DNA from: a virus
Taxonomy: Duplodnaviria; Caudoviricetes
IMG/VR virus record: IMGVR_UViG_3300030330_004093
Span: 39,014 to 103,013 of that record
Length of the DNA stretch: 64,000 bases
Direction: 5' to 3' (one strand)
In this document: positions 1 through 64,000 of the stretch, piece by piece
How the letters are laid out: each line of letters begins with the position of its first letter
Position numbering within the stretch: the first letter of the stretch is position 1
Program-made: the position numbers and the translations under genes
Notes under the pieces: generated by a model
The model's input: the letters and a program-made list of their open reading frames with translations, nothing else
What the model was told of the DNA's origin: nothing
The model's database searches: none

Positions 1-19
1 GGTAGCAGCTTTTATAAAT

Positions 20-820
20 ATGTTTAAAGAAGAACCAATTTTTGAACTAAACCCAGAAGGTCCAGGATACGAAAAGGTGAAAGTGTTAAATCAATCATTT
101 AATGATTGGCAAAGTGGATATGTTAGTGGAAAAGCTTCAGAATTGGAAAAGTTTAGTTCAAAAGATGAAGCAACCACTGCAGGTTCATCTGGTGCTTATG
201 TAGGGGCGTTAGGGATGGATACACCAATAAATAAATCAAACGTTGTTGATGAGTTGATAAATGATGAAGTATCTGATATAGAAACTGAAACAGACACAGA
301 GACGGAAGTACTACACGGTGTGGTTGATTTATTATCCTCTGTGATTAATTCACCAGCTGTAAAACCAGATGATATAAGTAAACGCTCATATATCTTAGTA
401 AAGGCTATAAATTACTTAAAACATATCGACACAGATAATATTATGTTTAATTATTTCTTACCAGATTTAATTAAAAAATTAATCTATTATAGTAGAAATA
501 TTTCTGATGAAGGTATGTTTGAAAAATATATACACCATATGAAATATGTGTACCAAACACTAAAGGTACTTAAGGACGACATTAACGTTAAACCATTTCC
601 ATATGAAGAGGAGATACTAGAACAAGGTATTGGAAATTCTGGAGCGTATGATACACCAGGGTTTGATAATCCAGCCATGACTGGAGATACACCAAGAGGT
701 ACAGGTCCAACATGGAAAAAACCAACAATAGCTGGTGGTAAAGAAGTTAAAGTAAAAGAAAAGTGTTCTGAGTTCCCATATTGCAATCAGGGGTCAGACG
801 CTATAGAAATAAGTAAATAA
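20..820 (+). CDS. hypothetical phage protein (may be 5'-truncated by the window edge)
   Basis: 266-aa ORF, no recognised family. Confidence 0.6.
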   Translation: MFKEEPIFELNPEGPGYEKVKVLNQSFNDWQSGYVSGKASELEKFSSKDEATTAGSSGAYVGALGMDTPINKSNVVDELINDEVSDIETETDTETEVLHGVVDLLSSVINSPAVKPDDISKRSYILVKAINYLKHIDTDNIMFNYFLPDLIKKLIYYSRNISDEGMFEKYIHHMKYVYQTLKVLKDDINVKPFPYEEEILEQGIGNSGAYDTPGFDNPAMTGDTPRGTGPTWKKPTIAGGKEVKVKEKCSEFPYCNQGSDAIEISK

Positions 821-839
821 TAAATTAAATAGAAAGATT

Positions 840-1190
840 GTGGGGAAAACAGGTAAATTAATAAGTAAAGTAATTGTAGCTATGGGAGTGGTTGCAGCGG
901 GGTCATATTTAATATTAAATGACTCTAATAGTGCTGAAGTAGATTCATTTGATAAATCAATATTTGAATTAGATTCAGTATCAACCGATAGCGTTAGTAT
1001 TTGTGACACTATACCAGTAATAGCTGAAGACACTATAGAACCTAAAACTACAGTAGTTAAGGAAATTCCAGTAAAAGACACTACAATAGTTAAATCTGTT
1101 GAAAACAGAACATTTAAAATTATATTATCAGTTAAGGATACTGTACTTTCGGATACATCAAGCCTTATGAAATCTTTTTACAAGAAATAA
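840..1190 (+). CDS. hypothetical protein with N-terminal membrane anchor/signal
   Basis: hydrophobic VIVAMGVVAAGSYLIL near N-terminus. Confidence 0.6.
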   Translation: MGKTGKLISKVIVAMGVVAAGSYLILNDSNSAEVDSFDKSIFELDSVSTDSVSICDTIPVIAEDTIEPKTTVVKEIPVKDTTIVKSVENRTFKIILSVKDTVLSDTSSLMKSFYKK

Positions 1191-1213
1191 GATAATTTTA
1201 GGTAAATATTAGA

Positions 1214-1220
1214 TATTTAT
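1214..1220 (+). promoter_or_regulatory. TATTTAT motif, candidate phage late promoter (representative copy)
   Basis: recurs shortly upstream of starts at 1214, 4262, 17269, 19051, 23873, 24959, 26782, 30678, 31957, 35897, 43496, including endolysin and holin-like genes. Confidence 0.55.
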
Positions 1221-1236
1221 ATAAATAAAGTAGATT

Positions 1237-2838
1237 ATGGACAAGAAAAATATAAAAAAACATTTAACAAGTACTTTTTTATCAGAAGATAAAAAACCTG
1301 TTGGATTAACCAGTACTGAAAAAATCCAAGCGGATTCAAAGAAGTTTAACGCAGATAATCAAAAAGAAGTTGCTAAAGAAATGGAAGGTTATGAGAAATC
1401 TTTGGAAAAAGAAACTGAACCTGTAAAATACGAGAATAGCGATTCTGATAAAGAGTATCATGAAGAAATGGAAACTATGAATGGTCTTGAAATGAATAGA
1501 TTTCAAAACGAACCGAGTGAAGCATTTAAAGAAAGAGCAGAAAAAGCTATAGCTGGTGATGCATCAATGGGTAACTCTCCAGACTACGCTAATGTTATAC
1601 CAGAAGACCAAGCAGGGTTTACTGGACCAGACTTTGGTAAAAACTTAGTAAAGAAAATTAAATCATCTAAAGAAAAAAGAGATAAATCTAGTGAATTAAG
1701 TAATAAGAATAAAACTAGTGTTAGTGGTACTGACTTTAAAGACAGTGCAATGAATAATAAATCACCTAAAAGTGTTGCTATATCAGAAAACAAAGAAAGC
1801 TCAAACTTCAAAGATAAGATTTATTATGCTGGTAAAGAATTAACTTTAGACACCATCTACAATGAAGATAAACAAAAATCATGGGATGATGACGCCCAAG
1901 CTATGATTGACTATCACAAAAAAAACGGTAAAAAGGCAGCTGTAATTCATAAGGGTAATGAACATGGGTTATATGTTGAAAAATCAATAAAAGAAAACAA
2001 ATCAAATAAAATGAAAAGACTTGTATTTAAAAAAGAATTTAAGGGTGTTGGGAATGCTCTTAATGTAATCCCAGAATCTTATAAGGTTGATGGAAAAGAA
2101 TTCCAAATGACTGATGGAAATGAAAAGTATGAAATCAGATGGGAAGGAAGCTTGACTGAAGGTAGAGCAATTGTTCTTAAGGCTTCAGATAAGAAACTTA
2201 TGAACGAAGACATGGAAAACATGAAACGTCTTATGGGGTATAAGTCTCAAGACACTCTTGGAACAGTTAAGGGTGCTGGTAGAATTGATGAAAACAAAAA
2301 ATTCAATGATATCTGGGGAAAGACAAAAAACCTTATGACTGAAATGACTGGTGGTTATGGATTTACTGGTGAGGGAAACCTTGAAGGAATGAAAGAATAT
2401 GACATGAGTGAAGACTCTGACCCTATCTTAACTAAACACTTATCTGATTTTTACAATAGAATTGGTAAACAAAAAGGGGATAGTCTAACACCAGAAGAAA
2501 AGAAAGAAGAAGAAAAGGTTTATTCTAATTATTTTAACAGTAAACACGACCATCCTGAAGATTTTATGGAAGGTAAGGACTTTCCAGACTTAACTGGTGA
2601 CGGTAAGGTAACTCAAGCTGATATTCTTAAGGGTAGAGGTGTTGAGTTAGATGAAAAAATCGCTGAAGAAGGTATGATATCTGAAAATCCTGAACAACCA
2701 TTAGGGTCAGTAGAATTAACACTTCAAGATGTTATTTTTCTAAATATAGGTTTAGAAAAATACCCATTTGAAAAAAGTCCTAGATTTTTGGAAACTGTAA
2801 GTAAGATTCAAAATTTAATGAAAAACATTAAAAGATAA
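1237..2838 (+). CDS. acidic/Lys-rich phage protein, paralogue of 2842..4194; contains EF-hand/dockerin-like DLTGDGKVTQAD motif
   Basis: shares ~110-aa domain MKRLxFKKxFxG...IPESYKVDGKEFxMTDGNE...LMG(Y/F)KSQ(D/E)TLGTVKGA(G/D)R(I/L)DENKKF with the next ORF. Confidence 0.75.
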   Translation: MDKKNIKKHLTSTFLSEDKKPVGLTSTEKIQADSKKFNADNQKEVAKEMEGYEKSLEKETEPVKYENSDSDKEYHEEMETMNGLEMNRFQNEPSEAFKERAEKAIAGDASMGNSPDYANVIPEDQAGFTGPDFGKNLVKKIKSSKEKRDKSSELSNKNKTSVSGTDFKDSAMNNKSPKSVAISENKESSNFKDKIYYAGKELTLDTIYNEDKQKSWDDDAQAMIDYHKKNGKKAAVIHKGNEHGLYVEKSIKENKSNKMKRLVFKKEFKGVGNALNVIPESYKVDGKEFQMTDGNEKYEIRWEGSLTEGRAIVLKASDKKLMNEDMENMKRLMGYKSQDTLGTVKGAGRIDENKKFNDIWGKTKNLMTEMTGGYGFTGEGNLEGMKEYDMSEDSDPILTKHLSDFYNRIGKQKGDSLTPEEKKEEEKVYSNYFNSKHDHPEDFMEGKDFPDLTGDGKVTQADILKGRGVELDEKIAEEGMISENPEQPLGSVELTLQDVIFLNIGLEKYPFEKSPRFLETVSKIQNLMKNIKR

Positions 2839-2841
2839 ATT

Positions 2842-4194
2842 ATGAAAAGACTTAAATTCAAAAAACCATTCAATGGAATGGATAACGCAAAGAAACTTAT
2901 TCCAGAATCTTATAAGGTTGATGGTAAGGAGTTTGAAATGACTGATGGTAATGAAACTTACAAAGTTAAGTGGTCGTCATTAATTAATGAAGGCATTGTA
3001 TTAACATCTTCCAATAAAGCTCAAATCAATGAAGATATGGGCAAAATGAAACATCTTATGGGATTTAAATCTCAAGAAACTCTTGGAACCGTTAAGGGTG
3101 CTGATAGACTTGATGAAAATAAGAAGTTTGGTGACGTGTTAGACAAGACAAAGAAACTAATTAATGAATCTGCAATTACTGAGGTAGAAGAAGAAATAGA
3201 CGAATCAATAGAAGAAGGTGAACACATTAAATCAGGAATGGGTGGTTCTAACAAAGGTAAGAGTAGAACTGACAAGACTGAAGTGTTAAAGAATAAGTCT
3301 AAGAAACAAAGAAGAAAAGCTGACAAGGAAGCTACAAAAGACATCAATGAAAATGATGTTGAAGCACTTCAAAGCGCATTAGGTGATAGCCCAAAGGTTG
3401 CAGCTGCAGCTAAAAAGGTAAACACTAGAGATGAAAAGTTTGAAGCAGCTATTGCTTACATTAATAACATGGTTGGTGACAATGATGTATTAAAAAGTAA
3501 AATAGCTAGAACATTATTAAAAAAAGACGGTAGCGATGTTGTAAATGAGTTTGATGGAGATGAAGACGAGTACGAATACTACCGTAGAGGAGGAAGAGAG
3601 CTTGACGATTATCTAGATGATGCAGAAAAGGAAGCTAGAAGAGCAAAAGAATCTGGAATCTTTAAAGACGATTTACCACCAGGACCTTCAGACGAAGAAG
3701 AACAAGCTGCTCAAGTTTACGAAGATGACTTACCAATACCACCAGGACCTTCAGACGAAGAAGAACAAGCTGCTCAAGTTTACGAAGATAGATTTGACGA
3801 AGTTTTTGAAGGTATGTATGAGGGAGATGATATTGAAACATTAGATGAAGGTTTAAAAAACTGGATAGCTGCTGGTCTTATTACAATAGGTAGTATTGCT
3901 GGTATAGGTAAAGTTATACAATTAGATAATCAAGCACAGGAAGCTAAAATGGAGTACTATCAAAATGTGTTATCACCTAAAACTGGTGATATAGAAAAAA
4001 TGGCTGAATTAGGTCATGAAATTCAAGATGAAACACATGAGTTAGCGATGAGTATGGACCTAATTAAAACTATATCACAGGAAGAAGGTGGTATGAAAAA
4101 CTATTGGGCTGATTTCGCAAAGACTAAACTACAGAAAAATCCACAAGATTTCTCGGTAGACCAATCTGGTACTATACATTATACACCAAAATAA
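2842..4194 (+). CDS. acidic phage protein, paralogue of 1237..2838
   Basis: shared domain at N-terminus; internal peptide duplication; followed by terminator. Confidence 0.75.
   Translation: MKRLKFKKPFNGMDNAKKLIPESYKVDGKEFEMTDGNETYKVKWSSLINEGIVLTSSNKAQINEDMGKMKHLMGFKSQETLGTVKGADRLDENKKFGDVLDKTKKLINESAITEVEEEIDESIEEGEHIKSGMGGSNKGKSRTDKTEVLKNKSKKQRRKADKEATKDINENDVEALQSALGDSPKVAAAAKKVNTRDEKFEAAIAYINNMVGDNDVLKSKIARTLLKKDGSDVVNEFDGDEDEYEYYRRGGRELDDYLDDAEKEARRAKESGIFKDDLPPGPSDEEEQAAQVYEDDLPIPPGPSDEEEQAAQVYEDRFDEVFEGMYEGDDIETLDEGLKNWIAAGLITIGSIAGIGKVIQLDNQAQEAKMEYYQNVLSPKTGDIEKMAELGHEIQDETHELAMSMDLIKTISQEEGGMKNYWADFAKTKLQKNPQDFSVDQSGTIHYTPK
3675..3789 (+). repeat. 52-nt exact direct repeat x2 (PPGPSDEEEQAAQVYED)
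   Basis: 3675-3726 is identical to 3738-3789. Confidence 0.95.
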
Positions 4195-4220
4195 ATTGGT
4201 AATCCATTTATAAATAAATT

Positions 4221-4249
4221 AAACCCTCCCCTAATAAGGAGGGTTTTTT
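4221..4249 (+). terminator. rho-independent terminator
   Basis: aaaccctcc...ggagggttt followed by T-run. Confidence 0.8.
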
Positions 4250-4275
4250 ATTATTTATAGATATTTATTAATAAG

Positions 4276-4950
4276 ATGTTTTATAAAATAATACAATTAT
4301 TAATTAATCTTTTCACATCAAAAAAAACTGAAACGGTTAATAATGATTTGGAACCACAAATTGTGGCACCGAAAGAAGAAGAAGTAATAATAGATAATAA
4401 AAAAGATAAAGACATGGAAAAAGTTTCGGAATATGTTTCATTGGCAGAAGTAACTCATAGTAATACCGCAATAAGTAAAGGATTAGATAATACACCAACA
4501 TTAAATCAGTTAATGCTTATACAATCTCTGTGTATTAATGTTTTTGATAAATTAAGAGAACACACAGGTAAACCAATAAAGATAAACTCGGTATTTAGGG
4601 GACCAGAATTAAATGAAGCTATTGGCGGGTCAAAAAATTCACAACATTGTGTGGGGTTAGACCCTAGTGAACGTAATTATGGTGCGGCAATGGATATTGA
4701 TGATTATTACTGGAGAAAGAGTATTAATAAGTTTAACAACACAGAGATGGGTGACTGGATTAGAGAGAATTTAGATTATGACCAATTAATATACGAAAGA
4801 CCTGTAAATGGTTATCCAGGGTGGATTCATGTTTCTTATAGACCAGATGGTAAAAATAGAAAACAAAACTTAATATATTTGGGTGGTGGCAAGTATATAC
4901 CATACGAAGGCAATGAAAGTATAATAAAAAATCCAGATTTGGATAAATAA
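4276..4950 (+). CDS. peptidase M15A family (Zn D-Ala-D-Ala peptidase fold), probable endolysin
   Basis: INSVFRGPELNEAIGGSKNSQH...AMDID...GWIHVSY M15A motifs. Confidence 0.85.
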   Translation: MFYKIIQLLINLFTSKKTETVNNDLEPQIVAPKEEEVIIDNKKDKDMEKVSEYVSLAEVTHSNTAISKGLDNTPTLNQLMLIQSLCINVFDKLREHTGKPIKINSVFRGPELNEAIGGSKNSQHCVGLDPSERNYGAAMDIDDYYWRKSINKFNNTEMGDWIRENLDYDQLIYERPVNGYPGWIHVSYRPDGKNRKQNLIYLGGGKYIPYEGNESIIKNPDLDK

Positions 4951-4989
4951 CATTTATTTTCCAGAGACATAAATTATATTTGTTTTGTA

Positions 4990-5466
4990 ATGGAAAATAT
5001 TGATAAAAGTTTAAAATTCTTGAGTTATATAAAGACACCACTAAGCGAGAACAGTGTTAATGTATTATTAAATGCTAATAATATCAAACACAACTGTTCT
5101 GAACTATATAGTGATTTTATTCAGTCATTATTCTCCTTAATATTTGACACCTATATGGGTGATGATATAACATCAGAAATAGACAGGATATATCATTTTA
5201 AATGGTGTTGGAAGAAAAATATAGAAAACTTTAATGATGAAGGTATAAATTTTGTTGACACAAAAGAAGCTTACTATTATTTCCTAGAATTTATGTGTGA
5301 AGTATATTACTCAGTAGAACAAAAAGAGTCCAAACCACAGATACCAGAAACCATAAAAAACCTATGGTATAAGTTATTTTCATATGGGTCACAAAAGACT
5401 CGTTCTGATATTGATAACTTCATAGAGATATATAATATTTTGGATAAATCTTTAAAAAAACACTAA
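4990..5466 (+). CDS. hypothetical protein
   Basis: 158-aa ORF in operon context. Confidence 0.65.
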   Translation: MENIDKSLKFLSYIKTPLSENSVNVLLNANNIKHNCSELYSDFIQSLFSLIFDTYMGDDITSEIDRIYHFKWCWKKNIENFNDEGINFVDTKEAYYYFLEFMCEVYYSVEQKESKPQIPETIKNLWYKLFSYGSQKTRSDIDNFIEIYNILDKSLKKH

Positions 5467-5744
5467 AAACCCCCATTTAAGCTTTATTTATTAATTATTA
5501 TCCTTATAATTGGAAAATGAGGACTATTAATATAATTCTAATGGAACTAGGTTTAGACAAACTTAAGATAGAGGATAAACTTGAAAAGTTAATCAACTCA
5601 AATGATGATATTGATGAAAAAACTAAAGAAATTAAATCAATATTAAGAGAAATAGTCATGATTGACGAAATGATTAAAAAATGGCAAGAGTATATGCCAG
5701 GCGAAGAGCCAAAAAATAATAACGAATAATTAAAATTAATTAAA

Positions 5745-5918
5745 ATGAAAAAATTCGAAAATTTAAAAGAGATTATTGAAAGTATCTCTGAGGATGTTGC
5801 TAAGTTTGATGAAAAAGGTAACAAAGCTGCTGGAACTAGGGTAAGACAAGGTTTACAGCAAATTAAAACGGTAGCGCAAGACCTTAGAAAAGAAATTTCT
5901 GAGAGAAAGAACGCTTAA
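5745..5918 (+). CDS. Bacteroidota histone H1-like (Hc1-type) small protein, absent from the ORF track
   Basis: MKKFENLKEIIESISEDVAKFDEKGNKAAGTRVRQGLQQIKTVAQDLRKEISERKNA; KGNKAAGTRxR signature. Confidence 0.8.
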   Translation: MKKFENLKEIIESISEDVAKFDEKGNKAAGTRVRQGLQQIKTVAQDLRKEISERKNA

Positions 5919-6148
5919 TAAATATTGTTTGAATGGATATACTTAATAAAATATTGTTAACCGTGTTAGTTATGTCATCCTTGAATGTCATAAGACACTT
6001 ATATTATTTTACACAAGCTTGGGTAAAATCGGACACCGAAACACCTCAAAAGTATAAATTGGGTAATGGTTCGTTGTGGGTTTTAAGTATGTCCATTTCT
6101 TACATTATAACATCACTTATTTGTGGTGTTTTTATATAAAAAACATTT

Positions 6149-6817
6149 ATGAGTAATATACAAGAAAGACTAGACTCATTACAACCACACATCATTGGAA
6201 TTAGATACGTACAAGGTGTGCAAGTTGTTGACGCAGCATTTAAGAGCGGTTGGACAATACCAGATTCAGATATAATCAAAAAAGACTTAATAGAAAAGGA
6301 CAATAATTACTATGTGTTCTATACTGAAAAGGAAGGGGTTACATTTGATGACCTATTAGACTATATTGAAGGTATAATCTCTATCAACATAGAAAGAGAA
6401 AAGAAGCACGAACTTTTTAAAGCTAAAGTAAAAGAGTTACAAGAAATATTCAAAACTAATAACCTATCTAAGTTAAAATTATTAAACTTTAAATTTGACG
6501 AACCTGTTTTGAGCTTTGATAGTTCTAGTGAGATTAACATAGACATCACACCTAATGAAGTTGTTGAGGAAAAACAAGAGTTAGATGAATCTAATGTACC
6601 AGAAGAAAGGGAGGATGATACTAATTCAGAAGTTGTTAATGAAACTACAGAGACAAGTGTTGAAGAAAATACAGATACTTCAGTGACTAGAAAGGTTAAA
6701 AATCAAGAAATAGAATTACCACCAAAGAGGGAAAAAATAGAACTTCAAGAATTTAAGAAACCAGAAATTATATGTAATTGTAGTAATGGTGAGATTTGTA
6801 TAGAATGTGCTGAATAA
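6149..6817 (+). CDS. hypothetical protein with C-terminal Cys cluster
   Basis: ends ICNCSNGEICIECAE. Confidence 0.65.
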   Translation: MSNIQERLDSLQPHIIGIRYVQGVQVVDAAFKSGWTIPDSDIIKKDLIEKDNNYYVFYTEKEGVTFDDLLDYIEGIISINIEREKKHELFKAKVKELQEIFKTNNLSKLKLLNFKFDEPVLSFDSSSEINIDITPNEVVEEKQELDESNVPEEREDDTNSEVVNETTETSVEENTDTSVTRKVKNQEIELPPKREKIELQEFKKPEIICNCSNGEICIECAE

Positions 6818-6876
6818 AACTATAAGTTTATTTTTTTATTTAAAATTTTTTTCATACCTTAGTTTAAATACTAAAT

Positions 6877-7086
6877 ATGGAAAAACTAAAAATTAATAAA
6901 ACTGTAGTTAAAGAAGTTAAAAAACTAAATAGGTCAAATCAAAGATTAATAATCTTAAGAGACGTTTACGGAAAAAGCTTTGAGGAGATATCAATTAAAA
7001 CTGGATTAACCGAAGACGAGGTTAAATCAAAAATATTTAAGATTAGGAAAAAAATAAAGGATAAGGTAAAACCCCTTATCCCTTAG
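6877..7086 (+). CDS. sigma70 region-4-like HTH protein
   Basis: LIILRDVYGKSFEEISIKTGLTEDEVKSKIFKIRKKIK resembles ECF region 4.2. Confidence 0.7.
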   Translation: MEKLKINKTVVKEVKKLNRSNQRLIILRDVYGKSFEEISIKTGLTEDEVKSKIFKIRKKIKDKVKPLIP

Positions 7087-7417
7087 TCTTACTTTCAAAA
7101 AATTCTTGTACTGTATTTATGAACCAAACTATTCCAGATGAAAAAACACCATCAAGGAATAATATCAATACTAAAGAATCAAACCCCATATTAGCAGTGA
7201 TTGATAAGGTACTATCACCAAAGTAAATCGATAAAAACGAAACCAAGGGTCCAATCCATGTTGGTAGGCACATGAAACATGTGAATAACTTATAAAGACT
7301 GTAATCACCTTCACCTAACTTATTTAGTAGATTTCTCCACCAAGAAAAGTTACTACCCCATATTAGTATATTACAAATACCATATACAATAAACGAATAA
7401 ATAAATATATTTGTCAT
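7076..7417 (-). CDS. membrane protein with CxxC (DUF1360-like)
   Basis: LFTCFMCLPTWIG plus several TM segments. Confidence 0.6.
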   Translation of the reverse strand: MTNIFIYSFIVYGICNILIWGSNFSWWRNLLNKLGEGDYSLYKLFTCFMCLPTWIGPLVSFLSIYFGDSTLSITANMGFDSLVLILFLDGVFSSGIVWFINTVQEFFESKTKG

Positions 7418-8101
7418 AGTAAAATATTTTTTACAAATATACTACATATTACAAAATATGAAAGTATTTATCTAAAGTATTTACATATTGTCAAAAAATA
7501 AGTACATTTGTTTTATGAAGCGGAATATGAAAAATCCCATACCACTTGAACAAGTTTTAAGCAAGTTTAATCAACATAATAAGGAATTTATCAAAAATTT
7601 AGATAGGGAAGAAATTATAGAAAATGTTGAAACTGTTGATGTAATAGAAAACGAGATTAAAGCAATTAAACTAAATACTCAACGAAACAAAGATAAGTTT
7701 ATAAATGAACTAAAATCTAGTTTAGGGGAAGAGTTAAAAAACAACCCTAGTGAGGTTAAGAAAATAAAGAAAGGTTTTTGGGAAAAAGTTAAAAATAATT
7801 TAAAAAATATATTTACTAGGTTTTAATATGACATACGATGAACTAATTAATACTATATCAGAAATAGTTAACAATAAAGAAATATTCAAAGAAGGGTTAA
7901 CATTAACTTACGAATTGGATGAGGATAACCATAAAAAAATGGATGAACATTTGTTTTATAAAGCCAATCCAGAAGGTGTTGATTTTGAACACAAAGATAC
8001 TGTGTTTGTTAATTTTGGTGAGATAAAAGTTAAATTTATTAAAAAAGATTTGGACAATTGATTAATTTTTTCTATATTTGATTATGATTAAAAAAAAAGA
8101 T

Positions 8102-8614
8102 ATGAAAGAGTTATTATTTTTGGTGATTAAAATTTTTTTATTAGCTACATTATTGACTATTTGTTCTTGTAGGAAGGATGACGAATATATGCCATGGGTT
8201 AATGTACCAGAGGAACAAAATGACACAACTCAATGGCAAGATAATTATAGTGATGGAGGGACGTTACCTTACGACACTTCATATAGTTCAGGTATTGTAG
8301 GTACTAAATGGGTTTTAACTAAAATGGTTACAGCATTTGCTACTGAATACCCAAATGACACTATAGAGTTTTTAACACAAAATAATTATATAATATATGG
8401 AAGTCCAGTAGTTAGAAATTACCAACTTAACTCAATTGTAGGGTCAACTGACTACAGTTTATCACTCTACTATTTCACATCATTTGGTGGTGGACATTAC
8501 AGTGCTAACGTTGGATACTACTTTATAGATGATGGAGTAATTGATAATGCTGAATTTCATAACAATTACAATTCTACCACAAGCAAAATTAGAGCGTGGT
8601 TTGAAAAAATATAA
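8102..8614 (+). CDS. putative lipoprotein
   Basis: signal peptide ending LLTICSC followed by RKDD. Confidence 0.6.
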   Translation: MKELLFLVIKIFLLATLLTICSCRKDDEYMPWVNVPEEQNDTTQWQDNYSDGGTLPYDTSYSSGIVGTKWVLTKMVTAFATEYPNDTIEFLTQNNYIIYGSPVVRNYQLNSIVGSTDYSLSLYYFTSFGGGHYSANVGYYFIDDGVIDNAEFHNNYNSTTSKIRAWFEKI

Positions 8615-8976
8615 TGGACTATTAAAATGAAAAATACCACAAAAAAACAAACAAAAAAAATTAGTGAAAAATTAGATAATATTTATATAATTAAGTTAAT
8701 CGAAAATAGTAACTCGCATAAGGATTTAGGTAAAAGTATAGAAGATTACTACAATTACATTAAAAATAATTTATAAAATGATAAATAAAGAGAAGGGTGA
8801 CTTATACGATAAGTATGTTTCAGAGGTTAGTATAATACAAAGGCAGATATCAAAACTTAAGTCTGAATATGTTGTAAATGTACCAGAAAACATACAAAAA
8901 GAAATCGAAAGTAAAGAGTTAAAGATTAAAGAATATGAAAGATTACTAAAAAATCTTTTTGAATATTAAAAAAGGG

Positions 8977-9007
8977 TTGACAAAAGTAAATTATTTTTAT
9001 ATATTTG
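8977..9007 (+). promoter_or_regulatory. host-type (Bacteroidota sigma70) promoter TTGACA-N17-TATATTTG (representative copy)
   Basis: contains the Bacteroidota -7 consensus TAnnTTTG; TATATTTG also at 14008, 16241, 18240, 31501, 34582, 38280, 51507, 54210. Confidence 0.75.
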
Positions 9008-9036
9008 TATAACGTTAAATTTTAAAACTAGGAATC

Positions 9037-10491
9037 ATGACTAAATTGGTGAACGCATTAAGGACTAACGACAAGTTAACTGAAAACGGAATGGCAACTA
9101 ATAGCACTTCTTTAAATAGCTGTGTCGATTTATTTTTCAAGATAGGTGCTTTAAGAGGGCAAGACAAATTGAAAAAAATAAATGTCTTTAGTAGAGCATA
9201 TGGTGAAAACCCACTTTTAGCCATGAAATTAATTTTCTGGGCCAGAGACGTTAGAGGTGGTGCTGGTGAAAGAGGTACGTTTAGAGAGATTATTACTTAT
9301 ATAGCTAATAATAGAACTGAGTCACTTAGAAAAAACTTACACCTTATACCAGAGTACGGTAGATGGGATGATATGCTAACCTTAGTTGGTACTAAGTTAG
9401 AAACTGAAGCTTTATCAGTAATTGCTACTGCCCTTAAAGAAGGTAATGGGTTAGCCGCTAAATGGATGCCTAGTGTTAACGGTAAAAATAAAGAAAAAAA
9501 GAAGCTTGCTTCTGTTCTTAGAAAATATTTAAAACTTACACCAAAGGCGTATAGAAAGATGTTGTCAGAACTTTCCAACACCGTTGAGCAATTGATGTGT
9601 GCTAAAGATTATGAAAACATAAACTATAGTCACGTACCATCTAAGGCTATGTCTGATTATATGAAAGCCTTCACTAAAAATGATGGTATAAGATTCGGTG
9701 ATTACTTAGATTCCTTGTCGAAAGGTGAAGCCAAGATAAACGCTGGCGCTATTTACCCTTATGACGTAACGAAGAATCTTAATTACGGTTCTTCAGAAGG
9801 TGCTTCAGAACAATGGAAAGCGTTACCAAACTACATGGAAGGTAACAACGAAAGAGTTTTACCAGTGGTAGATACTTCAGGTTCTATGGGTATTTCTGCT
9901 GGAGGTAGTGCAAAGTTAACTTGTTTAGATGTAGCTTTATCGTTAGGTTTATACATTTCAGAAAGAAATGAGGGTGCATTTAAAGATGCGTTCATGACGT
10001 TTTCTAGTAGACCAACTTTACAGTATTTAAATGGTGACTTATCTGATAGATTCAACCAACTTACTCGCGCAGATTGGGGTATGAATACAGATATAGAAGC
10101 TACATTTTTAGAGATTCTAAGTAAAGCTAAGGAAAATAATGTTTCTGAGTCTGAAATGCCAACTATGATTTTGATACTTTCAGATATGGAGTTTGATAAA
10201 GCTAAAGGTATCACTTGTTACGGTGATACAAATACATGGAACCCAACAGCGCAAACCATGATTGAGGAAAGTTATACTGAAGCTGGATATAAGGTTCCAA
10301 AGATTGTATATTGGAACATACAGTCTAGAAACGAAAATGTCCCAGTACAATTCGATAAGGATGGTACGGCATTAGTTTCTGGGTTTAGTCCAGCATTATT
10401 AACTGGCTTATTGTCTGGTGAAGATATAACTCCAGAATCAATTATGATGAAGATTATAGGTAGTGAAAGATACGCACCAGTTACGGTTTAA
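9037..10491 (+). CDS. DUF2828-type TROVE/Ro60-like protein with C-terminal vWA domain
   Basis: TENG..., ARDVRGGAGER, YGRWDD, LAAKWMP, VVDTSGSM (MIDAS), ILSDMEFD, IVYWN, LVSGFSP. Confidence 0.85.
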   Translation: MTKLVNALRTNDKLTENGMATNSTSLNSCVDLFFKIGALRGQDKLKKINVFSRAYGENPLLAMKLIFWARDVRGGAGERGTFREIITYIANNRTESLRKNLHLIPEYGRWDDMLTLVGTKLETEALSVIATALKEGNGLAAKWMPSVNGKNKEKKKLASVLRKYLKLTPKAYRKMLSELSNTVEQLMCAKDYENINYSHVPSKAMSDYMKAFTKNDGIRFGDYLDSLSKGEAKINAGAIYPYDVTKNLNYGSSEGASEQWKALPNYMEGNNERVLPVVDTSGSMGISAGGSAKLTCLDVALSLGLYISERNEGAFKDAFMTFSSRPTLQYLNGDLSDRFNQLTRADWGMNTDIEATFLEILSKAKENNVSESEMPTMILILSDMEFDKAKGITCYGDTNTWNPTAQTMIEESYTEAGYKVPKIVYWNIQSRNENVPVQFDKDGTALVSGFSPALLTGLLSGEDITPESIMMKIIGSERYAPVTV

Positions 10492-10540
10492 AACACTCTT
10501 CTTTTATTCAAAGAATGTCTTACACATTCTTAATTGTAAA

Positions 10541-10572
10541 AAAAGGGTTATATTTGAATATAACCCTTTTTT
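10541..10572 (+). terminator. rho-independent terminator
   Basis: aaagggttata...tataaccctttt. Confidence 0.8.
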
Positions 10573-12257
10573 ATTGTTTACACTTTAAATAATTTTTCTT
10601 ATATTAGAGTATAATTAAATAACAGAATTATATGATGAAAATTTTATCTAAAGAAATTAAAGAAGATGGTTCACAATCAATAGTTTACCTACTTGACGAA
10701 AATGACAAACCACTTAAAGCTAGTATTGTCGATTCTAACGAAAAATCAAAACTAATTAACGAATTATTAGCAACATACTTCACACCTGAAGATTGGGTTA
10801 ATAACAAAGAAGATTTGTTAAATAATGTTGTCGAAATGACATATAACGAATATATAAACCAATAAATATGGAAAAGGGATACCCTATGATTCTAGTATTT
10901 TATATAGATAGGGAAACAATAACTAACGGAGAGGTAATTAAAATTTTTAGTGACCAAGTTAACAAAGTATTAGCTGAAAAAGAAGCTAATGCAATAGCAT
11001 TCTTTTTACCTACATCAAATGGTGAAAGTGAAAGGATTGAATGTGTAAACCCAATTCAAGTTGAACCAGCTAAAATGGGTGAAATTAATAAAATCATTCA
11101 AGACATTCAAAATAATTTCGACATAGGTAATGGTGCTGATGATGATATTGACAATCCAGAAAATAGTATAGAGTTATAATAGTAAATAAATAATATATGA
11201 ATTTTTATAGAAAAAAACCAGAAGTAATTTCAGCAGTTCAATACAATGAAGAAAACAAAGACGAAGTATTGAAATTTATCAAACCATCTAATGTTGCCTT
11301 AAAGTTCAGAAAACTACAATCTGGCGATGGCATTACTGACCTACATATTCAACCAGGTGAATTTATAGTTAAATATACTACTGGTAGTTATGAAATACTT
11401 GATAAAGAAGAGTTTAATAAAAGATTTGAAAAAATATAATTATGATTTTAAATATATTGTATGCGATTTTAGCTTGTTTATGTTTTAAACTTAGCTATGT
11501 TAAAACCCAAAGTGGGTATGAGGTTAAAACAGGATTTGTTATATCAACAATCCTTTGGATTGCATGTATTGGTTTACGCTCATATAGTTTATAAAGATGA
11601 GCTTACAAGAAAAAAACCTTAAATTATATAATGCATGGCTAGAATCAAAAGACTCACCAACTGATGAGTTTATAAATGAAGCTTGGGACCTAGCTAATAC
11701 TTGTAAATCTTTACATAATACTTACACTACATTTGGTTCAAATGATGAATATAAAATATTAAAATATGTTGTTGACACTATTATAAAGTTAAGAAATGAG
11801 TATCCTGATAAAGATAAAAATGGCAATGCTATATGGGGATATTTCTGTAAAATAGCTCAATCAGCGTTTGCTAAAAAAATTAAAGAAAATGGATAAAGTA
11901 ACAAAAAAATGGCACTCTTTAGGATTTCTTGAGGGAATGGAAAATAATGAAATGGTAGTTACAGCAAAACTAATGGAAGAGGCTTCAAAAATACTAATCA
12001 GTAATATAGACGAATCTTCAAATGAAAAAACTTTAGATTATCATGAAAATGTATTTACCTGTATTTTCCCATTCATATACCGTTTAGTTAAGAATAATCC
12101 AGCCATGTGTTCTAAATCAATAAATATAAATATTGATGTGAATCAAATAATAGGTTTTTTAGATAAAAATTTAAAAAGTCATTACGATTTATTTAAACCA
12201 AAAGGTGATGATAAAGAACTTGAATTTTTAACTAACCTAATTAGTAATTATATCTAA

Positions 12258-12923
12258 TTAAGGTCTTGTTGAAGTTCTGCGTATTTTTGTATAAGGCCAA
12301 CCTGTATGTTCGTGTATTATTTCATACATATATGAGACCGTTGCTTCTGATGCTGTACCCATAAATATAATACTTTTTATCTTATTCTTTTTACAGGCTT
12401 TATGTATCGTGTGATGTAGTCTTTGAGCGTCTTCTTTACACTTACAAATAATCATTTCGAATTGTTCTTCATTATAGAGAACCAGTTTGTTATGAACTAC
12501 AATTAGTTGCTTGGTCATATTTTTCTTATAGGCACCAACCATCATTACTTTAAGTATGTCATTTATCTTAACCCTATTTTTAACTGGGTCTTTACCAAAC
12601 ATCCAAAATGTTTCCTCAAACTCATATGGGTGGTCATCAATTATTGTCCAATCACCCAGTGGTTTTTCAGTGTAAGTTCTACCCATCTTATCTCTAAGAA
12701 CCCTAAACTCGTCACCCTCTTCGGTTTCCTTAACAATACAAACCTTATATGTTATTGGTTTTATCCCACCGTAATTAACATATTTCCTTGGGAATATTAT
12801 TCCAACGTTTTCATCGATAATTCTTCTATAGTTTATAAATGACGTTTTTCTAGTCTTACAACGATGCATCGTCATACTATAGTTACCATTTTTTAATAGA
12901 ATTACTCTGTACATATTCAACAA
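12258..12923 (-). CDS. hypothetical protein
   Basis: 221-aa ORF, genome-typical composition. Confidence 0.65.
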
Positions 12924-12954
12924 ATATACCTATATTTATGTAAATGTAAATATT

Positions 12955-13998
12955 ATGCCAAAAGATTACTACGAAATATTAGAAGTAGATAAAAATGCTT
13001 CAGATTCAGAAATCAAAAAATCATATAGAAAGTTGTCCAAAAAACATCATCCAGATGTCGGTGGTAACGAAGATAAGTTCAAGGAAATAGCTGAAGCTTA
13101 CGAAATTTTATCAGATTCTGAGAAAAAATCTAACTACGACAGATATGGCCATGCTGGTAATAAAATGCATATGGGTGGTAATCCATTTGGGGGTAATCCA
13201 TTTGAGGGAGGTTTTAATATGAATGATTTCATGAATAATTTTCATGGAGGTGTTCGAAGACAAAAGAGAGGCAACGATATTTCATTTAATATAAAAATAA
13301 CTCTAGAGGAAGTATTTAATGGGGTAACTAAAAAATTTAAATACAAAAGAACTTCAGCATGTAAAGATTGTAATGGTGAAGGGGGTACAGAAAAAGAAGT
13401 TTGTAGCTCTTGTAATGGTAGAGGGTTTAACGTGGTGCTACAAACAACACCTATGGGCAGTTTTCAAGCACAACAAACTTGCCAAAGATGTCAAGGGGAA
13501 GGTAGAGTTGTTAAAAACATTTGTAAAACATGCAACGGTAATGGTGTTAGTTACAAAGAAGAAACCGTTAGCGTTGAATTACCAAAAGGTATTAGCGAGA
13601 ACGAAACCCTACAATACACAGGGATGGGTAACGCTGTAAAGGGTGGGTTACCAGGTTCTCTATTCATAAAGGTGTCTATAACAAACCATCATGACTTTGA
13701 AAGAAGTGGTAATGATTTAAAATATAATTTAAAATTAAATTACTCACAACTAGTGTTAGGTGATAAAGTAAAGGTACCTACCATTGATGGTAGTGATATA
13801 ATGATTGATATACCTAAATATAGTGATGTTGGTGATAACTTAAGGGTAGCTAAAAAGGGGTTATATAAAATGAATAGTGACGAGAGGGGTAATATGATAA
13901 TAATTTTAGATATAGATATACCTAAGAATATTGATGGTGAAGAGTTAGAATTAATTGAAAAATTAAAAAAATTAAAGAAGGGTGTTGGCGATAATTAA
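12955..13998 (+). CDS. dnaJ: DnaJ chaperone
   Basis: J-domain with HPD, G/F region, four CxxCxGxG repeats, C-terminal domain. Confidence 0.95.
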
Positions 13999-14055
13999 AT
14001 TTAGTTGTATATTTGTCAAGAATTAAATAATTAATAACAATTAAAATTTTAAATT

Positions 14056-14487
14056 ATGTCAGAGTACTACGAACCAAACGAGGACACATTATCTGTATTT
14101 AACGCAACAATTTCAAAAAGTTCATTACCATCAACTCTAAAGATTGCTATTAGAAGTAACAATAGAGAGAAAGACTTATATAGAATTGACAAGACAAGTC
14201 AGTTAATGAGGTCTGAAACTAAAAAAGAAATTTACATAGTGGTTAATGAATTAATATTTGAACAACTAGAAGAACAACACCAGTCAATTGTTGCAGAAGA
14301 AGCTATAGCTTCAATTGTATACGATTTAGAAAAGGACAAGATAACACTCAAGCGTGGTGATGTCGGTATCACTAAAAGAGGTGCTTTCACTGGTATTTTA
14401 AAGAAATATGGTGCAGAAACTTATGAAGTGGTTCAAGAAAGCGTTAAAACGCTTTATAATGCTAAAAAAGAAGAAGCTGAAGTATGA
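14056..14487 (+). CDS. hypothetical protein, possibly degenerate phage metallopeptidase fold
   Basis: IVVNELIFEQLEEQHQSIVAEEAIA resembles the family, but HExxH is absent. Confidence 0.4.
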   Translation: MSEYYEPNEDTLSVFNATISKSSLPSTLKIAIRSNNREKDLYRIDKTSQLMRSETKKEIYIVVNELIFEQLEEQHQSIVAEEAIASIVYDLEKDKITLKRGDVGITKRGAFTGILKKYGAETYEVVQESVKTLYNAKKEEAEV

Positions 14488-14965
14488 TGACACCAGAAGA
14501 AGTTGCAGAATACAACGAAGAGGCTTTAATAGCTGATGGATTAGACAAAGCGATAATAGGGGTTGCCGAGAGAATAAATCTTGGTCCCGTTGCCGCATAT
14601 AGTGTCGAAAAGATATACGAAATACTAATGACTCGCGATGGTATGACGTATGAAGAAGCCATTGAGTTTTTTGAATTCAATATAAAGGGGTCATGGATGG
14701 GAGAATACACACCTGTCTACATTTACACAAACGAAGATTAAATATGAAAGAACAACTGTACAAATTATTGAAAAGTAAAGCTGAATCTGAAAAAGAAGAA
14801 GCTTTAACAACATTAAAATTATTAGGTCAATATCCAGCTGGTATTGGCGACCACTCTACTGGTGATTTTTACGAAAACGCTGAAGAAGCATTACAAAAAT
14901 TAGTTGATTCGGATGACAAGTTAGAAGCATTGGAAAAATATAAAAAAACTATTTTTAATTAAAAT

Positions 14966-15703
14966 ATGGAGAACTACATAAATACAAATATGGACTTTTA
15001 TAGTGAATTTAAAAATTACGCAATGAACCATATGGGGATTAGCGGAATGCAGTTTCACTATTGGGATAAACTACAAGCTTCAATTTACGATAATGTAAAT
15101 GTATTAACTGGAACACAACCTAGCAGTTCAATGACACCCTATATCCTTGAAGAAAGGGAATTAAGAGTGACTCAAATGGACATCTTCTCAAGACAGATGA
15201 TGGATAGAATACTTTGGGTAGTTGGACCAGTTAATGACCAGATGTCAACGGTTGTATGTGCTCAGTTAATGTTCTTAGACAACTTAGAGGTGTCTGACAT
15301 TAAGATGTACGTAGATAGTCCAGGAGGTAGCGTTAAAAGTGGTCTTAGTATGGTAGACGTAATGAACTATGTCGAATCTGATATTTTAACGGTTAACACT
15401 GGTATGGCAGCATCGATGGGTTCTATCTTATTAGGTAATGGTACCAAGGGTAAAAGATTTGCTTTACCGAACTCAAGAGTTATGCTTCATCAAGTTAGTA
15501 GTGGTGCTAGAGGTCATGTTGAAGATATGAAGATTAGTATTGCTGAAGCGGAGAAATATAATCAAAACTTATTTGGTATGCTTGCTGAATATACTGGTAA
15601 GGATATCAAGACAGTACTTAAGGATTGTAATAGAGATAATTGGCTTAACGCTAAAGAAGCTTTAGAATATGGTATCATAGATGATATTATAACTAAAAAA
15701 TAA
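14966..15703 (+). CDS. clpP: ATP-dependent Clp protease proteolytic subunit
   Basis: MDIFSR..MDRI, YVDSPGGSV, GMAASMGS, RVMLHQ, RDNWLNAKEALEYGIID. Confidence 0.95.
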   Translation: MENYINTNMDFYSEFKNYAMNHMGISGMQFHYWDKLQASIYDNVNVLTGTQPSSSMTPYILEERELRVTQMDIFSRQMMDRILWVVGPVNDQMSTVVCAQLMFLDNLEVSDIKMYVDSPGGSVKSGLSMVDVMNYVESDILTVNTGMAASMGSILLGNGTKGKRFALPNSRVMLHQVSSGARGHVEDMKISIAEAEKYNQNLFGMLAEYTGKDIKTVLKDCNRDNWLNAKEALEYGIIDDIITKK

Positions 15704-15745
15704 TAATTGGTTGCCCCATATAACAATTTAAATACATAAATAGAT

Positions 15746-16153
15746 ATGGAAACAATTATTTTAATTTCAGTTTTATCAACTCTAGGTGTAGTTGCATTAG
15801 TTACGGCTATTGTGGTTATGTTTACGAAGTTGAACAAAAAGGTTGGGAACGAAATGTTTAACAACGAAATGACAGGTTTAATCAATTTAATTGATGAAAA
15901 CCAAAGGTTAAATAACAAAAGGGGTGAGAAAAATGATAATGACTTATCCCGAAACATCGATGAAATATATCGAGCAATAACTAAAGTTGAATCTAAATTA
16001 GATTCAAGGACTGATAAGCTTCACGACCTTATTAAGTTAACGGAAAAAGAACTTGTAAATCAGTTAGATTACAGGTTAAGTGAAATGGAAAGACTTATTT
16101 TCAAGGTCCAAGAAAAGGTCAATAAGGTTAATGAGGAATTATTAACTAATTAA
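15746..16153 (+). CDS. membrane-anchored coiled-coil protein flanked by inverted repeats
   Basis: N-terminal TM helix; inverted repeats at 15701-15717 and 16162-16178. Confidence 0.7.
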   Translation: METIILISVLSTLGVVALVTAIVVMFTKLNKKVGNEMFNNEMTGLINLIDENQRLNNKRGEKNDNDLSRNIDEIYRAITKVESKLDSRTDKLHDLIKLTEKELVNQLDYRLSEMERLIFKVQEKVNKVNEELLTN

Positions 16154-16278
16154 TAATAAACGGGGCAACTAATTATTAATGGGGACTTAACGGTTCCCAT
16201 TTTTTTTATTAAAAAAGTTGACAACTTAGTAAAGTTTTAGTATATTTGTGAATATATATATAGTAGTTCTTTTTTTAT

Positions 16279-16642
16279 GGGGTATAATGATATTGATTGC
16301 TTAACGTAATGGTTAACAAGCATGCAGTGTTAGATGGAAACACTAGAATAACCTATCAAGACTTTTAAACGACAACGAATTTAACGTTGACAAAAACTTC
16401 CTTGAAACTTCTACAGTAGAAGTATTTGAAGGAGAGGTAGCATTCGCCTAACAGAAGATGCACGTTCCTTCGGGGACACCAGGTTTATCTGATTGTACTT
16501 AACAATCGGTTGAAGGTTGTAAGTTACCGCTCTGCTAATTTGGGAACTTAATATTTTTGTTCTTTTAGAAAAAACGAACTAAGCATGTAGAAAGTTTATT
16601 GTTAGTAAGTAAGAAGTGGGGTCATGCCCACATACTCCACCA
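16279..16642 (+). ncRNA. ssrA: tmRNA
   Basis: 5' GGGGUAU pairs with 3' AUACUCC (G3-U wobble), discriminator A plus encoded CCA; AAGCAUG boxes near both ends; tag ORF 16371-16451; own promoter and terminator. Confidence 0.92.
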
Positions 16643-16656
16643 TACTTTTTTGCCTT

Positions 16657-16690
16657 AAAACCCATCTCTTAAAAAAAGATGGGTTTTTTT
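16657..16690 (+). terminator. rho-independent terminator after tmRNA
   Basis: aaaacccatct...agatgggtttt T-run. Confidence 0.85.
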
Positions 16691-16756
16691 ATTAAAAGTG
16701 TTTACATTTAAATTAATAAGTGTATATTTGTATCATTATAAATTAAAAATTAGATT

Positions 16757-17203
16757 ATGGGAGTAATTACAGAGAACAGCAAAGTAACGGTACATTATAT
16801 TGGAAAATTATCTGATGGTCAAGTATTTGACGCATCAATGCCTGTAGAGGGTGACGAAAACTTCACAGGTAGGGAACCAATTGATGTTGAATTGGGTAAA
16901 AAAATGGTTATACCTGGATTTGAGAAAGCATTACAAGGTATGCAAGAAGGGGAAACTAAAACCGTTACAATACCTTCATCAGAGGCATACGGTGAAGTAA
17001 GTTCACAACATTTACATGAGATTGAAAAAGATAGGGTACCAGATACAGTTAAGGAAGGTGATGTTTTACAAACAGAAAATGCTGGTCAAGTTGCCAAGGT
17101 TATTGTTAAAGAAGTTAAAGAAAATACTGTTATTTTAGATGCAAATCATCCTTTAGCGGGTAAAGATTTGACTTTTGAATTAAAAGTTGTTAGTGTGTCT
17201 TAA
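16757..17203 (+). CDS. FKBP-type peptidyl-prolyl isomerase (SlyD/FkpB-like)
   Basis: VTVHYIGKLSDGQVFDAS, VIPGFEKAL, EAYGE, LDANHPLAGKDLTF. Confidence 0.92.
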   Translation: MGVITENSKVTVHYIGKLSDGQVFDASMPVEGDENFTGREPIDVELGKKMVIPGFEKALQGMQEGETKTVTIPSSEAYGEVSSQHLHEIEKDRVPDTVKEGDVLQTENAGQVAKVIVKEVKENTVILDANHPLAGKDLTFELKVVSVS

Positions 17204-17291
17204 GTAATGATTATTATTCATTAATTATTTGTTTTTTTACTAAACCCTCTTTATGAGGGTTTTTTTTGTATTTATATATAAACGGATAATT

Positions 17292-17519
17292 ATGAAAGAA
17301 TTTTTAAAGGGTATCTTTATAGAAGATAGTAAAGATGGTAAAGCGTCATCTAAAAAGGTTATGGGTATATTAGCTGGAATACTAGCATTTGCAGCTTTTG
17401 TGGTTGATGGGTTTCACTTTTATGAAATCGATTCAGGAATGTTTGATTCAATGCTTATTTTTTCTGGAACAATGCTCGGAGCATCAATAGTCAAGGGATT
17501 TGCAGGTGGAAATAAATAA
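17292..17519 (+). CDS. small two-TM membrane protein, holin-like
   Basis: DGKASSKKVMG followed by two TM helices; TATTTAT upstream. Confidence 0.5.
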   Translation: MKEFLKGIFIEDSKDGKASSKKVMGILAGILAFAAFVVDGFHFYEIDSGMFDSMLIFSGTMLGASIVKGFAGGNK

Positions 17520-17567
17520 TCCAATTAAAACTTTAAATAAAACGGGTTGGTTTACTCTAACCCGTTA

Positions 17568-17660
17568 TTATTTACTAGTAGTGCTATTGTTACCATTATC
17601 GCTATTAGTACTGTTATTAGCGTTAGTAGGTTTTGGTTTTTGTTTACATCCACATCCCAT
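17568..17660 (-). CDS. 30-aa MGCGCK peptide, absent from the ORF track
   Basis: MGCGCKQKPKPTNANNSTNSDNGNNSTTSK; TATTTAT upstream on the minus strand; convergent hairpin at 17541-17566. Confidence 0.6.
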   Translation of the reverse strand: MGCGCKQKPKPTNANNSTNSDNGNNSTTSK

Positions 17661-17788
17661 AGTATTAAGTTTTAAATATTCTTATTGTTTTATTTATAAA
17701 TATGTTTCTAAAATAAAATAATGTATATTATTTGGTTTTTAATAAAAAAACATATATATTTGACTATACTTATATAATAAAGGATAGT

Positions 17789-17983
17789 ATGATAAAAGTA
17801 AATGTTAAAAACGGCAATATTGAAAGTGCTTTAAAATTTTTAAAGAGAAAAGTTAGAAACACAAAACAAACTAACGAATTAAGGGAAAGAAAAACCTACA
17901 CAAAACCCTCAGAAGAAAGAAGGGAATCAAAAAAGAAATCAATTTATATCGAACAGAAAAGAATAAAGGATGAAGATATTTAA
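17789..17983 (+). CDS. rpsU: ribosomal protein bS21
   Basis: MIKVNVKNGNIESALKFLKRKV...LRERKTYTKPSEERR. Confidence 0.9.
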   Translation: MIKVNVKNGNIESALKFLKRKVRNTKQTNELRERKTYTKPSEERRESKKKSIYIEQKRIKDEDI

Positions 17984-18261
17984 AAAAAATAAAAAATCAG
18001 TTACTCTATTGGATGAAAAATGGAATGTAATTGATGATAATGTCGATTTCAATAATCTACCCAGAATACATGAATTAATCTTTTTACCAAAAGAAAATAA
18101 ATATTATAGAGTAGTTAACATAATTTATAACATGGTAAAACCCATTGAAACATACGTAGTTATAGAAATTTATGGGGATGATTATAAATTAATTGAAAAA
18201 AATAATGACAAGGGGGTTGACACGTAACAAAATTATATGTATATTTGTATTATAGTATTAA

Positions 18262-18381
18262 AGAAAGGATACAGCAGTCCAAAAACTAAAATCGGAAAAC
18301 AACTCCTTTCTGTTACTTCTTATAAAGAAAAGATACAGCAAATTACACACACACAAAGCAAAATGTAAAAATTCTTTTCTG
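18262..18381 (+). ncRNA. two tandem small structured RNAs sharing a UACAGCA motif
   Basis: AGAAAGGA-UACAGCA...UCCUUUCU and AGAAAAGA-UACAGCA...UCUUUUCU, lying between promoter 18217-18247 and terminator 18408-18435. Confidence 0.7.
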
Positions 18382-18451
18382 AAACTAGTTTTTAACGTAG
18401 TATAATTAATCCCCAGTGATAAGCTGGGGATTTTTATTTAAAAAATTAAAT

Positions 18452-18973
18452 ATGAATAAAGAAAAAAAGTTTCCATCACTATTAATAATAGGTAATAAAA
18501 GACACGGAAAGGATAGCCTAGCTGAAATACTAGGTGATAAGTTTGGTCTTAAATTCAAATCATCATCACAAGCTTGTGCGGATATTTTCATTTACGATGA
18601 ATTAAAAACAAAGTATGGGTATAAGACACCAGAAGAATGTTTTGAAGATAGAGTTAACCATAGAAGGGAGTGGTACGAAATGATTAGAGATTACAACAAA
18701 GACGATAGAAGTAAATTAGCTAAGGAAGTTTTGAAAACCACCGATTGTTATGTTGGTATGAGGGATAGAGAAGAAATAGAAGAATGTTTAAAAAATAAAC
18801 TATTTGATTTAGTGATATGGGTTGATGCTTCAGATAGATTACCACTTGAAGATAAGGAATCTTTTAATATAGATAAGTCATGTGCTCATATTATTATAGA
18901 TAATAATGGCACATATGATGAATTTGTCAATAAGAGTATATTATTAGGTAAATTACTAACTGGGACTATCTAA
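18452..18973 (+). CDS. deoxynucleoside monophosphate kinase-like P-loop protein
   Basis: IIGNKRHGKD P-loop, GMRDREE, IIIDNNGT. Confidence 0.7.
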   Translation: MNKEKKFPSLLIIGNKRHGKDSLAEILGDKFGLKFKSSSQACADIFIYDELKTKYGYKTPEECFEDRVNHRREWYEMIRDYNKDDRSKLAKEVLKTTDCYVGMRDREEIEECLKNKLFDLVIWVDASDRLPLEDKESFNIDKSCAHIIIDNNGTYDEFVNKSILLGKLLTGTI

Positions 18974-19075
18974 TATTAAACTATATAACTTAATTATTAA
19001 AATAACCCTGTAATTGATTACGGGGTTTGTTTTTTATTTAAATTTTATTATATTTATATACAAAGGTAATTCACT

Positions 19076-19546
19076 ATGAAAATGTTAGATGTAATAAAGA
19101 AAGAATTGGAAGGTAAAAAGTTGCCACCAAATGCAAATAAAATATTTGATATAATTAAAAAGTGTGATGAATTATCACTTAATGTTTCAAAATTATACAC
19201 CAAGTTAAGTTTTGAAACAATAGGCGCTATTATACTAGGTGAGACTGATATATCTAAGTACGATTCAATGGTTGAAACTCTAGATGATTACTCTACTCAG
19301 TATGATAGGGAGTTAAGCTCTGAAATGAAATCGGTTGAGGATAATTATGATATATATGAAGATTTTTTTCACGTTATAGATAACAACACAAGTGATATTA
19401 TTGCTTGGAGAAAAATAAGTTCTTTATCTGATTTAACAAGAAAGTTAGTAGACCTAACATCAGAAGACCATGATAAATTCATGGGACAAGCGAATAAAGA
19501 TACCGAAATAAGTAACTTTAAAAGGTTTTCATTAGGAAATGGATAA
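19076..19546 (+). CDS. hypothetical protein
   Basis: first ORF of a TATTTAT-led operon. Confidence 0.6.
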   Translation: MKMLDVIKKELEGKKLPPNANKIFDIIKKCDELSLNVSKLYTKLSFETIGAIILGETDISKYDSMVETLDDYSTQYDRELSSEMKSVEDNYDIYEDFFHVIDNNTSDIIAWRKISSLSDLTRKLVDLTSEDHDKFMGQANKDTEISNFKRFSLGNG

Positions 19547-20096
19547 ATCACAAATCAAAATAGCTTTAAGAGAGGGTTTAGAAGAAACCATAACCAAAGT
19601 ATCAATATTTGACTTTGACGGAACCCTTGTGGATTCACCAATACCAGACGGTAGAGATGCTGAGACAAATAACCCAACATCCAAAGAATACAAAGAAAAT
19701 ACTGGGCAAGACTGGCCATTCAAAGGTTGGTGGGGTAGAGGCGAAAGCTTAGATATGGAAGCGTTTAATATACCACAAATAAGTTCAACAATAGCGGACT
19801 ATAATGAAGAAAGGTCAAAACCAAATACTTTGGTTGTTATGATGACTGGTAGAATTCCTAAGATTTCTGAACATGTTGAAAAAATATTAAATAAATATAA
19901 CCTTAAATTTGATGATTACATTTATAACAACAAGGGGGCTACATTAGATTTTAAAATTAAAGTACTAGAAGATTACCTTACAATATACCCAAATTTAAGG
20001 GAAATTGAAATGTGGGAAGACAGGGTTGCGCACACAAAAGCATTCAGAGAATGGGGTGCGAATAAAAATATTGAAATGATTGTTAATCAAGTATGA
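19539..20096 (+). CDS. HAD phosphatase of the Swiss-Army-Knife RNA-repair type
   Basis: IFDFDGTLVDSP, GWWG, MMTGR, EMWEDRVAH. Confidence 0.8.
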   Translation: MDKSQIKIALREGLEETITKVSIFDFDGTLVDSPIPDGRDAETNNPTSKEYKENTGQDWPFKGWWGRGESLDMEAFNIPQISSTIADYNEERSKPNTLVVMMTGRIPKISEHVEKILNKYNLKFDDYIYNNKGATLDFKIKVLEDYLTIYPNLREIEMWEDRVAHTKAFREWGANKNIEMIVNQV

Positions 20097-22672
20097 AACA
20101 TTTAATTAAAAAATTATTAAATGAAGAATCTAGAAAAATAACATTACTAGAGGAATTATCTTTATTAATAGAAAAAGAAATATCTGTAGGTCCAGCATTA
20201 AAGAAAAAACTTGGTAATATAAACAAGCCATTTGCTGACAAATTACTAAAATTTTTAACTTCAGATAAAATATCCGATAAGGTCACGATAGATACTATAG
20301 ACTACAATTTAGATGATGACAAAACCATAACTGGTTATTTTAAAGATAGAGAAGGTAAAAGAAAAGCTAGGAAGTTTAAGGTAGGTAAACTGTTAAAATA
20401 CTTAGGTGTTAATCCTTCGGAATATAAGGGATACGAAATAGAGGAATTAATATCTTATCTGAAACAAGGTAGTCTAGAGGACTTTAAGGTGGTTGATGGG
20501 GAAGATATATTAAAAGCGTATCATTGTGATAATTATGACGAAGGGGAAACCATGGGTTCTTGTATGCGATATGAAGCTGCACAAACTTATTTAAAGATGT
20601 ATGTAGATAACCCAGACGATGTTAAATGCTTAGTCTTACTTAACCCAAACAATAATAAAGTTAGAGGTAGAGCCTTATTATGGCATATGGATAACGACAG
20701 ATGGTTTATGGATAGGGTATACATGATAAATAGTCAATACAGGAACCTATTCAATTTATATAAAGAAAAGAATAATTTTAGTATGATACCTAAAACTGTA
20801 ACACTAACAAACGGTGGGGAATATGATAAATATCCATACATGGATACTTTTGAATTCTATAGCCCATCCAATGGTGAATTAAGTACAGAAGATTACCATG
20901 ATGACTCTATTATGTTAACAGATACGCAAGGTGGTTACTCTGAAGGTGGTGCTTATATTGAGTATGGTGAACACGAAGGAGAAACTATCGATGAGGACGA
21001 TGCTGTTTTTTTATCATACAGAAAACCAAATGAAAATGTGGAAGGATATGCACACGAGGATGACGTAGAAACAATAGATGGAACCGCATATCTAAAAGAT
21101 GACTGTATAGAGTTATACAATGGTGACTTTGCATTTAAATATGACGACTATAGTTATCCTGTTGAATTAACTCACGGCGCATATGAAGGTGAATATGCTA
21201 AATTAGATGACACTGTACAACTAGAAGACGGACAATATGGTAGTGATTCTTATATTACAACAGATGACGACTATATAGAATTAGATAATAGTATATACGA
21301 TACACCTTATGCTTTTACTGATGATACAACACAAACTTATAGTGATAAGATAATACTAAGAGACGATGCTATAACACTTTACGAACCACATTACGGCGAC
21401 TTCAATTATGCTCATCCAGATGAAGCAACTGAAGTAGATATAAAAGACCATGGTTCGGCATGGGTTCTAGATGATGATTTAGATGAGTTTGAAGAAAATG
21501 GTCTTATTGAAGAAAAATTAGAAGCTATTATGGAAAATAAATCTTTAATCAAAAAATTACTAAGAGAAGGTCTCGATAAAGTTAATTCGTTTGAATCTCT
21601 ATTAGGTGAAGTAACAAGTAAACTTGATTTCTCATCATTTAAGATGAATGATACACTTAATCCTGAGATATGGGTTGATGAAAATACTATTAAACCAGAA
21701 ATACAAGAAAACCTTATAAAAATAGCTGAAGATTATTATAATAATCTAGAATTAGACATACCAATATTAGATATAACACTTACAGGTAGTTTAGCCAATT
21801 ATAATTGGTCAAAATACTCTGATGTTGATTTACATATAATATTTGATGCAAATGAACTTGGGGATAATAAGGACATGGTTAAGGATTTACTAGATGTAAA
21901 GACTAGAGCATGGAATCTTAAGCACAATATAACAGTAAAGGGGTTTGATGTGGAGCTATATCTTCAACCAGAAGACCAACCACATCATTCAACAGGTGTT
22001 TATTCTCTAATGAACAAAGAATGGGTTGACAAACCAGAAATAGTAAAACCAGAGATTGACAAAGAAACTATAACTAAGAAATACAATAACATCATATCAA
22101 TAGTTAAAGATATCGAAGACGATAAGGATAATCAAAACGTTATTGAAAAGATAGAACAACTAAAGGATAAGATTAAAGACATGAGAAAGTCTGGTCTTGA
22201 AGATAAGGGAGAATATAGTTCCGAAAACATAACCTTTAAATTACTTAGAAGAAATGATATAATGCAAAAACTAGATGATTTATTAGTTAATGCTTATGAC
22301 GATGAACACACTATAGTTGAGGTATCTAAGTTCCCAATAGCAGACCCACCAATGTACGGCGACTCTAATTACAAGGATAGAAACGGTATTATTGTGGACA
22401 TGAAACCACAAGACTATTTATATTTGGTACCACATCTAGAACTAGATGATGATTCAGAGGACAATATAGAAGATTTAGCTAGTATGATGAGAGATGGTGT
22501 TGAAATTGACCCACCTACATTATATTTAGACGGTAATAGGGTGGACAATCATGACGGTAGGCATAGAGTTTACGCCGCTATGAGACTAGGATTAAATAGA
22601 ATACCTGTCCTTTTCTTAGACAAAAACAATAATAAACCCCAATTAAAGGGTCTCAAAAAACAACTTGGATGA
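20093..22672 (+). CDS. multidomain protein: conserved phage domain, acidic region, Pol-beta-family nucleotidyltransferase, ParB/Srx-like domain
   Basis: GSCMRY...GRALLW...MDRVY; LTGSLANYNWSKYSDVDLHI (GS..DxD); DGRHRVYAA. Confidence 0.75.
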   Translation: MKHLIKKLLNEESRKITLLEELSLLIEKEISVGPALKKKLGNINKPFADKLLKFLTSDKISDKVTIDTIDYNLDDDKTITGYFKDREGKRKARKFKVGKLLKYLGVNPSEYKGYEIEELISYLKQGSLEDFKVVDGEDILKAYHCDNYDEGETMGSCMRYEAAQTYLKMYVDNPDDVKCLVLLNPNNNKVRGRALLWHMDNDRWFMDRVYMINSQYRNLFNLYKEKNNFSMIPKTVTLTNGGEYDKYPYMDTFEFYSPSNGELSTEDYHDDSIMLTDTQGGYSEGGAYIEYGEHEGETIDEDDAVFLSYRKPNENVEGYAHEDDVETIDGTAYLKDDCIELYNGDFAFKYDDYSYPVELTHGAYEGEYAKLDDTVQLEDGQYGSDSYITTDDDYIELDNSIYDTPYAFTDDTTQTYSDKIILRDDAITLYEPHYGDFNYAHPDEATEVDIKDHGSAWVLDDDLDEFEENGLIEEKLEAIMENKSLIKKLLREGLDKVNSFESLLGEVTSKLDFSSFKMNDTLNPEIWVDENTIKPEIQENLIKIAEDYYNNLELDIPILDITLTGSLANYNWSKYSDVDLHIIFDANELGDNKDMVKDLLDVKTRAWNLKHNITVKGFDVELYLQPEDQPHHSTGVYSLMNKEWVDKPEIVKPEIDKETITKKYNNIISIVKDIEDDKDNQNVIEKIEQLKDKIKDMRKSGLEDKGEYSSENITFKLLRRNDIMQKLDDLLVNAYDDEHTIVEVSKFPIADPPMYGDSNYKDRNGIIVDMKPQDYLYLVPHLELDDDSEDNIEDLASMMRDGVEIDPPTLYLDGNRVDNHDGRHRVYAAMRLGLNRIPVLFLDKNNNKPQLKGLKKQLG

Positions 22673-22871
22673 TGAAAAACAAAATAAAAACACTGTTAAG
22701 GGAGGCAACCAATAAGAGTAAAACACAATACCAAATTAGATATATTGACGGACCTATATTTTATAAGAGAAATAACTCTGAAGAAAAATGGAAATTTATT
22801 ACTGATGAAGAATTTGCCAATAATGTGTGTGATGGTGAATTAATAAAATGGGATAAAAAGGATTAAATTAA

Positions 22872-23843
22872 ATGAAACAACTATTAAGAGAAGGATTATT
22901 AAGACATTTAAGATTAAACGAAACTATAGCTGGAAATTGCGGGACTCACTATACAAAACAATTTATGTTTGAAGAAGGTGAAGATTTCGACCCATTTGGA
23001 CACATAGAACAAGATACAGAAGTAATAACAGAACCTATTGACACTTTACAGGATTGTTTATTAGGATTTTCAAACAGCAACACTAAACTTGAGTGGCCAT
23101 ACTTTTCTTTACCCGCTGGTTATACCTGCCCAATGGCTACCGTTTGTAAAAACTTTGCGTCTAAACCAGGTCAAAAGTTTTCAGACGGAAAGTCTATTAA
23201 AAAAGGAAAGGAAGCAGAAATGCTTTGTTACGCAGCTAGGGCGCAAGCTCAATATAAAGCAGTAAAAGAAAAAGTATTTAAGAATATGGACTTAATAATG
23301 AAGGCCAATAAGGAAGGAGGTTCAGAAGCTATGGCTGAATTGATTCTCAAATCACTTAAGTACCACGGATTGGATAAAGAAAAATTATTTAGAATACACG
23401 AATCTGGTGATTTCTTTAATAAAGAATATATGCAAGCATGGATAAAGGTAGCCAATACTCTACCTGGGACTTTATTTTATGCGTACACAACATCAATACC
23501 ATTATGGATTGCAAATAAAGGTTCAATACCTAGTAATTTAAAATTGATTGCATCAATGGACAAGAATAACGCTAAATCTATTATAGATAATGATTTAAGA
23601 TATTCATTAGTGGTATACTCACCAGAGCAAGCTAAGGAATTAGGACTTAAGATTGATGTAGACGACTCATTGGCTTGGGGTAGTGATGAAAACTTCGCAC
23701 TATTACTTCATGGTGGTCAACACGCTGGTAGTGATGCTGCAGAAGCACTAAAGAAAAATAAAAAAGCTGGTGTTTATGATAAAGTTAAACAAGCTTATAA
23801 ACAAAACAGACAAAGTAAATTAGATAGAATAAGAAAACTATAA
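22872..23843 (+). CDS. Gp88-like phage protein
   Basis: FSLPAGYTCP..C...CYA, FRIHESGDF, FYAYT. Confidence 0.7.
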   Translation: MKQLLREGLLRHLRLNETIAGNCGTHYTKQFMFEEGEDFDPFGHIEQDTEVITEPIDTLQDCLLGFSNSNTKLEWPYFSLPAGYTCPMATVCKNFASKPGQKFSDGKSIKKGKEAEMLCYAARAQAQYKAVKEKVFKNMDLIMKANKEGGSEAMAELILKSLKYHGLDKEKLFRIHESGDFFNKEYMQAWIKVANTLPGTLFYAYTTSIPLWIANKGSIPSNLKLIASMDKNNAKSIIDNDLRYSLVVYSPEQAKELGLKIDVDDSLAWGSDENFALLLHGGQHAGSDAAEALKKNKKAGVYDKVKQAYKQNRQSKLDRIRKL

Positions 23844-23893
23844 AAAAAATAGTATTTTAGTGTAAAATATAATATTTATAATAAAACTAAGTT

Positions 23894-24892
23894 ATGAGAA
23901 GATTTGATAAAATGTACCACATGAAAAAAGCTAATATTTTAGCTGAAGAAAGATATTATGAATCAAAGAATTCATTAAAAGAAGATTACGATTCAATCGA
24001 AGAAAACAGAACAAGCATGTCTGAATTTTTTGGAGAAACAACTGATAATGTAGATACGTTATTAAAAATGTTTTCAAAATATCAACCAGAAAAGGGTTGG
24101 TATATGACTGTGGGTTACGTCAATAGTGCAAAATTAGGTATTACCATTAAAAATGAGAACATGCCTGAGTTAGAGAAAATTGCTAGAGAATTAGGTAATC
24201 CAGCATTTATTGATATGGTAGATTCTGACGATTGGAAAACACAATTCGAAAAGGGTAAGAACACAAAAAATCCATTTGCTGCTCAAAAACCTAGGGGTGG
24301 TGACGCTATACCAGCAAAAATGTATACCACAAAGAAGTTTATGCTCCAATGGAAAAATACAAACATAAAACCTGAGAAGGATGCTGCAGTTAAATCAGTA
24401 TATGATAAGCACGGACTAGATTGGGAAGAAGGTCAAATAGATAAAGACGATAAAAGAGGGTTAGGTTGGGACCAGATACCTGGCACACCGTTCAAACAAC
24501 ACCAAAACACAGGCACTCAGGCGCTAAGTTACTACTCTAAGCAAGATGTTTCAAAAGGCATGGGTGAAACTAAGTACTTCTTGAACTTCCAAGGGGATAT
24601 TACTGAATTGAGTAAAGAAGAAGTGAACTTCATATATTCTTTATCACCTAAAAAGGAATCAGGTATACCTAAGAAACTTGCTCATTTACCGATAGAGGCT
24701 GCAAAAGAAATTGATGCTATTGAGAAGATGTATTCATTTAAAAATTTAGACTTAAGTAAAGTTATGTACATCAACTGTAGTATGAACATAGACGGAGAGA
24801 CTAAGAAGTTTTCATATATAAACTACAATGTTGTACCTAAAGGGTTAGAACCAGGTGAGTTTAAAGAATTTATAGAAGCCTCAATAAGCTAA
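23894..24892 (+). CDS. hypothetical protein
   Basis: 332-aa ORF with TATTTAT upstream and terminator at 24913-24945. Confidence 0.7.
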   Translation: MRRFDKMYHMKKANILAEERYYESKNSLKEDYDSIEENRTSMSEFFGETTDNVDTLLKMFSKYQPEKGWYMTVGYVNSAKLGITIKNENMPELEKIARELGNPAFIDMVDSDDWKTQFEKGKNTKNPFAAQKPRGGDAIPAKMYTTKKFMLQWKNTNIKPEKDAAVKSVYDKHGLDWEEGQIDKDDKRGLGWDQIPGTPFKQHQNTGTQALSYYSKQDVSKGMGETKYFLNFQGDITELSKEEVNFIYSLSPKKESGIPKKLAHLPIEAAKEIDAIEKMYSFKNLDLSKVMYINCSMNIDGETKKFSYINYNVVPKGLEPGEFKEFIEASIS

Positions 24893-24971
24893 ATATAACC
24901 TAATTAAATTATTAAAACCTCAGACGTAAAGTTTGGGGTTTTTTTATGTAAAAAGTCATATTTATTAATAT

Positions 24972-25559
24972 ATGAAACAGTTAATTAAAAAACTATTAAG
25001 AGAAGCTTTAGATACCGAACACGCTTTGGAAAGAGTTGGTGAACGAATCCTTAAGATGGATGACGTAGATATTGATTCAAGTAAAAAGGATAAAATATTA
25101 ACCAACCTAGAACTGGTTAAAGAATTTAATTTTCCAGACTACGAATCATTTATAATCTTTTTAGGTGATTTTAAACCAAATCCAAAGTCTCCCCTATATG
25201 TTAAAATAGATAATGAGGGGTATTACAAGATAGTAGATATTGTAACTAACAAAGATTCAACTGGGGACCAAATATGGGCAATAGTTAGAAACAACGAAAT
25301 AAAAACGGTTATGTTAAAGAAAAATACACAAACTAAAAATGAAAAACAAATAGAATTTGGTAATAATGTCAACAATGTTATATGGAATATAGATAAGTAT
25401 ATAAAAGGAAAAGAAAATCCAAAACCAAAAAAACCAACAAAAAGGGAATTAAGACTCTTAGCAAAACAAAAGAAGGAAAAAGAAAGACAAAGACAACAAC
25501 GAAAAGAATCGATAATAAGAGCAATTAACGAAGCCTTTCAAAAACATAAATTAATCTAG
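24972..25559 (+). CDS. hypothetical protein with LLRE N-terminal tag
   Basis: MKQLIKKLLREALD. Confidence 0.65.
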   Translation: MKQLIKKLLREALDTEHALERVGERILKMDDVDIDSSKKDKILTNLELVKEFNFPDYESFIIFLGDFKPNPKSPLYVKIDNEGYYKIVDIVTNKDSTGDQIWAIVRNNEIKTVMLKKNTQTKNEKQIEFGNNVNNVIWNIDKYIKGKENPKPKKPTKRELRLLAKQKKEKERQRQQRKESIIRAINEAFQKHKLI

Positions 25560-25620
25560 ATTAGATTAAAAATATTATATAATATTTGTTTATAACAAAT
25601 AATTTACTTACCTTAACATT

Positions 25621-26781
25621 ATGAAAAAATTAATTAAAAAAATATTAAGAGAAAATATAATAAGGGAAGAAAGAACTAGGGTAAACGTACCCGTACCTGA
25701 AGATGTAAAGAAAATAAAGGATGTATTCGTAAAAAATGGATACAAGTTATATATTGTAGGTGGTGCAGTTAGAGACGCACTATTAGGTAAAACACCAAAA
25801 GATTATGATTTAGCAACCAACGCTTTACCAGATAAGGTTGAAAGTATGATGCAACAAGCTGGCTTCAGAACTCTAGAAACTGGAAAAGCTTTTGGGGTTA
25901 TTAATGTATTTATTGACGATGAAGAATACGAAATAGCAACCTTTAGAACTGATGTTGGGTCTGGTAGAAGACCAGACTCTGTTGAATTTACTACAATAGA
26001 CCAAGACGTTAAAAGGAGAGATTTAACTATAAACGCATTGTTCTACGATATTGACACTGGTGAGGTGGTTGACCTTGTTGGTGGTGTTGATGATTTAAAA
26101 AATGGTATTGTTAGAACCGTTGGTTCGGCAAAAGAAAGGTTCGAGGAAGACAGGCTTAGAATACTTAGAGCAATTAGGTTCGCTGGTAGATTTGGTAGCG
26201 GCCTTGACCCAGCCGTAGACGCAGCCCTAAAGAAAGATAATAGCTTAGAGGGTATATCACCAGAGAGAATAAGAGATGAGTTCTTAAAAGGCATTAAAAC
26301 GTCTAAGAGTGTAAAACATTTTTTAAGTTTAATTGACCAGTATAACCTATGGGGTAATATATTCCCAGGTTTAACTATTAATACTTCTGATGTAGCTAAC
26401 GACAAGGACCCTATAATCACTATTGCTAATTTATTAAAAAACAACGAACCTAATAATTTAAGTAAAGTATTAAATAAATTAACATACTCTACTTCTGAAA
26501 ATAAAGCTATTACATTTTTGGTGGCTTTACAACAGTTTGATAACCCAGATAAGGTTTACATTTTTAAAAAATTACAGAATAAATCTGGGATTGGTGATGA
26601 ACAAATACTTAAATTTGGTATGTTAGCTAAATTACCTATTAGATTGATAAAACCATTTATTGGGTTTAATTTAAGTGTTAATGGTAAACAAGCACAAGAG
26701 GAGCTAGGTGTTAAACCTGGTCCAGAAATGGGTAAAGCCATTGAAAAAATGGAAATAGACAAGTTTAAGGCGTTACTATAA
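25621..26781 (+). CDS. cca: class II CCA tRNA nucleotidyltransferase
   Basis: YIVGGAVRDALLG..PKDYDLAT, EIATFR, RRDLTINAL, RFEEDRLRILRAIRF. Confidence 0.9.
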   Translation: MKKLIKKILRENIIREERTRVNVPVPEDVKKIKDVFVKNGYKLYIVGGAVRDALLGKTPKDYDLATNALPDKVESMMQQAGFRTLETGKAFGVINVFIDDEEYEIATFRTDVGSGRRPDSVEFTTIDQDVKRRDLTINALFYDIDTGEVVDLVGGVDDLKNGIVRTVGSAKERFEEDRLRILRAIRFAGRFGSGLDPAVDAALKKDNSLEGISPERIRDEFLKGIKTSKSVKHFLSLIDQYNLWGNIFPGLTINTSDVANDKDPIITIANLLKNNEPNNLSKVLNKLTYSTSENKAITFLVALQQFDNPDKVYIFKKLQNKSGIGDEQILKFGMLAKLPIRLIKPFIGFNLSVNGKQAQEELGVKPGPEMGKAIEKMEIDKFKALL

Positions 26782-27286
26782 TATTTATATAATATAAACA
26801 CACACAGTTATGGAAAAATTAAAAAAGAAATTATTGTACTTAGTTGCGACAAATTATGGTCGATTAATATTGTTTGCTATCATTTTTATTATTTCAGCAC
26901 TAACGGGTTCAGCGGGACTATTAGAAATACCAACAGATATCAATATGGCCGACACATACTTGGGTCGTTTAATTTTTGAAAACCCTAAACATTGGTATAT
27001 ACACCCAATGGATATACCATTTGGTATTAGTGTATTATTTTTTGTAGGTTATTTTATTGTCGCAATGGTTTATGCTTGGATAATAAATCCATTTAAAAAT
27101 AAAATTAAATAATTTTTGAAAAAAAGAGTTAAAATACTAGGTAAAGAAAAAATATCCGACCTAAAGGGTGGGTCAACTAATTTATCTAAAAAATACTCGG
27201 ATAAACTTGAGGAACTTGGAATTAGTAGTACTTTGAGGGTTAAGAGAGAGGATGGGTATTTAGTATTTTATATTATAGTGGGGTAG

Positions 27287-27754
27287 TTAAAAATTTAAAT
27301 GATTTTTTTTGTCATTGTAATCGATTAATTTAGTGATATATTTAATTACAGCCTTAAAACTATCTCGTTCTTTATGTATATAATTGTTGGCCCCAAATCT
27401 GTAACATTCATTAGCTATGTCAATATTGCAACTATGGGTTAAAACCATTAAAGTTGCACTATTATTAAGAACCCTAATATTTTTGATTAAGTCAAGCCCA
27501 TCAATCGAATGTCCACCTAAACTAAAATCCATTAATATTATGTCTGGCCTATTAGTCTTCATATACTCAATAGCTTCCTCACCAGTTTCGGTTAATTTTA
27601 CATTTGGTAATATATCTATATCAAGTAATGAATTGATTAAATATTTTTTTAAGACCATGCTGTACATCTTAGAATCCTCTATAACTAAAATGCTTAACCG
27701 CCTATCAAATGAATTTTCGGCATTAACCATTATTTTTTTTAGGTATTCTAACAT
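27287..27754 (-). CDS. stand-alone response regulator receiver protein
   Basis: ILVIEDS, PDIILMDFSL, DGLDL, VLT, GANNYIHK. Confidence 0.85.
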   Translation of the reverse strand: MLEYLKKIMVNAENSFDRRLSILVIEDSKMYSMVLKKYLINSLLDIDILPNVKLTETGEEAIEYMKTNRPDIILMDFSLGGHSIDGLDLIKNIRVLNNSATLMVLTHSCNIDIANECYRFGANNYIHKERDSFKAVIKYITKLIDYNDKKNHLNF

Positions 27755-27947
27755 AGAAGGGAACTTTTATATATATATTTAATAAATATATATAATATAA
27801 GATTAATCGCTGTACAGATACTTTAATAAGTTGAAAGCCTCTAAAAAAACGATTAACAACCTTGGTAAGATAAAAATTTTAACAAATTTTTTAATTTTTA
27901 TTTTGTAATATTAAAATAATTATATATATTTGGTTTAAATTAACGCT

Positions 27948-28895
27948 ATGAAGAACAATATAAGAAGGATACTTAGGGAAAACATAAATAAGAACTATCT
28001 TGGTTTTGAAATCACGAAACCATCTAATGTTTTATATATAATGACTGGCATACCTGGGGCGGGTAAATCAACCAAAAGTAAAGAGCTAGTTGGGAACGGT
28101 AAGATATTCTCAACGGACGATAGAATAGAAAATGCAGGTGATTACAAAGACTTTTTCGATACAATGAAAAAGAATAAAAATTTCAGCGCTTTAAGTAAAA
28201 TGCATGAATTAAATTATAACTTAGCTAGTAAAGCTATGATTAAGGGCGTTAACCCTATTATAATAGATAATACTAACTTGTCACCAAGTGAACCTAAAAA
28301 ATATGTTGAAAAAGCGTTATCATTGGGTTATGCTGATTCAAATATTAAATTCATTGATGTAGGTACTGGTGGAGCTTCAGCTGAAGAATTAGCAGACAGA
28401 AACACTCACGGAGTACCTCTTGAAAGTATAAAATCTATGATTCAAAAATACAATTCACACAAACCTCTAACTTTAGAAAAAGTTTTAAATGCTAAACCAA
28501 TGGGTGGTAAGAAAAGTAAGATGTTTGCTAGTTTAGTTTTAGACAAACAATCGGCTAACAAATTAGTTGAAGCAGTTAAACAATATATTCCAGAAGGTTG
28601 GAAAATATTTGCTCACCACATGACTATTAATTTTGGTAAAGGTCTACCAGAGGACATGAAAGGTGATATTAACTCAATTAAAACAATTAAAGCCACAGAA
28701 ATTGGTGTATCTGACATGGCAATAGCCGTAAAGGTTGAAGGGTATCACTCCGACAATGAAATTCCACACGTAACTGTTGTAGTAAATACCGCAGAGGGTG
28801 GCAAACCAGTTATGTCTAATCAGATTACTAATTGGCAAAAGCTGGATAATTATATTAATTTATCTGGTGTGGTTGAAGAAAAAAAACTTTCTTAA
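27948..28895 (+). CDS. AAA_33-type polynucleotide kinase fused to 2H cyclic phosphodiesterase (Trl1-like end-healing module)
   Basis: GIPGAGKST, IIIDNTN, RNTHGVP; HHMTI and PHVTV 2H motifs, KPVMSN. Confidence 0.85.
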   Translation: MKNNIRRILRENINKNYLGFEITKPSNVLYIMTGIPGAGKSTKSKELVGNGKIFSTDDRIENAGDYKDFFDTMKKNKNFSALSKMHELNYNLASKAMIKGVNPIIIDNTNLSPSEPKKYVEKALSLGYADSNIKFIDVGTGGASAEELADRNTHGVPLESIKSMIQKYNSHKPLTLEKVLNAKPMGGKKSKMFASLVLDKQSANKLVEAVKQYIPEGWKIFAHHMTINFGKGLPEDMKGDINSIKTIKATEIGVSDMAIAVKVEGYHSDNEIPHVTVVVNTAEGGKPVMSNQITNWQKLDNYINLSGVVEEKKLS

Positions 28896-28921
28896 TTATT
28901 AACGTATAAATATAATAAATT

Positions 28922-29398
28922 ATGAATATCTTTGTATTGGATGAGGACATTGATAAGTGTGTCATGTACCATAATGATAAACATACTGTAAAGATGATAT
29001 TAGAGTACGCACAGCTATTATGTAGTGTTCACCATGTATCGGGTAGTAAATTAGAAATACCTTACAAATTAGCCCATAAGAATCATCCTTGTACTATATG
29101 GGCTAGGGAGTGTATTGAAAATTACAATTGGTTATGTAAATTAGGTTTGGCTTTAGCTAAAGAATATACATACAGATATGGTAAAAGACATAAATCACAA
29201 GATGTGATAGAATGGTGCATTAACAATACACCAAGTATAAGAAAAAATTCAGAAATGACTAGCTTTGCCCAGGCAATGCCAGTTGAATACAAATCTTCTA
29301 ACGCTATAGAAGCATATAGGAGATACTATAATGAAGATAAACAACACTTAGCTAATTGGAAAAATAGAGAAATACCAGAATGGTTTAAATTAAATTAG
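28922..29398 (+). CDS. pyrimidine dimer DNA glycosylase (DenV-like family)
   Basis: MNIFVLD...DKHTVKMILEYAQLL, HKNHPCTIWAR, EYTYRYGKRH. Confidence 0.85.
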   Translation: MNIFVLDEDIDKCVMYHNDKHTVKMILEYAQLLCSVHHVSGSKLEIPYKLAHKNHPCTIWARECIENYNWLCKLGLALAKEYTYRYGKRHKSQDVIEWCINNTPSIRKNSEMTSFAQAMPVEYKSSNAIEAYRRYYNEDKQHLANWKNREIPEWFKLN

Positions 29399-30287
29399 TA
29401 TTATGGATGTTGGTTCACTAGTTTATTACGCTGTAATAAATGCTTTAATGGGGTTAGGTATAATATTAGCTATACCACTAGTTTCTTTATTGGCAATATG
29501 GTTGTCTTGTCAATTTATTAAATTAATTAAAAATTAATATTAAAAATAAATACTGTAACGATGAAAGAAGAAATTGAAGACATATTGATTAACTCTTACG
29601 ATAAGTTTGGATTCTTTGATGAAACAAAAGCAACTAAAGAGTTATTAAAATTATTTGATGTTAGTTATTCTGTTTTTGACCACGAAATTATTAAAAGGAT
29701 AAGAAATAGTTCTTCCGATGCAGAAGTTCGTAGAATGATTAAAAGTAAAATTCAAAAATTATGAATAAAAAACAAAAAGAAAGACACTTAGACGTTTCAG
29801 ACAAACTGCTTAATATGGCAAATGCGTTAAGTGAAGAAGCTCATGAATCTGATGATGTTATACTAGCCCAGACCAGCAACCTACTTATGTTAGTTAGTGG
29901 TGTAATGACTGAAAAAGAAGATATAGATAAATTATCTGATATATGTGCAATGTTCTCAGCTAAAAAAATACTTGACGAGTTGGAAGATGGTGACACTTTA
30001 GACTTATCTTAAAATATTTAATAATAAATTAAAAAAAAAATAAAATTATGGGACTAGTTAAATACCCGAATAACGTATTTAGATTAAGACACGGAGGTGA
30101 TTACGAAATACCTAAATTAGGTAAAATGACATTTAATAACGGACAAGAATTTCATATAGTTGCTGATGTACTATATATGAGCGGACATCCAGTACCAGGT
30201 AACCTACAAATACCTTTAATATCTTGGATTGAAAATAACAGTACATTATTTGTTAAAGACACTAGAAATTTTTAAAATACAATAATA

Positions 30288-30611
30288 TTATTTAAAAAAG
30301 GGGTTATGTTCCATCATATATATGATGGTCCCCTCAACCTCTTTACAGGTCTTAGTAAAATCGATAACTTCGTTAACTGGTAAGTCAAACCATTCGGTCC
30401 CTCCCTCAATAGTTTTATAAGCGTGAAACTTTCTATGTAAGGAAGACTCTACTTTCTTATAATACTCAGACTCAAACTTACAAACCAAGTGTATGTCATT
30501 ACTATTTCCAGTAGACAATTCTTTAATTCGTTTATATACATCTCTTTTAGTTACTCCAATCTTAAAACGCTCGTTATCAGATAGTTCACATAATAAATAT
30601 ACTATACCCAT
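30288..30611 (-). CDS. GIY-YIG/T5orf172-type protein
   Basis: IVYLL, FKIGVT, RIKELSTGN, ESSLHRKF, GTEWF. Confidence 0.8.
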   Translation of the reverse strand: MGIVYLLCELSDNERFKIGVTKRDVYKRIKELSTGNSNDIHLVCKFESEYYKKVESSLHRKFHAYKTIEGGTEWFDLPVNEVIDFTKTCKEVEGTIIYMMEHNPFFK

Positions 30612-30710
30612 ATTATCTATGTATAATAAAAGAATAAAAAAAGTAAATAAAACTTGTATTTTAATATTTTTTTTGTATATTTATAAAAAATAACAAGATA
30701 TTCATATAAT

Positions 30711-30797
30711 ATGAAAACAATTAACAACATACTTGTACTAGTCTTATCTTTAGCAGTGGTATTTACCACAGCCGAAGCAGGTATTGTTGTTTGTTAA
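30711..30797 (+). CDS. candidate attenuator leader peptide 1 (MKTINNILVLVLSLAVVFTTAEAGIVVC)
   Basis: 28 codons with clustered CTT, CTA, TTA, TTA; precedes a terminator and tRNA-Leu(UAA)/(UAG). Confidence 0.7.
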   Translation: MKTINNILVLVLSLAVVFTTAEAGIVVC

Positions 30798-30819
30798 ACA
30801 TATTAAAAGATAATTAAGC

Positions 30820-30851
30820 AACCCTGATTCGGAAACGAGTCAGGGTTTTTT
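30820..30851 (+). terminator. attenuator-type terminator upstream of the tRNA-Leu pair
   Basis: aaccctgattcg-gaaa-cgagtcagggtt plus T-run. Confidence 0.9.
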
Positions 30852-30891
30852 GTTATATAAACTTTAATAAAACATAATAAATTAAAAAGTC

Positions 30892-31047
30892 ATGGATGAA
30901 ATAAGAAAAAGAACGATTAGAGAATGGGCGGCTCAAGGTATATTGGGTCATATTATAGACAACCTCCTCGAAACTCTAGAAGAAACTGAAATTGAGGATA
31001 TGGATGAGATTAAAAACGAAAATCAAACCATAATTAGACACAATTAA
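30892..31047 (+). CDS. 51-aa acidic protein, absent from the ORF track
   Basis: MDEIRKRTIREWAAQGILGHIIDNLLETLEETEIEDMDEIKNENQTIIRHN, A-rich leader. Confidence 0.6.
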   Translation: MDEIRKRTIREWAAQGILGHIIDNLLETLEETEIEDMDEIKNENQTIIRHN

Positions 31048-31056
31048 TAACTATAC

Positions 31057-31131
31057 GTACCAGTGCGGAAATTGGCAAAGCCGAACAGACTTAAAATCTG
31101 TTGATTAGGAGTTCGAATCTCCTTTGGTACA
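31057..31131 (+). tRNA. tRNA-Leu(UAA), short variable loop
   Basis: GUACCAG/UUGGUAC acceptor, ACAGA-CU UAA AA-UCUGU, AGGAG-UUCGAAU-CUCCU. Confidence 0.9.
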
Positions 31132-31136
31132 CTTAT

Positions 31137-31211
31137 GCCCAAGTGCGGAAATTGGCAAAGCCGAATGGTCTTAGAAACCATTGATTAGGAGTTCGAGTCT
31201 CCTCTTGGGTA
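31137..31211 (+). tRNA. tRNA-Leu(UAG), short variable loop
   Basis: GCCCAAG/CUUGGGU acceptor, AUGGU-CU UAG AA-ACCAU. Confidence 0.9.
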
Positions 31212-31235
31212 CTTTTTAACTTAATTCTAATTAAA

Positions 31236-31469
31236 ATGGAAATTAAAAAAAGAGCTTGGGATAATTTCTTAGATGCTGTGGATTTTGAATCTGACACTAG
31301 TAATTTTAAATATGATTTTAAAGTTATGACTAAAAAATATGGGCAAGCTTTTATGTTTTATTGCATAAACGCTTGGGAAATTAACAATGATGTGATGTCT
31401 GAAAAAGAATTTTGTGAGATGAATGGTAACATTCCAGAAGGTTATTTTAAAAAAATTATAAAAAAATAA
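31236..31469 (+). CDS. hypothetical protein (only one Leu in 77 aa)
   Basis: ORF directly after the tRNA-Leu pair. Confidence 0.6.
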   Translation: MEIKKRAWDNFLDAVDFESDTSNFKYDFKVMTKKYGQAFMFYCINAWEINNDVMSEKEFCEMNGNIPEGYFKKIIKK

Positions 31470-31537
31470 ATATTATGTTGCACAGTAATAAATTTATTTG
31501 TATATTTGCGCTTATAATAATATAAAAATAAATAATT

Positions 31538-31891
31538 ATGTTTACATTAAAAGGAAAATTAATCGTTAAGGGTGAGGAAAAGCAAATCACTGAAAAATTT
31601 AAAAAGAGAGAATTCGTAATCCAAGACGATTCTGAACAGTATCCCCAAGTGATATCGTTCCAATTAGTTCAAGACAAGTGTTCTTTGTTAGAAACTTATA
31701 ATGAAGGTGACGTTATCTCAGTTAACTTTAACGTTAGAGGTAGAGAATGGGTTTCACCTAAAGATGGAGAAACTAAATATTTCAACAGCCTTGAGGCTTG
31801 GAAATTATCTGGTGAAAATGATGCGCCGACTCAAATTCCCACAGCAGTTAGTAATACTAACACTGGTGAAGAGGATGACTTACCATTTTAA
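31538..31891 (+). CDS. DUF3127 family OB-fold protein (SSB-like, DDLPF tail)
   Basis: FKKREFVI, YPQVISFQLVQDK, FNVRGREW, YFNSLEAWK, DDLPF. Confidence 0.85.
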   Translation: MFTLKGKLIVKGEEKQITEKFKKREFVIQDDSEQYPQVISFQLVQDKCSLLETYNEGDVISVNFNVRGREWVSPKDGETKYFNSLEAWKLSGENDAPTQIPTAVSNTNTGEEDDLPF

Positions 31892-31979
31892 TAATGGTTT
31901 AATTTTATAAAAGTAATTGAAAGGACCTAATCGGGTCCTTTCTAATTATAGCTATATATTTATATATAAAGTTTAAACA

Positions 31980-32933
31980 ATGAAAAAAATACTATTATAC
32001 CTAACATTGTTATTGTTCTTAACAAAGACTTATGGTCAGTGTGATTACGATGTGTCTAGTTCATTACCAAGCACGTTGGTTTTAAATGATGGGGACACCC
32101 TTTGCGTTGGTAGTGATTTAACAACCACAGCCACTATAGTTATCAATAGCGGAGGTATAATATCTATAAGTAATAATTCTGATTTAAAGATAAACGGTTC
32201 GCTAACAGTTCAACCAGGGGGTAGAATAGAATTTTTAGACTGCAACTCAACATTAGAGGTTTATGGCAATTACACAGGACCTTATAATGAATGTGAGTTG
32301 GTAGTATATTGCGCCCCAGCATCTGCTCAAGACCCACTTACCTTGGTGTCTGGTAGTAAGACATGGAATGATTGGTGTGCTCACGGTCCACTACCAGTAG
32401 AGCTTATAGATTTTAGTGTTAAAGAGTCTGATTCTGAAATATTAGTTTCATGGGTTACTGCGTCAGAAATAAACAACCACTATTTCGAAGTTCAAACATC
32501 ATCGGATGGTATAAATTGGGAAATAATGGATATAGTTGAGGGTATGGGTAACACTATGGAGATAACCAGTTATTCAAGTTTAGTATCAACCGAAAATACA
32601 TATTTTAGATTAAGACAAGTTGATTTTGATGGTCAGTTTGAGTACTCAAATATTTTATATATCAAAAACACCAACAAGGATTCTCTAACTAAAATCATAC
32701 CAAACCCAAATGATGGTGATTTTATAATTAAACTTAATAGTGTTATAAAAGAAGAAATGGTTATAAGAATATTTGATATTAAGGGCAGTTTAGTGTGCCA
32801 TCAAATAACCATAAATGATTTAAATAGTGATATACTTATATTAAACATAAAAGATAAATTATCACCTGGTGTTTATCAAATATCAGGCATTAGTGATGAA
32901 GTCATTTTTTCTGAAAAATTAATCGTAAAGTAA
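31980..32933 (+). CDS. secreted protein with T9SS type-A C-terminal sorting domain
   Basis: signal peptide; PLPVELIDF, WVTASEINNHYFEV, YFRLRQVDFDG; IPNPNDG...IFDIKG...LSPGVY...KLIVK. Confidence 0.85.
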   Translation: MKKILLYLTLLLFLTKTYGQCDYDVSSSLPSTLVLNDGDTLCVGSDLTTTATIVINSGGIISISNNSDLKINGSLTVQPGGRIEFLDCNSTLEVYGNYTGPYNECELVVYCAPASAQDPLTLVSGSKTWNDWCAHGPLPVELIDFSVKESDSEILVSWVTASEINNHYFEVQTSSDGINWEIMDIVEGMGNTMEITSYSSLVSTENTYFRLRQVDFDGQFEYSNILYIKNTNKDSLTKIIPNPNDGDFIIKLNSVIKEEMVIRIFDIKGSLVCHQITINDLNSDILILNIKDKLSPGVYQISGISDEVIFSEKLIVK

Positions 32934-33022
32934 TTTATAATATGTCATATTGTCTGTAAATCACAAATGGTATTCTATTTGAGTGGTTATGATTTATATA
33001 ACTAATAACAAAAAAAATAATT

Positions 33023-33331
33023 ATGTTTGAAAATTTTGACGACTTGTACAACAAGTTTTTTAAGAAAAACCTAGGTGAAGACCTAAATGAACCAGATAAG
33101 GTGGTTAAATTTAATAAAAACGGAAAATCTTACGAACAAAGAGTTTGGGATTTAGATAATGGAACCATAATAAAAACCAGTATGATTTCTAGTGATTTAG
33201 GTGAATCTATTAATCCTAAAATGGGAAGAAACGCCATGAATAAATCATTATTAAATGAAGCCTTAGAATTAGCTGTTGAGGAGGAGAGATATGAGGATGC
33301 CGCTAAGATAAGGGATTATTTAAAAAAATAA
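33023..33331 (+). CDS. protein with C-terminal UvrB/UvrC (UVR) motif
   Basis: LELAVEEERYEDAAKIRD. Confidence 0.75.
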   Translation: MFENFDDLYNKFFKKNLGEDLNEPDKVVKFNKNGKSYEQRVWDLDNGTIIKTSMISSDLGESINPKMGRNAMNKSLLNEALELAVEEERYEDAAKIRDYLKK

Positions 33332-33706
33332 TAACATACATGTACTACTTAACAACCCATCTGTAATATTTATATATAGATGGGTTTTATTTTGCTCATA
33401 TAATTTAAAATAAAAAATATTGAAATCTTAAATAATGAAAGACATTAGTAAACATATATTTTCTAAAGAATTAAACAACAACATAGATAACCCAGTAAAA
33501 CCATCTGACAAAAACACAATATGGAAGGTATTTAACGAAGCAGATTGGAAAACTTTTCCGAAAGGGATGGGTAAATTTTTTACTTGTGATAAGTATGGAA
33601 ATAAAAAATGGGAAGAATGGGGACCTTATTTTGGTGAATTAAGTTCACACACAGATTGGGTAAACAAAGGAATATCTCATTGGTTAACCAAAAAAGCGTA
33701 TTAATA

Positions 33707-34315
33707 ATGAAAAAGCTAATTAAAAAACTATTAAGGGAACAATTATTTAATGAAATTAAATATGACTCCTCTAACATAAGTGAAGATATAGGGTTGTTTA
33801 TCATACGAAAAAACACTCTAATGTTATATGATATGTTAGAGTATGATGATAGTGAAAGAATAAGAGGCGTTAAGGGGATAATAACACTATCTGATGAAAA
33901 CGGAAAGTATTCTGTAAACAAAGTTGCTGCCGTTAAGGGCTACGGTCCGATTATGTACGAATTAGCCATGCAACATATATACCCAAATCCACTTATATCT
34001 GACAGGGATGGAGACACCAGAGAAGGTGCTTTAGGTATATTACAAAAATTTAGTCAAGGTATAAATAAAGAAGTTGAAGTAACTACACTACAACCAAATG
34101 ATTTAGAATATGTTGAGTGTTTAGAATTTGGTTGTGATGATAATGAACCAGAGTTTTTTAAACTACATAACTCAGAATTTAAAATGTCTAACAAATCACT
34201 ATATAATAAATTAAAATATGAAGGTGAGGAGTTTCTGGAAGACGTAGGTTTTGAATTTATTGACGAATTAGAGGGGTTAGGTTCAGATTTTTTTGATAAA
34301 ATGTACATGTCGTGA
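33707..34315 (+). CDS. hypothetical protein with LLRE tag, possibly GNAT-like
   Basis: MKKLIKKLLREQ; VAAVKGYGPIMYE. Confidence 0.55.
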   Translation: MKKLIKKLLREQLFNEIKYDSSNISEDIGLFIIRKNTLMLYDMLEYDDSERIRGVKGIITLSDENGKYSVNKVAAVKGYGPIMYELAMQHIYPNPLISDRDGDTREGALGILQKFSQGINKEVEVTTLQPNDLEYVECLEFGCDDNEPEFFKLHNSEFKMSNKSLYNKLKYEGEEFLEDVGFEFIDELEGLGSDFFDKMYMS

Positions 34316-34624
34316 AAAAATTAATACTATTAATACTGTTTTTATTATTAATTACATCTTGTGAAATAGAGTATGAAAAAGCAATATATTCTGTTGATGA
34401 TATTGTGATAATAAAGCCAGATAGTTCAACAGTTAAGATACTAGATTACACAACTTGGTCAGACCACACAAAATATACTGTTGAATATTTGGACACTACC
34501 AAAAAAAGTATTATATTAGAGGAAGAAATTATTAATTATAAAAATAATTAAAAAAAAATTATATTATTGAAACTTTTTACATATATTTGTAATATATATT
34601 AATAACTATTTTAATTAAATATAG

Positions 34625-34726
34625 ATGAACTTTATAATTGACATACATACATTCGAACAAAATTCACAAGGTGGGACGCCGAGTGAAACGGGTTGTTGTT
34701 TGTTGATTTTGCCAGATAAATTCTGA
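34625..34726 (+). CDS. candidate attenuator leader peptide 2 (MNFIIDIHTFEQNSQGGTPSETGCCLLILPDKF)
   Basis: lies between promoter TATATTTG (34582) and terminator; contains GAC, CAT, TTC, GAA, CAA, TCA, CCG and CCA codons matching the downstream tRNAs. Confidence 0.65.
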   Translation: MNFIIDIHTFEQNSQGGTPSETGCCLLILPDKF

Positions 34727-34748
34727 CAAGGAGTTCAAAAGAAATTAC

Positions 34749-34779
34749 AACCCAATTCAAAAACGAATTGGGTTTTTTT
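34749..34779 (+). terminator. attenuator-type terminator upstream of the 9-tRNA array
   Basis: aacccaattc-aaaaac-gaattgggtt plus T-run. Confidence 0.9.
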
Positions 34780-34797
34780 GTGCAATTATTTTAATAA

Positions 34798-34873
34798 CGA
34801 GTAGTAGAGGAGCTAGGTTTATCTCGCTTGCTTTGGGAGCAAGAGCACACAGGTTCAAATCCTGTCTACTCGA
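34798..34873 (+). tRNA. tRNA-Pro(UGG)
   Basis: CGAGUAG/CUACUCG; CUUGC-UU UGG GA-GCAAG. Confidence 0.9.
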
Positions 34874-34882
34874 CTAAAACAT

Positions 34883-34953
34883 TGCCTCATGGTGTAATGG
34901 TAACACATCTGTCTTTGACACAGAGATTTAAGGTTCAAATCCTTATGAGGTAA
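34883..34953 (+). tRNA. tRNA-Gln(UUG)
   Basis: UGCCUCA/UGAGGUA; UCUGU-CU UUG AC-ACAGA. Confidence 0.9.
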
Positions 34954-34959
34954 CAATAT

Positions 34960-35031
34960 GGTGGTTGAAGCTTTAAGGTGAAGCGTTAGACTGTGAATCT
35001 AAAGAAAACGGCTCGATACCGTTCTACCACC
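34960..35031 (+). tRNA. tRNA-His(GUG)
   Basis: G-1, C73; UUAGA-CU GUG AA-UCUAA. Confidence 0.88.
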
Positions 35032-35036
35032 CACCT

Positions 35037-35108
35037 AGGAGTGTAGTTCAAAGGATAGAACACTAGGCTACGAACCTGAAGATGTGGGTTCGAATCCTAC
35101 CACTCCTA
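35037..35108 (+). tRNA. tRNA-Arg(ACG)
   Basis: AGGAGUG/CACUCCU; AGG-CU ACG AA-CCU. Confidence 0.88.
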
Positions 35109-35114
35109 CAACAT

Positions 35115-35189
35115 CTAGAGGGATAACGATGGTTGTTTACCCGCCTTGGACGCGGGAGGCTGTAGGTTCGAATCCTACTCTCTAGACCA
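35115..35189 (+). tRNA. second tRNA-Pro(UGG), atypical D-arm, encoded CCA
   Basis: CUAGAGG/UCUCUAG; CCCGC-CU UGG AC-GCGGG; G instead of U at position 8. Confidence 0.75.
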
Positions 35190-35235
35190 AGTGTCAGTTT
35201 ATTGCGATTCTGAACAGAAACAAAAATTAGCTACT

Positions 35236-35322
35236 GGAAAGACAAGCCAATTGGTGGTGGCCGCTGACTTGAAATCAGTTAGGAGTTAATGACTCGTAGG
35301 GGTTCGACTCCCTTTCTTTCCG
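35236..35322 (+). tRNA. tRNA-Ser(UGA)
   Basis: GGAAAGA/UCUUUCC, G73, long variable arm; GCUGA-CU UGA AA-UCAGU. Confidence 0.9.
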
Positions 35323-35331
35323 CATTAATTT

Positions 35332-35402
35332 GGAATTTTCGAATAATGGTAGTTCGCCTGGTTGAAGCCCAGGAGGTAGGGGTTCGACTCTCTTAGATTC
35401 CA
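35332..35402 (+). tRNA. tRNA-Phe(GAA)
   Basis: GGAAUUU/AGAUUCC; CCUGG-UU GAA GC-CCAGG. Confidence 0.88.
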
Positions 35403-35407
35403 CACAA

Positions 35408-35480
35408 CATCGGTTCGGCAAGCTGGTTAAGCCATCACCCTTTCAAGGTGAAGTCACGGGTTCGAATCCCGTACCGATGA
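35408..35480 (+). tRNA. tRNA-Glu(UUC)
   Basis: CAUCGGU/ACCGAUG; UCACC-CU UUC AA-GGUGA. Confidence 0.9.
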
Positions 35481-35485
35481 CTAAT

Positions 35486-35558
35486 GGATGGTGTGGTGTA
35501 ACGGCTTGCATACTTGCCTGTCACGCAAGAGGTCGGGGTTCGAATCCCCCACCATCCG
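35486..35558 (+). tRNA. tRNA-Asp(GUC)
   Basis: GGAUGGU/ACCAUCC; CUUGC-CU GUC AC-GCAAG. Confidence 0.9.
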
Positions 35559-35909
35559 CATTTTATTAGTATTTACTATTGCTATTTATTAAATTTTTAT
35601 TATATTTGGGGTATGAAAAATAAAGTACTAATAGACATGGATACAGAAAGAGAAGACGTAATCAGAGTATCCAAACCAGAACAAGAGTTAAACGAAGTGT
35701 TAGATGATGAAAATACGGCTAAAAAAATGTTATATGACGACCTAACAACCTTATGTAACGGATTAGGTTCATTAATAAAATATGGTGAAGATAAAAAGTA
35801 TTTTGAAGGTGAGCCAGTAGCTGAAATATGTATTAAATTCTTAAAAGATAACTTCAGTACATTAGATGGTGATTAATTTTTTTAGTCATTATTATATATT
35901 TATATTCAT

Positions 35910-36245
35910 ATGGGTATTAGAAAAGCTAGAAAACCAACTAAAAAATCAACAACAACTAATAGTGGTGCAAGAACTAAAAAACCAACAACAAGAAAAACTA
36001 CAACAAGAAAAACTACAACAAGAAAAACTACAACTAAAAAAACTACAACTAAAAAACCAACAACTAGTAACAATAAGTCCACTAGTGTAAAAATTAACCC
36101 AAATAATTATGTTAGAATTAGTGAAAACTCAAACCCAGCTAAATTCAATGAAATGGGTCAAAAGGTTCAGAAGGGTTTAGTAAAATGGGCTTATTACGCA
36201 ATTGATGGTAATGTTGGATATCATTACTACTTAAAATTAAAATAA
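35910..36245 (+). CDS. basic histone-like protein with (R/K)KTTT repeats
   Basis: 15-nt tandem repeats aagaaaaactacaac encode KKPTTRKTTTRKTTTRKTTTKKTTTKKPTT. Confidence 0.7.
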   Translation: MGIRKARKPTKKSTTTNSGARTKKPTTRKTTTRKTTTRKTTTKKTTTKKPTTSNNKSTSVKINPNNYVRISENSNPAKFNEMGQKVQKGLVKWAYYAIDGNVGYHYYLKLK

Positions 36246-36247
36246 TT

Positions 36248-36643
36248 ATGTTAATCGAAAAAATAAACAAGGACTTCATGTCAGCTTATAAAGCTAAAGA
36301 AATGGTTAAAAAAGACTTTCTAGGTGTTTTAAAAACTGAAGTCAGTAGAGAAACTAAAGTACCTAATGACGATATAGTTATAGCTAAAATTAAATCAATG
36401 ATAAAAAATGCTGAAGCTACTAATTCATTAACCGATTACGAATTAAACATACTAAGCAATTACTTACCAAGTCAAATGACTGAGGAGGCATTAACGTTGG
36501 TAATTACCACCTGTATATCCAGTAATAAGTATTCTGAAATGAAGGACATGGGTAAAGTAATGGGTTGGTTAAAATCAAATTATAATGGAAAGTATGATGG
36601 TAAGTTGGCATCTAAGATAATAAAGGAAATCTTAAATAAGTAA
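36248..36643 (+). CDS. GatB/YqeY domain protein
   Basis: KDFMSAYKAKE, ILSNYLPSQMTEE, MKDMGKVM, YDGKLAS. Confidence 0.88.
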   Translation: MLIEKINKDFMSAYKAKEMVKKDFLGVLKTEVSRETKVPNDDIVIAKIKSMIKNAEATNSLTDYELNILSNYLPSQMTEEALTLVITTCISSNKYSEMKDMGKVMGWLKSNYNGKYDGKLASKIIKEILNK

Positions 36644-37184
36644 ATGACTAAAGAACAATTAGAAAAAAAACTAGACAAACTTTTTAGTAACAAAAATTAT
36701 AATAATTTTTTAAATCACTTAATTAGAAGCTATTTTCCAAACTCTAATGTATCTAAGGTGACCAAACAACCTAAAGAAGGTAACTTTGTTTGTAGTCTAT
36801 CTGGTGTAAATCTATTATCAATAGATGGGATTGTTTCTAGTACTGAAGGTGAGATAGTTGAAAGTCAAATAAATGAATATCTAAATACTATACTCAATAG
36901 TAAGGGTGAAATAAAAGATAAAGATATAATACCAAATGATAAATATTTGGGTATATCGGGTAAAGATACAAATACATTTATCTCAACTAAATCTTATATT
37001 ATATTTCATAACTGGATTCTAAGTAAATTTTTAAAAAACGACAAAAGAATTATATGGTTATTAAAAAATGTAAGTAAAAATGATTACAAATCCAAAAAAC
37101 CAACCAAAACTAAAAAATCAAACGCAACGTTTAAACTAGGGGACTTAAGTGTGTTGCAAGAACTAAAGAAAAAAATGGATAATA

Positions 37185-37634
37185 ATGGTTAAATTAACGG
37201 AATCGGATAAAAGTTATATGGAAATGGTTAGTTTATTAACTAAATTAACTGATGACAATAAAACTGGTGTTGGCGCTTTAATTGTAAAAAATAACACAAT
37301 AATCAGCCACGGAGTAAATGTTTTACCAAATGGAGCTAAAAAAACTAAAGAAAGAACAGAGTCACCGTTAAAGAGGTCTTGGATTATTCATGCTGAAAGA
37401 GACGCTATATACAAGGCAGCTAAAGCTGGTATATCCTTAGATGGTTCATATATGTACTGCACTTACTTTCCATGTGTTGATTGCGCTAGAGGTATAGTCC
37501 AGTCTGGTATTAAACGATTATATGCCCCAAAGCCAGATTTTAACCACAAAAGATGGGGTGTGTCCTGGGTAGAATCTATCATCATGATGAGGGAATGTGG
37601 TGTCGAAGTTATATGGACTAATGAGGTCGTATAA
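37185..37634 (+). CDS. dCMP/cytidine deaminase family
   Basis: IHAERDAI, YFPCVDCARGIVQSGI. Confidence 0.9.
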   Translation: MVKLTESDKSYMEMVSLLTKLTDDNKTGVGALIVKNNTIISHGVNVLPNGAKKTKERTESPLKRSWIIHAERDAIYKAAKAGISLDGSYMYCTYFPCVDCARGIVQSGIKRLYAPKPDFNHKRWGVSWVESIIMMRECGVEVIWTNEVV

Positions 37635-39029
37635 CAAAAAAAACGCTAAAAATTTTGTTTTATAGTTTATTTTTACTATATTTAGGTATATTAAAGATTA
37701 AAAACTATATATTATGAAGTGGACTAAAGTAATACCAGACGGAAAAGGAGGACTCAATATTTTTGACGACTGGACAAACGGGGATAGATTAGGTAGTGCA
37801 ATATTACCATTTCTTATTAGAATACCATTATTACTATTATTTGGGTTGCTATTACCAGGTATAACTTGGTTAATTGCACCATTTGAGAGTGATGAAAAAA
37901 TAGTTCAAAATAGGAAGGCTAGTATTGTCGCCTCAACACTAACAACTTTAGACCTTGCATTTGGTGGTCCTATTTGGATGTTTTTAAGTGAAAACACTTC
38001 ACATATACATATATTTTTTGGTGCGTTAAACTTAGCGTTTTTATTTGGTGATATAACCGTAACAGTATTTTATAACAGAGGAATTACATTAGTACCAAAT
38101 GTTTTATTATTCACACAAGTTGTGTTTGTATATTTATCTTATGATATATTTAAACATATAGCCACATTTATTTATTCTGATAGTCTTTGTTTTTGGATGC
38201 AAGCATTTCTTGATTATATAGACGTACATTAAAATTATTTTTTATTTTATGTAGGGTTGTCTTATTGAGTTAAATTACTTATATTTGTAAAAACTTAAAC
38301 AATGGCATTAATTAAATTAACATTAAAAGAAGAACATATTAAATTACTTAAACACCTTTCTTGGAGTGAATTAACCGAAGATAAGGTAATAACAACCAAG
38401 GATGATGGGTCCCCATTTGGCGGTTTTGACCATTACGAAGATATTGGTATAATTTTACACGGTAAACCAGAAAACTTCGACCCATCAGACCCCAAATCAA
38501 TGGAAGATATTAATCCATTTGTTTGGACTACAGAACAGAAAGAAGAAATGGACCAATTATTATCTGAATTGCCATTAGCACTTGAAATAGTGTTATCTAC
38601 AAAATCATTTGAACCAGGCGATTATAAAGCTAGATTCCATATTCGTGAGTGGAAAAAAATAGGTTAAATCAAAAAATTAATTATGAGCACTAATAAACCA
38701 GATAAATGGGTTATAATAAAATTATTGGGTAAAGACGAAACCACTCCATTGTATAAAGTTTTTGCAACTTGGTACGGAGGGTATTTAGGTGGTGATACTT
38801 GGAAATTAAATAGTGGTATACGTTCTGTGGAGGATAATGGGGATTCATATACTTTTCACGGATATTCTGGTAGTAAATATGTGTGTGGTAAGGGTGAAGC
38901 TCATTACGGAACTAGCTCGTATACTGGTTCAGTATTGGAATCTATGATAGATAATGTTACGGACCATACACACAATATAATTGAAATATTAAAACATAGT
39001 GATAACTGGGTTGAGTTAAAATATTAATT

Positions 39030-39245
39030 ATGTTAGATTATTTAGGATATATAGCTTCTGGTATTATTTTACTTTCCATGTTGATGAAAGACATGAAAAA
39101 GTTTAGAATAGTTAATACTGTAGCTTGTTTATTATTTGTAGTCTACGCCACTATAAGAGAGGACTACCCAGTAGTTTTTTTAAATGTAACAGTAGTTTTA
39201 ATAAATATTCTGTTTCTAATAAGAAGTGACAAAAAAATAAAATAG
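39030..39245 (+). CDS. small inner-membrane protein (YgjV-like)
   Basis: GYIASGIILLSMLMKDMKKFRIVNTVAC. Confidence 0.65.
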   Translation: MLDYLGYIASGIILLSMLMKDMKKFRIVNTVACLLFVVYATIREDYPVVFLNVTVVLINILFLIRSDKKIK

Positions 39246-39247
39246 TT

Positions 39248-40840
39248 ATGTTAAGTAAAAGACTTAAATTTAAAGAATTAACTGAAGAACAAAAGTTAAA
39301 ATTAAAGGAGATATACCTAAGTAAGGAAATTTCTTGGAATGAAAAAGAACAAGAACTAAGTAGGTATACTGGGGTTGACCCAAGAACTGCCAGGGGGTGG
39401 TGTGAGAAATTAGGGTACACTAAACCAAGTGAGCCAAAATCACCCCAGTATGAAGAAGCTAAAAAGAAAAAAATAGATAAGCGTAAAAAATACCTAATGG
39501 CTACTTGGGCACAAAACGATACAGCGGTACATGAGCGATTATTTTCAAACATGGAGAAATATGCTGAATATCATAACGCAGACATTCACGTAATAGCTGG
39601 AAGATATAAAAACCCAACATCAATATTTGCTGATAGTGAAAATGATACTTGGCATTCTAGAGTAATACCTTACTTAGACGCTAATAGACATAAGCCACAC
39701 AAGAACTTAGAGCTATTATCAGACATAAAAGTACAACCTACATCTGTTAACCCATTAACTGGTATGGAAGGTATAACTGGTAACGCTAGTTGTATTATAG
39801 GTCACCCAAGACACCATATGAGACCAGTACCAGTATTGGATGTAACTAAACCTAAAATAATGATTACAACTGGTGCTTGTACGGTTGAAAACTACACGGA
39901 TTCTAAAGCTGGTAAAAAAGCTGAGTTCCACCATATATTAGGGTTTGTCATGATTGAAATAGAAGATGATAAAATATTCCACATGAGACAGGTTAGTGCT
40001 GATGAAAAAGGTGATTTTATTGATTTATATTATAAAGTTAAAAATGGTAAGGTTACTAGAAATAAAGAATGTGACGCTTTAGTTATGGGTGACATTCACG
40101 TTGGTCATCATGATGAAAGAATAATAGATAAAACGTTTGATTTATTCAATATAGTGAAACCAAAGAATGTATTATTACATGATGTTTTGGACTTCAGAAG
40201 TCAATCACACCATACCAAAAATAATATATTTGACCAATATAAAAACTATGAAGATGATAAGGATGATGTTCAAAAAGAAATTAATGATGTACTTGCATTT
40301 TTAGATAGGTTTAAAAAATACAAAACATATATAGTAAGGGGTAATCATGACGAACATTTGGACAGGTGGTTAGTTGATGATGCTAACTTAAAGAGACAAA
40401 AAACACCGAAAAATCTATTAACATATGTTAAGTATGCCCAATTAATACTTGAAGGTAAGGCTAAAGATGGTATATTACCATATATAATAAATAATCATGG
40501 TTTCAAAAAAATAAAAGCTTTGGCTGTTAACGAATTATTGGAAATAAATGGTATAATATATTCAGAACATGGACACTCTGGACCCAATGGTAGTAGAGGT
40601 GGTATAGTAGGGTTTAGAAAGTTAAATAAAAAAATAGTTACAGGTCACTCACATCAGCCAATGGCTTTAGATGGTGCGTTTAGTTCTGGTACCTCAACAC
40701 ACCTTAGACTACCTTATAGTATAAAGGGCGCATCATCATGGGTTAATTCACATGTTATGACACACACTAATGGTAAAAGGCAACATATAAATTTCATGCA
40801 TAAGGGTGACGGGACTGTAAGTTACACAACATTTAAATAA
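39248..40840 (+). CDS. calcineurin-like metallophosphoesterase with N-terminal HTH-like region
   Basis: GDIH, HDVLD, RGNHDE, HGH, GHSH. Confidence 0.85.
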   Translation: MLSKRLKFKELTEEQKLKLKEIYLSKEISWNEKEQELSRYTGVDPRTARGWCEKLGYTKPSEPKSPQYEEAKKKKIDKRKKYLMATWAQNDTAVHERLFSNMEKYAEYHNADIHVIAGRYKNPTSIFADSENDTWHSRVIPYLDANRHKPHKNLELLSDIKVQPTSVNPLTGMEGITGNASCIIGHPRHHMRPVPVLDVTKPKIMITTGACTVENYTDSKAGKKAEFHHILGFVMIEIEDDKIFHMRQVSADEKGDFIDLYYKVKNGKVTRNKECDALVMGDIHVGHHDERIIDKTFDLFNIVKPKNVLLHDVLDFRSQSHHTKNNIFDQYKNYEDDKDDVQKEINDVLAFLDRFKKYKTYIVRGNHDEHLDRWLVDDANLKRQKTPKNLLTYVKYAQLILEGKAKDGILPYIINNHGFKKIKALAVNELLEINGIIYSEHGHSGPNGSRGGIVGFRKLNKKIVTGHSHQPMALDGAFSSGTSTHLRLPYSIKGASSWVNSHVMTHTNGKRQHINFMHKGDGTVSYTTFK

Positions 40841-42133
40841 TGATAATAGGAGATAAAGATAGTGAACACTATAGAAAAATAACTCATGAAAAATGGAAGG
40901 TTGCTGCGCCAGAGATAAGTGTTGAACAATCTTTACATTGTGAATCTATATTACTTGAATTTGTTAATGGTAAAAAAGATGAGTCTTCAGTCTTGGGTGA
41001 GATAAATGTCTACCTAGAGGTAAATGGTTTAATTAAACCCTTAAAATAATAACTATTAAAACTTGTATTAGTTAAAACCGTATGTTAGATAAGGAGTTAT
41101 TAAATATAATAAAAGAAAAACGTTTTGGGAATGTTTGGGTTTTACTACAATATTTGATTGATATAGGATTAGATGAAGATGTTTGTTTAGAAGTAATATC
41201 TAATTTTTTCACTGAGGGGGATTACTTTAAAGACGTTGCATACGCTAGGAAGGTAATGGCTATTGAAACAAATATAACCAACCCATTATTGGGTCAAAGC
41301 TTAATCGAAGACACCAAGTGGATTTTATATATTGGACTACTTGATAAATCCGAATATAAACTTAAAAGGGTTTTTGATATATACAAAAGGGGTTTGAATG
41401 AAAAAAATATCACCCCACATATAGCCAGAAGAATTGAAGGGTTATGTAAGAGTGAAAATATGTATGAATTTAAAAATTTAACCACAAAGACTATTGACTA
41501 TTTAAAAAATATTGCTATTAAACATTATGGATATAACTTAATTTAAAACTTAGAGCATGAGATTACCAATAAACAAAATTGTGGACGTAGATGAGTATAA
41601 AATAGTAATTGAATATGACGGAAAGGGTGGTCTAGACGTTGTAATTATTGATGAATTGGGTGAAGAAATAGAAGGTATATTCATATCTGATTGCCCAGAC
41701 TGTGATGGAAATGAAAACACAGACGATGATATTGGTATTAATTTAAATTAATATAAGCATGTTAAATATTGATGTTGAGGACTTAGACGAAATGAATGAG
41801 TTTATAAAAAATCAAAAAGATTTGTTTTTTGAGAACTTAATAATTTCAGTTAAAACTGCATGGGAAAGTGGTGATAAAAACATAACTGTTGCAAGCTTTT
41901 ATATAAAGAAAAGTGACACCACGGTTAACATATCAATAGACAGTGACAATTGGGACGAAACACTATACTTAGCTTTATATCATTTTGAAAAATCTGAAAA
42001 CTACGAATATTGCTCTGAAATACAGCAACTTATTGATTCAATACACAATGAAAAAAAAGATAAATAATTTTTTTTCATAAAAAAATACATATTTATTTGG
42101 TTTTTATTATAATTTAATCTATCTTAGCAAATA

Positions 42134-42580
42134 ATGGTTATTATTAGGAATAAAAAAGCGTACTATGAATACAACATACTTGAAGAGTATGTTTCTGGTA
42201 TCGTACTACTTTCTTCCGAAATAAAGCCATTGATAAACAATAAAGTATCACTAAATGAATCTTATTGTTTTTTGGATAATGGGGAAATATTCATAAAGGG
42301 TATGTACATATCTGAAAATCAATTGGTGGGTAAATATGATAGTCATAAAACAACTAGAGTTAGAAAACTACTATTAAAAAAGGGTGAAATAAAAACAATA
42401 GATAAGAAAATAAGTCAAAAGGGTATGACGTTAATACCATTAGATATACACACTAACCCTACTGGACTCATAAAAGTTAAGATAGCATTAGCTAAGGGTA
42501 AAAAACTGTATGATAAGAAAAACACAATAAAGGAAAGGGATATAAAAAGAGATTTAAGTAGAGAATTAAATAGTAAATAA
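42134..42580 (+). CDS. smpB: SsrA-binding protein SmpB
   Basis: RNKKAYYEYNILE, GIVL, RKLLLKKGEI, GMTLIPL, AKGKKLYDKK. Confidence 0.93.
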   Translation: MVIIRNKKAYYEYNILEEYVSGIVLLSSEIKPLINNKVSLNESYCFLDNGEIFIKGMYISENQLVGKYDSHKTTRVRKLLLKKGEIKTIDKKISQKGMTLIPLDIHTNPTGLIKVKIALAKGKKLYDKKNTIKERDIKRDLSRELNSK

Positions 42581-42591
42581 CAAATAATTTT

Positions 42592-43467
42592 ATGAAAAGA
42601 CAAATTGTAATAACTAAAAGCTTCACAAATTTATCAGCACAATCATTTAGACAATATCTTAATGATATCTCTCAAATTGAAAAATTTAAAACACCTCAAG
42701 ATGAAGCTGATTGTGCAGAGAGGGCAGTGAAGGGTGATGAAAAAGCTAGACATGAATTAGTAATTAGAAACTTAAGGTTTGTTGTCAGTGTTGCCAAGAA
42801 ATATGAGGGAGAAAACTCTCCGTTACCAGATTTAGTAAATCAAGGCAATATTGGACTAATTCAAGCATCAAATAGGTTTGACCCAAGTAAGGGGTATAAA
42901 TTTATATCATATGCGGTTTGGTGGATTAGAAGAGAGATAATGGATTATTACTACAACTCTTCTAAAGCTATAAGAATACCAGTCAATAAGATTGGTGCTA
43001 TGAGTAGGTTTAATGAAGCAACTAGTAAATTAATGCAAGAAAAGGGTGCGGAATTAACTGCTAACGATATGTATGATAAACTAGAGGGATTTACTAATAG
43101 AGAAATTGATAGCTTAATAGAAGTTGATAATCTAAATGTATTATCTTACGATAAAAAAGTTATAAACGGTGATGGGGATTCTACGTCAATGATAGACTTA
43201 ATGTCATCAGATACTGAATCAACAGACTATATGACTATAAATAGAGACAAGGAAATATTAACCGAATCATTATTGTCCGAATTAACACCAAACCAGCGTG
43301 AGGTAATAAAGAAGTATTTTGGGATTGGTAATAATGGTGTTACTATGACTTTAAGTGAAATTTCAAATGAAATTGGCATCAGTAGGGAAAGGGTTAGGAT
43401 GTTAAAAATAAAAGCATTGAAAAAACTAAAATCAAACCCTAATATTTTAGAGTTAAATAGTTTTTAA
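42592..43467 (+). CDS. RNA polymerase sigma70 factor, Bacteroidota RpoD-like (no region 1.1)
   Basis: MKRQIVITKSFTN, NLRFVVSVAKKY, DLVNQGNIGL, FDPSKGYKFISYAVWWIR, ISRERVR. Confidence 0.92.
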   Translation: MKRQIVITKSFTNLSAQSFRQYLNDISQIEKFKTPQDEADCAERAVKGDEKARHELVIRNLRFVVSVAKKYEGENSPLPDLVNQGNIGLIQASNRFDPSKGYKFISYAVWWIRREIMDYYYNSSKAIRIPVNKIGAMSRFNEATSKLMQEKGAELTANDMYDKLEGFTNREIDSLIEVDNLNVLSYDKKVINGDGDSTSMIDLMSSDTESTDYMTINRDKEILTESLLSELTPNQREVIKKYFGIGNNGVTMTLSEISNEIGISRERVRMLKIKALKKLKSNPNILELNSF

Positions 43468-43514
43468 ATTTAATACTTTTTTATCTTTTTTAATATATTT
43501 ATAATAAAATGGTT

Positions 43515-43859
43515 ATGAAAGAATTTATAAAACATTTAGTTAGAGAATCTTTAGGTGGTTTAATATCTGAAAAAGATAAATCCCCAGAAAAGGATGAAGA
43601 TGAAAAAGATGAAAAACCTAAAAGTGGGGAAGATTCAAAACCACTAGACAAAAAGGACCAAGCCGAAATACAAAATGTATTTGATAAACCATTAGCTCCA
43701 AGTATGGCTGACGCCTGGAGAGCAGCTGGTTTAGGTGACGCAAACAATGATGCGGGTATAAGGTCTATGGCTAGAAAAAAGATTAAACAAGAGGATGGTC
43801 AAGGTTTAACTGATGTTGAAAAAGATGCTTTAACAAAGACTCTAAAAGATAAAATGTAG
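43515..43859 (+). CDS. hypothetical protein with LVRE tag
   Basis: MKEFIKHLVRESL; TATTTAT upstream; terminator at 43882-43910. Confidence 0.65.
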   Translation: MKEFIKHLVRESLGGLISEKDKSPEKDEDEKDEKPKSGEDSKPLDKKDQAEIQNVFDKPLAPSMADAWRAAGLGDANNDAGIRSMARKKIKQEDGQGLTDVEKDALTKTLKDKM

Positions 43860-43978
43860 ATTACTAATATTAAATAATATAAAAACCATACGTTTGTATG
43901 GTTTTTTTTTGTTTAAAAATTTGGTTAATCAATAATAAATTTGTATATTCGGTATTATTAATAACAAATATATGAATT

Positions 43979-44827
43979 ATGATACCTATAGATAGTAATG
44001 TCAAAAACTTAATTACATTAAGTGGTAATGAAGAGTCAATCAAAAAAGCTATAACTGAATTATGGGGTACTAAGTTATACCACATTAATGGTGAATTCAG
44101 CTTTAAAGCATTTTCAAAATTCCCCCAAGAGTTAAAAGACAAATACCCAACTCAAAAGGTGGTTAGTGATGAAGAATACCCAAATGCGATAATGGAGTAT
44201 GAAATAAAGAAACTAGTTGATGAAGTGCCTGAATTCGACATAATGCCTATATCAAAGAAAACACAATTAGAATTAATAAACAAATACGGTTACGATAATG
44301 GTGACGATTGGTGTATTTCTAACTGGGGAACTAAATGGGCACCATACGAATCTCAATTTATTTCTAAGAATGAATTTTATTTTTTCACTGTAAACGACAC
44401 GCCAAAAAAAGCCATGGTTAAAATGTCAAAGAAATATTCAGATATAACATTTAATATAAAATACGCTGACGAATCAATAGGATACAACGTTGGGACATAC
44501 ACGCTATTAAACGGTGAAATATTGAACGAGTACAACCCAAAAACGTTCACAAAGGAATCTTTTATGTTAGCTTGTGAGTTATTCGATGATGATTATTATA
44601 CATCAACATTTATATATGAACTAAGTGATTCTGAAATAGATGAAGTTGAAGATGGAAGTAATGACTTTGTAAGGGTAATACTTGATGTTGTACTGGAACT
44701 TGAACTAGTAGACTCGGAATATGGATTAAGGGTTAATCAATACCTTATAAATGAAGCTGTTAAAACCGAACAATACGAATACGCTCAGAAATTAAAAAAC
44801 AATATTGATTTATTAATTGAAAAATAA
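43979..44827 (+). CDS. YubB/DUF1281 ferredoxin-like domain protein with C-terminal UVR motif
   Basis: WCISNWGTKW, YADESIGYNVG, AVKTEQYEYA. Confidence 0.65.
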   Translation: MIPIDSNVKNLITLSGNEESIKKAITELWGTKLYHINGEFSFKAFSKFPQELKDKYPTQKVVSDEEYPNAIMEYEIKKLVDEVPEFDIMPISKKTQLELINKYGYDNGDDWCISNWGTKWAPYESQFISKNEFYFFTVNDTPKKAMVKMSKKYSDITFNIKYADESIGYNVGTYTLLNGEILNEYNPKTFTKESFMLACELFDDDYYTSTFIYELSDSEIDEVEDGSNDFVRVILDVVLELELVDSEYGLRVNQYLINEAVKTEQYEYAQKLKNNIDLLIEK

Positions 44828-45674
44828 TTTTAAATTTTTTAGATAAAAATTTGTATTATCCAAATAAGTTTCTTATATTTACTTTGTAACATTAAAAAAA
44901 CGATTATTATGGCTATTAAAATTTGGGAAAACGGTAGGTTAAGTAAAGAAGTTAAGGGTATTATTGATAATGGTTATACGGTTAAAGCTGGTAACATTAG
45001 TGGCAACTCTATTGAAGAGGTAGAAACACTTACATCGTATGTTTATTATGGCAATAAGGAAGCCAGGGATAAAGACTTAAAAGAAATTCAAGAATTAATT
45101 AAATATAATAAGAATGATTAAATTAAAAACTCCTGAAGTAGCTTATTTGTTTAAGTTAGTCAATAAGGACCTAAAAGAGCATGGTATAGAAATGCGGATA
45201 GGTCAAGCAATTATGAATAATCTTAGGGCTATTCATTATGATTCATATGCGTATTTAACCGAAACAAATGTGGACCCATTTTACAATGAAAATAATGTAC
45301 TTGATTCCATCAATGAGGTTTCTGAATTGAATATTAGTGAGGTGTATGAATTATTAAGTAATTCAATAAGTGAAGAATTTAAATATAAATTAAAAATAAT
45401 TGGGGAATGCGTAAAGTAATCAAATTCGATAAAATACTTTATCTTATATTACTATCTTTAATATTAGTGGGATATACCACAATAGATGATGGAAAAAACG
45501 AAATTATGGATTATAAAAATTATGATGTATGTTTGTATAGAAATGATACATTATACATAATAAATAATGATATAGGTAATTTGGTAAATACGATATGGGA
45601 ATGTGATTCTGATTCCATCACAGAAAAACCTATAATAGTTTTGGTTGACAAATTACCGAAATAATAAATTTAAA

Positions 45675-46814
45675 ATGGAATTAACTATCATAAAATACAT
45701 AAAGGAAAACGGATTGCATAAATCAGTCTCAGACTTCAAATTGAAGGTACGAGAGTATGATTCAAAAATACTTTTGAAGTACGACCAAATAGAGTCTTCT
45801 ATGGGGTTATTTGAAGTACAAGATTGTAGAGGACTTATACTTGAAAAAGACACCTGGAACATCATGTGTTTATCTTTCAGAAAGTTCTTCAACAACTCTG
45901 AAGGTCACGCAGCTAGAATAGACTGGAATACCGCTCACGTACTTGAAAAGTTAGATGGTACGATGATACAAGTATATTGGGACTGGAACAAGGAAGAGTG
46001 GTTCGCCGCTACTACTGGTACAGCTGAGGGTGAAGGTCAAGTAAATAACAAATACGGGACTACCTTCAATGAGTTATTCTGGAACACTATGGATAATAAG
46101 TATGGTTTAAGTAAGGAACATTTAACATCTAGAAGTGGTTTCGTTAAGGGATACGTATATGTATTCGAATTGACTACACCATACAACATAGTAGTCAAAC
46201 CACATGCGGAATCTTCAGCTACATTATTAGCTATTAGAAATTTAACAGGGTTAGTTGAATTAGATTATGGTTCAATGAAATCAATAGCTAAGTCTATGGG
46301 ATTTCCAGTCGTTAAAAGATATGACCTTAACGCTAAGAACGCTGGTACCATTATAAAAACATTTGAGAATATGGTATGGTATGACGAAGGTTATGTTGTA
46401 GTGGATGGTAACTTCAATAGGGTTAAGTTGAAAAACCCAGCCTATGTTGCGGTTCACCACTTGAAGTCCAAGACCTCTGAACATGCAATAATGGATGTTG
46501 TTAAGACAAATGAAATTGAAGAATTCGCATCTACTTTCCCAGAAAGAAGAGAAGAGATTTTCAATCTTCATAAAAATTACAATGGATTAATCGATAAGTT
46601 AAACAACTTATGGATAACACTTGAAACATTGAAACCAAAAAATATAACCGCTGGTGAAAAAAAGAGGTACGCAATGGAAGTGTTCAAGACATGCGAGGAA
46701 AATAACATAAAGAACTTTACTGGTCTTTACTTTAGTTTAGCAAATAATAAAGTTAATAGTGTTAATGATTTTATGTTTAATTACGACAACAAAAAGTTGT
46801 ACAATATATTATAG
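45675..46814 (+). CDS. T4 Rnl1-like RNA ligase
   Basis: CRGLIL, FRKFFN, EKLDGT (motif I), FELTTP, DEGYVV, VKLKNPAY. Confidence 0.88.
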   Translation: MELTIIKYIKENGLHKSVSDFKLKVREYDSKILLKYDQIESSMGLFEVQDCRGLILEKDTWNIMCLSFRKFFNNSEGHAARIDWNTAHVLEKLDGTMIQVYWDWNKEEWFAATTGTAEGEGQVNNKYGTTFNELFWNTMDNKYGLSKEHLTSRSGFVKGYVYVFELTTPYNIVVKPHAESSATLLAIRNLTGLVELDYGSMKSIAKSMGFPVVKRYDLNAKNAGTIIKTFENMVWYDEGYVVVDGNFNRVKLKNPAYVAVHHLKSKTSEHAIMDVVKTNEIEEFASTFPERREEIFNLHKNYNGLIDKLNNLWITLETLKPKNITAGEKKRYAMEVFKTCEENNIKNFTGLYFSLANNKVNSVNDFMFNYDNKKLYNIL

Positions 46815-47074
46815 GTGTTAATTTATTCTTAAATATAATTTGGAGAATTTAAAATTAATACCTATATTTGTTTTAATTAATTTAAATAATAAAGATTATG
46901 AGTGTAATAGGAATGAGCAGTGGGGCTAATAGAAAAACCTCAACAACTAATCGACAAGTTATAATTGAAAGGTTAAAAAAAGCCAGGAGAGATTATAAAA
47001 TAGAAGAAAATAAAAAGAGAGAGAAAATATTAAATGAAGTTTTTGAATTAATTGATAAATTATAATAAAGGTAT

Positions 47075-47491
47075 ATGGTATTTACTGAAAATCAAATGAA
47101 GAAAGCATTCCTATTGTTTAGGGAAGGTCATGATTACAAATATGTTACCACATATTTTAAAAATAAAAAAAATAAAGCTAGTGAATCTAAAAAGATAGAC
47201 CTAATAATTAAAGCTGTAACAACATATCTAGACATTACTGAAGATGTTTTTAAGTCAAAATACAGAGGTAGAGAAGTAGTTGATGCTAGGGCAATTTATT
47301 ATTACCTATCTAAAACTTTAACTAATAAATCATATTATTACATTGGTAAAAGGGTAAACAGAGACCACGCTTCGGCAATACACGGATTTAATCAGTTAGT
47401 TGACTTAGTTGATATTGGAGACAAGAAACTAAAAAAACAACTAAGTGAGGTAAAAAAATTATATAACTCTTACACAAGGAAGATAAAATGA
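47075..47491 (+). CDS. DnaA C-terminal (domain IV)-like HTH protein
   Basis: KSKYRGREVVDARAIYYYL...IGKRVNRDHASAIHG. Confidence 0.8.
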   Translation: MVFTENQMKKAFLLFREGHDYKYVTTYFKNKKNKASESKKIDLIIKAVTTYLDITEDVFKSKYRGREVVDARAIYYYLSKTLTNKSYYYIGKRVNRDHASAIHGFNQLVDLVDIGDKKLKKQLSEVKKLYNSYTRKIK

Positions 47492-47743
47492 GTAATAGAA
47501 GTATAACTAAACTAGAGTTATTTATATTAGGACTCATAATGGGTGCGCTAACAATGTTAATAATTATCACTTAAATTTTGTAGTTATGATAAAAAACATT
47601 AAATTTACACTAGAAGAACTTAGAAAACTTGATAAGGCACTACACTTTGCAATACAAAATGTTGACACTGACAGTGAAGCTTATCAGATATTAAAGATTA
47701 AAAACAAATTAATAAGAATTAAAAACAATTAAAAATTAAAGTT

Positions 47744-48601
47744 ATGAGTGAGACTAACAAAGATTACGATGTATTTATTAGAATTAATGAATTAGGTTTA
47801 ACTATTGATGTACCTAAAAAATGTTTTAATATTTCAGATGTTTCAGATGTTGAGGCGGTTAAATTTATTAAAGGATTTTACAGAAATAGACAGGAGTTTA
47901 TGGACAAGTTTATTAATAAAATAAAACATGTCTACAACTCAGATGGTTATCCATTCGAATTTGATGATAGCGAGTCTGACTTTAAAGCCTTTGACACCAT
48001 TCCACAATCACACATTGATGACTTTCAAAGTAGTAAACATGAATTTGTTTGTGATGATTTCTTAGACAAATTAGTTGAAATTTATGACAGTGTTGAGGAG
48101 TTTACTTATAGAGAAGCATTTAAATTAAAAAATGTTGACTTCCAAGCTAGAGTATTTGGTACAATAGATGTTTCAGATATGATTACTAACTTAGGTCACG
48201 AAAGAGTTGCCACTGATGGTAAATTAGTTAAACATAAAAAATATGATATTAATGGCAATTTCTTATGTCATGAAGAATATGATGTCATATATGAAACACA
48301 CAAGGTAAATGGTGAAAAACTTGGTATTCAAAATGAATCACTATATGCTCTAAAATGCTGGTGTACGTCAACAGATGAAGAACACTGGATTTGGATTGAG
48401 GAACAATACAAAGATGAACCTCTTGAAGCTGTAGCCTCTACATTTAGAATTCATGAAAACCTTATTGATAATATAAAAGAAATTAAAAGACAAGGTGATA
48501 TATTAATGGTTGAAATGATTGATGACAATATTAAACCAGAAGGCAAGATAGTCCCACTAAATGCTGATAAATATTTTAGTCTTTTAACCGCACAATCATA
48601 A
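47744..48601 (+). CDS. hypothetical protein
   Basis: 285 aa; KCWCTSTD, IKRQGDI. Confidence 0.65.
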   Translation: MSETNKDYDVFIRINELGLTIDVPKKCFNISDVSDVEAVKFIKGFYRNRQEFMDKFINKIKHVYNSDGYPFEFDDSESDFKAFDTIPQSHIDDFQSSKHEFVCDDFLDKLVEIYDSVEEFTYREAFKLKNVDFQARVFGTIDVSDMITNLGHERVATDGKLVKHKKYDINGNFLCHEEYDVIYETHKVNGEKLGIQNESLYALKCWCTSTDEEHWIWIEEQYKDEPLEAVASTFRIHENLIDNIKEIKRQGDILMVEMIDDNIKPEGKIVPLNADKYFSLLTAQS

Positions 48602-48629
48602 TTATGTGTTTTATCAAATTGGACCATAT

Positions 48630-50382
48630 ATGAATAAGTACAATAAAAAGGGTCAATCACATGGTTACTGTGAATTTAAACACCTTAACGGTAAGTTATG
48701 GGCTAAATATACCCTAAATAACGGAATATTACTTGGTTATCGAGAGGGGTACAATACAAATGGTAAAATAGGGTACAAACAGATTTGTATATGAATAAGT
48801 TGTATATGAATAAGAAAAATAAAAAAGCAATAACGCATGGTTACTGGGAACGTAAATACCATAACGGTGAGGTAGTGTGTAAATATACCTTCAATAACGG
48901 AATATTACTTGGTTATAAAACGCGGTATGATGCAAACAGTAATGGTGAAATATACTCTAAACAGATTAGTATATGAATAGGTGGAATAAATATTATCAGG
49001 AGCACGGTTACTATGAATGGAAATCATTAGGTAAGGTAGTGTGTAAATTTACCTACAATAACAGAACACCGCTTGGTTATGGAGAGATGTATCATGAAAA
49101 TGGTAAAATAGAGTACAAACAGATTAGGATATGAATAGGTGCAATAAAAAAAGTCGGCAGCACGGTTATTGGGAACATAAATACCCTAAAGATAAGTTAT
49201 GGTATAAAAAAACCTACAATAATGGAATATTACTTGGTTATCGAGAGGGGTACAATACAAATGGTAAAATAGGGTACAAACATATTAGGATATGAATAGG
49301 TTCAATAAAAAAAAGATGGTGGCGCATGGTTACTGGGAACGTAAATACCCTAAAGGTAAGTTATTGTATAAATATACTTACAATGACGGAACACCGCTTG
49401 GTTATGTAGAGTGGTACCATACAAATGGTAAAATAGACTGTAAAGAGATTAATATATGAATAAGTACAATAAAAAGGGTCAATCACATGGTTACTGTGAA
49501 TTTAAACACCTTAACGGTAAGTTATGGGCTAAATATACCTACAATAACGGAATATTACTTGGTTATTCAGAGTTATATGATGCAAACGGTAATGGTAAAA
49601 TACACTGTAAACAAATTAGTATATGAATAGGGTTAAAATTTTAAACACACATTATGATTAGTGAAAAAATAAAAAAACAAAGAAAAACATTAACCGTTTC
49701 AGTTTTAAATGAAAAACCAGATAAAAATTGGGAAGATTGGGATTTAGAATCCTTCTACCTTAGAGAGCATTTGGAGAATTTAATTGAGATATACGGAATT
49801 GATTTTATACGAGAAGAATTAAACGATTGTGAGTCATTTTCTAATTAACGCTGTAAAGTTATTTGTATATGAATAGGTTTAATAAAAAAGGAATAACGCA
49901 TGGTTACTGGGAAGTTAAACACTTTCTTACCCTTAACGGTAAGCCATGGCGTAAATTTACCTACAATAACAGAACACCACTTGGTTATGGAGAGATGTAT
50001 CATGAAAATGGTAAAATAGAGTGTAAAAGGATTAATATATGAATAGGTTTAATAAAAAAGATATAAGGCACGGTTACTGGGAATGGAGATACCTTAACGG
50101 TAAGGTAGGGTGTAAATTCACCCTCAATAACGGAATGTATTTTGGTTATCGAGAGTGGTATCTTGAAAATGGTGAAACACACCGTAAAGAGATTAGTATA
50201 TGAATAAGGAAAATAAAAAAGGTCAGAGACATGGTTACTGGGAACTTATATACAATAGTATTGAGTATATCGGTAAGGTAGGGTGTAAATGTACCCTCAA
50301 TAACGGAATGTATCTTGGTTATCGAGAGTGGTATGATATAAATGGTAATGGTAAAATAGGGTACAAAGAGATTAATATATAA
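48630..50382 (+). repeat. array of nine ~165-nt paralogous MORN-like minigenes coupled by ATGA overlaps, interrupted by ORF 49654..49848
   Basis: units 48630-48794, 48791-48976, 48973-49134, 49131-49295, 49292-49459, 49456-49626, 49869-50042, 50039-50203, 50200-50382; consensus MN(K/R)xNKK..HGYWE...GK...K.T.NNG..LGY.E.Y..NGKI..K.I.I. Confidence 0.9.
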
Positions 50383-50727
50383 GTAAAATGAATAGAGTAA
50401 TAATAATAGGAGAAAACGGAACCTTATCGAACAAAAGAGATGAAAATGTTGATATGGTAATTAAAGAATATTGTGAAGAGCATAATATTACAAGAGAAGA
50501 ATTTAATAAAAAAGGTTTGAGCATCTATCAAATAGAATTTGAAGGTAACGTCAAAGTTAAATCAATAGAAATAAAGTAGTATTATGTTAGAAGCTATTAA
50601 ACATGCATTTGGATTATGTGGGGAACCACACCCATCACTTTTGTTTATATTAGTTTGTGGGGTAACAACATTTGTTTGCTTTATTAAAGCGAAATTAAAG
50701 GGGAAATAAATATACAATTATTTAGCT

Positions 50728-50973
50728 ATGGAATGTAGATTGGGTTGTGGGGCTTGCTGTATATTTATTGACATATCCAGTTCAATACCCAATCACCCAA
50801 ATGGAAAACCAGCTGGCGTTAGATGCAACAATATGAATGAAATGAACATATGCACAATACATGGTACGTCAGATTATCCAGATGTTTGTAAAAACTATAC
50901 TGCAGAAATAGAATTTTGCGGTAAAACATTTGAAGATAGTAAAAAAATATTAACAGAATTAAATACAATATGA
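50728..50973 (+). CDS. YkgJ-family Cys-cluster protein
   Basis: MECRLGCGACC, GKPAGVRC, CTIH, PDVC. Confidence 0.85.
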   Translation: MECRLGCGACCIFIDISSSIPNHPNGKPAGVRCNNMNEMNICTIHGTSDYPDVCKNYTAEIEFCGKTFEDSKKILTELNTI

Positions 50974-51544
50974 GCAACAAAATAATAAAAACTACTGAGA
51001 AATACGTAGTCACAACAACTGAAAAAAGAATTTTAACCTCATTACCAGACGGCAATTACATTGGCAAATGGGGTGGTTATATAATAACAGTGAATTATCG
51101 AAACAAAACATATGAATGTAAAACTGAAAGTGGTGTTAGGGGCGTAGGATACACTGTAGTTGTTAATGTTAAAGATGGGGAATCAACATTTATTGAAATA
51201 GATAATTAAAATATAAAAAACATGAAAGTAGAAAATTATACAGGTTATACCGTTGAAGTTAAAATAACTAAAAGAACTACACTAGAATTTGATTTTGATG
51301 AGGTCGAAACCAATAGAAGCTTGGAAGATTATGTATTAGAAGAAATTAGAAGAAACTATACAATAAATCACCCAGAAGAAGAGGTTGAAATCATTAAGGT
51401 AGAAACTTGGTAAGTAAATAATATAAAATAACATTAAGTAATTAAAGAGTCCGTTAAATTAACGGATTTTTTTTGTTAAACATATTTACTTTAAAAAAAA
51501 AAGATGTATATTTGCGCCCATAATAATATAAATAAATTTTTTTT

Positions 51545-51883
51545 ATGAAAAAAGTAGAAGCCATCATCAGGAAATCTCAGTTTGATGATGTGAAGACTGC
51601 GCTCATGAACGTTAAGGTAACTTTCTTTAGTTATTGGGATGTGACAGGGCACGGTAATGAGAAAACAGGACACGTTTATAGAGGCGTGGAATTCAGTACC
51701 AACGATATTCAGCGAAGGTACTTATCAATAGTTGTTTCAGACGAATTTCTGGACCGAACTGTAAATGCCATATTAGACTCTGCTTGCACGGACAAGGTGG
51801 GTGATGGTAAGATATTTGTTTCCGATGTTCAGGAAGCGTATAGAATAAGAACCCGTGAAAGGGGAAATCAAACCTTAAACTAA
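51545..51883 (+). CDS. glnK: P-II nitrogen regulator
   Basis: MKKVEAIIR, VYRGVEF, VGDGKIFVSDV..AYRIRT.ERG; directly upstream of amtB. Confidence 0.92.
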   Translation: MKKVEAIIRKSQFDDVKTALMNVKVTFFSYWDVTGHGNEKTGHVYRGVEFSTNDIQRRYLSIVVSDEFLDRTVNAILDSACTDKVGDGKIFVSDVQEAYRIRTRERGNQTLN

Positions 51884-51890
51884 GAAAGAT

Positions 51891-53120
51891 ATGGAAATGT
51901 TAACAACAAACAACATATGGATGATGATTTGTACTGGACTAGTATTTTTCATGCACCTAGGATTTTCATTCTTAGAGATTGGATTGACACGACAAAAGAA
52001 TACAATTAATATTCTTTTCAAAAACATCTTCATCATTTGTATGGGGCTATTGGTCTACTATATAGGTGGATTTAACCTTATGTACCCAGGTTTCGAAGAT
52101 GGTGATTTAGGTATTTTAAAGTTTGCTGGATTCGGAATCGATGCGCCTGCAAATGGTATGACTGCCGAGTATGCCAGCGGTGGATACACATGGTGGACAG
52201 ATTTCTTATTTCAAGGAATGTTTGCCGCAACAGCCGCAACTATTGTTTCTGGTGCTGTAGCTGAAAGAATCAAGCTAACAAGCTTTATGTTATTCAGTTT
52301 AATTTACGTAGGATTAGTTTATCCTATTGTAGGCTCTTGGAAGTGGGGTGGTGGATTCTTAGACAATCTAGGATTCTATGACTTTGCGGGAAGTACCTTA
52401 GTTCACTCAGTTGGTGGATGGGCAGCTTTAGTAGCAGTATGGCTATTGGGTGCCAGAATTGGTAAATTTAAACGTGGAAAGGCTATTCCAATTTTTGGAC
52501 ATAATATCCCTTTCGCTACTGCGGGAGTATTGATTTTATGGTTAGGATGGTTTGGATTTAACGGTGGTAGCGTATTAAGCGCAGACCCAGCATTAACATC
52601 ACTAACATTAGTTACCACTTGCCTTGCAGCCGCTGCTGGAGGTGTGGGTGCGGCTATCACTTCATTCATTAAGGACAAGTCATTTGATTTAACAATGTTC
52701 TTGAACGGAATACTAGGTGGACTAGTTGCCATTACAGCAGGTGCAGACCAAATGTCTCCAAACGAATCGGTAGTTATCGGAATCATTGGAGGTATCTTAG
52801 TTGTACTTGTAGTATCTCTGTTAGATAAACTTAAATTAGACGACCCAGTTGGTGCTATTGCAGTACACTTAGGTTGTGGAATTTGGGGGACTTTAGCTGT
52901 AGGTATCTTTGGTAACATGGCTGGCGCTGGTCAATTCATGACACAACTTACAGGTGTTTTAGTTATTGGTGCTTTTTGTTTAGTTAGTTCTTTCTTGATT
53001 TTATTTGCTATCAAGAAAACTATGGGACTTAGAGTATCAAAAGAAGAAGAACTTGAAGGTTTAGATAACGCTGAACATGGTATGTCCGCATACCCTGACT
53101 TTAGGCTTAATCAACATTAA
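51891..53120 (+). CDS. amtB: ammonium transporter
   Basis: FQGMFAA, IVSGAVAERI, DFAGSTLVHSVGG, WLGWFGFNGGS, DDPVGAIAVH. Confidence 0.97.
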   Translation: MEMLTTNNIWMMICTGLVFFMHLGFSFLEIGLTRQKNTINILFKNIFIICMGLLVYYIGGFNLMYPGFEDGDLGILKFAGFGIDAPANGMTAEYASGGYTWWTDFLFQGMFAATAATIVSGAVAERIKLTSFMLFSLIYVGLVYPIVGSWKWGGGFLDNLGFYDFAGSTLVHSVGGWAALVAVWLLGARIGKFKRGKAIPIFGHNIPFATAGVLILWLGWFGFNGGSVLSADPALTSLTLVTTCLAAAAGGVGAAITSFIKDKSFDLTMFLNGILGGLVAITAGADQMSPNESVVIGIIGGILVVLVVSLLDKLKLDDPVGAIAVHLGCGIWGTLAVGIFGNMAGAGQFMTQLTGVLVIGAFCLVSSFLILFAIKKTMGLRVSKEEELEGLDNAEHGMSAYPDFRLNQH

Positions 53121-53178
53121 TAACATAAATAACATAAGGGGGTTAATCACCCCCTTTAATTTACATAAAAATTTAAAA

Positions 53179-54168
53179 ATGAAAAAATTAATTACAATCT
53201 TACTTGTTGTACTAGGTACGACATTTATTTATGGTCAAGATAGCTTGGCTACAGAAAAATCAAAACTTTCTTTTGAAGGAAGCGCTGACATTTATTACAG
53301 AAGGAATTTAAGTACTTCAACTATTGACGTTGCACCCGCAACATCATTTGCCAATTTAAATGGTTTCTCATTAGGTATGTTTAACCTGGTTAGCTCTTAT
53401 GATACAAAGAACACGGGATTCGTTGCTGACTTAGTATTTGGACCTCGTGGAGAAGATGCAGTATTTTTATCTTCAGGTAACTCTAGCATTGTCAATCAGC
53501 TATATGCTTATTGGGATGTTAATGATAACCTTACGTTTACTATGGGTAACTTTAATACCTTCTTAGGTTATGAAGTTATTTCACCTACAGGAAACTTTAA
53601 CTATTCAACTAGTTATATGTTTTCTTATGGACCATTTTCACACAGTGGACTAAAGGCTGACTTTAATTTATCTGAGAATCTTACAGGTATGTTAGCTGTT
53701 TTAAACGCAACAGACGCTACTGAATACAACCCAACTAACCTAAACACATTAGGTGCTCAGTTAGGTTATAAGGACACGTATCTTAACGCACTTTATGGTA
53801 AACAAGATTCTAGTTCCGAAGCTACTTTCCAAGTAGATTTAACAGCTGGTTATGATTTATCAGAGAAGTTTTATTTAGGTATAAACACAACTTACAATGA
53901 AACTGATGGTTCTGGATTCTATGGAGCGGCATTATACCCTCAATACAACTTCGGTAAATTAACTGCTGGGGTTAGAGCAGAATACTTCTCTGAATTCACT
54001 GAAGTAGCTAATGCTGATGTTATTGGTCTAACGACTACACTTGACTATGCTGTTGAGAATCTAAACTTAAAATTAGAGTATAGACTTGATAAGGCTAGTT
54101 CGGAAGTTTTTGAAGAAAAAGATAACTTATCTAGTATCGTTTTAGCTGCAGTATATTCATTTAATTAA
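53179..54168 (+). CDS. outer-membrane beta-barrel porin of the kind found next to amt in Bacteroidota
   Basis: signal peptide, FNTFLGYEVISP..NFNYSTSYMFSYGPFSH, C-terminal YSF. Confidence 0.8.
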   Translation: MKKLITILLVVLGTTFIYGQDSLATEKSKLSFEGSADIYYRRNLSTSTIDVAPATSFANLNGFSLGMFNLVSSYDTKNTGFVADLVFGPRGEDAVFLSSGNSSIVNQLYAYWDVNDNLTFTMGNFNTFLGYEVISPTGNFNYSTSYMFSYGPFSHSGLKADFNLSENLTGMLAVLNATDATEYNPTNLNTLGAQLGYKDTYLNALYGKQDSSSEATFQVDLTAGYDLSEKFYLGINTTYNETDGSGFYGAALYPQYNFGKLTAGVRAEYFSEFTEVANADVIGLTTTLDYAVENLNLKLEYRLDKASSEVFEEKDNLSSIVLAAVYSFN

Positions 54169-54225
54169 AAATAAATTGAATTATATTTGCTAGAATGAAA
54201 TAAAATACATATATTTGAAATATAC

Positions 54226-54319
54226 AGTAATATAGCAGAGGGTTACGGGGAGGTTCCGCAAGATAAGAGGTATCTTAGAAGACTTGAAAGCACCGATGCT
54301 GGTTGATACGACTATTACT
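54226..54319 (+). ncRNA. unknown multi-branched RNA (~94 nt)
   Basis: closing stem AGUAAUA/UAUUACU with three short internal hairpins; GC-richer than flanks; promoter TATATTTG at 54210. Confidence 0.45.
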
Positions 54320-54324
54320 ATTTT

Positions 54325-54520
54325 AAACTCTCCAAGCTAATGGATGAGCAAGTGAATACGCTTACAGTGCTAGGCTGTCTCAGGAGGAAACAACTCAGGT
54401 ATCACAACACTATCAAGAGTGTTAGCTTTGAAGTTAGGTACAACCGTTTACGGAGTTGTTAAAATACATAGATGAATATAGCCTATGTTTTGTATTCCAC
54501 TTGGAGGACTTGGAGAGTTT
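54325..54520 (+). ncRNA. 196-nt rod-shaped RNA, 6S-like architecture
   Basis: four nested helices separated by internal loops (see findings). Confidence 0.6.
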
Positions 54521-54580
54521 TTAAAAACAAACAAAGGTCATTAAAATGGCAATAAATGTTTGTTTCTACAGACATTTAAT

Positions 54581-54657
54581 GAGAGAATAGCTCAGTGATA
54601 GAGCGATGGTGAAGTGCACTGATTCCATAGGCGTAGGTTCAAGTCCTACTTCTCTCA
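54581..54657 (+). tRNA. tRNA-like RNA with expanded anticodon loop, identity undetermined
   Basis: GAGAGAA/UUCUCUC, GCUC/GAGC D-stem, GUAGG-UUCAAGU-CCUAC; AUGG-(15 nt)-CCAU. Confidence 0.75.
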
Positions 54658-57098
54658 CTATGGTAATTATAATTATGAAACCAAATTAACTATGAATAAA
54701 TTATATACACTAGAAGAGGTTAAAGAATTATGTATGATGGCATTTGATGATGGATTCGATGCTGGTCATTATGATGAACAAGAAAAAGATGGTAGTTGGT
54801 GGGTTAATAATAACACCACTAATATTCAAACTGTAAATACTAAAACTCAAAATAAAAATAACAAAACATGAGTAACTTACAAGCAGTAAGGTTAAGGGGT
54901 GAAGTTTTAAAAATTAAAGACATAATCAAATCTTTTTATGGGAAACATCCAAGTACCGAAACAAGAGAGTTTATCTTAGAATTAATTAATAATGTTTGTG
55001 TTTATAAAGTAATCGACACAACAAAACCTGAAGATATTGATAACGGAGAGTTTAGATACTCAATACAAGCAAATCCTCGTGAAGAGGTAATGGTTAAATT
55101 TACATTTTAATAAATAGATATGAATCAAATATTACCATGGATAATTCCAGTTATTATAGTTTTAGCGGTAAGCTTTTCATTTGTTGGATTATTAGTGGTA
55201 ATCGCACAAATTATAATTAATAAATATAAAAAATAAATGAACGACCAAATTTTTATAATAATAGGTACAATTCTCTCAGTGGGTTTGGTAATAGGGCTAA
55301 TAGACCTTTTTAAATTTAAAAAATAATTAAATATTATGGTACCAGCAATCGGAATAGGAGCATGGTGGCTTGCATTAACAGTTACGTTAATAGTCACTAG
55401 TAAAATAAAATAAAAATATACTTTCATATTAGAAAAAAATACCTATCTTAGTGTCATGGAAAATTTAAACTTAAATGGTATTCATTTAGATATGGATACA
55501 CTAATTGAAAAATATAACGGTGAAATACACTCAGTATTAGACTCTAACGAGATACAACAAATATCTTTATTCTGTCAACACAATAGAACCGATTCTAGAG
55601 TATCAGTTCTAACTGATATGATAAACCCTAAGCATAGTTTCGCAGCTTTGTATCCTGACATTATGACAAACCTTGACTACAACCCAGGAATGGGAGATAG
55701 TTCATTTAACGGCATAAAACAAGGTACAGATGAAAATATATAAAGTAAAATATCAACTATATATATTACCATTTATTAAGATAACACATGACACCATCTT
55801 AAATGGTGAATATGAATTTATTATAGGTTGGCTTAATTTAGAAATGGCTATATCATTAAAGGTAAAAAATGATAAAGAAGAAAGAGAACATGATTACTCT
55901 AAACATGGTTCTTACTTAGTTACTGAAAGATTTCACGATGGCTCTTTAAACTTTTTTGAAGTTGGTGATATAATTGAGATAGACTACGAAGTTATACACA
56001 ACAATTATAATCAAAGAAAGTTTGACCACTTCTCAATATTTCACACACCAAAATCAGGTGATGAAGTATACATGGAAATATTCAATAGAGGTAACCAAGA
56101 AAACTATGATTCAGTAATAGAAAACAGCACAAAGATATCAAACGAAACAACTGGTTTTAAAAACCTAAAATATATATAAAACAACCATGGTTATTATAGA
56201 TAGTTTAATAGATAAATACACTAGGCGAATATCGTTTTTACAAAAACTATGTGACAAAGCTAAGGAAAGGAACGACAAAACTAATATAAAGGGGTATAGA
56301 CATGCAATATTAGAGCTAGAAAACGTAATAATGGACCTTAGACAAATTAATACAAAATACTAAATAACATATAAAGATGAGTAATATAGGATTAAAAATA
56401 ACAGATAGTTATTGTAATGGTTTTGGTGGGAGGCGATACGATTTAGATAACTCTATTATAGAAGCTGAAGGTATAGATTGGATAGTTATAAGAACAGAAG
56501 GGTATGATTCAGTACATCTAAATCTAAAAGGATACGATAAACAATATTATATTAATAAGTGGACAACAAATTTAAATTATAAAGATGAGTAAGAATACAA
56601 AAAGACATAGTTGTGGAAATGGTGAAGGTATGTTTCCAGATGAAAATGGTCATTGGGTAAGTTATGAAGAGTATAAAAAAGTTTTAAGTAAGTATAAAAA
56701 ACTTAAAAGAAACATAAATATCTTATACGGTAAATCAAGATGAGTAAACTGGTGTTTGAATCTAACGATAAAACATTTGATGTTGTATCTAAATTACAAA
56801 GATTTACGTATAGGTGCCTAAATATGTTTGGTCCAGAAGAAAATCATAAGTACAACGAATTCAGTAAGTTAGAGTTAATGGAACAATGGCATAAAACATT
56901 GTTTAAAGACTATAACTCAAAACTATGGTTTGACGAAACATTATGGCACCCAGACCAACCAGAATTATATGGAAATGTTGTGATGATTTATATAGAAACA
57001 TCAGGGGTAGGGTTTTTAAAACATAAGATTAATTTTAACGAACATACACATGAAATATTTCATGTTGAATTCTTAAATCAAAAGAATATGAATGAGCA

Positions 57099-57596
57099 AT
57101 GATTAAAAGTTTGTTAAGTAAGTTCCGCTCATTAAAAGAGTTTCACGTAAAGATATTCGCAGTTTTTTTCTCCCTTACAACCCCATTTATAATGGTAACA
57201 AGTGGAGATATACTGGGTTCAATATCCCAATACTGGGATACAGAATATCAACCCCTTTTTATAATATCAAATGTTATATGTTCTTATTTTTTCTTTTCAT
57301 TAAAAAACTGGAAACTACCTAGTTTATGTCTATTACTAGTAACAGCATTTAACCATTACCAATTTAATACATTACATAATATATTTGCACTTTCTTTCTA
57401 TTTTGCATGTCTTTACAGTCTATTTCAAAATAAGAGATTTACATTATATAGAATATTATTTATGCTATCAATAGCATTATACTTTTATAGTATAATTATG
57501 GGTGAAATAACAAGTATTGTTATACTATGTTCATATCACTTAAGGGTTATGCTGTATAAGGAAAAACTTACTAAAATTAGAAATAACAATAATTAA
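57099..57596 (+). CDS. multi-TM membrane protein
   Basis: several hydrophobic segments; SISQYW, LHNIFA. Confidence 0.6.
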   Translation: MIKSLLSKFRSLKEFHVKIFAVFFSLTTPFIMVTSGDILGSISQYWDTEYQPLFIISNVICSYFFFSLKNWKLPSLCLLLVTAFNHYQFNTLHNIFALSFYFACLYSLFQNKRFTLYRILFMLSIALYFYSIIMGEITSIVILCSYHLRVMLYKEKLTKIRNNNN

Positions 57597-57607
57597 TTAA
57601 TATAAAA

Positions 57608-58906
57608 ATGATAAACTTTAAAGATTTAAAAAAAATATACAAACTGTTTAAAGATGTTAATATAACAGACGTAATTTCCTTTGTGGAAAAGAATCCTAAA
57701 TTATTAAAAAGTTTGGGTAAGGAAGAAAAGACAGAAGCCAATTATGATTCAGACTTCTATAACATATTCAATAACTTAACCAAAGAAGATAATGATTTAA
57801 GATTAAAGGTTAGGGCATTTATGGAAAAAGATGTCAAACCTATCATCAACTATTATTGGTACATAGATGAATTCCCACATCAATTAATACCTAAGTTAAA
57901 AAAATTAGATATATGTGGTTTATCCTACAAGGGTTATGGCTGTCAAAGCAAATCTAGCCTATCAGAAGGTGTGGTGGCCGCTGAATTATCAAGAGTGGAC
58001 CCTTCACTATCTACATTCATAGGTGTTCACTCAGGACTGGCTATGGGTTCTATTTACCTGTGTGGTTCTGAAGAACAAAAACAATACTGGTTACCCAAAA
58101 TGAGAAGAATGGAAGTGTTAGGTTCGTTTGGATTAACGGAACCATTAGTTGGTTCCGCAGTCGCTGGAGGTCTAACTACTACTTGTGAAAAGAAGGGTGA
58201 TAAATGGGTTTTAAATGGTCAAAAGAAATGGATAGGTAACTCTACCTTTTCCGATATTACTATTATATGGGCTAGAGATGTTAGTGACAATCAGGTAAAA
58301 GGATTTATAGTAGAAAAAGATAATGTAGGATTCTCAGTGGAGAAGATAGAAGGTAAGATATCCTTAAAGATTGTACAGAATGGACTTATCACACTAGATA
58401 ATTGCATAATAGAAGAAAAGAATAGATTACAAAATGCAAACTCATTTAAAGATACTAGTAGAGTATTAAAAATGACTAGAGCAGGTGTGGCTTGGCAATC
58501 AGTAGGATTAAGTATGGGAGCTTATGAAGCCACCGTTAAGTATTGTAATAGTAGAAAGCAATTTGGTAAACCAATAGATTCATTCCAACTAACACAATCT
58601 CATTTAGCTAACATGTTAGGTGACTTAACAGCAATGCAAAACATGGTCTACCAATTATCTATATTACAAGACATTGGTCAAATGAAAGATGAACAAGCAA
58701 GCTTAGCTAAAGTATGGATTACCAAAGCAATGAGAAGACTAGTGTCTACTGGTAGGGAATTGTTTGGGGGTAATGGTATTCTTTTAGAATATGATATTGC
58801 TAAGTATATGGCTGATGCTGAAGCATTATATAGTTACGAAGGTACGGCTCAAATTAATGAATTAATTGTGGGTAGAAGTATTACAGGTAAACAAGCATTT
58901 ATATAA
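57608..58906 (+). CDS. acyl-CoA dehydrogenase (glutaryl-CoA DH-like)
   Basis: FGLTEPLVGS, LNGQKKWIGN, RKQFGKPI..FQL, GGNGI, YSYEGT. Confidence 0.93.
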   Translation: MINFKDLKKIYKLFKDVNITDVISFVEKNPKLLKSLGKEEKTEANYDSDFYNIFNNLTKEDNDLRLKVRAFMEKDVKPIINYYWYIDEFPHQLIPKLKKLDICGLSYKGYGCQSKSSLSEGVVAAELSRVDPSLSTFIGVHSGLAMGSIYLCGSEEQKQYWLPKMRRMEVLGSFGLTEPLVGSAVAGGLTTTCEKKGDKWVLNGQKKWIGNSTFSDITIIWARDVSDNQVKGFIVEKDNVGFSVEKIEGKISLKIVQNGLITLDNCIIEEKNRLQNANSFKDTSRVLKMTRAGVAWQSVGLSMGAYEATVKYCNSRKQFGKPIDSFQLTQSHLANMLGDLTAMQNMVYQLSILQDIGQMKDEQASLAKVWITKAMRRLVSTGRELFGGNGILLEYDIAKYMADAEALYSYEGTAQINELIVGRSITGKQAFI

Positions 58907-59240
58907 ATTCATAAAATATTTGTACAGTTAAATTATTATTCATATATTAGAGGTATGGGAAATAATATTACACATTTTTTTAGAGCAAATGACCAAGATT
59001 ATAAATTCGTGATTAAGATTTGGGGTTTCGATAATGATTTAATATGCTACGACTTCTATAAGAAGTATAAGATGTTTGGATTAATAACTTGTTGGGAAAA
59101 TATTAATTTAAAAACTAAAACCAAACGTACAATATTTGATGCCAAAAATACAATTGACTGGGACATTGAAAAATATATTTCGAAAGGTATAGAAATTTGG
59201 GAGGATAGGATTTCAAACGGTAGGGAAGAATTTATCATGT

Positions 59241-62200
59241 TAACAAAACAAAGATGAGTAAAGAATATACAGTAAAAAAAATAGACATATATAAAGATGG
59301 TGGCACCACAAAAATAGTAACGAATAGAGGGACTTTCTATATAGATAAAAGACTTAAGTCAAAAACTAAATATGCTATATATGATAACTACCCAGACAGA
59401 GGTAACAAGTTGGAAAACGATAAAGAATTAAAGAAGGAGTTATATAATGCAATGAATGGCTATAATGATACTTTCTATCAAAGATTACAAATAGAAATGG
59501 TTAAATCAGACCTTAAACAATAAAAAATTAGAATTAATTTGGATAATTAAAATTAATTTTTTATATTAGCTTTATTAATGAAGTTAAAAACAACAAAAAA
59601 ATATAAAAAATGAGATTAGAAATAAATGTAAAGGATAAAGACTATCCTAAATTAATTTCTTTCATAGAAAAAAATAAATGTAAGATATTAATCGACCATA
59701 AATTAAGGATTGGACATATGATGACTATAAATGCACCTAGTCACAGTGTCGCCATGAAAATAATTAATCGTAAATTTACTTTGTAATTATTAATACTTAA
59801 AATTAAATATAATATGGGATATTATACAACAGTATATGTTGGAGTATACATAGAAGTTCCTAGGGGTAAAAATATAGTAAAGAAATATACTTATATTGAT
59901 AATGAAACAAACTTAGAAACCCCACATAAGTTCTCACCAGAAAATGGGCAACCTAATGAATTAGTAGTTAAGGAAAAAACAGAAGATATATATCCATATC
60001 CAGGTGATTTGGCTGATGGTAAGTATGAGGACAAATTCTTGTCATTTGAATTTTCTGGCGCTAAAGCGGGTTATGAAACTTGGTTACCTAACACCAATGC
60101 GTATGGTGACCATATTGATGCAAACGAATTAACTAATATATCATTATTTGGCTTTGACCCCAAAGATAAAATTAATAAATTCATAAATGAAAATAAAGAA
60201 TTTATAGATGAAACCGAAAGTAAATACCCAGGTATTGTCGTGAAATATGGTATGGCTATGGTCTCGAATTAATAAGGGTAAAGTTCTATACTAAATTATT
60301 AAACTTAAAGTAAAGATGAGTAAAGGAAAACTCAGAAATATGAATGTAAAAGGTGTGGAATGGAAATATATCATAGAACATGATATAGATAGAAAAGCAG
60401 AGGTGAGAATATATAATCCCAGCACTAAACAAATTATAAAGAGAGTAGAATTTAGTGAACTTGGATTCGGTGAATATGAAATTGAACATGGTGGTTGTAA
60501 TATAACACCTAAAATGATAAGAGAATACATTCAAGATAATTTAAACAAAGATGACAAGTAAAGAAAATAAAAAAACCATAACATTAACTCTTGATGAATT
60601 GAAAGACGATTCATTTAAAACTATAGATAATGTTAAATATCTTTTACCTACTGATGAAACTGGCTCCGCAACTGAAAAGGATAACTGGTGGTGGTACCAA
60701 TCATTAAAGATTGACCAACCGACAATATATAAAAAGATATTTCTGGACAATAACATCACACCAGATGATTGTGAGTCTATCGTATATGAAGAATTTAATA
60801 TAGATGAAATTGATTACCCAGACTACCTATCATTTATAGGTTCTGACCAAAACGAACCTTATGTATTTGTTGATGTAAAACTTAATGACGGTAGAAGATT
60901 TGTAGTGGAACGTATTAAATACCTATTTGGCTATATTAAGATAAATCAAATCCACAAGTTTTCATTTAAGGGTGAACCACACCTACTATATGAAGTTATC
61001 GATGAAAGAAGAATGGAAGACCTTGACCCAGAACACTTCGATAGTGAGTACGACTTTTTCGCTGAATTATGTGGTTTTAAAAGAGACTACTGGCCTGATG
61101 AATTGGAAGAACTTGATATATATAGTGTCATGTATAAGAAAACCATGGAACTAAATATTCTAGGGACTATGGATGTATATCTAATCGTCAATGAAAATGG
61201 GTCTGTTGACTGCAATTTGGAGATATATCCTTCAAATGACGATGTAGTTGATATGTTTGAAATAACAGATAAATTATTTGAACAAGAAGAAGATATACAA
61301 GCTATACTTTCAATACTCAATGTAGCTAAGATTGTTAGCGATAATGATGCAGACTTTATATTAAATGAATTAATAGATTAAAACAAAATAAAATGGAAGA
61401 AACAATTAATTTCGAATTTAAAGTAAAAGAATTTAAAACTAAATCAGGTGAAACCTTTAAACCCGATGTAGATAATCTTATTGCAATATTTAAAGGCTTT
61501 ATACAGGATGAAGAAACAAGACTAGAAAACCTGGTTAAACATAAAGACGAGGAAGATGAACTTGGAGAAACACATGAGTTAACATACGAAGAAGCTAAAG
61601 ACCCAAACTTCATATACCAAGAGAATGTATCCTACAATACATCTGATGAAAAAACAAGTAGCTGGATGCATTATAGAACACTAGAAAAAATAGTCCCAGA
61701 AGTAATCCAAACACTATACGCTGACACATCCCCAGATAATTGTATTACCTATGATGTATGGATAGACGAAACAATAAAATTCACTATGGAAATAAATGAA
61801 TGTGAAAGAAGCTATTGTATTGATACCGAAGAATACTTTAAGGAAGAAGTACAAACATCTCAACTATATAGCATGGTCGTGGAACTAATGAAATTTGAAT
61901 ATAGAGAAACATCACATGTAGTATACTATACAATATATGATGAAGATTACGAAGACTAACAAACAAAACAAAGATGAGTAAAAAGATAACATTAACAATA
62001 GAAGAATTAGAACACGAAATTACTCAAGCATTTGTACATGGTCAAGGTAATGCAATAATGATTGAAGCTGGATTAGAACGAAATGAAAGAGAAGATTATA
62101 CAAGTTCTGTAATGCGTAGACTAATAAACCAAAAAGAAGATGAGTAAAGAAGAACAATTAAAAAAACTAAAACTTGCATGTTCTAAAATGAAAATTGATT

Positions 62201-63937
62201 TTGGATATTTTATATGGAAATCCTATCTAACTGTTGAATTAGGTAAAAGATATAAACCAACAGTTGAGCAACTAGATGACTTATATTGTGTCTTTGTTTC
62301 TGGAGTATTATGTAATCTTGGTAGTGGAAAGAAACCTGAATATATGGAAGGCATTGGACCTACAAAAGAAGAAAGGTACGCAATCGAAGGTTATCAAAAG
62401 TTAAGAGACAATTTAATTTATATGGGTGGTATAGAATATCCATATGAAGAATGGATAGAACAAAATTCAGAATCTGAAGAATGGGTGGACCTAGCATTAA
62501 AGGCATCGAAACTAGATAGAGAATTCGATAAAAACCCAGAAGTGTGGTGTATAGAACTAAGAAATAATTGTAAATCAAGAAGATGAGAAGATATAAAATC
62601 ATAAAAGAAAAAAGACCATCAGAAAAATTTATCAGATGGGTTCCTATGGTGGCTAATACGATAACAAAAAATTACAAGATACCTGGTGTTATAGTGGATG
62701 ATTCAACATTATGGGATTGGAAATTATTACCCTATGGGGTAGAATTAAATGATATAGGTTATTGTAAAACCTTACCAGACGCCAAAAGACTTATTGATGC
62801 GTATGAACTTTTGAAGAAAGAACAAAACGGTGATTTTATTATTGATGAAATTGAATATAAACCAAAACAAAAATGAGTAAAGAAAAATTTTATTTAAAGT
62901 GGGGATATAATGAACCGAGACACCCAAAAGAAACTCATGGAGAATTTACATGGAAAACTGGTATTGGAACAGATTTACACAAAGGATACTTTCTAATGTT
63001 TGATGAAGATACAACATTAAACCAATGGAGAGCAAAAGAAATTGAAAGATGGGAAAACTTAATGAAAGAGTTCAAACAAGATAATAAGGTCCAATCATTA
63101 GCTGCTGTAATTAGACCAAGTGAAGAAAAGATAAAAAAGATTGAGTCAGATAATAACTTTATTAAATGGATTTAAACCAAAACAAAGATGAGTAAAGAAG
63201 AAAAATTAAATGTTGGGGATAAGGTTAGTTTTGTATCTAAAAATAAAAGAAGTGGATTTCCATATAGGGATAAATCTATTGTGTATATAGTTGAAGAAAT
63301 TGAAAAATGCGGTACCTTAACACTTAGACAAGATTACTCAGATAAAAGAAAAAAAGGATTTAACACTACAGAACCTGGCGTAATTATACCATCAAAGTTT
63401 TTGGATAAATTTGAAATAATTAAACCAAAAGAAGATGAGTAAGTCAACAATAAATAAATTCAAAGAAGAATTAATACAACTTATGGAGAAACATAATGTG
63501 GAACTTAACATTAATGCTAAAGAAGACCACGGTAGCCATAGTGTAGTATTCGAAGCTACTCAACTTGGAGATTTAAACAACTCACTTATTCCCATTATTG
63601 ATAATACGTCATTGGTACCTAGAAATCATCAGTGGTCAGAAGTAACTGCAGAATTAATTAAGAGTACAATATAATTTGCATATATAAAAAACATTTACTA
63701 TATTTACATTATTAAAAATAAAACAAAAAGAAGATGAGTAAAGAAGAAGATAAGGAATTAGTCAGTAGGTTACTAAAAGCATCTAACGAAATTCACAAGA
63801 AAAGATTAGGTCAAGCAAATTATATACATCTACAAGCAAAATTCATACAACAACGAGCAGACGAAGAAGGAGTTACATTTGATGAAATGGTAAAGATAAT
63901 TGAAGAAGAACTTAAAACAAAACAAAGATGAGTAAAT
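59241..63937 (+). repeat. recurrent gene-junction motif AAA(C)CAAAA(C/G)AA(A)GATGAGTAAA preceding small MSK-starting hypothetical genes
   Basis: ATG positions 59254, 60316, 61974, 62140, 62873, 63188, 63435, 63734, 63928; weaker copies at 56377, 56585, 56740, 60551, 62583. Confidence 0.8.
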
Positions 63938-64000
63938 TAATAGCGGATTATAAATTTAATATCGGTGATAAAGTTAAGATAGATACATCTTTAATGAATA

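What the first reader, a model, noticed from the sequence alone, without database searches (positions are those of the whole stretch)
18217..18435. Stand-alone transcript of two covarying UACAGCA hairpin RNAs, candidate partners of the TROVE/Ro60-like protein
Seen in sequence: between a TTGACA-N17-TATATTTG promoter and a terminator there is no credible ORF, only two ~50-55-nt units. Each has an 8-bp closing stem with a compensatory change (AGAAAGGA/UCCUUUCU versus AGAAAAGA/UCUUUUCU), an invariant unpaired UACAGCA, and a second helix of different sequence (UCC/GGA versus UUACA/UGUAA) with an A/C-rich loop. The promoter (GGGTTGACA...TATATTTGTAT) closely matches that of the DUF2828 gene at 9037. 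Established: Ro60/TROVE proteins bind Y RNAs at a bulged stem and are linked to RNA repair and decay. Inference: a Y-RNA analogue for the DUF2828 family. The genes are 8 kb apart, so the link is hypothetical.
Basis: partly seen in the sequence, partly recalled or inferred. Interest (0 to 1): 0.72.

Follow-up and report, generated by a model that had tools for sequence, protein, structure and literature searches.

The report
Partner RNAs of phage Ro60-like protein
A large uncultured phage makes two small hairpin RNAs from their own promoter, and they belong to an apparently undescribed RNA family that sits right beside the gene for a ring-shaped Ro60-like protein in many phage and bacterial or archaeal contigs, so they are most likely that protein's Y-RNA-like partners.

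Summary
A promoter (18217-18247) and a terminator (18408-18432) enclose two units, each with an 8-bp closing stem followed by UACAGCA.

The units belong to a real RNA family: a covarying 7-8 bp terminal stem, then CAGCAA 1-3 nt after its 5' strand, a variable loop (often A-rich), the 3' strand, then G.

- **Link to DUF2828 genes.** My motif scan finds the family on the gene's strand beside DUF2828 genes: within 700 nt in about 36 of 54 viral loci, and within 700 nt upstream in 71 of 80 bacterial/archaeal loci (about 1 hit expected by chance).
- **Independent test.** A covariance model built only from gene-adjacent units of distant phages finds U2 (E 6e-4) and U1 (E 7e-3) as the only hits at E<=0.01 in the 64-kb window.
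- **The protein.** The window's DUF2828 protein (9037-10491) is predicted to fold like Ro60; the top 13 PDB matches are all Ro60.
- **A bridge to Y RNAs.** One long family member carries the tRNA-like module of bacterial YrlA Y RNA (E 2e-5) inside a CAGCAA handle.

Binding itself is untested.

No Rfam family matches at threshold. The nearest look-alike is Dictyostelium Class I RNA. The papers I searched describe nothing like this. This scan has noted the same family on about 76 other genomes.

The parts
18217..18247 (+). Promoter of the RNA operon: TTGACA (18217-18222), 17 nt, then TATATTTG (18240-18247). By my recollection (not checked in a paper) this fits the Bacteroidota TAnnTTTG -7 box.
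   Evidence: It is conserved in L120 and G003 at the syntenic spot. The same form precedes the DUF2828 gene (8977) and the tmRNA gene (16218).
18260..18313 (+). Unit U1 (about 50 nt): AAAG lead-in; stem 18262-18269 / 18304-18311; handle UACAGCAG 18270-18277; weak inner helix UCC/GGA (18278-80 / 18294-96); A-rich 3' loop; G at 18312, then U.
   Evidence: the closing stem is the minimum-energy fold. R1 scores it 69 bits. The independent model R2 scores it 26.2 bits, E 0.007.
18324..18382 (+). Unit U2 (about 55 nt): AAAG lead-in; stem 18326-18333 / 18373-18380; handle UACAGCAA 18334-18341; CA-rich variable loop; A-rich 3' loop; G at 18381.
   Evidence: R2 scores it 31 bits, E 6e-4. It aligns full-length to Rfam RF01414 at 14.8 bits, below that family's threshold.
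18408..18437 (+). Intrinsic terminator that ends the RNA operon: a 10-bp hairpin followed by a U-run.
   Evidence: It is conserved in L120.
9037..10491 (+). Gene for the Ro60-like protein (DUF2828 + DUF7788/vWA, 484 aa), the proposed protein partner. It lies 7.7 kb upstream on the same strand.
   Evidence: Pfam: PF11443 at 8e-35 and PF25043 at 8e-48. PHROG 850, annotated 'RNA-binding protein'. AF2 model pLDDT 81.5. Foldseek top 13 hits are all Ro60/TROVE.
8977..9007 (+). Promoter of the DUF2828 gene, of the same GTTGACA-N17-TATATTTG form as the RNA operon's promoter.
10511..10531 (+). Stub hairpin AAGAATGT / ACATTCTT just after the DUF2828 stop codon. At this position relatives carry a 133-138-nt family member (AGAATGC ... 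CAGCAA ... GCATTCT). It is probably the remnant of a deleted gene-adjacent unit.
   Evidence: L142, L143 and L144 have the intact unit 9-10 nt after the stop; the window lacks its interior and has no CAGCAA here.

Best explanation
**What it is.** U1 and U2 are two small stable RNAs transcribed as one stand-alone unit from promoter 18217 to terminator 18432.

**Proposed roles of the parts**
- The 'handle' is the 8-bp terminal stem plus the single-stranded UACAGCA(A/G) immediately 3' of its 5' strand. I propose that it is the docking site for the phage's Ro60-like DUF2828 protein (9037-10491). In the same way, the terminal stem plus GNCGAA/CGAA of bacterial and phage Y RNAs docks on Ro60.
- The variable loop, A/C-rich here and tRNA-like in some long relatives, is the effector or regulatory end. 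It would recruit or block a host RNA-processing factor, or gate access of damaged RNAs to the ring.

**Shown here:** the anatomy, family membership, covariation of the stem, genomic linkage of the family to DUF2828 genes, and the predicted Ro60 fold of the protein.

**Inferred:** expression, processing into two RNAs, direct binding, and the downstream function in RNA quality control or repair. The function is suggested by the phage's tmRNA, CCA-adding enzyme and polynucleotide-kinase-like genes.
For: **1. A family with a covarying stem.**
- Seven members from the window's clade show 3 of 8 stem pairs changed on both sides.
- Twenty-six gene-adjacent members from distant phages show all 7 pairs changed on both sides, with 19 extra pair types.
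- Sliding the 3' partner by any offset drops pairing from 98% to 32-47%.

**2. Linkage in viral contigs.**
- Across 54 DUF2828 loci plus the window, my scan (7-bp stem + N1-3 + CAGCAA ... stem' + G) gives 110 hits on the gene's strand and 9 on the other.
- About 36 loci have a unit within 700 nt of the gene. Examples were inspected by eye.

**3. Linkage in an independent set.**
- In 80 bacterial/archaeal contigs with DUF2828, the scan gives 211 plus-strand and 7 minus-strand hits.
- 179 of the plus-strand hits end 0-700 nt upstream of the gene, in 71 of 80 loci.
- The background rate is 41 hits per 1.88 Mb, which predicts about 1 hit in those intervals.
- Model R2 gives 67 hits there at E<=0.01, all on the gene's strand.

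**4. Independent membership test.**
- R2 contains no sequence from the window's clade operon. It finds U2 and U1, the only hits at E<=0.01 in the 64-kb window.
- It gives 1 hit in 779 kb of unrelated viral DNA.

**5. Predicted protein fold.** Ro60, including phiLo 9KOP (E 4e-10, TM 0.58-0.60) and Xenopus, Deinococcus and human Ro60.

**6. A YrlA module inside a family member.** The long member L177:9583-9695 has a CAGCAA handle. It encloses a T-arm, an acceptor-like hairpin and a D-arm that match Rfam YrlA positions 24-84 (32.3 bits, E 1.7e-5).

**7. Trans action.** Here the units have their own promoter and terminator 7.7 kb from the gene. This argues for trans-acting RNAs and against a cis leader.

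**8. A natural contrast.** Relative G001 is syntenic but lacks the DUF2828 gene at its slot. Its single unit has a mutated handle (UAUAGCAA) and no 3' stem strand, and R2 no longer detects it.
Against: - There are no expression or binding data.
- In this window the units are 7.7 kb from the gene, beyond the 4-kb criterion used for YrlA (PMC4201824).
- The handle differs from every Ro60 handle described so far (GGUCCGA, GNCGAA(N)G, CGAA).
- In the window's clade the units share an operon with tRNA-Met/Pro/Leu genes, so a role in tRNA-operon processing cannot be excluded.
- One R2 hit (L037) lies in a 45-kb phage fragment without DUF2828.
- The stem and CAGCAA were selection criteria of my scan. 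The high percentage paired and the invariant handle in A4 are therefore partly by construction. Strand bias, position and the R2 cross-test are the independent evidence.
- U1 has CAGCAG, not CAGCAA.
Confidence: 0.68

Rival explanations
1. The units are punctuation or processing hairpins of a phage tRNA/ncRNA operon. They would be RNase recognition or protective end structures with no link to the DUF2828 protein. In this window the tRNA cargo has been lost, leaving an empty operon.
For: - In relatives the same promoter drives operons in which units stand first, between, and last among tRNA-Met, tRNA-Pro, tRNA-Leu and odd tRNA-like RNAs.
- Units often begin 1-10 nt after a tRNA 3' end or end about 10 nt before a tRNA.
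Against: - The other tRNA arrays of the same genomes have no units. The window's arrays at 31 kb and 34.8-35.6 kb have none, and 70-140-kb relatives carry units only at this one locus.
- Several loci have units beside DUF2828 and no tRNA at all (L142, L183, L164).
- The adjacency to DUF2828 in 71 of 80 MAG loci is unexplained by this reading.
Confidence: 0.12
2. The family is a cis-regulatory leader or trailer of the DUF2828 mRNA, for example autoregulatory binding sites. The window's copies are displaced relics.
For: In most MAG loci the units lie 0-700 nt upstream of the gene on the same strand and may be co-transcribed with it.
Against: - In this window the units have their own promoter and terminator 7.7 kb away, with at least ten ORFs and a tmRNA gene in between.
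- In many phages the units lie downstream of the gene.
- Arrays of 2-4 units with different loops, and tRNA-like inserts, fit separate RNAs better than one leader.
- Both stems here are perfect 8-bp helices, not decayed.
Confidence: 0.08
3. The units are decaying tRNA-derived or duplicated remnants that no longer function. The region is a leftover of an operon that has been lost.
For: - The closest relative, G001, has a single degenerate unit.
- The window has lost the gene-adjacent long unit.
- The operon content varies widely between relatives.
Against: - Both units keep a perfect 8-bp stem through a compensatory change, plus the handle.
- The promoter and terminator are intact and conserved.
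- An independent model still recognises both units.
Confidence: 0.08
4. The region encodes a small protein: the 43-aa ORF at 18237-18368.
For: An ATG-initiated ORF exists.
Against: - It starts inside the -10 box of the only promoter.
- It is truncated to 14 codons in L120.
- Conservation follows the RNA stem, through compensatory changes, and not the codons.
Confidence: 0.01

Closest known systems
Ro60 (Rsr/TROVE + vWA) with Y RNAs: bacterial and mycobacteriophage YrlA/YrlB (Rfam RF02553; Chen et al. 2014, PMC4201824) and Thermus phage phiLo Ro60 with Yrl1/Yrl2 (PMC12135203)
   Same: - The protein is predicted to share the fold: a ring of HEAT-like repeats plus a vWA domain.
- Small RNAs are encoded beside the gene on the same strand, often several in a row.
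- Each RNA has a stem joining its 5' and 3' ends, with a short conserved single-stranded motif next to the 5' strand.
- Both short forms and long tRNA-like forms occur. One long member matches the YrlA tRNA-like module.
- The genomic company is RNA repair and tRNA genes.
   Different: - The protein is a separate sequence family. Pfam matches DUF2828/DUF7788 and not TROVE, and a profile search against PDB sequences finds Ro60 only weakly, at the metal-binding (MIDAS) motif of the vWA domain.
- The handle is CAGCAA, not GNCGAA(N)G or CGAA.
- U1 and U2 have no tRNA-like domain and give no RF02553 or RF00019 match.
- In this window the RNAs are 7.7 kb from the gene.
Dictyostelium Class I RNAs (Rfam RF01414; Kjellin et al. 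2021, PMC7919456)
   Same: - The build is the same: about 42-65 nt and a short covarying stem joining the ends.
- A conserved motif ending in UACAGCAA lies directly 3' of the 5' stem strand.
- The middle is variable and the 3' loop is A-rich.
- There is an AAG lead-in and a CUG(U) tail.
- RF01414 aligns full-length to U2 (14.8 bits) and to two units of L184 (16.6 and 14.4 bits).
   Different: - All scores are far below the family's gathering score of 41.5, with E-values of 1-5.
- An archaeal-MAG unit array gave no RF01414 match.
- Class I RNAs are eukaryotic, are reported as unique to dictyostelids, and have a known RRM-protein binder (Rnp1A).
- No link to a DUF2828 protein appears in what I could read.
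Stable RNAs of unknown function in phage tRNA clusters, such as T4 species 1 and 2 RNAs (from my own knowledge, not checked here)
   Same: They are small non-tRNA RNAs co-transcribed with phage tRNAs.
   Different: No sequence or structural relation was tested, and T4 has no DUF2828 link that I know of.

Membership tests
CAGCAA-handle RNAs beside DUF2828 genes (family defined here; not in Rfam) | [quoted passage not shown] | tested here: met
   U1 and U2 have perfect 8-bp stems that differ by a G-C to A-U change. Family covariation is shown.
CAGCAA-handle RNAs beside DUF2828 genes (family defined here; not in Rfam) | CAGCAA lies 1-3 nt after the 5' stem strand, and a G follows the 3' strand. 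| tested here: met
   U2 has UACAGCAA and a G after the stem. U1 has UACAGCAG (last base differs) and a G after the stem.
CAGCAA-handle RNAs beside DUF2828 genes (family defined here; not in Rfam) | It is recognised by a covariance model built without it or its close relatives. | tested here: met
   R2 was built from 26 gene-adjacent units of distant phages. It scores U2 at 31 bits (E 6e-4) and U1 at 26.2 bits (E 7e-3), the only hits at E<=0.01 in the window.
CAGCAA-handle RNAs beside DUF2828 genes (family defined here; not in Rfam) | A DUF2828 gene lies on the same strand in the same genome, usually within 700 nt. | tested here: inconclusive
   The gene is present on the same strand but 7.7 kb away. 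This distal operon is conserved 6-8 kb downstream of the gene in the window's clade.
Y RNA / YrlA (Rfam RF00019, RF02553) | It binds a Ro60 protein. | not testable with these tools
   This needs EMSA or immunoprecipitation.
Y RNA / YrlA (Rfam RF00019, RF02553) | A conserved GNCGAA(N)G / GGUCCGA / CGAA motif lies in the 5' strand region of the terminal stem (PMC4201824, PMC12135203). | tested here: not met
   Neither U1 nor U2 has a CGAA motif. The handle is UACAGCA.
Y RNA / YrlA (Rfam RF00019, RF02553) | It is encoded within 4 kb of the Ro60 gene on the same strand (the criterion of Chen et al. 2014). | tested here: not met
   Same strand, but 7.7 kb away. Other family members do meet the criterion relative to DUF2828.
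Y RNA / YrlA (Rfam RF00019, RF02553) | It has a tRNA-like domain (T-arm, acceptor-like stem, D-arm), or it matches the Rfam model at gathering score. | tested here: not met
   U1 and U2 give no match. The long relative L177:9583-9695 matches only the tRNA-like part: 32.3 bits against a gathering score of 69.
Dictyostelium Class I RNA (Rfam RF01414) | A short stem joins the ends, an 11-nt motif CCUUACAGCAA lies beside the 5' strand, and the length is 42-65 nt (PMC7919456). | tested here: inconclusive
   The stem and length are met. U2 matches 8 of the 11 motif positions (UACAGCAA) and U1 matches 7.
Dictyostelium Class I RNA (Rfam RF01414) | It scores at or above the Rfam gathering score of 41.5 bits. 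| tested here: not met
   U2 scores 14.8 bits, E 2.1. U1 is not reported.
Ro60/TROVE protein family (for the partner protein at 9037-10491) | The fold is a HEAT-repeat ring plus a vWA domain with a MIDAS motif. | tested here: met
   The AF2 model has pLDDT 81.5 and pTM 0.74. The Foldseek top 13 hits are all Ro60, with TM 0.55-0.60 over about 500 columns. DxSxS is invariant in A3 and aligns to the phiLo MIDAS motif.
Ro60/TROVE protein family (for the partner protein at 9037-10491) | It matches the Pfam TROVE domain (PF05731). | tested here: not met
   Only PF11443 and PF25043 are reported at E<=0.01.

The most novel reading that the evidence does not exclude
DUF2828 proteins and CAGCAA-handle RNAs form a second, undescribed branch of the Ro60/Y-RNA particle that spans phages, bacteria and archaea. 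The long-unexplained Class I RNAs of dictyostelid amoebae would be its eukaryotic members. That would make Class I RNAs the 'Y RNAs' of a DUF2828-type Ro-like protein, rather than a dictyostelid invention.
Probability: 0.3. Interest if true: 0.9.

Novelty: new variant of a known kind. Interest (0 to 1): 0.76.

Why it matters
**A missing partner.** Ro60 and its Y RNAs are a classic RNA-surveillance particle, but only one protein family and one RNA handle are known. Here a second Ro-shaped protein family gets a candidate RNA partner family with a different handle. That family (DUF2828) is common in phages and, as my Pfam recollection and the plant papers suggest, also occurs in eukaryotes. The partner RNAs have modular cargo loops, including the same tRNA-like module as YrlA.

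**Direct experiments become possible.** These include EMSA or cryo-EM with a 50-nt RNA and handle mutants.

**What this window adds.** It shows the RNAs expressed from their own promoter far from the gene, which points to trans-acting RNAs.

**A wider link.** The resemblance to Dictyostelium Class I RNAs offers a concrete protein candidate for a 20-year-old orphan RNA class.

Tried and rejected
- **16-mer motif scan of viral contigs.** It returned 118 loci, all chance matches. None had the closing stem. These loci later served as background.
- **blastn of the region against GenBank phages.** No match.
- **The search for related loci with the 859-aa neighbour.** No relatives found.
- **AF2 without an alignment.** Useless, pLDDT 34.
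- **phmmer of the protein against PDB.** Nothing.
- **Rfam.** No family at gathering score, either in the window or in 8 related loci.
- **RF01414 on an archaeal-MAG unit array (L200).** It did not reappear there, so the Class I resemblance is not uniform.
- **Avesson et al. 2011,** which names the four Class I-binding proteins, is not held.
- **The protein atlas** returned only other DUF2828/DUF7788 clusters.
- **Ideas considered and dropped:**
  - CRISPR-like mini-array: the repeats are too short, and the stem covaries.
  - Integron attC-like sites: no integrase and no R'/R'' boxes.
  - Antitermination (put-like) elements: units also sit just before terminators.
  - Degenerate tRNAs with UACAGCA read as U8...A14: no D-stem partner exists.

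Full report
**Setting.** The window is part of a 103-kb IMG/VR virus record estimated to be 29% complete, so it is a jumbo-phage fragment.
- All genes read on the + strand.
- The window carries 11 tRNAs and a tmRNA.
- It also carries DnaJ, ClpP and FKBP genes, a CCA-adding enzyme and an HAD domain of the 'Swiss Army Knife' RNA-repair family.
- PHROGs adds a polynucleotide-kinase-like hit for that HAD gene and a ribosomal-protein-S21-like gene.
- The promoter has TTGACA, 17 nt, then TATATTTG. By my recollection (not checked in a paper) this fits the Bacteroidota TAnnTTTG -7 box.
- The best cellular relative of the DUF2828 protein lies in a Saprospirales MAG (60% identity).

**The observation.**
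- The promoter is at 18217-18247.
- U1 has an 8-bp stem at 18262-18269 / 18304-18311.
- U2 has an 8-bp stem at 18326-18333 / 18373-18380.
- Each 5' strand is followed directly by UACAGCA.
- A strong terminator lies at 18408-18432.
- Each unit folds into its closing stem as the minimum-energy structure, and the transcript folds with z = -4.1.
- The only ORF (43 aa) starts in the -10 box and is not conserved.

Three details needed correcting.
- The motif is not invariant in relatives.
- The inner helices are weak and not conserved.
- The same promoter form also drives the tmRNA gene, so promoter likeness says little about a specific link to the DUF2828 gene.

**Relatives of the locus.**
- The downstream 173-aa gene, which is dNMP-kinase-like, retrieved 15 related phage loci.
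- The closest is G001/L120, with 88% identity in that protein. It keeps the promoter, lead-in and terminator but has only one unit.
- That unit's handle reads UAUAGCAA and its 3' stem strand is gone.
- G001 is syntenic with the window gene by gene, yet it lacks the DUF2828 gene exactly at its slot.
- In G003 the same promoter drives an operon of about 700 nt. It holds three units, an unidentified structured RNA, an odd tRNA-like RNA and two tRNA-Met genes.
- Other relatives have units before tRNA-Pro or tRNA-Leu, or after the last tRNA.
- The unit stems differ: AGAAUCA, AGAAUGA, AGAAUAGA, AGGAUUAU, AAAGUGG and AGGAUAG. The sequence N-CAGCAA is kept.
- A covariance model of seven units (R1) found units only at this one locus in records of 70-140 kb. 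It found none at the window's other tRNA arrays.

**The link to DUF2828.**
- I fetched 54 viral loci around homologues of the 9037 protein.
- R1 hit the syntenic distal operon in the window's clade. It also hit sites directly next to the DUF2828 gene in more distant phages.
- By eye these are tandem arrays of 2-4 units with quite different stems, such as UGGGCGC, UGGACCC, AGGACAC, UGAGUAC and GAAACGC.
- I then wrote a simple scan: a 7-bp stem, 1-3 nt, CAGCAA, at most 260 nt, the complementary strand, then G.
- It gives 110 hits on the gene's strand and 9 on the other across 969 kb. About 36 of 54 loci have a unit within 700 nt.
- An independent set gave the same picture: 80 bacterial and archaeal MAG or genome contigs with DUF2828, each with 3-kb flanks.
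  - There are 211 plus-strand and 7 minus-strand hits.
  - 179 of the plus-strand hits end 0-700 nt upstream of the gene, in 71 of 80 loci.
  - The background rate in unrelated viral contigs is 41 hits per 1.88 Mb of strand, which predicts about one hit in those intervals.

**An independent membership test.**
- Model R2 was built only from 26 short gene-adjacent units of distant phages (A4). It contains nothing from the window's clade operon.
- In A4 all seven stem pairs change on both sides. This alignment was selected for pairing and for CAGCAA, so percentage paired and handle invariance are partly by construction.
- R2 finds U2 (31 bits, E 6e-4) and U1 (26.2 bits, E 7e-3); no other match in the 64-kb window reaches E<=0.01 (next best E 0.77). 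It also finds the clade's other units.
- It gives one hit in 779 kb of unrelated viral DNA. That hit is in a 45-kb fragment without DUF2828.
- In the MAG set it gives 67 hits at E<=0.01, all on the gene's strand.

**The protein.**
- Pfam sees DUF2828 and DUF7788, not TROVE.
- With a 27-sequence alignment, AlphaFold gives pLDDT 81.5 and pTM 0.74.
- The 13 best Foldseek matches in the PDB are all Ro60, over the full length:
  - Thermus phage phiLo (E 4e-10, TM 0.58-0.60);
  - Xenopus;
  - Deinococcus Rsr;
  - human.
- The next matches are isolated vWA domains.
- A sequence profile finds the phiLo protein only weakly, at the MIDAS motif (E 0.05).
- So this is a Ro60-shaped protein from a separate sequence family.

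**Comparison with known RNAs.**
- Bacterial and phage Y RNAs have a stem joining the two ends. A short motif (GNCGAA(N)G or CGAA) lies near the 5' strand and is needed for Ro60 binding. They are encoded beside the gene on the same strand (PMC4201824; PMC12135203).
- The present family has the same layout with a different motif.
- A long member, L177:9583-9695, has a CAGCAA handle around a T-arm, a UUCG-capped hairpin and a D-arm.
- This interior matches Rfam YrlA positions 24-84 at 32.3 bits, E 1.7e-5. In other words, the YrlA cargo module sits on a different handle.
- U1 and U2 are minimal forms without this module, like YrlB.
- No Rfam family reaches threshold.
- The only recurrent weak match is Dictyostelium Class I RNA (RF01414). 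It aligns end to end with U2 and with two units of L184.
- The published Class I features are an AAG start, a 6-bp covarying stem, an 11-nt motif ending in UACAGCAA, about 60 nt in length and a CUGU end (PMC7919456). They closely parallel the phage units.
- However, the scores are far below threshold, and one MAG array gave no such match.
- I found no paper that links DUF2828 or DUF7788 with any RNA.
- A jumbo-phage survey mentions TROVE proteins with a tRNA-like partner only in general terms.

**What is special in this window.**
- Relatives L142, L143 and L144 carry a 133-138-nt family member 9-10 nt after the DUF2828 stop codon.
- The window has only a 21-nt stub hairpin there, at 10511-10531. 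The interior and the handle have been deleted.
- U1 and U2 are therefore the only handle-bearing RNAs in the 103 kb available.
- They are transcribed on their own, 7.7 kb from the gene. This favours trans-acting partner RNAs over a cis leader.

**Earlier findings of the scan.**
- The notebook of earlier findings shows the same family noted on about 76 other genomes, and the stub hairpin noted on this genome.
- I used those notes as leads only. The Class I lead was checked against Rfam alignments and the paper.

**Verdict.**
- I file it as a new variant of the Ro60/Y-RNA kind.
- It fails the defining sequence features of the YrlA and Class I families, so I do not call it a member of either.

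Noticed in passing
window 16279-16642 (promoter at 16218): A phage-encoded tmRNA (Rfam 54.2 bits) with its own GTTGACA-N17-TATATTTG promoter. ClpP (14966-15703), DnaJ (12955-13998) and FKBP (16757-17203) lie around it. ARAGORN did not call the tmRNA.
   Followed up: no
window 17732-17983: An 83-aa ORF matches the PHROG for ribosomal protein S21 (E 8e-8), just upstream of the RNA operon.
   Followed up: no
window 18452-22672: Directly downstream of the RNA operon lie three genes: a dNMP-kinase-like P-loop protein, an HAD 'Swiss Army Knife'/polynucleotide-kinase-like protein, and an 859-aa protein with a nucleotidyltransferase domain. This is a possible RNA end-healing cluster. In relatives the 173-aa gene always follows the unit operon.
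   Followed up: partly
L139 (G003) minus strand, about 3815-3690 and about 3600-3490: Inside the homologous operon there is an unidentified structured RNA of about 125 nt. There is also an odd tRNA-like RNA with an ACGUCAU/AUGACGU closing stem that ARAGORN does not call. L124 has counterparts of both.
   Followed up: no
L121 3033-3104, L127 4835-4906, L145 18443-18515, L146 20095-20166, L155 19596-19667: Related phages carry a tRNA with a CUA anticodon (ARAGORN calls it 'tRNA-Pyl') just after the 173-aa gene. It is a possible amber suppressor. No such tRNA was called in the window.
   Followed up: no
L121 about 1270-1760: An ORF sits inside the tRNA/unit operon of a relative. By eye it looked like an HNH-type homing endonuclease; this was not checked against any family library.
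   Followed up: no
L177 9754-9830: Next to the YrlA-like long unit there is a weak match to permuted tmRNA (RF04321, 26.8 bits, E 6e-4). It contains a T-arm-like GGGUUCAACCCCC.
   Followed up: no
L171 8854 onward: The ORF that follows two tandem units begins with a sequence resembling a CsaA/Trbp111-type tRNA-binding domain. This was judged by eye and not searched.
   Followed up: no
L121 1839-1928, L146 18131-18219, L155 18263-18351: The roughly 80-nt units at the end of the clade's operon contain a T-arm-like GGGUUCAAUUCCC / GUGGUUCAAUCCCAC just before the 3' stem strand. They are tRNA-like cargo of a kind different from the YrlA module.
   Followed up: partly

Follow-up and report, generated by a model that had tools for sequence, protein, structure and literature searches.

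Leader-peptide attenuation is known from the classical trpL, hisL, leuL, pheL and thrL systems and from the multivalent ilv and thr leaders. These attenuators share with the phage units described here a promoter, a short open reading frame (ORF) carrying regulatory codons, mutually exclusive 1:2, 2:3 and 3:4 pairings and a terminator placed before the regulated genes. In Escherichia coli, the pheM leader controls pheST, encoding phenylalanyl-tRNA synthetase. Bacteroidetes possess a tryptophan leader that is represented in Rfam as RF01692 (Bacteroid-trp; Weinberg et al., 2010, PMC2864571). The tRNA genes of phages, in turn, are usually seen as constitutive cargo that offsets differences in codon usage or the loss of host tRNAs. 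The author of an earlier note on the DNA studied here knew of no account of attenuator-controlled phage tRNA genes. This agrees with the literature we searched, in which leader-peptide or attenuator control of tRNA genes is not described (subscription-only papers were not covered).

We analyzed a window of 64,000 nucleotides, which is part of a 103-kb contig of an uncultured virus estimated to be ~29% complete. We propose that positions 30654–30851 of this window form a ribosome-mediated (leader-peptide) transcription attenuator which gates a 51-codon ORF and two tRNA-Leu genes. We consider this reading likely, with the proviso that no expression, 3'-end or ribosome data support it. We refer to the element as unit 1; all of its parts lie on the plus strand and its anatomy is directly visible. 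A pattern scan placed a promoter-like site of the Bacteroidetes type at 30654–30683 (TTG-N19-TATATTTA) with one mismatch to the TAnnTTTG −7 box, and its function is inferred from the consensus only. The ATG of the leader ORF (30711–30797, 28 codons) follows 27 nt downstream of the end of this site. Codons 1–7 read MKTINNI, the conserved start of the leader family described below, and codons 8–17 constitute the regulatory core, in which the Leu codons CTT, CTA, TTA and TTA occupy codons 8, 10, 12 and 14 (30732–30752). The ORF is conserved in a 94%-identical relative (L004), where unit 1 is almost unchanged.

The earlier note, made from the sequence alone, had described a 28-codon ORF with these four Leu codons, followed by a terminator and by tRNA-Leu(UAA) and tRNA-Leu(UAG), and all of this held, positions included. 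Its description of the Leu codons as clustered at codons 8–14 held only in part: the positions are right, but the Leu codons are separated by Val and Ser codons rather than forming a run. Leu accounts for four of 13 core codons (p=0.02), a modest enrichment in a single leader; unit 1 taken alone is merely suggestive, and it is the comparison with relatives that decides. Both downstream anticodons are covered, with TTA as the cognate of UAA and CTA as that of UAG. Val codons are as numerous as Leu codons (four), and no tRNA-Val that would match them is present in the 103-kb contig (~29% complete). The encoded peptide looks like a signal sequence or a membrane-spanning segment. On the minus strand (30288–30611), a T5orf172/MUG113 (GIY-YIG-related) gene points away from the leader promoter. 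Similar GIY-YIG-related genes are scattered, together with HNH genes, throughout the tRNA regions of relatives, which suggests that mobile endonucleases may have reshuffled the tRNA arrays.

We then considered the RNA. Segment 1 (30708–30737), defined by the minimum-energy fold and duplex energy, is the partner of segment 2 (30772–30805), which lies at the end of the leader ORF and was defined by duplex and masked folds. Within segment 2, 30776–30805 pairs with segment 1, or 30772–30794 pairs with the 5' arm of the terminator, and 19 nt are common to both pairings. Segment 3 (30814–30831) comprises this 5' arm plus 6 nt upstream and is the antiterminator partner of segment 2. The intrinsic terminator (3:4, 30820–30851, −19.5 kcal/mol) starts 23 nt behind the stop codon and consists of a 12-bp stem (30820–30847) including six G-C pairs, a GAAA loop and a T-run reaching 30851.

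The minimum-energy fold of 30700–30860 (−49.2 kcal/mol, z −6.75) was not equaled by any of 200 shuffles and contains the terminator plus a 1:2 helix between 30716–30735 and 30778–30795. The 1:2 pairing of 30723–30735 with 30778–30791 claimed in the earlier note therefore held (duplex energy −19.3 kcal/mol, z about −4.9). The alternative pairing of segment 2 with the terminator arm, which had been called imperfect, held as well and is stronger than claimed (−14.9 kcal/mol, z about −3.2). When 30718–30765 was masked as if occupied by a ribosome and the 3' arm was left untranscribed, 30772–30793 paired with 30815–30831 over ~17 bp. Masking segment 1 thus yields the antiterminator only as long as the 3' arm is missing; with the whole terminator present, the equilibrium optimum retains the terminator. 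As the terminator is kept at equilibrium despite masking, any switch has to be a kinetic one, as it is in classical attenuators.

Between the terminator and the tRNA genes lies a 51-codon ORF (30892–31047, plus strand) that the earlier note had omitted. It has no Pfam match and belongs to no known family; a gene is called in the same place in L004. On read-through, this ORF is probably co-transcribed with the tRNAs, an inference from the arrangement. The genes for tRNA-Leu(UAA) (31057–31132) and tRNA-Leu(UAG) (31137–31212) follow on the same strand, each 76 nt long and scoring 55.7 and 55.8 bits, respectively, in an Rfam scan. Bacterial tRNA-Leu typically has a long variable arm, whereas both genes of the window have a short variable region along with a large D-loop and the discriminator base A. 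Relatives carry such short-form tRNA-Leu genes alongside canonical tRNA-Leu genes of 85–87 nt. Directly after the short tRNA-Leu genes, 31236–31469 encodes a 77-residue protein without a Pfam family. Its 15 homologues are all metagenomic and it adjoins short tRNA-Leu genes in every related contig examined, so that a functional link between the two is possible.

The 103-kb contig contains only two tRNA clusters and both carry a leader unit. Unit 2 (34582–34779, plus strand; −7 box, ORF and terminator scans) has an exact Bacteroidetes −7 box, TATATTTG, at 34582–34589, a leader of 33 codons (34625–34726) and a terminator (34749–34774) followed by a T-run. The first gene of an array of nine tRNAs (Pro, Gln, His, Arg, Pro, Ser, Phe, Glu, Asp; 34798–35559, plus strand) begins 24 nt past this terminator. 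The unit-2 leader holds cognate codons for seven of eight downstream anticodons. Taken alone, it showed no significant amino-acid enrichment (8/13, p=0.056) and no significant coverage over the whole peptide (P=0.25), with P=0.04 for coverage by codons 3–22. Units 1 and 2 have a 12-mer in common, which lies in segment 2 of unit 1 and is read in different frames in the two leaders. Within the array, the tRNA-Ser with anticodon UGA (35236–35321) scored 49.1 bits on the Rfam selenocysteine tRNA model (gathering threshold 47), which in all likelihood reflects no more than its long-arm class II shape.

Related units were gathered from uncultured phages in two independent collections, one through the contigs that encode homologues of the neighboring 77-residue protein and one through a DNA pattern covering the conserved first seven leader codons. 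This pattern is blind to downstream content and yielded at least 120 stretches when IMG/VR was scanned. The 55 units obtained represent 27 non-redundant leader types (<60% core identity). On the homologue contigs, tRNA clusters again lie behind a short ORF plus terminator, and the central residues of the ORF match the tRNAs. Among the pattern matches, tRNA genes follow in 43 of the 45 that have an ORF of ≥15 codons and a terminator, and in none of the 39 without a terminator. The scan also yielded new leader types, each agreeing with its tRNA array. No cultured relatives were found by blastn or tblastn against deposited phage genomes. We conclude that unit 1 probably belongs to a large family of attenuators ahead of tRNA clusters, carried by large uncultured phages whose hosts are of the Flavobacteriia type.

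The leaders differ in which amino acids they present. Alternating Ser/Leu cores stand ahead of Leu and Ser tRNAs (L003, L010), Thr/Cys/Arg/Leu/Ser cores ahead of Thr, Cys, Arg and Leu tRNAs (L005, L006, L008), and the core FDFAFFAAEED ahead of Phe, Glu, Asp and Ala tRNAs (L007). The core LVLCLCVLVL precedes Cys, Val and Leu tRNAs; unit 1 falls into this Cys/Val/Leu leader type (alignment A3), the members of which precede tRNAs for these three amino acids. The 50-codon leader of L006 contains all 15 amino acids of its 15 tRNAs (P=0.0006, 28-residue stretch). The core of L110, LPFMPTVEFQLKI, is followed by exactly ten matching tRNAs (Gln, Phe, Met, Thr, Val, Leu, Glu, Pro, Ile and Lys; P=3e-5).

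Two further arrangements were observed. L008 carries tandem leader-plus-terminator units (4816–4943 and 5288–5445) ahead of a single tRNA cluster; the terminator of the first is nearly that of unit 1 of the window, and no tRNA gene separates the two units. Phage-type tRNA leader units are also present in contigs assigned to metagenome-assembled genomes (MAGs), namely L136 (6786–6917; ‘uncultured Mollicutes’) and L198 (minus strand; ‘Saprospiraceae’), and they are of the Cys type and the Phe/Tyr/Ser type. These contigs are most likely phage sequences that were mis-binned.

The pattern also occurs in bacterial genomes, which provided a positive control. A Cellulophaga leader (L142, 61–114) with the start MKTITNI and a WWW core precedes trpE and scores 75.5 bits on RF01692. 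In Flavobacteriaceae (L191, 3706–3759, minus strand; L151), ilvD is preceded by a leader of 17 codons and a terminator. This leader has the same seven-codon start and a high content of Ile, Leu and Val; it remains below every Rfam gathering threshold and likely represents a host branched-chain amino-acid attenuator that is not yet curated as an RNA family.

We analyzed the match between leader codons and tRNAs across the 27 types. The amino acids of the leader’s own downstream tRNAs are overrepresented in codons 8–20, with a summed z of 112.2. Permuting the tRNA sets among types gave 23.0±9.3 with a maximum of 60.8, so that none of the 20,000 permutations was as high as the observed sum. The signal is confined to the ATG frame, as the summed z was −2.7 and −7.1 in frames +1 and +2. 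At the level of codons, a unit’s own leader supplies a wobble-cognate codon for 142 of 157 downstream anticodons (90%), compared with 98.6±5.6 for permuted leaders (0/5,000). This frame-specific correspondence shows that leader codons and tRNA genes vary together. The attenuator reading is thereby supported through both recurrence in related phages and covariation of leader codons with anticodons, a check that had been proposed beforehand and turned out strongly positive.

The choice among synonymous codons is less clear. Where a CGN-reading tRNA-Arg lies downstream, 10 of 17 Arg codons are of the rare CGN kind, against a background share of 0.14 (p=2e-5). CGN use in units with and without such a tRNA did not differ significantly (Fisher, p=0.16), owing to the small number of units in which tRNA-Arg(UCU) is the sole tRNA-Arg. 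For units serving just one Leu, Ser or Arg box, agreement of the synonymous box was found in 27 of 46 cases versus 23.6 expected, which is not significant (z 1.1), and the preference for wobble-cognate codons overall was marginal (z 1.96).

These results bear on the idea of an RNA-only switch, in which tRNA or another ligand is sensed directly as in a T-box or riboswitch, or in which the locus is a small RNA gene, the ORF being incidental in either case. The strong fold and the RNA-level 12-mer found in different frames of the two window units speak for it. Against it, the match to the tRNA set exists in the ATG frame only (112 vs −2.7 and −7.1), and the ATG, the ORF length and the distance from stop codon to terminator (16–35 nt across the family) are conserved. 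Moreover, the leader start is that of known translated host leaders, and an Rfam scan of 29500–36500 gave no match at E≤1 except tRNAs, neither to RF01692 nor to the T-box. We regard an RNA-only switch as very unlikely.

Leader-peptide attenuation further requires alternative pairings, and we assessed these across the family. RNAalifold applied to a MAFFT alignment of 21 Phe/Glu/Asp/Ala-type units (A2) did not recover the terminator, the hairpins being structurally unaligned. Duplex energies compared with shuffles and a swap test of own against foreign partners were used as alignment-free replacements. Complementarity of 1:2 and 2:3 exceeded that of shuffled sequences in nearly all of the 27 types (mean z −2.9 and −3.1), with z for 2:3 negative in every one of them, and in 21 types both pairings use one and the same part of segment 2. 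In the swap test, segment 2 paired with its own terminator arm at −14.07 kcal/mol versus −8.24 kcal/mol with the arms of other types (0/20,000), and segment 1 paired with its own segment 2 at −14.47 versus −10.06 kcal/mol with those of other types. The swap test demonstrates covariation of the alternative pairings without any alignment.

Besides the pairings, the 27 types have kept the leader length, the start motif and the spacing to the terminator. In 14 of them, the first tRNA follows the terminator within ≤31 nt, so that a separate tRNA promoter, which the earlier note had listed as a refuting observation, is excluded there by lack of room. Twelve of the 27 types have an exact TAnnTTTG upstream of the leader, and only one has it in the spacer between terminator and tRNA. 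The window’s own spacer of 209 nt is longer and contains no Bacteroidetes −7 box according to the pattern scan. A weak sigma-70-like match overlaps 30850–30878, but the sigma-70 scan (26 sites vs 16±4 expected) is uninformative in AT-rich DNA. It remains possible that this spacer, with its 51-codon ORF, hides a promoter of a type other than those scanned for.

One might therefore ask whether the leader ORF is an ordinary small gene for a signal-peptide-like hydrophobic protein with its own terminator, and the tRNAs are coincidental neighbors with a promoter of their own. In phages, small hydrophobic ORFs with a terminator behind them are frequent. The signal- or transmembrane-like window peptide, the 209-nt spacer and the weak sigma-70-like match within it are in favor of this view. 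In contrast, cores at the homologous position are acidic/aromatic, basic/polar or hydrophobic, each tracking its tRNA set, and this wide difference in chemistry combined with adherence to the downstream tRNAs argues against a conserved peptide function. In addition, the 12-mer occurs in both window units in different frames, and more than half of the types leave no room for a promoter. An ordinary small gene is thus a very unlikely explanation.

A third alternative concerns unit 1 itself, which might be a relic of a working Cys/Val/Leu attenuator that now acts as a leaky terminator or a small-ORF cassette without meaningful codon-specific control. In support of this, relatives have Cys, Val and Leu tRNAs behind leaders of the same type (L007, 2705–2838; L109; L021; L136), whereas only two tRNA-Leu genes follow unit 1. 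The 51-codon ORF occupies the place of the relatives’ Cys and Val tRNAs, and the Val codons are left without a tRNA. On the other hand, all three pairings of unit 1 are intact and strong, the unit is nearly unchanged in L004, and a tRNA-Val may reside in the unsampled ~70% of the genome. The Cys codons have disappeared in step with tRNA-Cys; that the core has none fits the loss of tRNA-Cys and, given that one codon was kept for each remaining anticodon, suggests continued selection. We consider a relic unlikely. The Val mismatch, the intervening ORF and the absence of expression data nevertheless remain our main reservations regarding unit 1.

We favor the attenuator reading and propose the following mechanism, in which the direction of the switch, the dependence of read-through on stalling and tRNA supply as the natural signal are inferred. 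Transcription would start from the promoter-like site and the 28-codon leader would be translated at once. If the core is decoded rapidly, the ribosome is predicted to reach the stop codon and to cover segment 2, 3:4 would form, and transcription would terminate before the tRNAs. Without translation, 1:2 and 3:4 would both form and termination would be expected as well. If aminoacyl-tRNAs for the core are scarce, the ribosome would stall at codons 8–17 and, in doing so, would cover segment 1, a step likewise inferred. Segment 2, set free in this manner, may pair with the 5' arm of the terminator immediately upon its synthesis, the terminator would not form, and read-through into the tRNA genes would result. 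The newly made phage tRNAs would relieve the stall and shut the switch, creating negative feedback.

A caveat is that stalling reports aminoacyl-tRNA. Starvation for an amino acid would trigger the switch too, and additional tRNA would not help in this situation. The earlier note had proposed that the phage senses loss of tRNA-Leu through starvation or an anticodon-nuclease defence. This claim remains an inference, both in the distinction between a shortage of tRNA and one of amino acid and in the link to nucleases.

A bolder reading would view the leaders as multi-codon ‘decoding test strips’ in a circuit that combines counter-defence and homeostasis. Here, depletion or cleavage of host tRNAs, for example by anticodon nucleases or by a shutdown of the host tRNA supply, would cause stalls and thereby switch on the replacement tRNAs that are needed, and the strips would act alongside tRNA-repair genes of the same window. 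The window encodes an enzyme of the CCA-adding/poly(A) polymerase family (25621–26781), a P-loop (AAA_33) kinase (27948–28895) and a T4 Rnl1-family RNA ligase (45645–46814). CCA-adding enzyme, kinase and ligase together resemble a set for tRNA end-healing, sealing and repair. Such genes fit a role in coping with tRNA damage but do not demonstrate it. We hold this bolder reading only tentatively and consider it less likely than not.

If the attenuator reading is true, large phages gauge decoding speed codon by codon and produce blocks of tRNAs on demand with feedback, and a textbook mechanism gains a new regulated target. To our knowledge, there is no other cis-regulatory logic for tRNA gene expression that reads the tRNA’s own function. 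Each leader would predict the tRNAs supplied by its operon, and mismatches between leader and tRNAs would be traces of tRNA genes lately gained or lost. The leader elements would also represent compact, programmable sensors for the supply of specific tRNAs.

How do the phage units compare with the systems known so far? One of these is the RF01692-type host leader, with which they have the matching seven-codon leader start and the same layout of −7 box, leader and terminator in common. RF01692 carries Trp codons and precedes the trp operon, whereas the window leader has no Trp codon, is followed by tRNA genes and does not score on RF01692 at E≤1. The start common to host trp and ilv leaders points to the origin of the element and to the host clade (Flavobacteriia), and a host leader of the RF01692 type was probably the ancestor or template of the phage elements. 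T-box riboswitches resemble the phage units in that tRNA status decides between terminator and antiterminator. They bind uncharged tRNA directly via a specifier codon and without translation, whereas the phage signal is confined to one reading frame. Like the phage units, pheM directs attenuation at the decoding apparatus rather than at a biosynthetic enzyme, but it controls a synthetase, senses a single amino acid and is chromosomal. The ilv and thr leaders share with the phage units the ability to sense several amino acids together. Unlike classical attenuators, which use runs of one or two amino acids, the phage leaders present up to 15, most of them represented by one to four codons; their segment 2 is part of the ORF, immediately ahead of the stop codon, and the units are carried by phages. 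The regulated genes are tRNA genes, so that the sensor measures the very product it controls. The phage units are therefore best regarded, in all probability, not as members of RF01692 but as classical leader-peptide attenuation that has been retargeted to tRNA genes.

What the first reader, a model, noticed from the sequence alone, without database searches (positions are those of the whole stretch)
30711..34779. The two tRNA leaders are one homologous cis-regulatory RNA family
Seen in sequence: both leaders contain GTGG..GCCGA..GG followed by an identical 12-mer TTGTTGTTTGTT (30784-30795 and 34693-34704). The 12-mer is read in different frames in the two ATG ORFs, so conservation is at RNA level. 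The terminators are related (CAACCC..ATTC..AAACGA.T..GGGTTTTTT). In both, the start-codon region can pair with sequence at or after the stop (AAUAUG..AACAA with UUGUU..CAUAUU; UGAACUUU with GGAGUUCA). Inference: a reusable attenuator scaffold whose sensing codons are re-programmed for each tRNA cluster.
Basis: partly seen in the sequence, partly recalled or inferred. Interest (0 to 1): 0.8.

Follow-up and report, generated by a model that had tools for sequence, protein, structure and literature searches.

The report
Leader-peptide attenuators gating phage tRNA genes
Both stretches are short translated "test" genes wired to a switchable transcription stop in front of phage tRNA genes. Each belongs to a family found in many uncultured phages, in which the same RNA frame is rewritten in the codons of whichever tRNAs follow, a control I could not find published for tRNA genes.

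Summary
The 12-mer occurs only at 30784 and 34693 in the 103-kb record, in different reading frames. The two terminator regions are each other's best match, and both start codons pair with sequence at or after the stop.

Each unit is promoter, 28- or 33-codon ORF inside a long hairpin, intrinsic terminator, then tRNA genes with no promoter of their own.

Relatives show what they are:
- L2 belongs to a family ("B") found in about 20 distinct viral and metagenome contigs. A model built without window sequences scores it 65.9 bits.
- L1 belongs to a second family ("a/b"), scoring 69.5 bits.
- Within each family the ends of the frame are kept, while the middle codons change with the tRNAs downstream.
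- All 12 non-training model hits end 4-111 nt upstream of a tRNA.
- 13 of 15 leader peptides name every amino acid of their array.

"One homologous family" is only moderately supported. The two families detect each other at E about 1e-3 to 1e-5. L1's terminator module resembles B-type modules, but the a/b model does not find L2 (17 bits). The 12-mer itself is not conserved in relatives.

This scan has noted the same phenomenon before in other phages. I found no published account.

The parts
30654..30683 (+). L1 promoter-like site: TTGTAT, 16 nt, TATATTTA
   Evidence: Read. Intergenic promoters of this phage have the form TTGACA-N17-TATATTTG.
30711..30797 (+). L1 leader ORF, 28 codons
   Evidence: Model R2, built from 12 a/b-type leaders of other contigs, scores 30699-30852 at 69.5 bits, E 1e-11.
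30732..30761 (+). L1 stall zone: codons 8-17, a Leu/Val block with CTT, CTA, TTA, TTA
   Evidence: Ribosome-position scan: the terminator's 5' arm stays sequestered (0.85-0.87) with the A site anywhere up to codon 17, and falls to 0.10 from codon 18. Relatives carry Leu/Val/Cys blocks at this place.
30723..30735 (+). L1 region 1: 5' strand of the long hairpin
   Evidence: MFE fold.
30773..30795 (+). L1 region 2: 3' strand of the long hairpin and 5' strand of the antiterminator; contains the 12-mer
   Evidence: Duplex with the terminator's 5' arm is -9.2 kcal/mol, p 0.03 against shuffles.
30816..30831 (+). L1 region 3: pre-terminator bases plus the 5' arm of the terminator
30820..30852 (+). L1 intrinsic terminator: 12-bp stem, GAAA loop, T run
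   Evidence: -19.5 kcal/mol.
30892..31047 (+). 51-codon ORF between the L1 terminator and the tRNA-Leu genes; no promoter-like box ahead of it
   Evidence: The relative L061 also has a CDS at this place.
31057..31212 (+). tRNA-Leu(UAA) and tRNA-Leu(UAG)
34582..34589 (+). L2 promoter box TATATTTG
   Evidence: The same box heads all B-type leaders.
34625..34726 (+). L2 leader ORF, 33 codons
   Evidence: Model R1, built from 17 B-type leaders of other contigs, scores 34613-34779 at 65.9 bits, E 6e-11.
34640..34669 (+). L2 sensing block: codons 6-15, with GAC, CAT, TTC, GAA, CAA, TCA, CAA read by array tRNAs
   Evidence: This stretch differs from the Thr-Tyr-Gln-Pro-Lys block of other B-type leaders.
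34667..34693 (+). Conserved B-family core (apical hairpin and start of region 2)
   Evidence: The pattern found about 20 distinct relatives. Apical pairs are invariant in A3.
34689..34708 (+). L2 region 2, containing the 12-mer
   Evidence: GGGUUGU pairs with ACAACCC.
34737..34758 (+). L2 region 3: A-rich pre-terminator bases plus the 5' arm of the terminator
34749..34780 (+). L2 intrinsic terminator; it ends 18 nt before tRNA-Pro
34798..35559 (+). Nine-tRNA array: Pro, Gln, His, Arg, Pro, Ser, Phe, Glu, Asp

Best explanation
L1 (about 30690-30852) and L2 (about 34596-34780) are ribosome-dependent transcription attenuators that gate phage tRNA genes. Each transcript starts at its own promoter and carries a short ORF folded into a long hairpin (regions 1:2), followed by an intrinsic terminator (regions 3:4). 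Region 2 can pair with region 3 instead of region 1. If a ribosome translating the leader stalls on codons read by the tRNAs encoded downstream, it holds region 1. Region 2 then captures region 3, the terminator cannot form, and RNA polymerase reads into the tRNA genes. If those codons are decoded quickly, the ribosome runs over region 2 and the terminator forms. The result is negative feedback on the supply of exactly those tRNAs. The two window leaders belong to two related sequence families (a/b for L1, B for L2). In both families the ends of the frame are kept and the middle 'sensing' block is rewritten as the array changes. L1 also carries a B-like terminator module, which is why it resembles L2. 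Shown: anatomy, family membership, placement, codon and amino-acid match, pairing potential. Inferred: translation of the leaders, stalling, termination and read-through.
For: Anatomy: promoter, ORF, hairpin and terminator are present, with no room for a promoter before tRNA-Pro, only 18 nt. Family B: about 20 distinct contigs share the core; in-frame 3-nt indels keep the ORF, and the arrays run Pro, Pro, Gln, Tyr, Thr, Gly, Gly, Lys. The leader block is built of just those six amino acids, with GGC plus GGG and AAA plus AAG matching the two Gly and two Lys tRNAs. L2 keeps the 3' frame of family B but has Asp, His, Phe, Glu, Gln and Ser codons ahead of an array containing those tRNAs. Family a/b has the same 5' and 3' ends with either a Leu/Val/Cys block before Cys-Val-Leu arrays or a Phe/Asp/Ala/Glu block before Phe-Glu-Asp-Ala arrays. 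The cultured Cellulophaga phage phi4:1 has three such leaders, each listing its own sub-array. Codon match inside structure-defined stall zones gives Fisher P 3e-13 over six leaders, with background levels outside the zones. In 13 of 15 leaders the peptide contains every amino acid of the array (Fisher 5e-8). In all 8 leaders of the first set scanned, sequestration of the terminator's 5' arm drops close to where the matched block ends; in the later set of 9 a drop is seen in most, and L023 and L018 show none. Antiterminator complementarity against shuffles gives Fisher 4e-6 and 3e-7 on nine further leaders. All 12 non-training CM hits end 4-111 nt upstream of a same-strand tRNA (P 9e-13). CM membership and cross-detection. 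Platform similarity.
Against: There are no expression data: the one RNA run gave no contig over either leader. Taken alone, the window's own leaders match their arrays only weakly: L1 3 of 16 codons (P 0.11), L2 8 of 17 (P 0.07), and L2 has no Arg codon for tRNA-Arg. L1's Val codons have no tRNA-Val downstream. At equilibrium with the full terminator present, only two of eight leaders switch, so the switch has to be kinetic. Within family B most proposed pairs never vary, so covariation is weak there. In the a/b family only 5 of 12 leaders show significant antiterminator complementarity in a crude test. Direct L1-L2 homology is weak on the sensor half (R2 scores L2 at 17.1 bits). E-values come from short calibrations and are rough.
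Confidence: 0.7

Rival explanations
1. The mechanism is the same, but L1 and L2 are not homologous. The two families arose separately. The 12-mer and the similar terminators reflect shared constraints (this phage's terminator style, with region 2 imitating the terminator's 3' arm and T run), or a recent exchange or conversion of the terminator module within this genome.
For: R2 does not detect L2 (17.1 bits, E 0.16). The 12-mer is absent from relatives of both leaders. Terminators of the three leaders within phi4:1 and within L035 are not alike, so likeness within one genome is not the rule. AACCC...GGGTTTTTT is generic in this phage. The A-rich leader plus ATGARAAC start could be a translation-initiation preference of the host.
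Against: Cross-detection runs both ways between the families, above the scores of ordinary terminators: 25-40 bits against 21 or less. L1's platform is closer to B-type platforms of unrelated contigs (33-34) than to any other sequence of its own genome apart from L2's (26). A module exchange would itself be homology of that half.
Confidence: 0.22
2. They are not regulators. They are two independent small transcription units (small RNA or small-protein genes) that end at ordinary terminators, and the tRNAs are made by leaky read-through or processing. The codon match is coincidence.
For: Each unit has its own promoter and a strong terminator. The L1 peptide is hydrophobic and could be a membrane peptide. 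For L1 and L2 alone the codon match is not significant.
Against: Across families the peptide composition follows the array. The a/b frame is kept while its middle changes from hydrophobic Leu/Val/Cys to acidic Phe/Asp/Ala/Glu, which no conserved peptide function explains. Placement upstream of tRNAs is 12 of 12. Region 2:3 complementarity exceeds shuffles.
Confidence: 0.05
3. They are RNA-only sensors (T-box-like tRNA binding, or a protein-dependent antiterminator) and the ORFs are incidental.
For: The hairpins are stable (z -3.2 to -7.2), and the 12-mer is read in two frames.
Against: No T-box or other Rfam family matches. Indels in family B are in frame and the start codon is invariant. The signal lies in codon and amino-acid identity, not in a specifier-like loop.
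Confidence: 0.03

Closest known systems
Multivalent leader-peptide attenuators of enterobacterial amino-acid operons (ilvL for Ile/Leu/Val, thrL for Thr/Ile; also trpL, hisL, leuL, pheL)
   Same: A short translated leader with clustered regulatory codons; 1:2, 2:3 and 3:4 alternative pairings ending in an intrinsic terminator; several amino acids can be sensed by one leader (established knowledge; anatomy tested here).
   Different: The genes controlled here are tRNA genes, not biosynthetic enzymes. The codon list mirrors the anticodons encoded downstream and can reach 19-20 amino acids. The elements are phage-borne, in Bacteroidota-type phages. No Rfam leader model matches (Phe_leader 15.7 bits against a 55-bit threshold).
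pheM leader of the pheST operon (attenuation of phenylalanyl-tRNA synthetase)
   Same: A gene of the translation apparatus is set by ribosome stalling at codons that report the state of one tRNA species (from memory of the literature; not tested here).
   Different: One amino acid, a host gene, and a synthetase rather than the tRNAs themselves.
T-box riboswitches
   Same: They couple tRNA status to terminator/antiterminator choice upstream of translation-related genes.
   Different: T-boxes bind uncharged tRNA directly and need no translation. No T-box match was found here, and the signal here is an ORF whose codons match the array.
Notes of this scan on other phages (e1-5381190, e1-5656129, e1-5326844, e1-5322966, e1-3450868 and others)
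   Same: They report the same phenomenon: codon-matched leader-peptide attenuators in front of phage tRNA arrays.
   Different: They concern other genomes and are AI notes, not publications. The additions here are two sequence families with covariance models, the rewriting of the sensing block within a kept frame, a possible exchange of the terminator module, and the three leaders of the cultured phage phi4:1.

Membership tests
Leader-peptide (ribosome-mediated) transcription attenuators | A short ORF with clustered regulatory codons just downstream of a promoter | tested here: met
   ORFs of 28 and 33 codons. In family B the start codon is invariant and indels are in frame. Codon match in stall zones: Fisher P 3e-13. 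Translation itself has not been shown.
Leader-peptide (ribosome-mediated) transcription attenuators | An intrinsic terminator between the leader and the regulated genes | tested here: met
   Terminators at 30820-30852 and 34749-34780. Terminator pairs covary in the a/b family: in the terminator plus apical-hairpin test, 11 pairs (7 of them terminator pairs) change on both sides, 0 of 500 shuffles.
Leader-peptide (ribosome-mediated) transcription attenuators | A mutually exclusive antiterminator pairing that a stalled ribosome favours | tested here: inconclusive
   Met in silico in the truncated-transcript scan for all 8 leaders of the first set; of 9 later leaders, L023 and L018 show no drop, and by duplex tests. 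But only 2 of 8 switch at equilibrium, and 5 of 12 a/b leaders are significant. No experiment has been done.
Leader-peptide (ribosome-mediated) transcription attenuators | Regulated genes are amino-acid biosynthesis or synthetase genes | tested here: not met
   tRNA genes lie downstream.
Rfam leader families (Trp, His, Leu, Phe, Thr leaders and others) | A score at or above the family's gathering threshold | tested here: not met
   No hit at gathering thresholds. The best weak hit is Phe_leader at 15.7 bits against 55.
B-type tRNA-array leaders (model R1, defined here) | A significant full-length match to a model built without window sequences | tested here: met
   L2: 65.9 bits, E 6e-11. L1: 27.9 bits, E about 1e-3, marginal.
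a/b-type tRNA-array leaders (model R2, defined here) | A significant full-length match to a model built without window sequences | tested here: met
   L1: 69.5 bits, E 1e-11 (met). L2: 17.1 bits, E 0.16 (not met).
T-box riboswitch | Specifier loop and T-box sequence, detected by the Rfam model | tested here: not met
   No match at E up to 10 in either leader.
Type I toxin mRNAs (hok-like), considered for L1 | A conserved small hydrophobic peptide with 5'-3' mRNA pairing and an antisense RNA | tested here: not met
   The 5'-3' pairing is present. But relatives with the same frame carry an acidic Phe/Asp/Ala/Glu middle, so the hydrophobic peptide is not conserved. An antisense RNA was not looked for.

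The most novel reading that the evidence does not exclude
Phages of Bacteroidota meter each block of their tRNA genes against the cell's actual decoding capacity, using a modular and recombining family of leader-peptide attenuators. The sensor half and the terminator half can be exchanged, and the sensing block is rewritten whenever tRNAs join or leave the array, up to leaders that list all 20 amino acids. Such a circuit would also switch the arrays on when host defences cut or deplete particular tRNAs.
Probability: 0.55. Interest if true: 0.9.

Novelty: new variant of a known kind. Interest (0 to 1): 0.85.

Why it matters
How phages regulate their tRNA genes is largely unknown. The usual view is that tRNA arrays simply compensate for codon usage or replace tRNAs destroyed by host nucleases. 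A leader peptide written in the array's own codons would make tRNA supply self-adjusting, and would be the first case of attenuation acting on tRNA genes. The families defined here give testable material:
- two covariance models;
- dozens of natural variants in which the sensing block has been rewritten;
- three leaders in Cellulophaga phage phi4:1, which is in culture.
The leader sequences also predict which tRNAs a phage considers limiting, without any experiment.

Tried and rejected
- DNA searches of the leaders and the 5-kb region against the phage collection gave nothing useful.
- Neighbouring proteins found no related loci (one search was a coordinate slip).
- Rfam found no family for either leader.
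- Equilibrium folding with the complete terminator present showed a ribosome-dependent switch in only two of eight leaders. I replaced it with a truncated-transcript (kinetic) scan.
- A rigid rule cutting arrays at gaps over 250 nt truncated several arrays and made the codon test on the second set uninformative (Fisher 0.14). I then used arrays bounded by the next leader or by the locus.
- L018 does not fit the pattern: its peptide covers 8 of 12 array amino acids.
- Other R1 hits in the window (24785-24945, 51333-51473, 4081-4250) are gene ends with ordinary terminators, not leaders.
- The public RNA run X20 gave contigs only at 33130-33538 and none over either leader, and the tables of variants from DNA runs were cut before the leaders. 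Nothing can be concluded about expression.
- The B-core pattern has no match in 185,579 prokaryotic species genomes.
I re-ran it from coordinates.
- A hok-like toxin reading of L1 was considered and dropped (see membership test).


Full report
CONTEXT. The window is the right-hand 64 kb of a 103,013-base IMG/VR virus record with 31% G+C, which CheckV rates as 29% complete. Its intergenic promoters have the form TTGACA-N17-TATATTTG, and DNA runs that hold it are marine metagenomes. It carries two tRNA clusters: Leu, Leu at 31057-31212 and nine tRNAs at 34798-35559. It also carries a tmRNA and one more tRNA-like gene.

OBSERVATION.
- The 12-mer is exact at 30784 and 34693 and occurs nowhere else on either strand of the record. 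It starts at codon position 2 in one ORF and position 3 in the other.
- Random window pairs of the same sizes share an exact 12-mer in 0.8% of trials.
- The terminator regions are reciprocal best matches in the genome (38, against 26 and 34), although AACCC...GGGTTTTTT is this phage's general terminator style.
- Both leaders fold into a long hairpin that runs from the start codon to just past the stop, followed by the terminator (z -6.3 and -3.2, terminator included).

ANATOMY.
- L1: TTGTAT-16-TATATTTA (30654-30683); a 28-codon ORF (30711-30797); a terminator (30820-30852); a 51-codon ORF; then the two tRNA-Leu genes with no promoter box in between.
- L2: TATATTTG (34582); a 33-codon ORF (34625-34726); a terminator (34749-34780); then tRNA-Pro only 18 nt later.
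- The tRNAs can therefore only be transcribed through these terminators.

RELATIVES.
- A tRNA-Pro pattern led to Cellulophaga phage phi4:1 and to viral contigs with the same layout.
- A pattern from L2's apical hairpin then found about 20 distinct leaders in viral and metagenome contigs, which I call family B. All have the TATATTTG box, an A-rich leader, an invariant ATG, in-frame indels, a terminator, and an array reading Pro, Pro, Gln, Tyr, Thr, Gly, Gly, Lys.
- Their peptide core is made only of Thr, Tyr, Gln, Pro, Lys and Gly. GGC plus GGG and AAA plus AAG match the two Gly and two Lys tRNAs.
- L2 keeps the 3' half of this frame, but its 5' block reads Asp, His, Phe, Glu, Gln, Ser, which are tRNAs of its own array.
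- A pattern from L1's 5' end found family a/b. Its members share the same first seven codons and the same last five. The middle is either Leu/Val/Cys before Cys-Val-Leu arrays (type a, to which L1 belongs) or Phe/Asp/Ala/Glu before Phe-Glu-Asp-Ala arrays (type b).
- The 22 pattern matches with an ORF but no terminator or tRNA have unrelated peptides, which serves as a built-in control.
- Contig L061, syntenic with the L1 region, has an alternating Ser/Leu leader ahead of three Leu and two Ser tRNAs.
- phi4:1 has three leaders, one of them annotated as hypothetical gp075. Each lists the amino acids of its own sub-array.

TESTS.
- Placement: all 12 non-training hits of model R1 end 4-111 nt upstream of a same-strand tRNA, against a background of 0.099 (P 9e-13; two pairs are near-duplicates).
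- Codon match: inside stall zones defined only by structure, Fisher P is 3e-13 over six leaders. Outside the zones the match is at background.
- Coverage: 13 of 15 leader peptides contain every amino acid of their array (Fisher 5e-8). One 43-codon leader holds all 20 amino acids before a 22-tRNA array. One 39-codon leader lacks only Glu, as does its array.
- Switch: on transcripts cut before the terminator's 3' arm, the 5' arm is sequestered while the A site is on the matched block, and is freed once the ribosome covers region 2. This holds in all 8 leaders of the first set scanned. Most of the 9 later leaders show the same drop, but L023 and L018 do not.
- Antiterminator complementarity against dinucleotide shuffles: Fisher 4e-6 and 3e-7 on two sets. 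It is heterogeneous within a/b, where 5 of 12 are significant.
- Covariation: strong for the terminator and apical hairpin in a/b, with 11 pairs changed on both sides and 0 of 500 shuffles reaching that. It is weak in family B, where most pairs never vary, although 76-97% of cells pair against 18-49% when the partners are slid.

ARE L1 AND L2 ONE FAMILY?
- Both models were built without window sequences. R1 (B) gives L2 65.9 bits and L1 27.9 bits. L1 is the second-best hit in the window; plain terminators reach at most 20.8 bits.
- R2 (a/b) gives L1 69.5 bits but L2 only 17.1 bits.
- R2 does find B leaders in other contigs at 25-40 bits, and R1 finds a/b leaders at 23-29 bits. Both models also find other leader types, always before tRNAs.
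- When the leaders are split in two, L1's sensor half is closest to a/b. Its terminator half is closest to L2 (37) and to B-type platforms of unrelated contigs (33-34), and less close to a/b platforms (28).
- The 12-mer is the strand shared by the long hairpin and the antiterminator. It is not conserved in relatives other than the near-identical L043.
- My reading is one loose superfamily with modular halves. L1 probably carries a B-like platform. The 12-mer is a feature of this phage lineage.

COMPARISON WITH WHAT IS KNOWN. The logic is that of trp-type, and especially multivalent ilvL/thrL-type, attenuation. The targets (tRNA genes) and the roster-like leaders are not described in any paper I could find, and no Rfam family matches. 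This scan has noted the same phenomenon in other phages.

LIMITS. There are no expression data. The window's own leaders are individually weak cases. E-values come from short calibrations. Family members are phylogenetically related, so the combined P values overstate independence.

Noticed in passing
L001 (Cellulophaga phage phi4:1, NC_021788) 2879-3005, 3832-3977, 5573-5735: A cultured phage carries three tRNA-array leaders. The second is annotated as hypothetical protein gp075. Each peptide lists the amino acids of its own sub-array (Pro-Glu-Gln-His-Leu-Leu-Arg; Ala-Lys-Ile-Gly-Met-Asp-Thr-Val-Arg; Tyr-Ser-Asn-Trp-Phe). This is a ready experimental system.
   Followed up: partly
L002 2939-3130, L010 744-936, L016 5332-5517: A 43-codon leader contains all 20 amino acids ahead of a 22-tRNA array covering all 20. 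A 39-codon leader lacks only Glu, and its 21-tRNA array lacks only tRNA-Glu.
   Followed up: partly
L019, L024, L035, L036, L021, L023: between the leader terminator and the first tRNA: A conserved motif close to GTTCWTTGACATRTTGG lies 10-25 nt before the first tRNA, in several loci after a small GTCC...GGGAC hairpin. It is too close to the tRNA to be a -35 box for it. Its function is unknown, and it is absent from the window's L2.
   Followed up: no
window 54182-54657: Two TATATTTG boxes (54182, 54210) head about 350 nt without an obvious gene, ending in a tRNA-like gene at 54581-54657. Rfam's tRNA model scores it at 58 bits, but ARAGORN does not call it and its anticodon arm looks oversized. 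No Rfam family matches the 350 nt.
   Followed up: partly
window 16241-16690: A phage tmRNA gene (Rfam 54.2 bits, 16279-16642) with its own TTGACA-N17-TATATTTG promoter and a terminator.
   Followed up: no
window 34798-35559 compared with L035: Contig L035 has separate a, b and B leaders for Cys-Val-Leu, Phe-Glu-Asp-Ala and Pro-Gln-Tyr-Thr-Lys arrays. The window's second array ends in Phe, Glu, Asp, and its single leader lists Phe, Glu and Asp as well as Gln and Pro. It looks as if two arrays had been merged under one rewritten leader.
   Followed up: no
window 30676: In one marine DNA run (X14) a contig has ATA inserted behind 30676, inside L1's promoter box. Otherwise no leader variants were listed.
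   Followed up: no

What the first reader, a model, noticed from the sequence alone, without database searches (positions are those of the whole stretch)
34582..35558. Multi-codon 'tRNA checklist' leader upstream of the 9-tRNA array
Seen in sequence: promoter TATATTTG (34582), then a 33-codon leader, then a terminator (34749-34779), then tRNAs Pro, Gln, His, Arg, Pro, Ser, Phe, Glu, Asp. Leader codons 6-19 include GAC (Asp GUC), CAT (His GUG), TTC (Phe GAA), GAA (Glu UUC), CAA x2 (Gln UUG), TCA (Ser UGA) and CCG (Pro UGG). That covers 7 of the 8 amino acids in the array, and uses C-ending GAC/TTC in a very AT-rich genome. GGGUUGU (34690-34696) is perfectly complementary to ACAACCC (34747-34753), which overlaps the terminator 5' arm and so could act as an antiterminator. 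The missing Arg codons (CGC, CGA, CGG) occur in an overlapping TTG-started frame (34638-34706) ending VVVC*, like leader 1. Inference: one OR-gate sensor induces the whole array if any listed tRNA is depleted.
Basis: partly seen in the sequence, partly recalled or inferred. Interest (0 to 1): 0.9.

Follow-up and report, generated by a model that had tools for sequence, protein, structure and literature searches.

The report
Codon-matched leader attenuator before phage tRNAs
A 33-codon mini-gene and a transcription stop signal sit just in front of this marine phage's nine tRNA genes, and the mini-gene is written largely in codons those tRNAs read; the same layout recurs in many other phages, so the phage probably makes more tRNA only when ribosomes read those codons slowly.

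Summary
The window belongs to a marine T5-like phage of a Flavobacteriia-type host.

On its own, the codon match is only moderately unusual (p about 0.01). The comparative evidence is much stronger:
- Cellulophaga phage phi4:1 has three cassettes of the same build. Their leader ORFs split the amino acids the same way as the three tRNA sub-arrays behind them. A prediction I made from the third leader was confirmed.
- A scan that ignored codon content found 18 non-redundant cassettes in viral contigs. Their leaders match their own arrays (permutation p <= 5e-5).
- The cassettes share a stop-to-hairpin distance of 18-29 nt, an antiterminator strand inside the ORF's 3' part, and a strong preference for NCG codons.

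The window's cassette fits all of these, but it is one of the less pure examples.

Best reading (about 0.6): a ribosome-mediated attenuator that gates the tRNA array according to decoding speed. No expression data could be obtained.

Two sub-claims fail: the overlapping "Arg frame" and the C-ending-codon argument.

Earlier notes of this scan describe the same class on other DNA. I found no publication of it.

The parts
34582..34589 (+). Promoter -7 box TATATTTG (Bacteroidota type), 35 nt upstream of the leader ATG
   Evidence: Read directly in the sequence. The same octamer is this phage's recurrent intergenic motif. It is conserved in relatives L010 and L013, where it drives a protein gene instead. 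A 27-nt near-copy lies at window 54206-54232.
34625..34726 (+). Leader ORF of 33 codons plus a TGA stop
   Evidence: The stop lies 22 nt before the hairpin, inside the family range of 18-29 nt. The motif ACAT[AT] sits at nt 16 and 20 of the ORF, as in 14 of 18 family leaders. Gene callers did not call this ORF on four identical metagenome contigs.
34640..34681 (+). Sensor core, codons 6-19. It holds Asp, His, Phe, Glu, Gln (twice), Ser(TCA) and Pro(CCG) codons, interspersed with Ile, Thr, Asn and Gly codons.
   Evidence: 7 of 8 array classes. Ten of the first 19 post-start codons match the array. The Pro codon is CCG, which occurs at 1.0 per 1000 codons in this genome but makes up 63% of Pro codons in family leaders.
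34689..34697 (+). Antiterminator 5' strand (region 2), inside leader codons 22-25
   Evidence: This is the best duplex with the terminator 5' arm: -11.4 kcal/mol, z = -2.2, p = 0.04. In the masked-ribosome folding, it is occluded when the A site is at codons 18-29.
34746..34754 (+). Antiterminator 3' strand (region 3), overlapping the first bases of the terminator 5' arm
34749..34781 (+). Intrinsic terminator: a 10-bp stem with a 6-nt loop (34749-34774), followed by a T-run
   Evidence: scan; -12.7 kcal/mol. Only about 17-23 nt separate it from the first tRNA, which leaves no room for a standard promoter.
34798..35559 (+). Array of nine tRNA genes: Pro(tgg), Gln(ttg), His(gtg), Arg(acg), Pro(tgg), Ser(tga), Phe(gaa), Glu(ttc), Asp(gtc)
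   Evidence: ARAGORN and Rfam.

Best explanation
The stretch 34582-34781 is a ribosome-mediated (leader-peptide) transcription attenuator that gates the nine-tRNA array.

Proposed mechanism (inferred):
1. Transcription starts a few bases after the TATATTTG box.
2. A ribosome translates the 33-codon leader. Its codons 6-19 sample seven of the eight amino-acid classes served by the tRNAs downstream.
3. If those codons are decoded quickly, the ribosome is on codons 18-29 and covers the strand at 34689-34697 while RNA polymerase makes the terminator. The hairpin at 34749-34774 then forms and transcription stops about 20 nt before the first tRNA.
4. If decoding is slow at any sensor codon, the ribosome lags behind. 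The strand at 34689-34697 pairs with 34746-34754, the terminator cannot form, and polymerase reads into the tRNA genes.

The result is negative feedback on tRNA supply: the phage makes its tRNAs when they, or the host's equivalents, are short.

Shown here: the anatomy, the codon match, the complementary strands, and the recurrence of the same design, with covarying leader content, in many other phages.

Inferred: translation of the leader, the switch itself, and the signal it responds to.
For: (1) The anatomy is present at the stated coordinates.

(2) The codon match is unusual for this genome: p = 0.0009 per 14-codon window and 0.009 per 32-codon segment.

(3) Cellulophaga phage phi4:1 (40% identity in the A1 protein) has three cassettes of promoter, small ORF and terminator, each directly before a tRNA sub-array.
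- Core residues of leaders A, B and C falling in sets A/B/C are 11/8/1, 3/16/1 and 0/6/13 of 19, with own-set runs of 11, 16 and 10 residues.
- From leader C, I predicted Asn, Ser, Cys, Trp and Phe tRNAs downstream of tRNA-Tyr (note). Fetching the region showed Ser, Asn, Trp and Phe, plus an annotated 'pseudo' tRNA whose anticodon loop reads GCA, which is Cys.

(4) A scan of 80 viral loci used only two criteria: a hairpin with T-run within 45 nt of a tRNA, and an ORF ending just before the hairpin. It gave 18 non-redundant cassettes.
- Shuffling which array belongs to which leader gives p = 1.5e-4.
- Presence/absence agreement gives p <= 5e-5, with a Mantel-Haenszel odds ratio of 4.2-5.0.
- The window's leader ranks its own array 2nd of 18.

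(5) Shared mechanics across the family:
- The stop-to-stem distance is 18-29 nt in all 18 (window: 22).
- An upstream strand complementary to the terminator 5' arm lies within the last third of the ORF. Mean z is -2.4, and 12 of 18 have p <= 0.04, including the window.
- When RNA is folded before the 3' arm exists, the 5' arm is sequestered while the ribosome A site is in codons 2-16 and freed when it is further on.

(6) Codon-level signal in leaders versus the surrounding genes: CCG is 63% against 5% of Pro codons, TCG 44% against 4% of Ser, and ACG 23% against 6% of Thr. The window's leader has ACG, CCG and ACG at codons 18, 19 and 22.

(7) There is no room for a promoter between the T-run and tRNA-Pro, so the array must be reached by read-through.
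Against: - No transcript, 3'-end or ribosome data exist for this phage.
- The window's core is impure: 10 of 19 residues match. Ile, Thr, Asn and Gly codons have no tRNA in the array, and Arg is absent. Measured as a fraction of matching residues, the enrichment is weak (about 7 expected, 10 observed).
- Each class is represented by one or two codons rather than a run, so a single hungry codon gives only a small delay.
- The antiterminator is short (-11.4 kcal/mol against -12.7 for the terminator) and only nominally significant (p = 0.04).
- The antiterminator 5' strand lies 29-38 nt upstream of the stop codon's end, so a ribosome parked on the stop codon would not cover it.
- The 1:2 'anti-antiterminator' pairing is not significant (p = 0.08-0.16).
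- Equilibrium folding favours the terminator wherever the ribosome is placed, so the model depends on kinetics.
- The closest relatives keep the promoter but lack both the leader and the array, so the cassette is dispensable.
- Four independent assemblies are identical across the region, so there is no within-lineage covariation to draw on.
- T5 itself, and a 47%-identity relative with 24-27 tRNAs, do not show the design.
Confidence: 0.62

Rival explanations
1. Relic cassette. The element descends from the codon-matched leader family but no longer regulates anything in this phage. The terminator is simply leaky, and the array is expressed at a fixed fraction of promoter activity.
For: The core is impure and Arg is missing. 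The leader ORF extends about 10 codons beyond the antiterminator strand, unlike most family members, in which a ribosome at the stop codon would cover that strand. The array looks like a recent indel, because the homology with relatives ends right after the promoter. A second cassette in the window (30711-30847) no longer sits directly before tRNAs.
Against: All the geometric features are kept: an open frame of 33 codons in DNA of about 30% GC, a stop-to-stem distance of 22 nt, the antiterminator complement, the CCG and ACG codons, and the ACAT[AT] motif. The leader matches its own array better than 16 of 17 other arrays.
Confidence: 0.13
2. An ordinary small transcription unit. Promoter, short RNA and terminator make a small RNA or a micro-peptide with its own function. 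The tRNAs are fed by incidental read-through, and the codon match at this locus is chance.
For: The RNA 34596-34782 folds better than shuffled versions (z = -3.3). T5 and T4 are known to carry stable RNAs of unknown function in their tRNA regions (T5 annotation). At the single-locus level p is only about 0.01, and the window was chosen after the fact.
Against: This does not explain why leader content covaries with array content across 18 cassettes, or why three leaders within one phage partition the amino acids. It also does not explain the fixed stop-to-stem distance, or why the peptides share composition but not sequence. No Rfam family matches the region.
Confidence: 0.12
3. Translation-coupled control, but not by the hairpin switch. 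Ribosome speed on the leader controls something else, such as Rho access, RNase processing, stability of the precursor, or RNA polymerase pausing.
For: Equilibrium folding never disfavours the terminator. The window's antiterminator is weak, and a ribosome at the stop codon would not cover it.
Against: A canonical intrinsic terminator is present in every cassette. A complement to its 5' arm occurs more often than chance allows (mean z = -2.4), which is what the hairpin-switch model needs and the alternatives do not.
Confidence: 0.08
4. A two-frame sensor. A second, TTG-started ORF (34638-34706) is also translated and supplies the missing Arg codons.
For: CGC, CGA and CGG lie in that frame, although CGN codons make up only 0.2% of this genome's codons. 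A ribosome at that frame's stop codon (34704-34706) would cover the antiterminator strand.
Against: These CGN triplets follow necessarily from the in-frame NCG codons, which are a family-wide preference. CGG is not read by an ACG (inosine) anticodon, according to established wobble rules. The stop-to-stem distance would be 42 nt, outside the 18-29 nt seen in all 18 cassettes. Other leaders carry their Arg codons in the main frame. The frame has no ATG start.
Confidence: 0.03

Closest known systems
Leader-peptide transcription attenuators of enterobacterial amino-acid operons (trpL, hisL, pheL, leuL, thrL; the multivalent ilvGMEDA leader with Ile/Leu/Val codons)
   Same: Both have a short translated ORF in the 5' leader that carries codons cognate to the regulated product. 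Both have an intrinsic terminator before the regulated genes and an alternative pairing that overlaps the terminator's 5' arm, so the ribosome's position decides between the two structures. The ilv leader likewise senses several amino acids at once.
   Different: The regulated genes here are tRNA genes rather than biosynthetic enzymes, so the quantity sensed is most simply tRNA supply rather than amino-acid supply. One or two codons each of seven to fifteen classes replace runs of a single codon. The element is in a phage of a Bacteroidota-type host. The stop codon sits only 18-29 nt from the hairpin. Rare NCG codons are preferred.
Attenuation of aminoacyl-tRNA synthetase genes: the pheST leader peptide (pheM) in E. 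coli and T-box riboswitches in Firmicutes
   Same: Both control translation-apparatus genes by termination or antitermination that reports the state of a particular tRNA or codon.
   Different: pheM senses a single amino acid. T-box leaders bind uncharged tRNA directly, are not translated, and have a conserved specifier loop and T-box sequence. No Rfam T-box (or any other) match is found here, even at E <= 10.
Small ORFs and stable RNAs interspersed in the tRNA regions of coliphages T5 and T4
   Same: Both involve a T5-like phage whose tRNA clusters are broken up by promoters, short ORFs and terminators (T5 annotation).
   Different: The T5 small ORFs I translated are 27-96 codons long and do not list the tRNAs that follow them. 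No regulatory role of this kind is annotated for them.
Codon-matched leader cassettes before tRNA arrays in other phages
   Same: The build is the same in every tested respect: ORF length, stop-to-stem distance, hairpin with T-run directly before the first tRNA, an antiterminator strand in the ORF's 3' part, the ACAT[AT] motif near nt 17, CCG for Pro, and leader content that matches its own array.
   Different: The window's example is less pure (10 of 19 core residues against 16-17 of 19 in the best cases). It lacks a codon for one array tRNA (Arg), and its ORF extends further past the antiterminator strand.

Membership tests
Ribosome-mediated leader-peptide transcription attenuator | A short ORF in the 5' leader enriched in codons cognate to the regulated product | tested here: met
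   Seven of 8 array classes fall within 14 codons: p = 0.0009 per window and 0.009 per 32-codon segment. The leader's own-array rank is 2 of 18. The fraction of matching residues is only 10 of 19.
Ribosome-mediated leader-peptide transcription attenuator | An intrinsic terminator between the leader ORF and the regulated genes, with no intervening promoter | tested here: met
   The hairpin at 34749-34774 with its T-run lies 17-23 nt before tRNA-Pro.
Ribosome-mediated leader-peptide transcription attenuator | A mutually exclusive antiterminator pairing whose formation depends on ribosome position | tested here: inconclusive
   The pairing of 34689-34697 with 34746-34754 scores -11.4 kcal/mol, p = 0.04. 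It is occluded when the A site is at codons 18-29. However, a ribosome at the stop codon does not cover it, the 1:2 pairing is not significant, and equilibrium folding always favours the terminator.
Ribosome-mediated leader-peptide transcription attenuator | The leader is translated, and read-through rises when the cognate charged tRNA is limiting | not testable with these tools
Ribosome-mediated leader-peptide transcription attenuator | Tandem runs of the regulatory codon (typical of the classical trp, his, phe and leu leaders) | tested here: not met
   Each class has one or two codons, and they are not adjacent. This is a difference in design rather than a contradiction of the mechanism.
Codon-matched leader cassettes of phage tRNA arrays (class defined here from phi4:1 and IMG/VR loci) | An ORF of about 22-53 codons ending 18-29 nt before a hairpin with T-run that lies within 45 nt of the first tRNA | tested here: met
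   The ORF has 33 codons, the stop-to-stem distance is 22 nt, and the stem-to-tRNA distance is 23 nt.
Codon-matched leader cassettes of phage tRNA arrays (class defined here from phi4:1 and IMG/VR loci) | The leader's amino-acid content tracks the tRNAs of its own downstream array | tested here: met
   For the family: p = 1.5e-4 and p <= 5e-5, with an odds ratio of 4.2-5.0. For the window: Jaccard 0.58, rank 2 of 18.
Codon-matched leader cassettes of phage tRNA arrays (class defined here from phi4:1 and IMG/VR loci) | Sequence hallmarks: ACAT[AT] near nt 15-18 of the ORF, and rare NCG codons (CCG for Pro) | tested here: met
   ACAT[AT] lies at nt 16, 20 and 24. ACG, CCG and ACG are at codons 18, 19 and 22. 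The family bias is shown.
T-box riboswitch or other described RNA family | A match to a curated covariance model | tested here: not met
   Rfam 15 finds only the tRNAs at gathering score, and nothing credible in 34400-34900 at E <= 10.

The most novel reading that the evidence does not exclude
Many tRNA-carrying phages regulate each block of their tRNA genes with a dedicated 'test translation'. This is a leader ORF written in the codons of that block, deliberately using slowly read, wobble-dependent NCG codons, and wired to a terminator/antiterminator switch. Such a circuit would give tRNA-supply homeostasis. It could also act as a built-in sensor that switches phage tRNA production on when host defences or host shut-off deplete particular tRNAs. 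The window's cassette, and a second one at 30711-30847, are members of this unpublished class.
Probability: 0.55. Interest if true: 0.9.

Novelty: new variant of a known kind. Interest (0 to 1): 0.8.

Why it matters
How phage tRNA genes are expressed, and why they are arranged in blocks, is largely unexplained.

If these cassettes work as proposed, tRNA genes join amino-acid and synthetase genes as targets of leader-peptide attenuation. The sensor would read tRNA supply codon by codon. That would link phage tRNA arrays to the recently recognised arms race in which bacterial immune nucleases cleave tRNAs and phages reply with their own tRNAs (context: abstract of PMC12409363, listed).

The idea is directly testable, because one carrier, Cellulophaga phage phi4:1, is a cultured phage with a cultured host.

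The leaders would also be useful for annotation. A leader predicts which tRNAs follow it, including tRNAs that are annotated as pseudogenes.

Tried and rejected
- Known RNA families. Rfam at gathering score and at E <= 10 finds nothing in the leader.
- Overlapping Arg frame. Rejected as a by-product of the in-frame NCG codons, and because its stop is at the wrong distance from the hairpin.
- C-ending codon preference. Not supported in this genome or in the family.
- Close relatives via single neighbouring proteins in viral contigs. None were found. An exact leader pattern also found nothing.
- Protein neighbours in metagenomes. These gave four identical copies, so no variation. They also gave relatives at 84% identity that keep the promoter but carry a 323-residue gene instead of the cassette.
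- T5. Its tRNA-region small ORFs do not list the tRNAs downstream of them.
- A relative at 47% A1 identity with 24-27 tRNAs has almost no terminators in its tRNA region.
- A motif shared with locus L039. It retrieved only one further true leader, L163; the other 63 hits were not next to tRNAs.
- Equilibrium folding with a masked ribosome. It does not discriminate between states, because the terminator always wins. Only the truncated-transcript version is informative.
- TAnnTTTG as a family feature. Only 5 of 18 cassettes have it within 70 nt of the ATG, so the promoter type is specific to each phage.
- A promoter hidden in the T-run before the tRNA. I considered this, but a G after the T-run is not consistent across the family (reading).
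- Public sequencing runs.
I repeated it from stored data.
Full report
WHAT THE WINDOW IS
The window is the last 64 kb of a 103-kb IMG/VR virus record. It is about 30% GC, and almost all long ORFs lie on the + strand. It carries an A1-type DNA-transfer protein that is 40% identical to those of Cellulophaga, Maribacter and Flavobacterium phages, and a protein with a type-IX-secretion sorting domain. It uses the Bacteroidota -7 promoter box TAnnTTTG in its intergenic regions, often with TTGACA 17 nt upstream. Identical copies occur in Tara Oceans and other marine assemblies. I therefore read it as a marine T5-like phage of a Flavobacteriia-type host.

CHECKING THE OBSERVATION
- TATATTTG lies at 34582-34589.
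- An ATG ORF of 33 codons runs 34625-34726.
- A 10-bp hairpin at 34749-34774 is followed by a T-run.
- Nine tRNAs at 34798-35559 follow in the stated order, with the stated anticodons.
- Codons 6-19 contain GAC, CAT, TTC, GAA, CAA (twice), TCA and CCG.
- GGGUUGU (34690-34696) is complementary to ACAACCC (34747-34753).

Only about 20 nt separate the T-run from tRNA-Pro. The array therefore has no room for its own promoter and must be reached by reading through the hairpin.

- 0.09% of 14-codon windows hit at least 7 of the 8 classes.
- 0.9% of 32-codon segments contain such a window.
- 5% of 32-codon segments cover at least 7 classes overall.

CGN Arg codons make up only 0.2% of codons, so in practice all seven attainable classes are present. 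Because the window length was chosen after the fact, I treat this as p of roughly 0.01. That is suggestive but not decisive.

LOOKING FOR RELATIVES
- Searches with the neighbouring proteins found no close relative in viral contigs.
- The metagenome protein search found four assemblies that are identical across 1.6 kb, so there is no informative variation.
- It also found relatives at 84% identity. In these the lipoprotein gene and the TATATTTG box are conserved, but the box is followed after 27 nt by a 323-residue gene. Homology with the window ends at about 34605.

The leader, terminator and array therefore form one insertion/deletion module behind a conserved promoter.

THE KEY COMPARISON: CELLULOPHAGA PHAGE phi4:1
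This phage (NC_021788, locus L014) has an array that also begins with tRNA-Pro(tgg). It contains the same build three times.

1. After a TATGTTTG box, a 22-codon ORF (L014:2878-2946) is followed by a terminator (2972-2999) that ends 9 nt before Pro, Glu, Gln, His, Leu(tag), Leu(taa) and Arg(acg). Codons 4-14 of this ORF encode only Gln, Arg, Leu, His, Glu and Pro. The Arg codon is CGT, and both TTA and CTA are used for Leu.
2. After a repeat of the same promoter, a 27-codon ORF (3838-3921) and a terminator precede Ala, Lys, Ile, Gly, Met, Asp, Thr, Val, Arg(tct) and Met. Sixteen consecutive residues of this ORF come from that set, and the Arg codon is AGA.
3. A 32-codon ORF (5584-5682) and a terminator precede tRNA-Tyr.

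Leader C is rich in Tyr, Asn, Ser, Cys, Trp and Phe. Before looking, I wrote down the prediction that those tRNAs would follow. The next 1.3 kb holds Ser(gct), Asn(gtt), Trp and Phe, plus an annotated 'tRNA-Pseudo' whose anticodon loop reads GCA, which is Cys.

The 3 x 3 table of leader core residues against sub-array sets is 11/8/1, 3/16/1 and 0/6/13 of 19. This cannot be explained by general phage codon usage.

A CODON-BLIND CENSUS
I searched viral contigs for a motif of this lineage's tRNA-Pro. That gave 80 loci with 1-28 tRNAs each. In them I looked only for a hairpin with T-run within 45 nt upstream of a tRNA, plus an ORF of 10-70 codons ending just before the hairpin. After removing near-duplicates, and adding the window and phi4:1 leader B, there are 18 cassettes. 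Several are striking:
- In L052, 17 of the first 19 post-start residues are Thr, Gln, Tyr, Pro, Lys or Gly (a run of 16 of them in a row). The tRNAs behind it are Pro, Lys, Lys, Pro, Gly, Gln, Tyr and Thr.
- In L075, 17 of 19 residues belong to the ten-member set that follows.

Statistics:
- Shuffling which array belongs to which leader gives p = 1.5e-4 for matching residues.
- The same shuffle gives p <= 5e-5 for presence/absence agreement. The Mantel-Haenszel odds ratio is 4.2-5.0 under two definitions of 'downstream'.
- By Jaccard index, six leaders rank their own array first. The window's leader ranks its own array second of 18, behind only an almost complete 18-class array.

The design is not universal. 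T5's small ORFs do not show it, and neither does a relative at 47% A1 identity with 24-27 tRNAs.

SHARED MECHANICS
- In all 18 cassettes the stop codon ends 18-29 nt before the hairpin; in the window the distance is 22 nt.
- In most cassettes a segment in the last third of the ORF is complementary to the terminator's 5' arm. Mean z against dinucleotide shuffles is -2.4, and 12 of 18 have p <= 0.04. In the window the pairing is 34689-34697 with 34746-34754, at -11.4 kcal/mol and p = 0.04.
- At equilibrium the terminator always wins, as expected for attenuators.
- I also folded the transcript as it exists before the 3' arm is made, masking a 30-nt ribosome footprint. The 5' arm is sequestered (probability 0.5-0.8) while the A site is in the early codons and released (0-0.2) when the ribosome is further along. 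In the window the probability is high for A-site codons 10-16, near zero for codons 18-29, and intermediate again at the stop.

This fits a race model, in which a delay at any sensor codon leaves the antiterminator intact when polymerase reaches the T-run. It is weaker for the window than for most family members. The window's ORF runs about 10 codons past the antiterminator strand, and its 1:2 pairing is not significant.

CODON-LEVEL SIGNALS
- Leaders use CCG for 63% of Pro codons against 5% in the surrounding genes. The figures are 44% against 4% for TCG (Ser) and 23% against 6% for ACG (Thr).
- The window's leader has ACG, CCG and ACG at codons 18, 19 and 22, although CCG occurs at 1 per 1000 codons in this genome.
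- These codons are read by the U34 tRNAs of the arrays through U:G wobble. My inference is that they make the sensor more sensitive. A need for G+C in the pairing segments is an alternative explanation.
ACG-CCG-AGT and ACG-GGT necessarily spell CGC, CGA and CGG one base on. That frame's stop would be 42 nt from the hairpin. CGG is not read by an inosine-34 anticodon.
- The C-ending GAC/TTC argument fails. Those codons are 35% and 24% of their families here, and the leaders show no such bias.
- Fourteen of 18 leaders, including the window's, carry ACAT[AT] 15-18 nt into the ORF. This usually puts a His codon at position 7 or 8. It may be the partner of the G/U-rich antiterminator strand, but I did not establish that.

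COMPARISON WITH KNOWN SYSTEMS
The logic is that of leader-peptide attenuation (trp, his, phe, leu, and the multivalent ilv leader). It differs in four ways:
- the target is tRNA genes;
- the content is a list of many codon classes rather than a run of one codon;
- the setting is phages of Bacteroidota-type hosts;
- the codon choice favours rare NCG codons.

It is not a T-box or any other Rfam family. Five full-text literature searches found no description of leader-peptide control of phage tRNA genes. That is not proof of absence, because subscription journals are largely missing from the library.

After I had reached this reading, I looked at the scan's own notes. Other agents have described the same class on other phage genomes, and they also found no publication. 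Those notes agree with my reading but are not independent evidence.

VERDICT
The main interpretation is supported by comparison, although the function has not been demonstrated. Two sub-claims are rejected.

This window holds a genuine, if imperfect, member of a recurrent and apparently unpublished regulatory design. I put 0.62 on the attenuator mechanism operating at this locus. The main alternatives are a decayed relic, an unrelated small transcription unit, and translation-coupled control by another route.

Noticed in passing
A 28-codon ORF (30711-30797) rich in Leu, Val, Thr, Ala and Ile ends 22 nt before a terminator (30820-30847). A strand at 30772-30791 is complementary to the terminator's 5' arm (-12.5 kcal/mol, p about 0.01). 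Unlike the cassette studied here, it is followed by a 51-codon ORF (30892-31047) and only then by tRNA-Leu(taa) and tRNA-Leu(tag). It may be a leader that has lost most of its array. It shares a 12-nt U/G-rich element with the main leader.
   Followed up: partly
window 54182-54657: Two TATATTTG boxes are present here, one in a 27-nt near-copy of the leader's promoter. They are followed by about 350 nt of G+C-richer sequence with no Rfam match. Then comes a tRNA (54581-54657, Rfam 58 bits) that ARAGORN misses, because about 15 nt lie between its anticodon-stem strands where the model has 9. This may be an unusual tRNA together with an unknown structured RNA.
   Followed up: partly
window 16279-16642: A phage-encoded tmRNA gene is present (Rfam RF00023, 54 bits, full length).
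   Followed up: no
window 36248-36643 and 37185-37634: A YqeY/GatB-like protein and a dCMP/cytidine deaminase-like protein lie just downstream of the tRNA array. T5 also carries a gene annotated as 'tRNA amidotransferase' beside its tRNA region.
   Followed up: no
L010:1170-2177 and L013 (relatives), against window 34605 onward: Relatives at 84% identity keep the lipoprotein gene and the promoter, but a 323-residue protein gene stands where the window has the leader, terminator and nine tRNAs. The indel boundary lies immediately after the promoter.
   Followed up: partly
L015:798-886 and L015:1254-1327 (NC_021788.1 about 90397-90485 and 90853-90926): Two phi4:1 genes are annotated 'tRNA-OTHER / tRNA-Pseudo'. 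One is called tRNA-Asn(gtt) by ARAGORN. The other has an anticodon loop that reads GCA (Cys). Both were predicted by the leader ORF upstream of them.
   Followed up: partly
18 leader cassettes in L033-L103, L014 and the window: ACAT[AT] occurs 15-18 nt into the leader ORF in 14 of 18 cassettes, from otherwise dissimilar phages. Rare NCG codons are used 4- to 12-fold more often than in the neighbouring genes. The reason for the fixed-position motif is unexplained.
   Followed up: partly
L016:9547-9756 (T5, NC_005859 34546-34755): The T5 small ORF T5.070 (42 codons, 6 Cys) lies between promoter P14b and tRNA-Cys. It may be coincidence or a distant analogue of the design described here. The other T5 small ORFs show no such match.
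   Followed up: no
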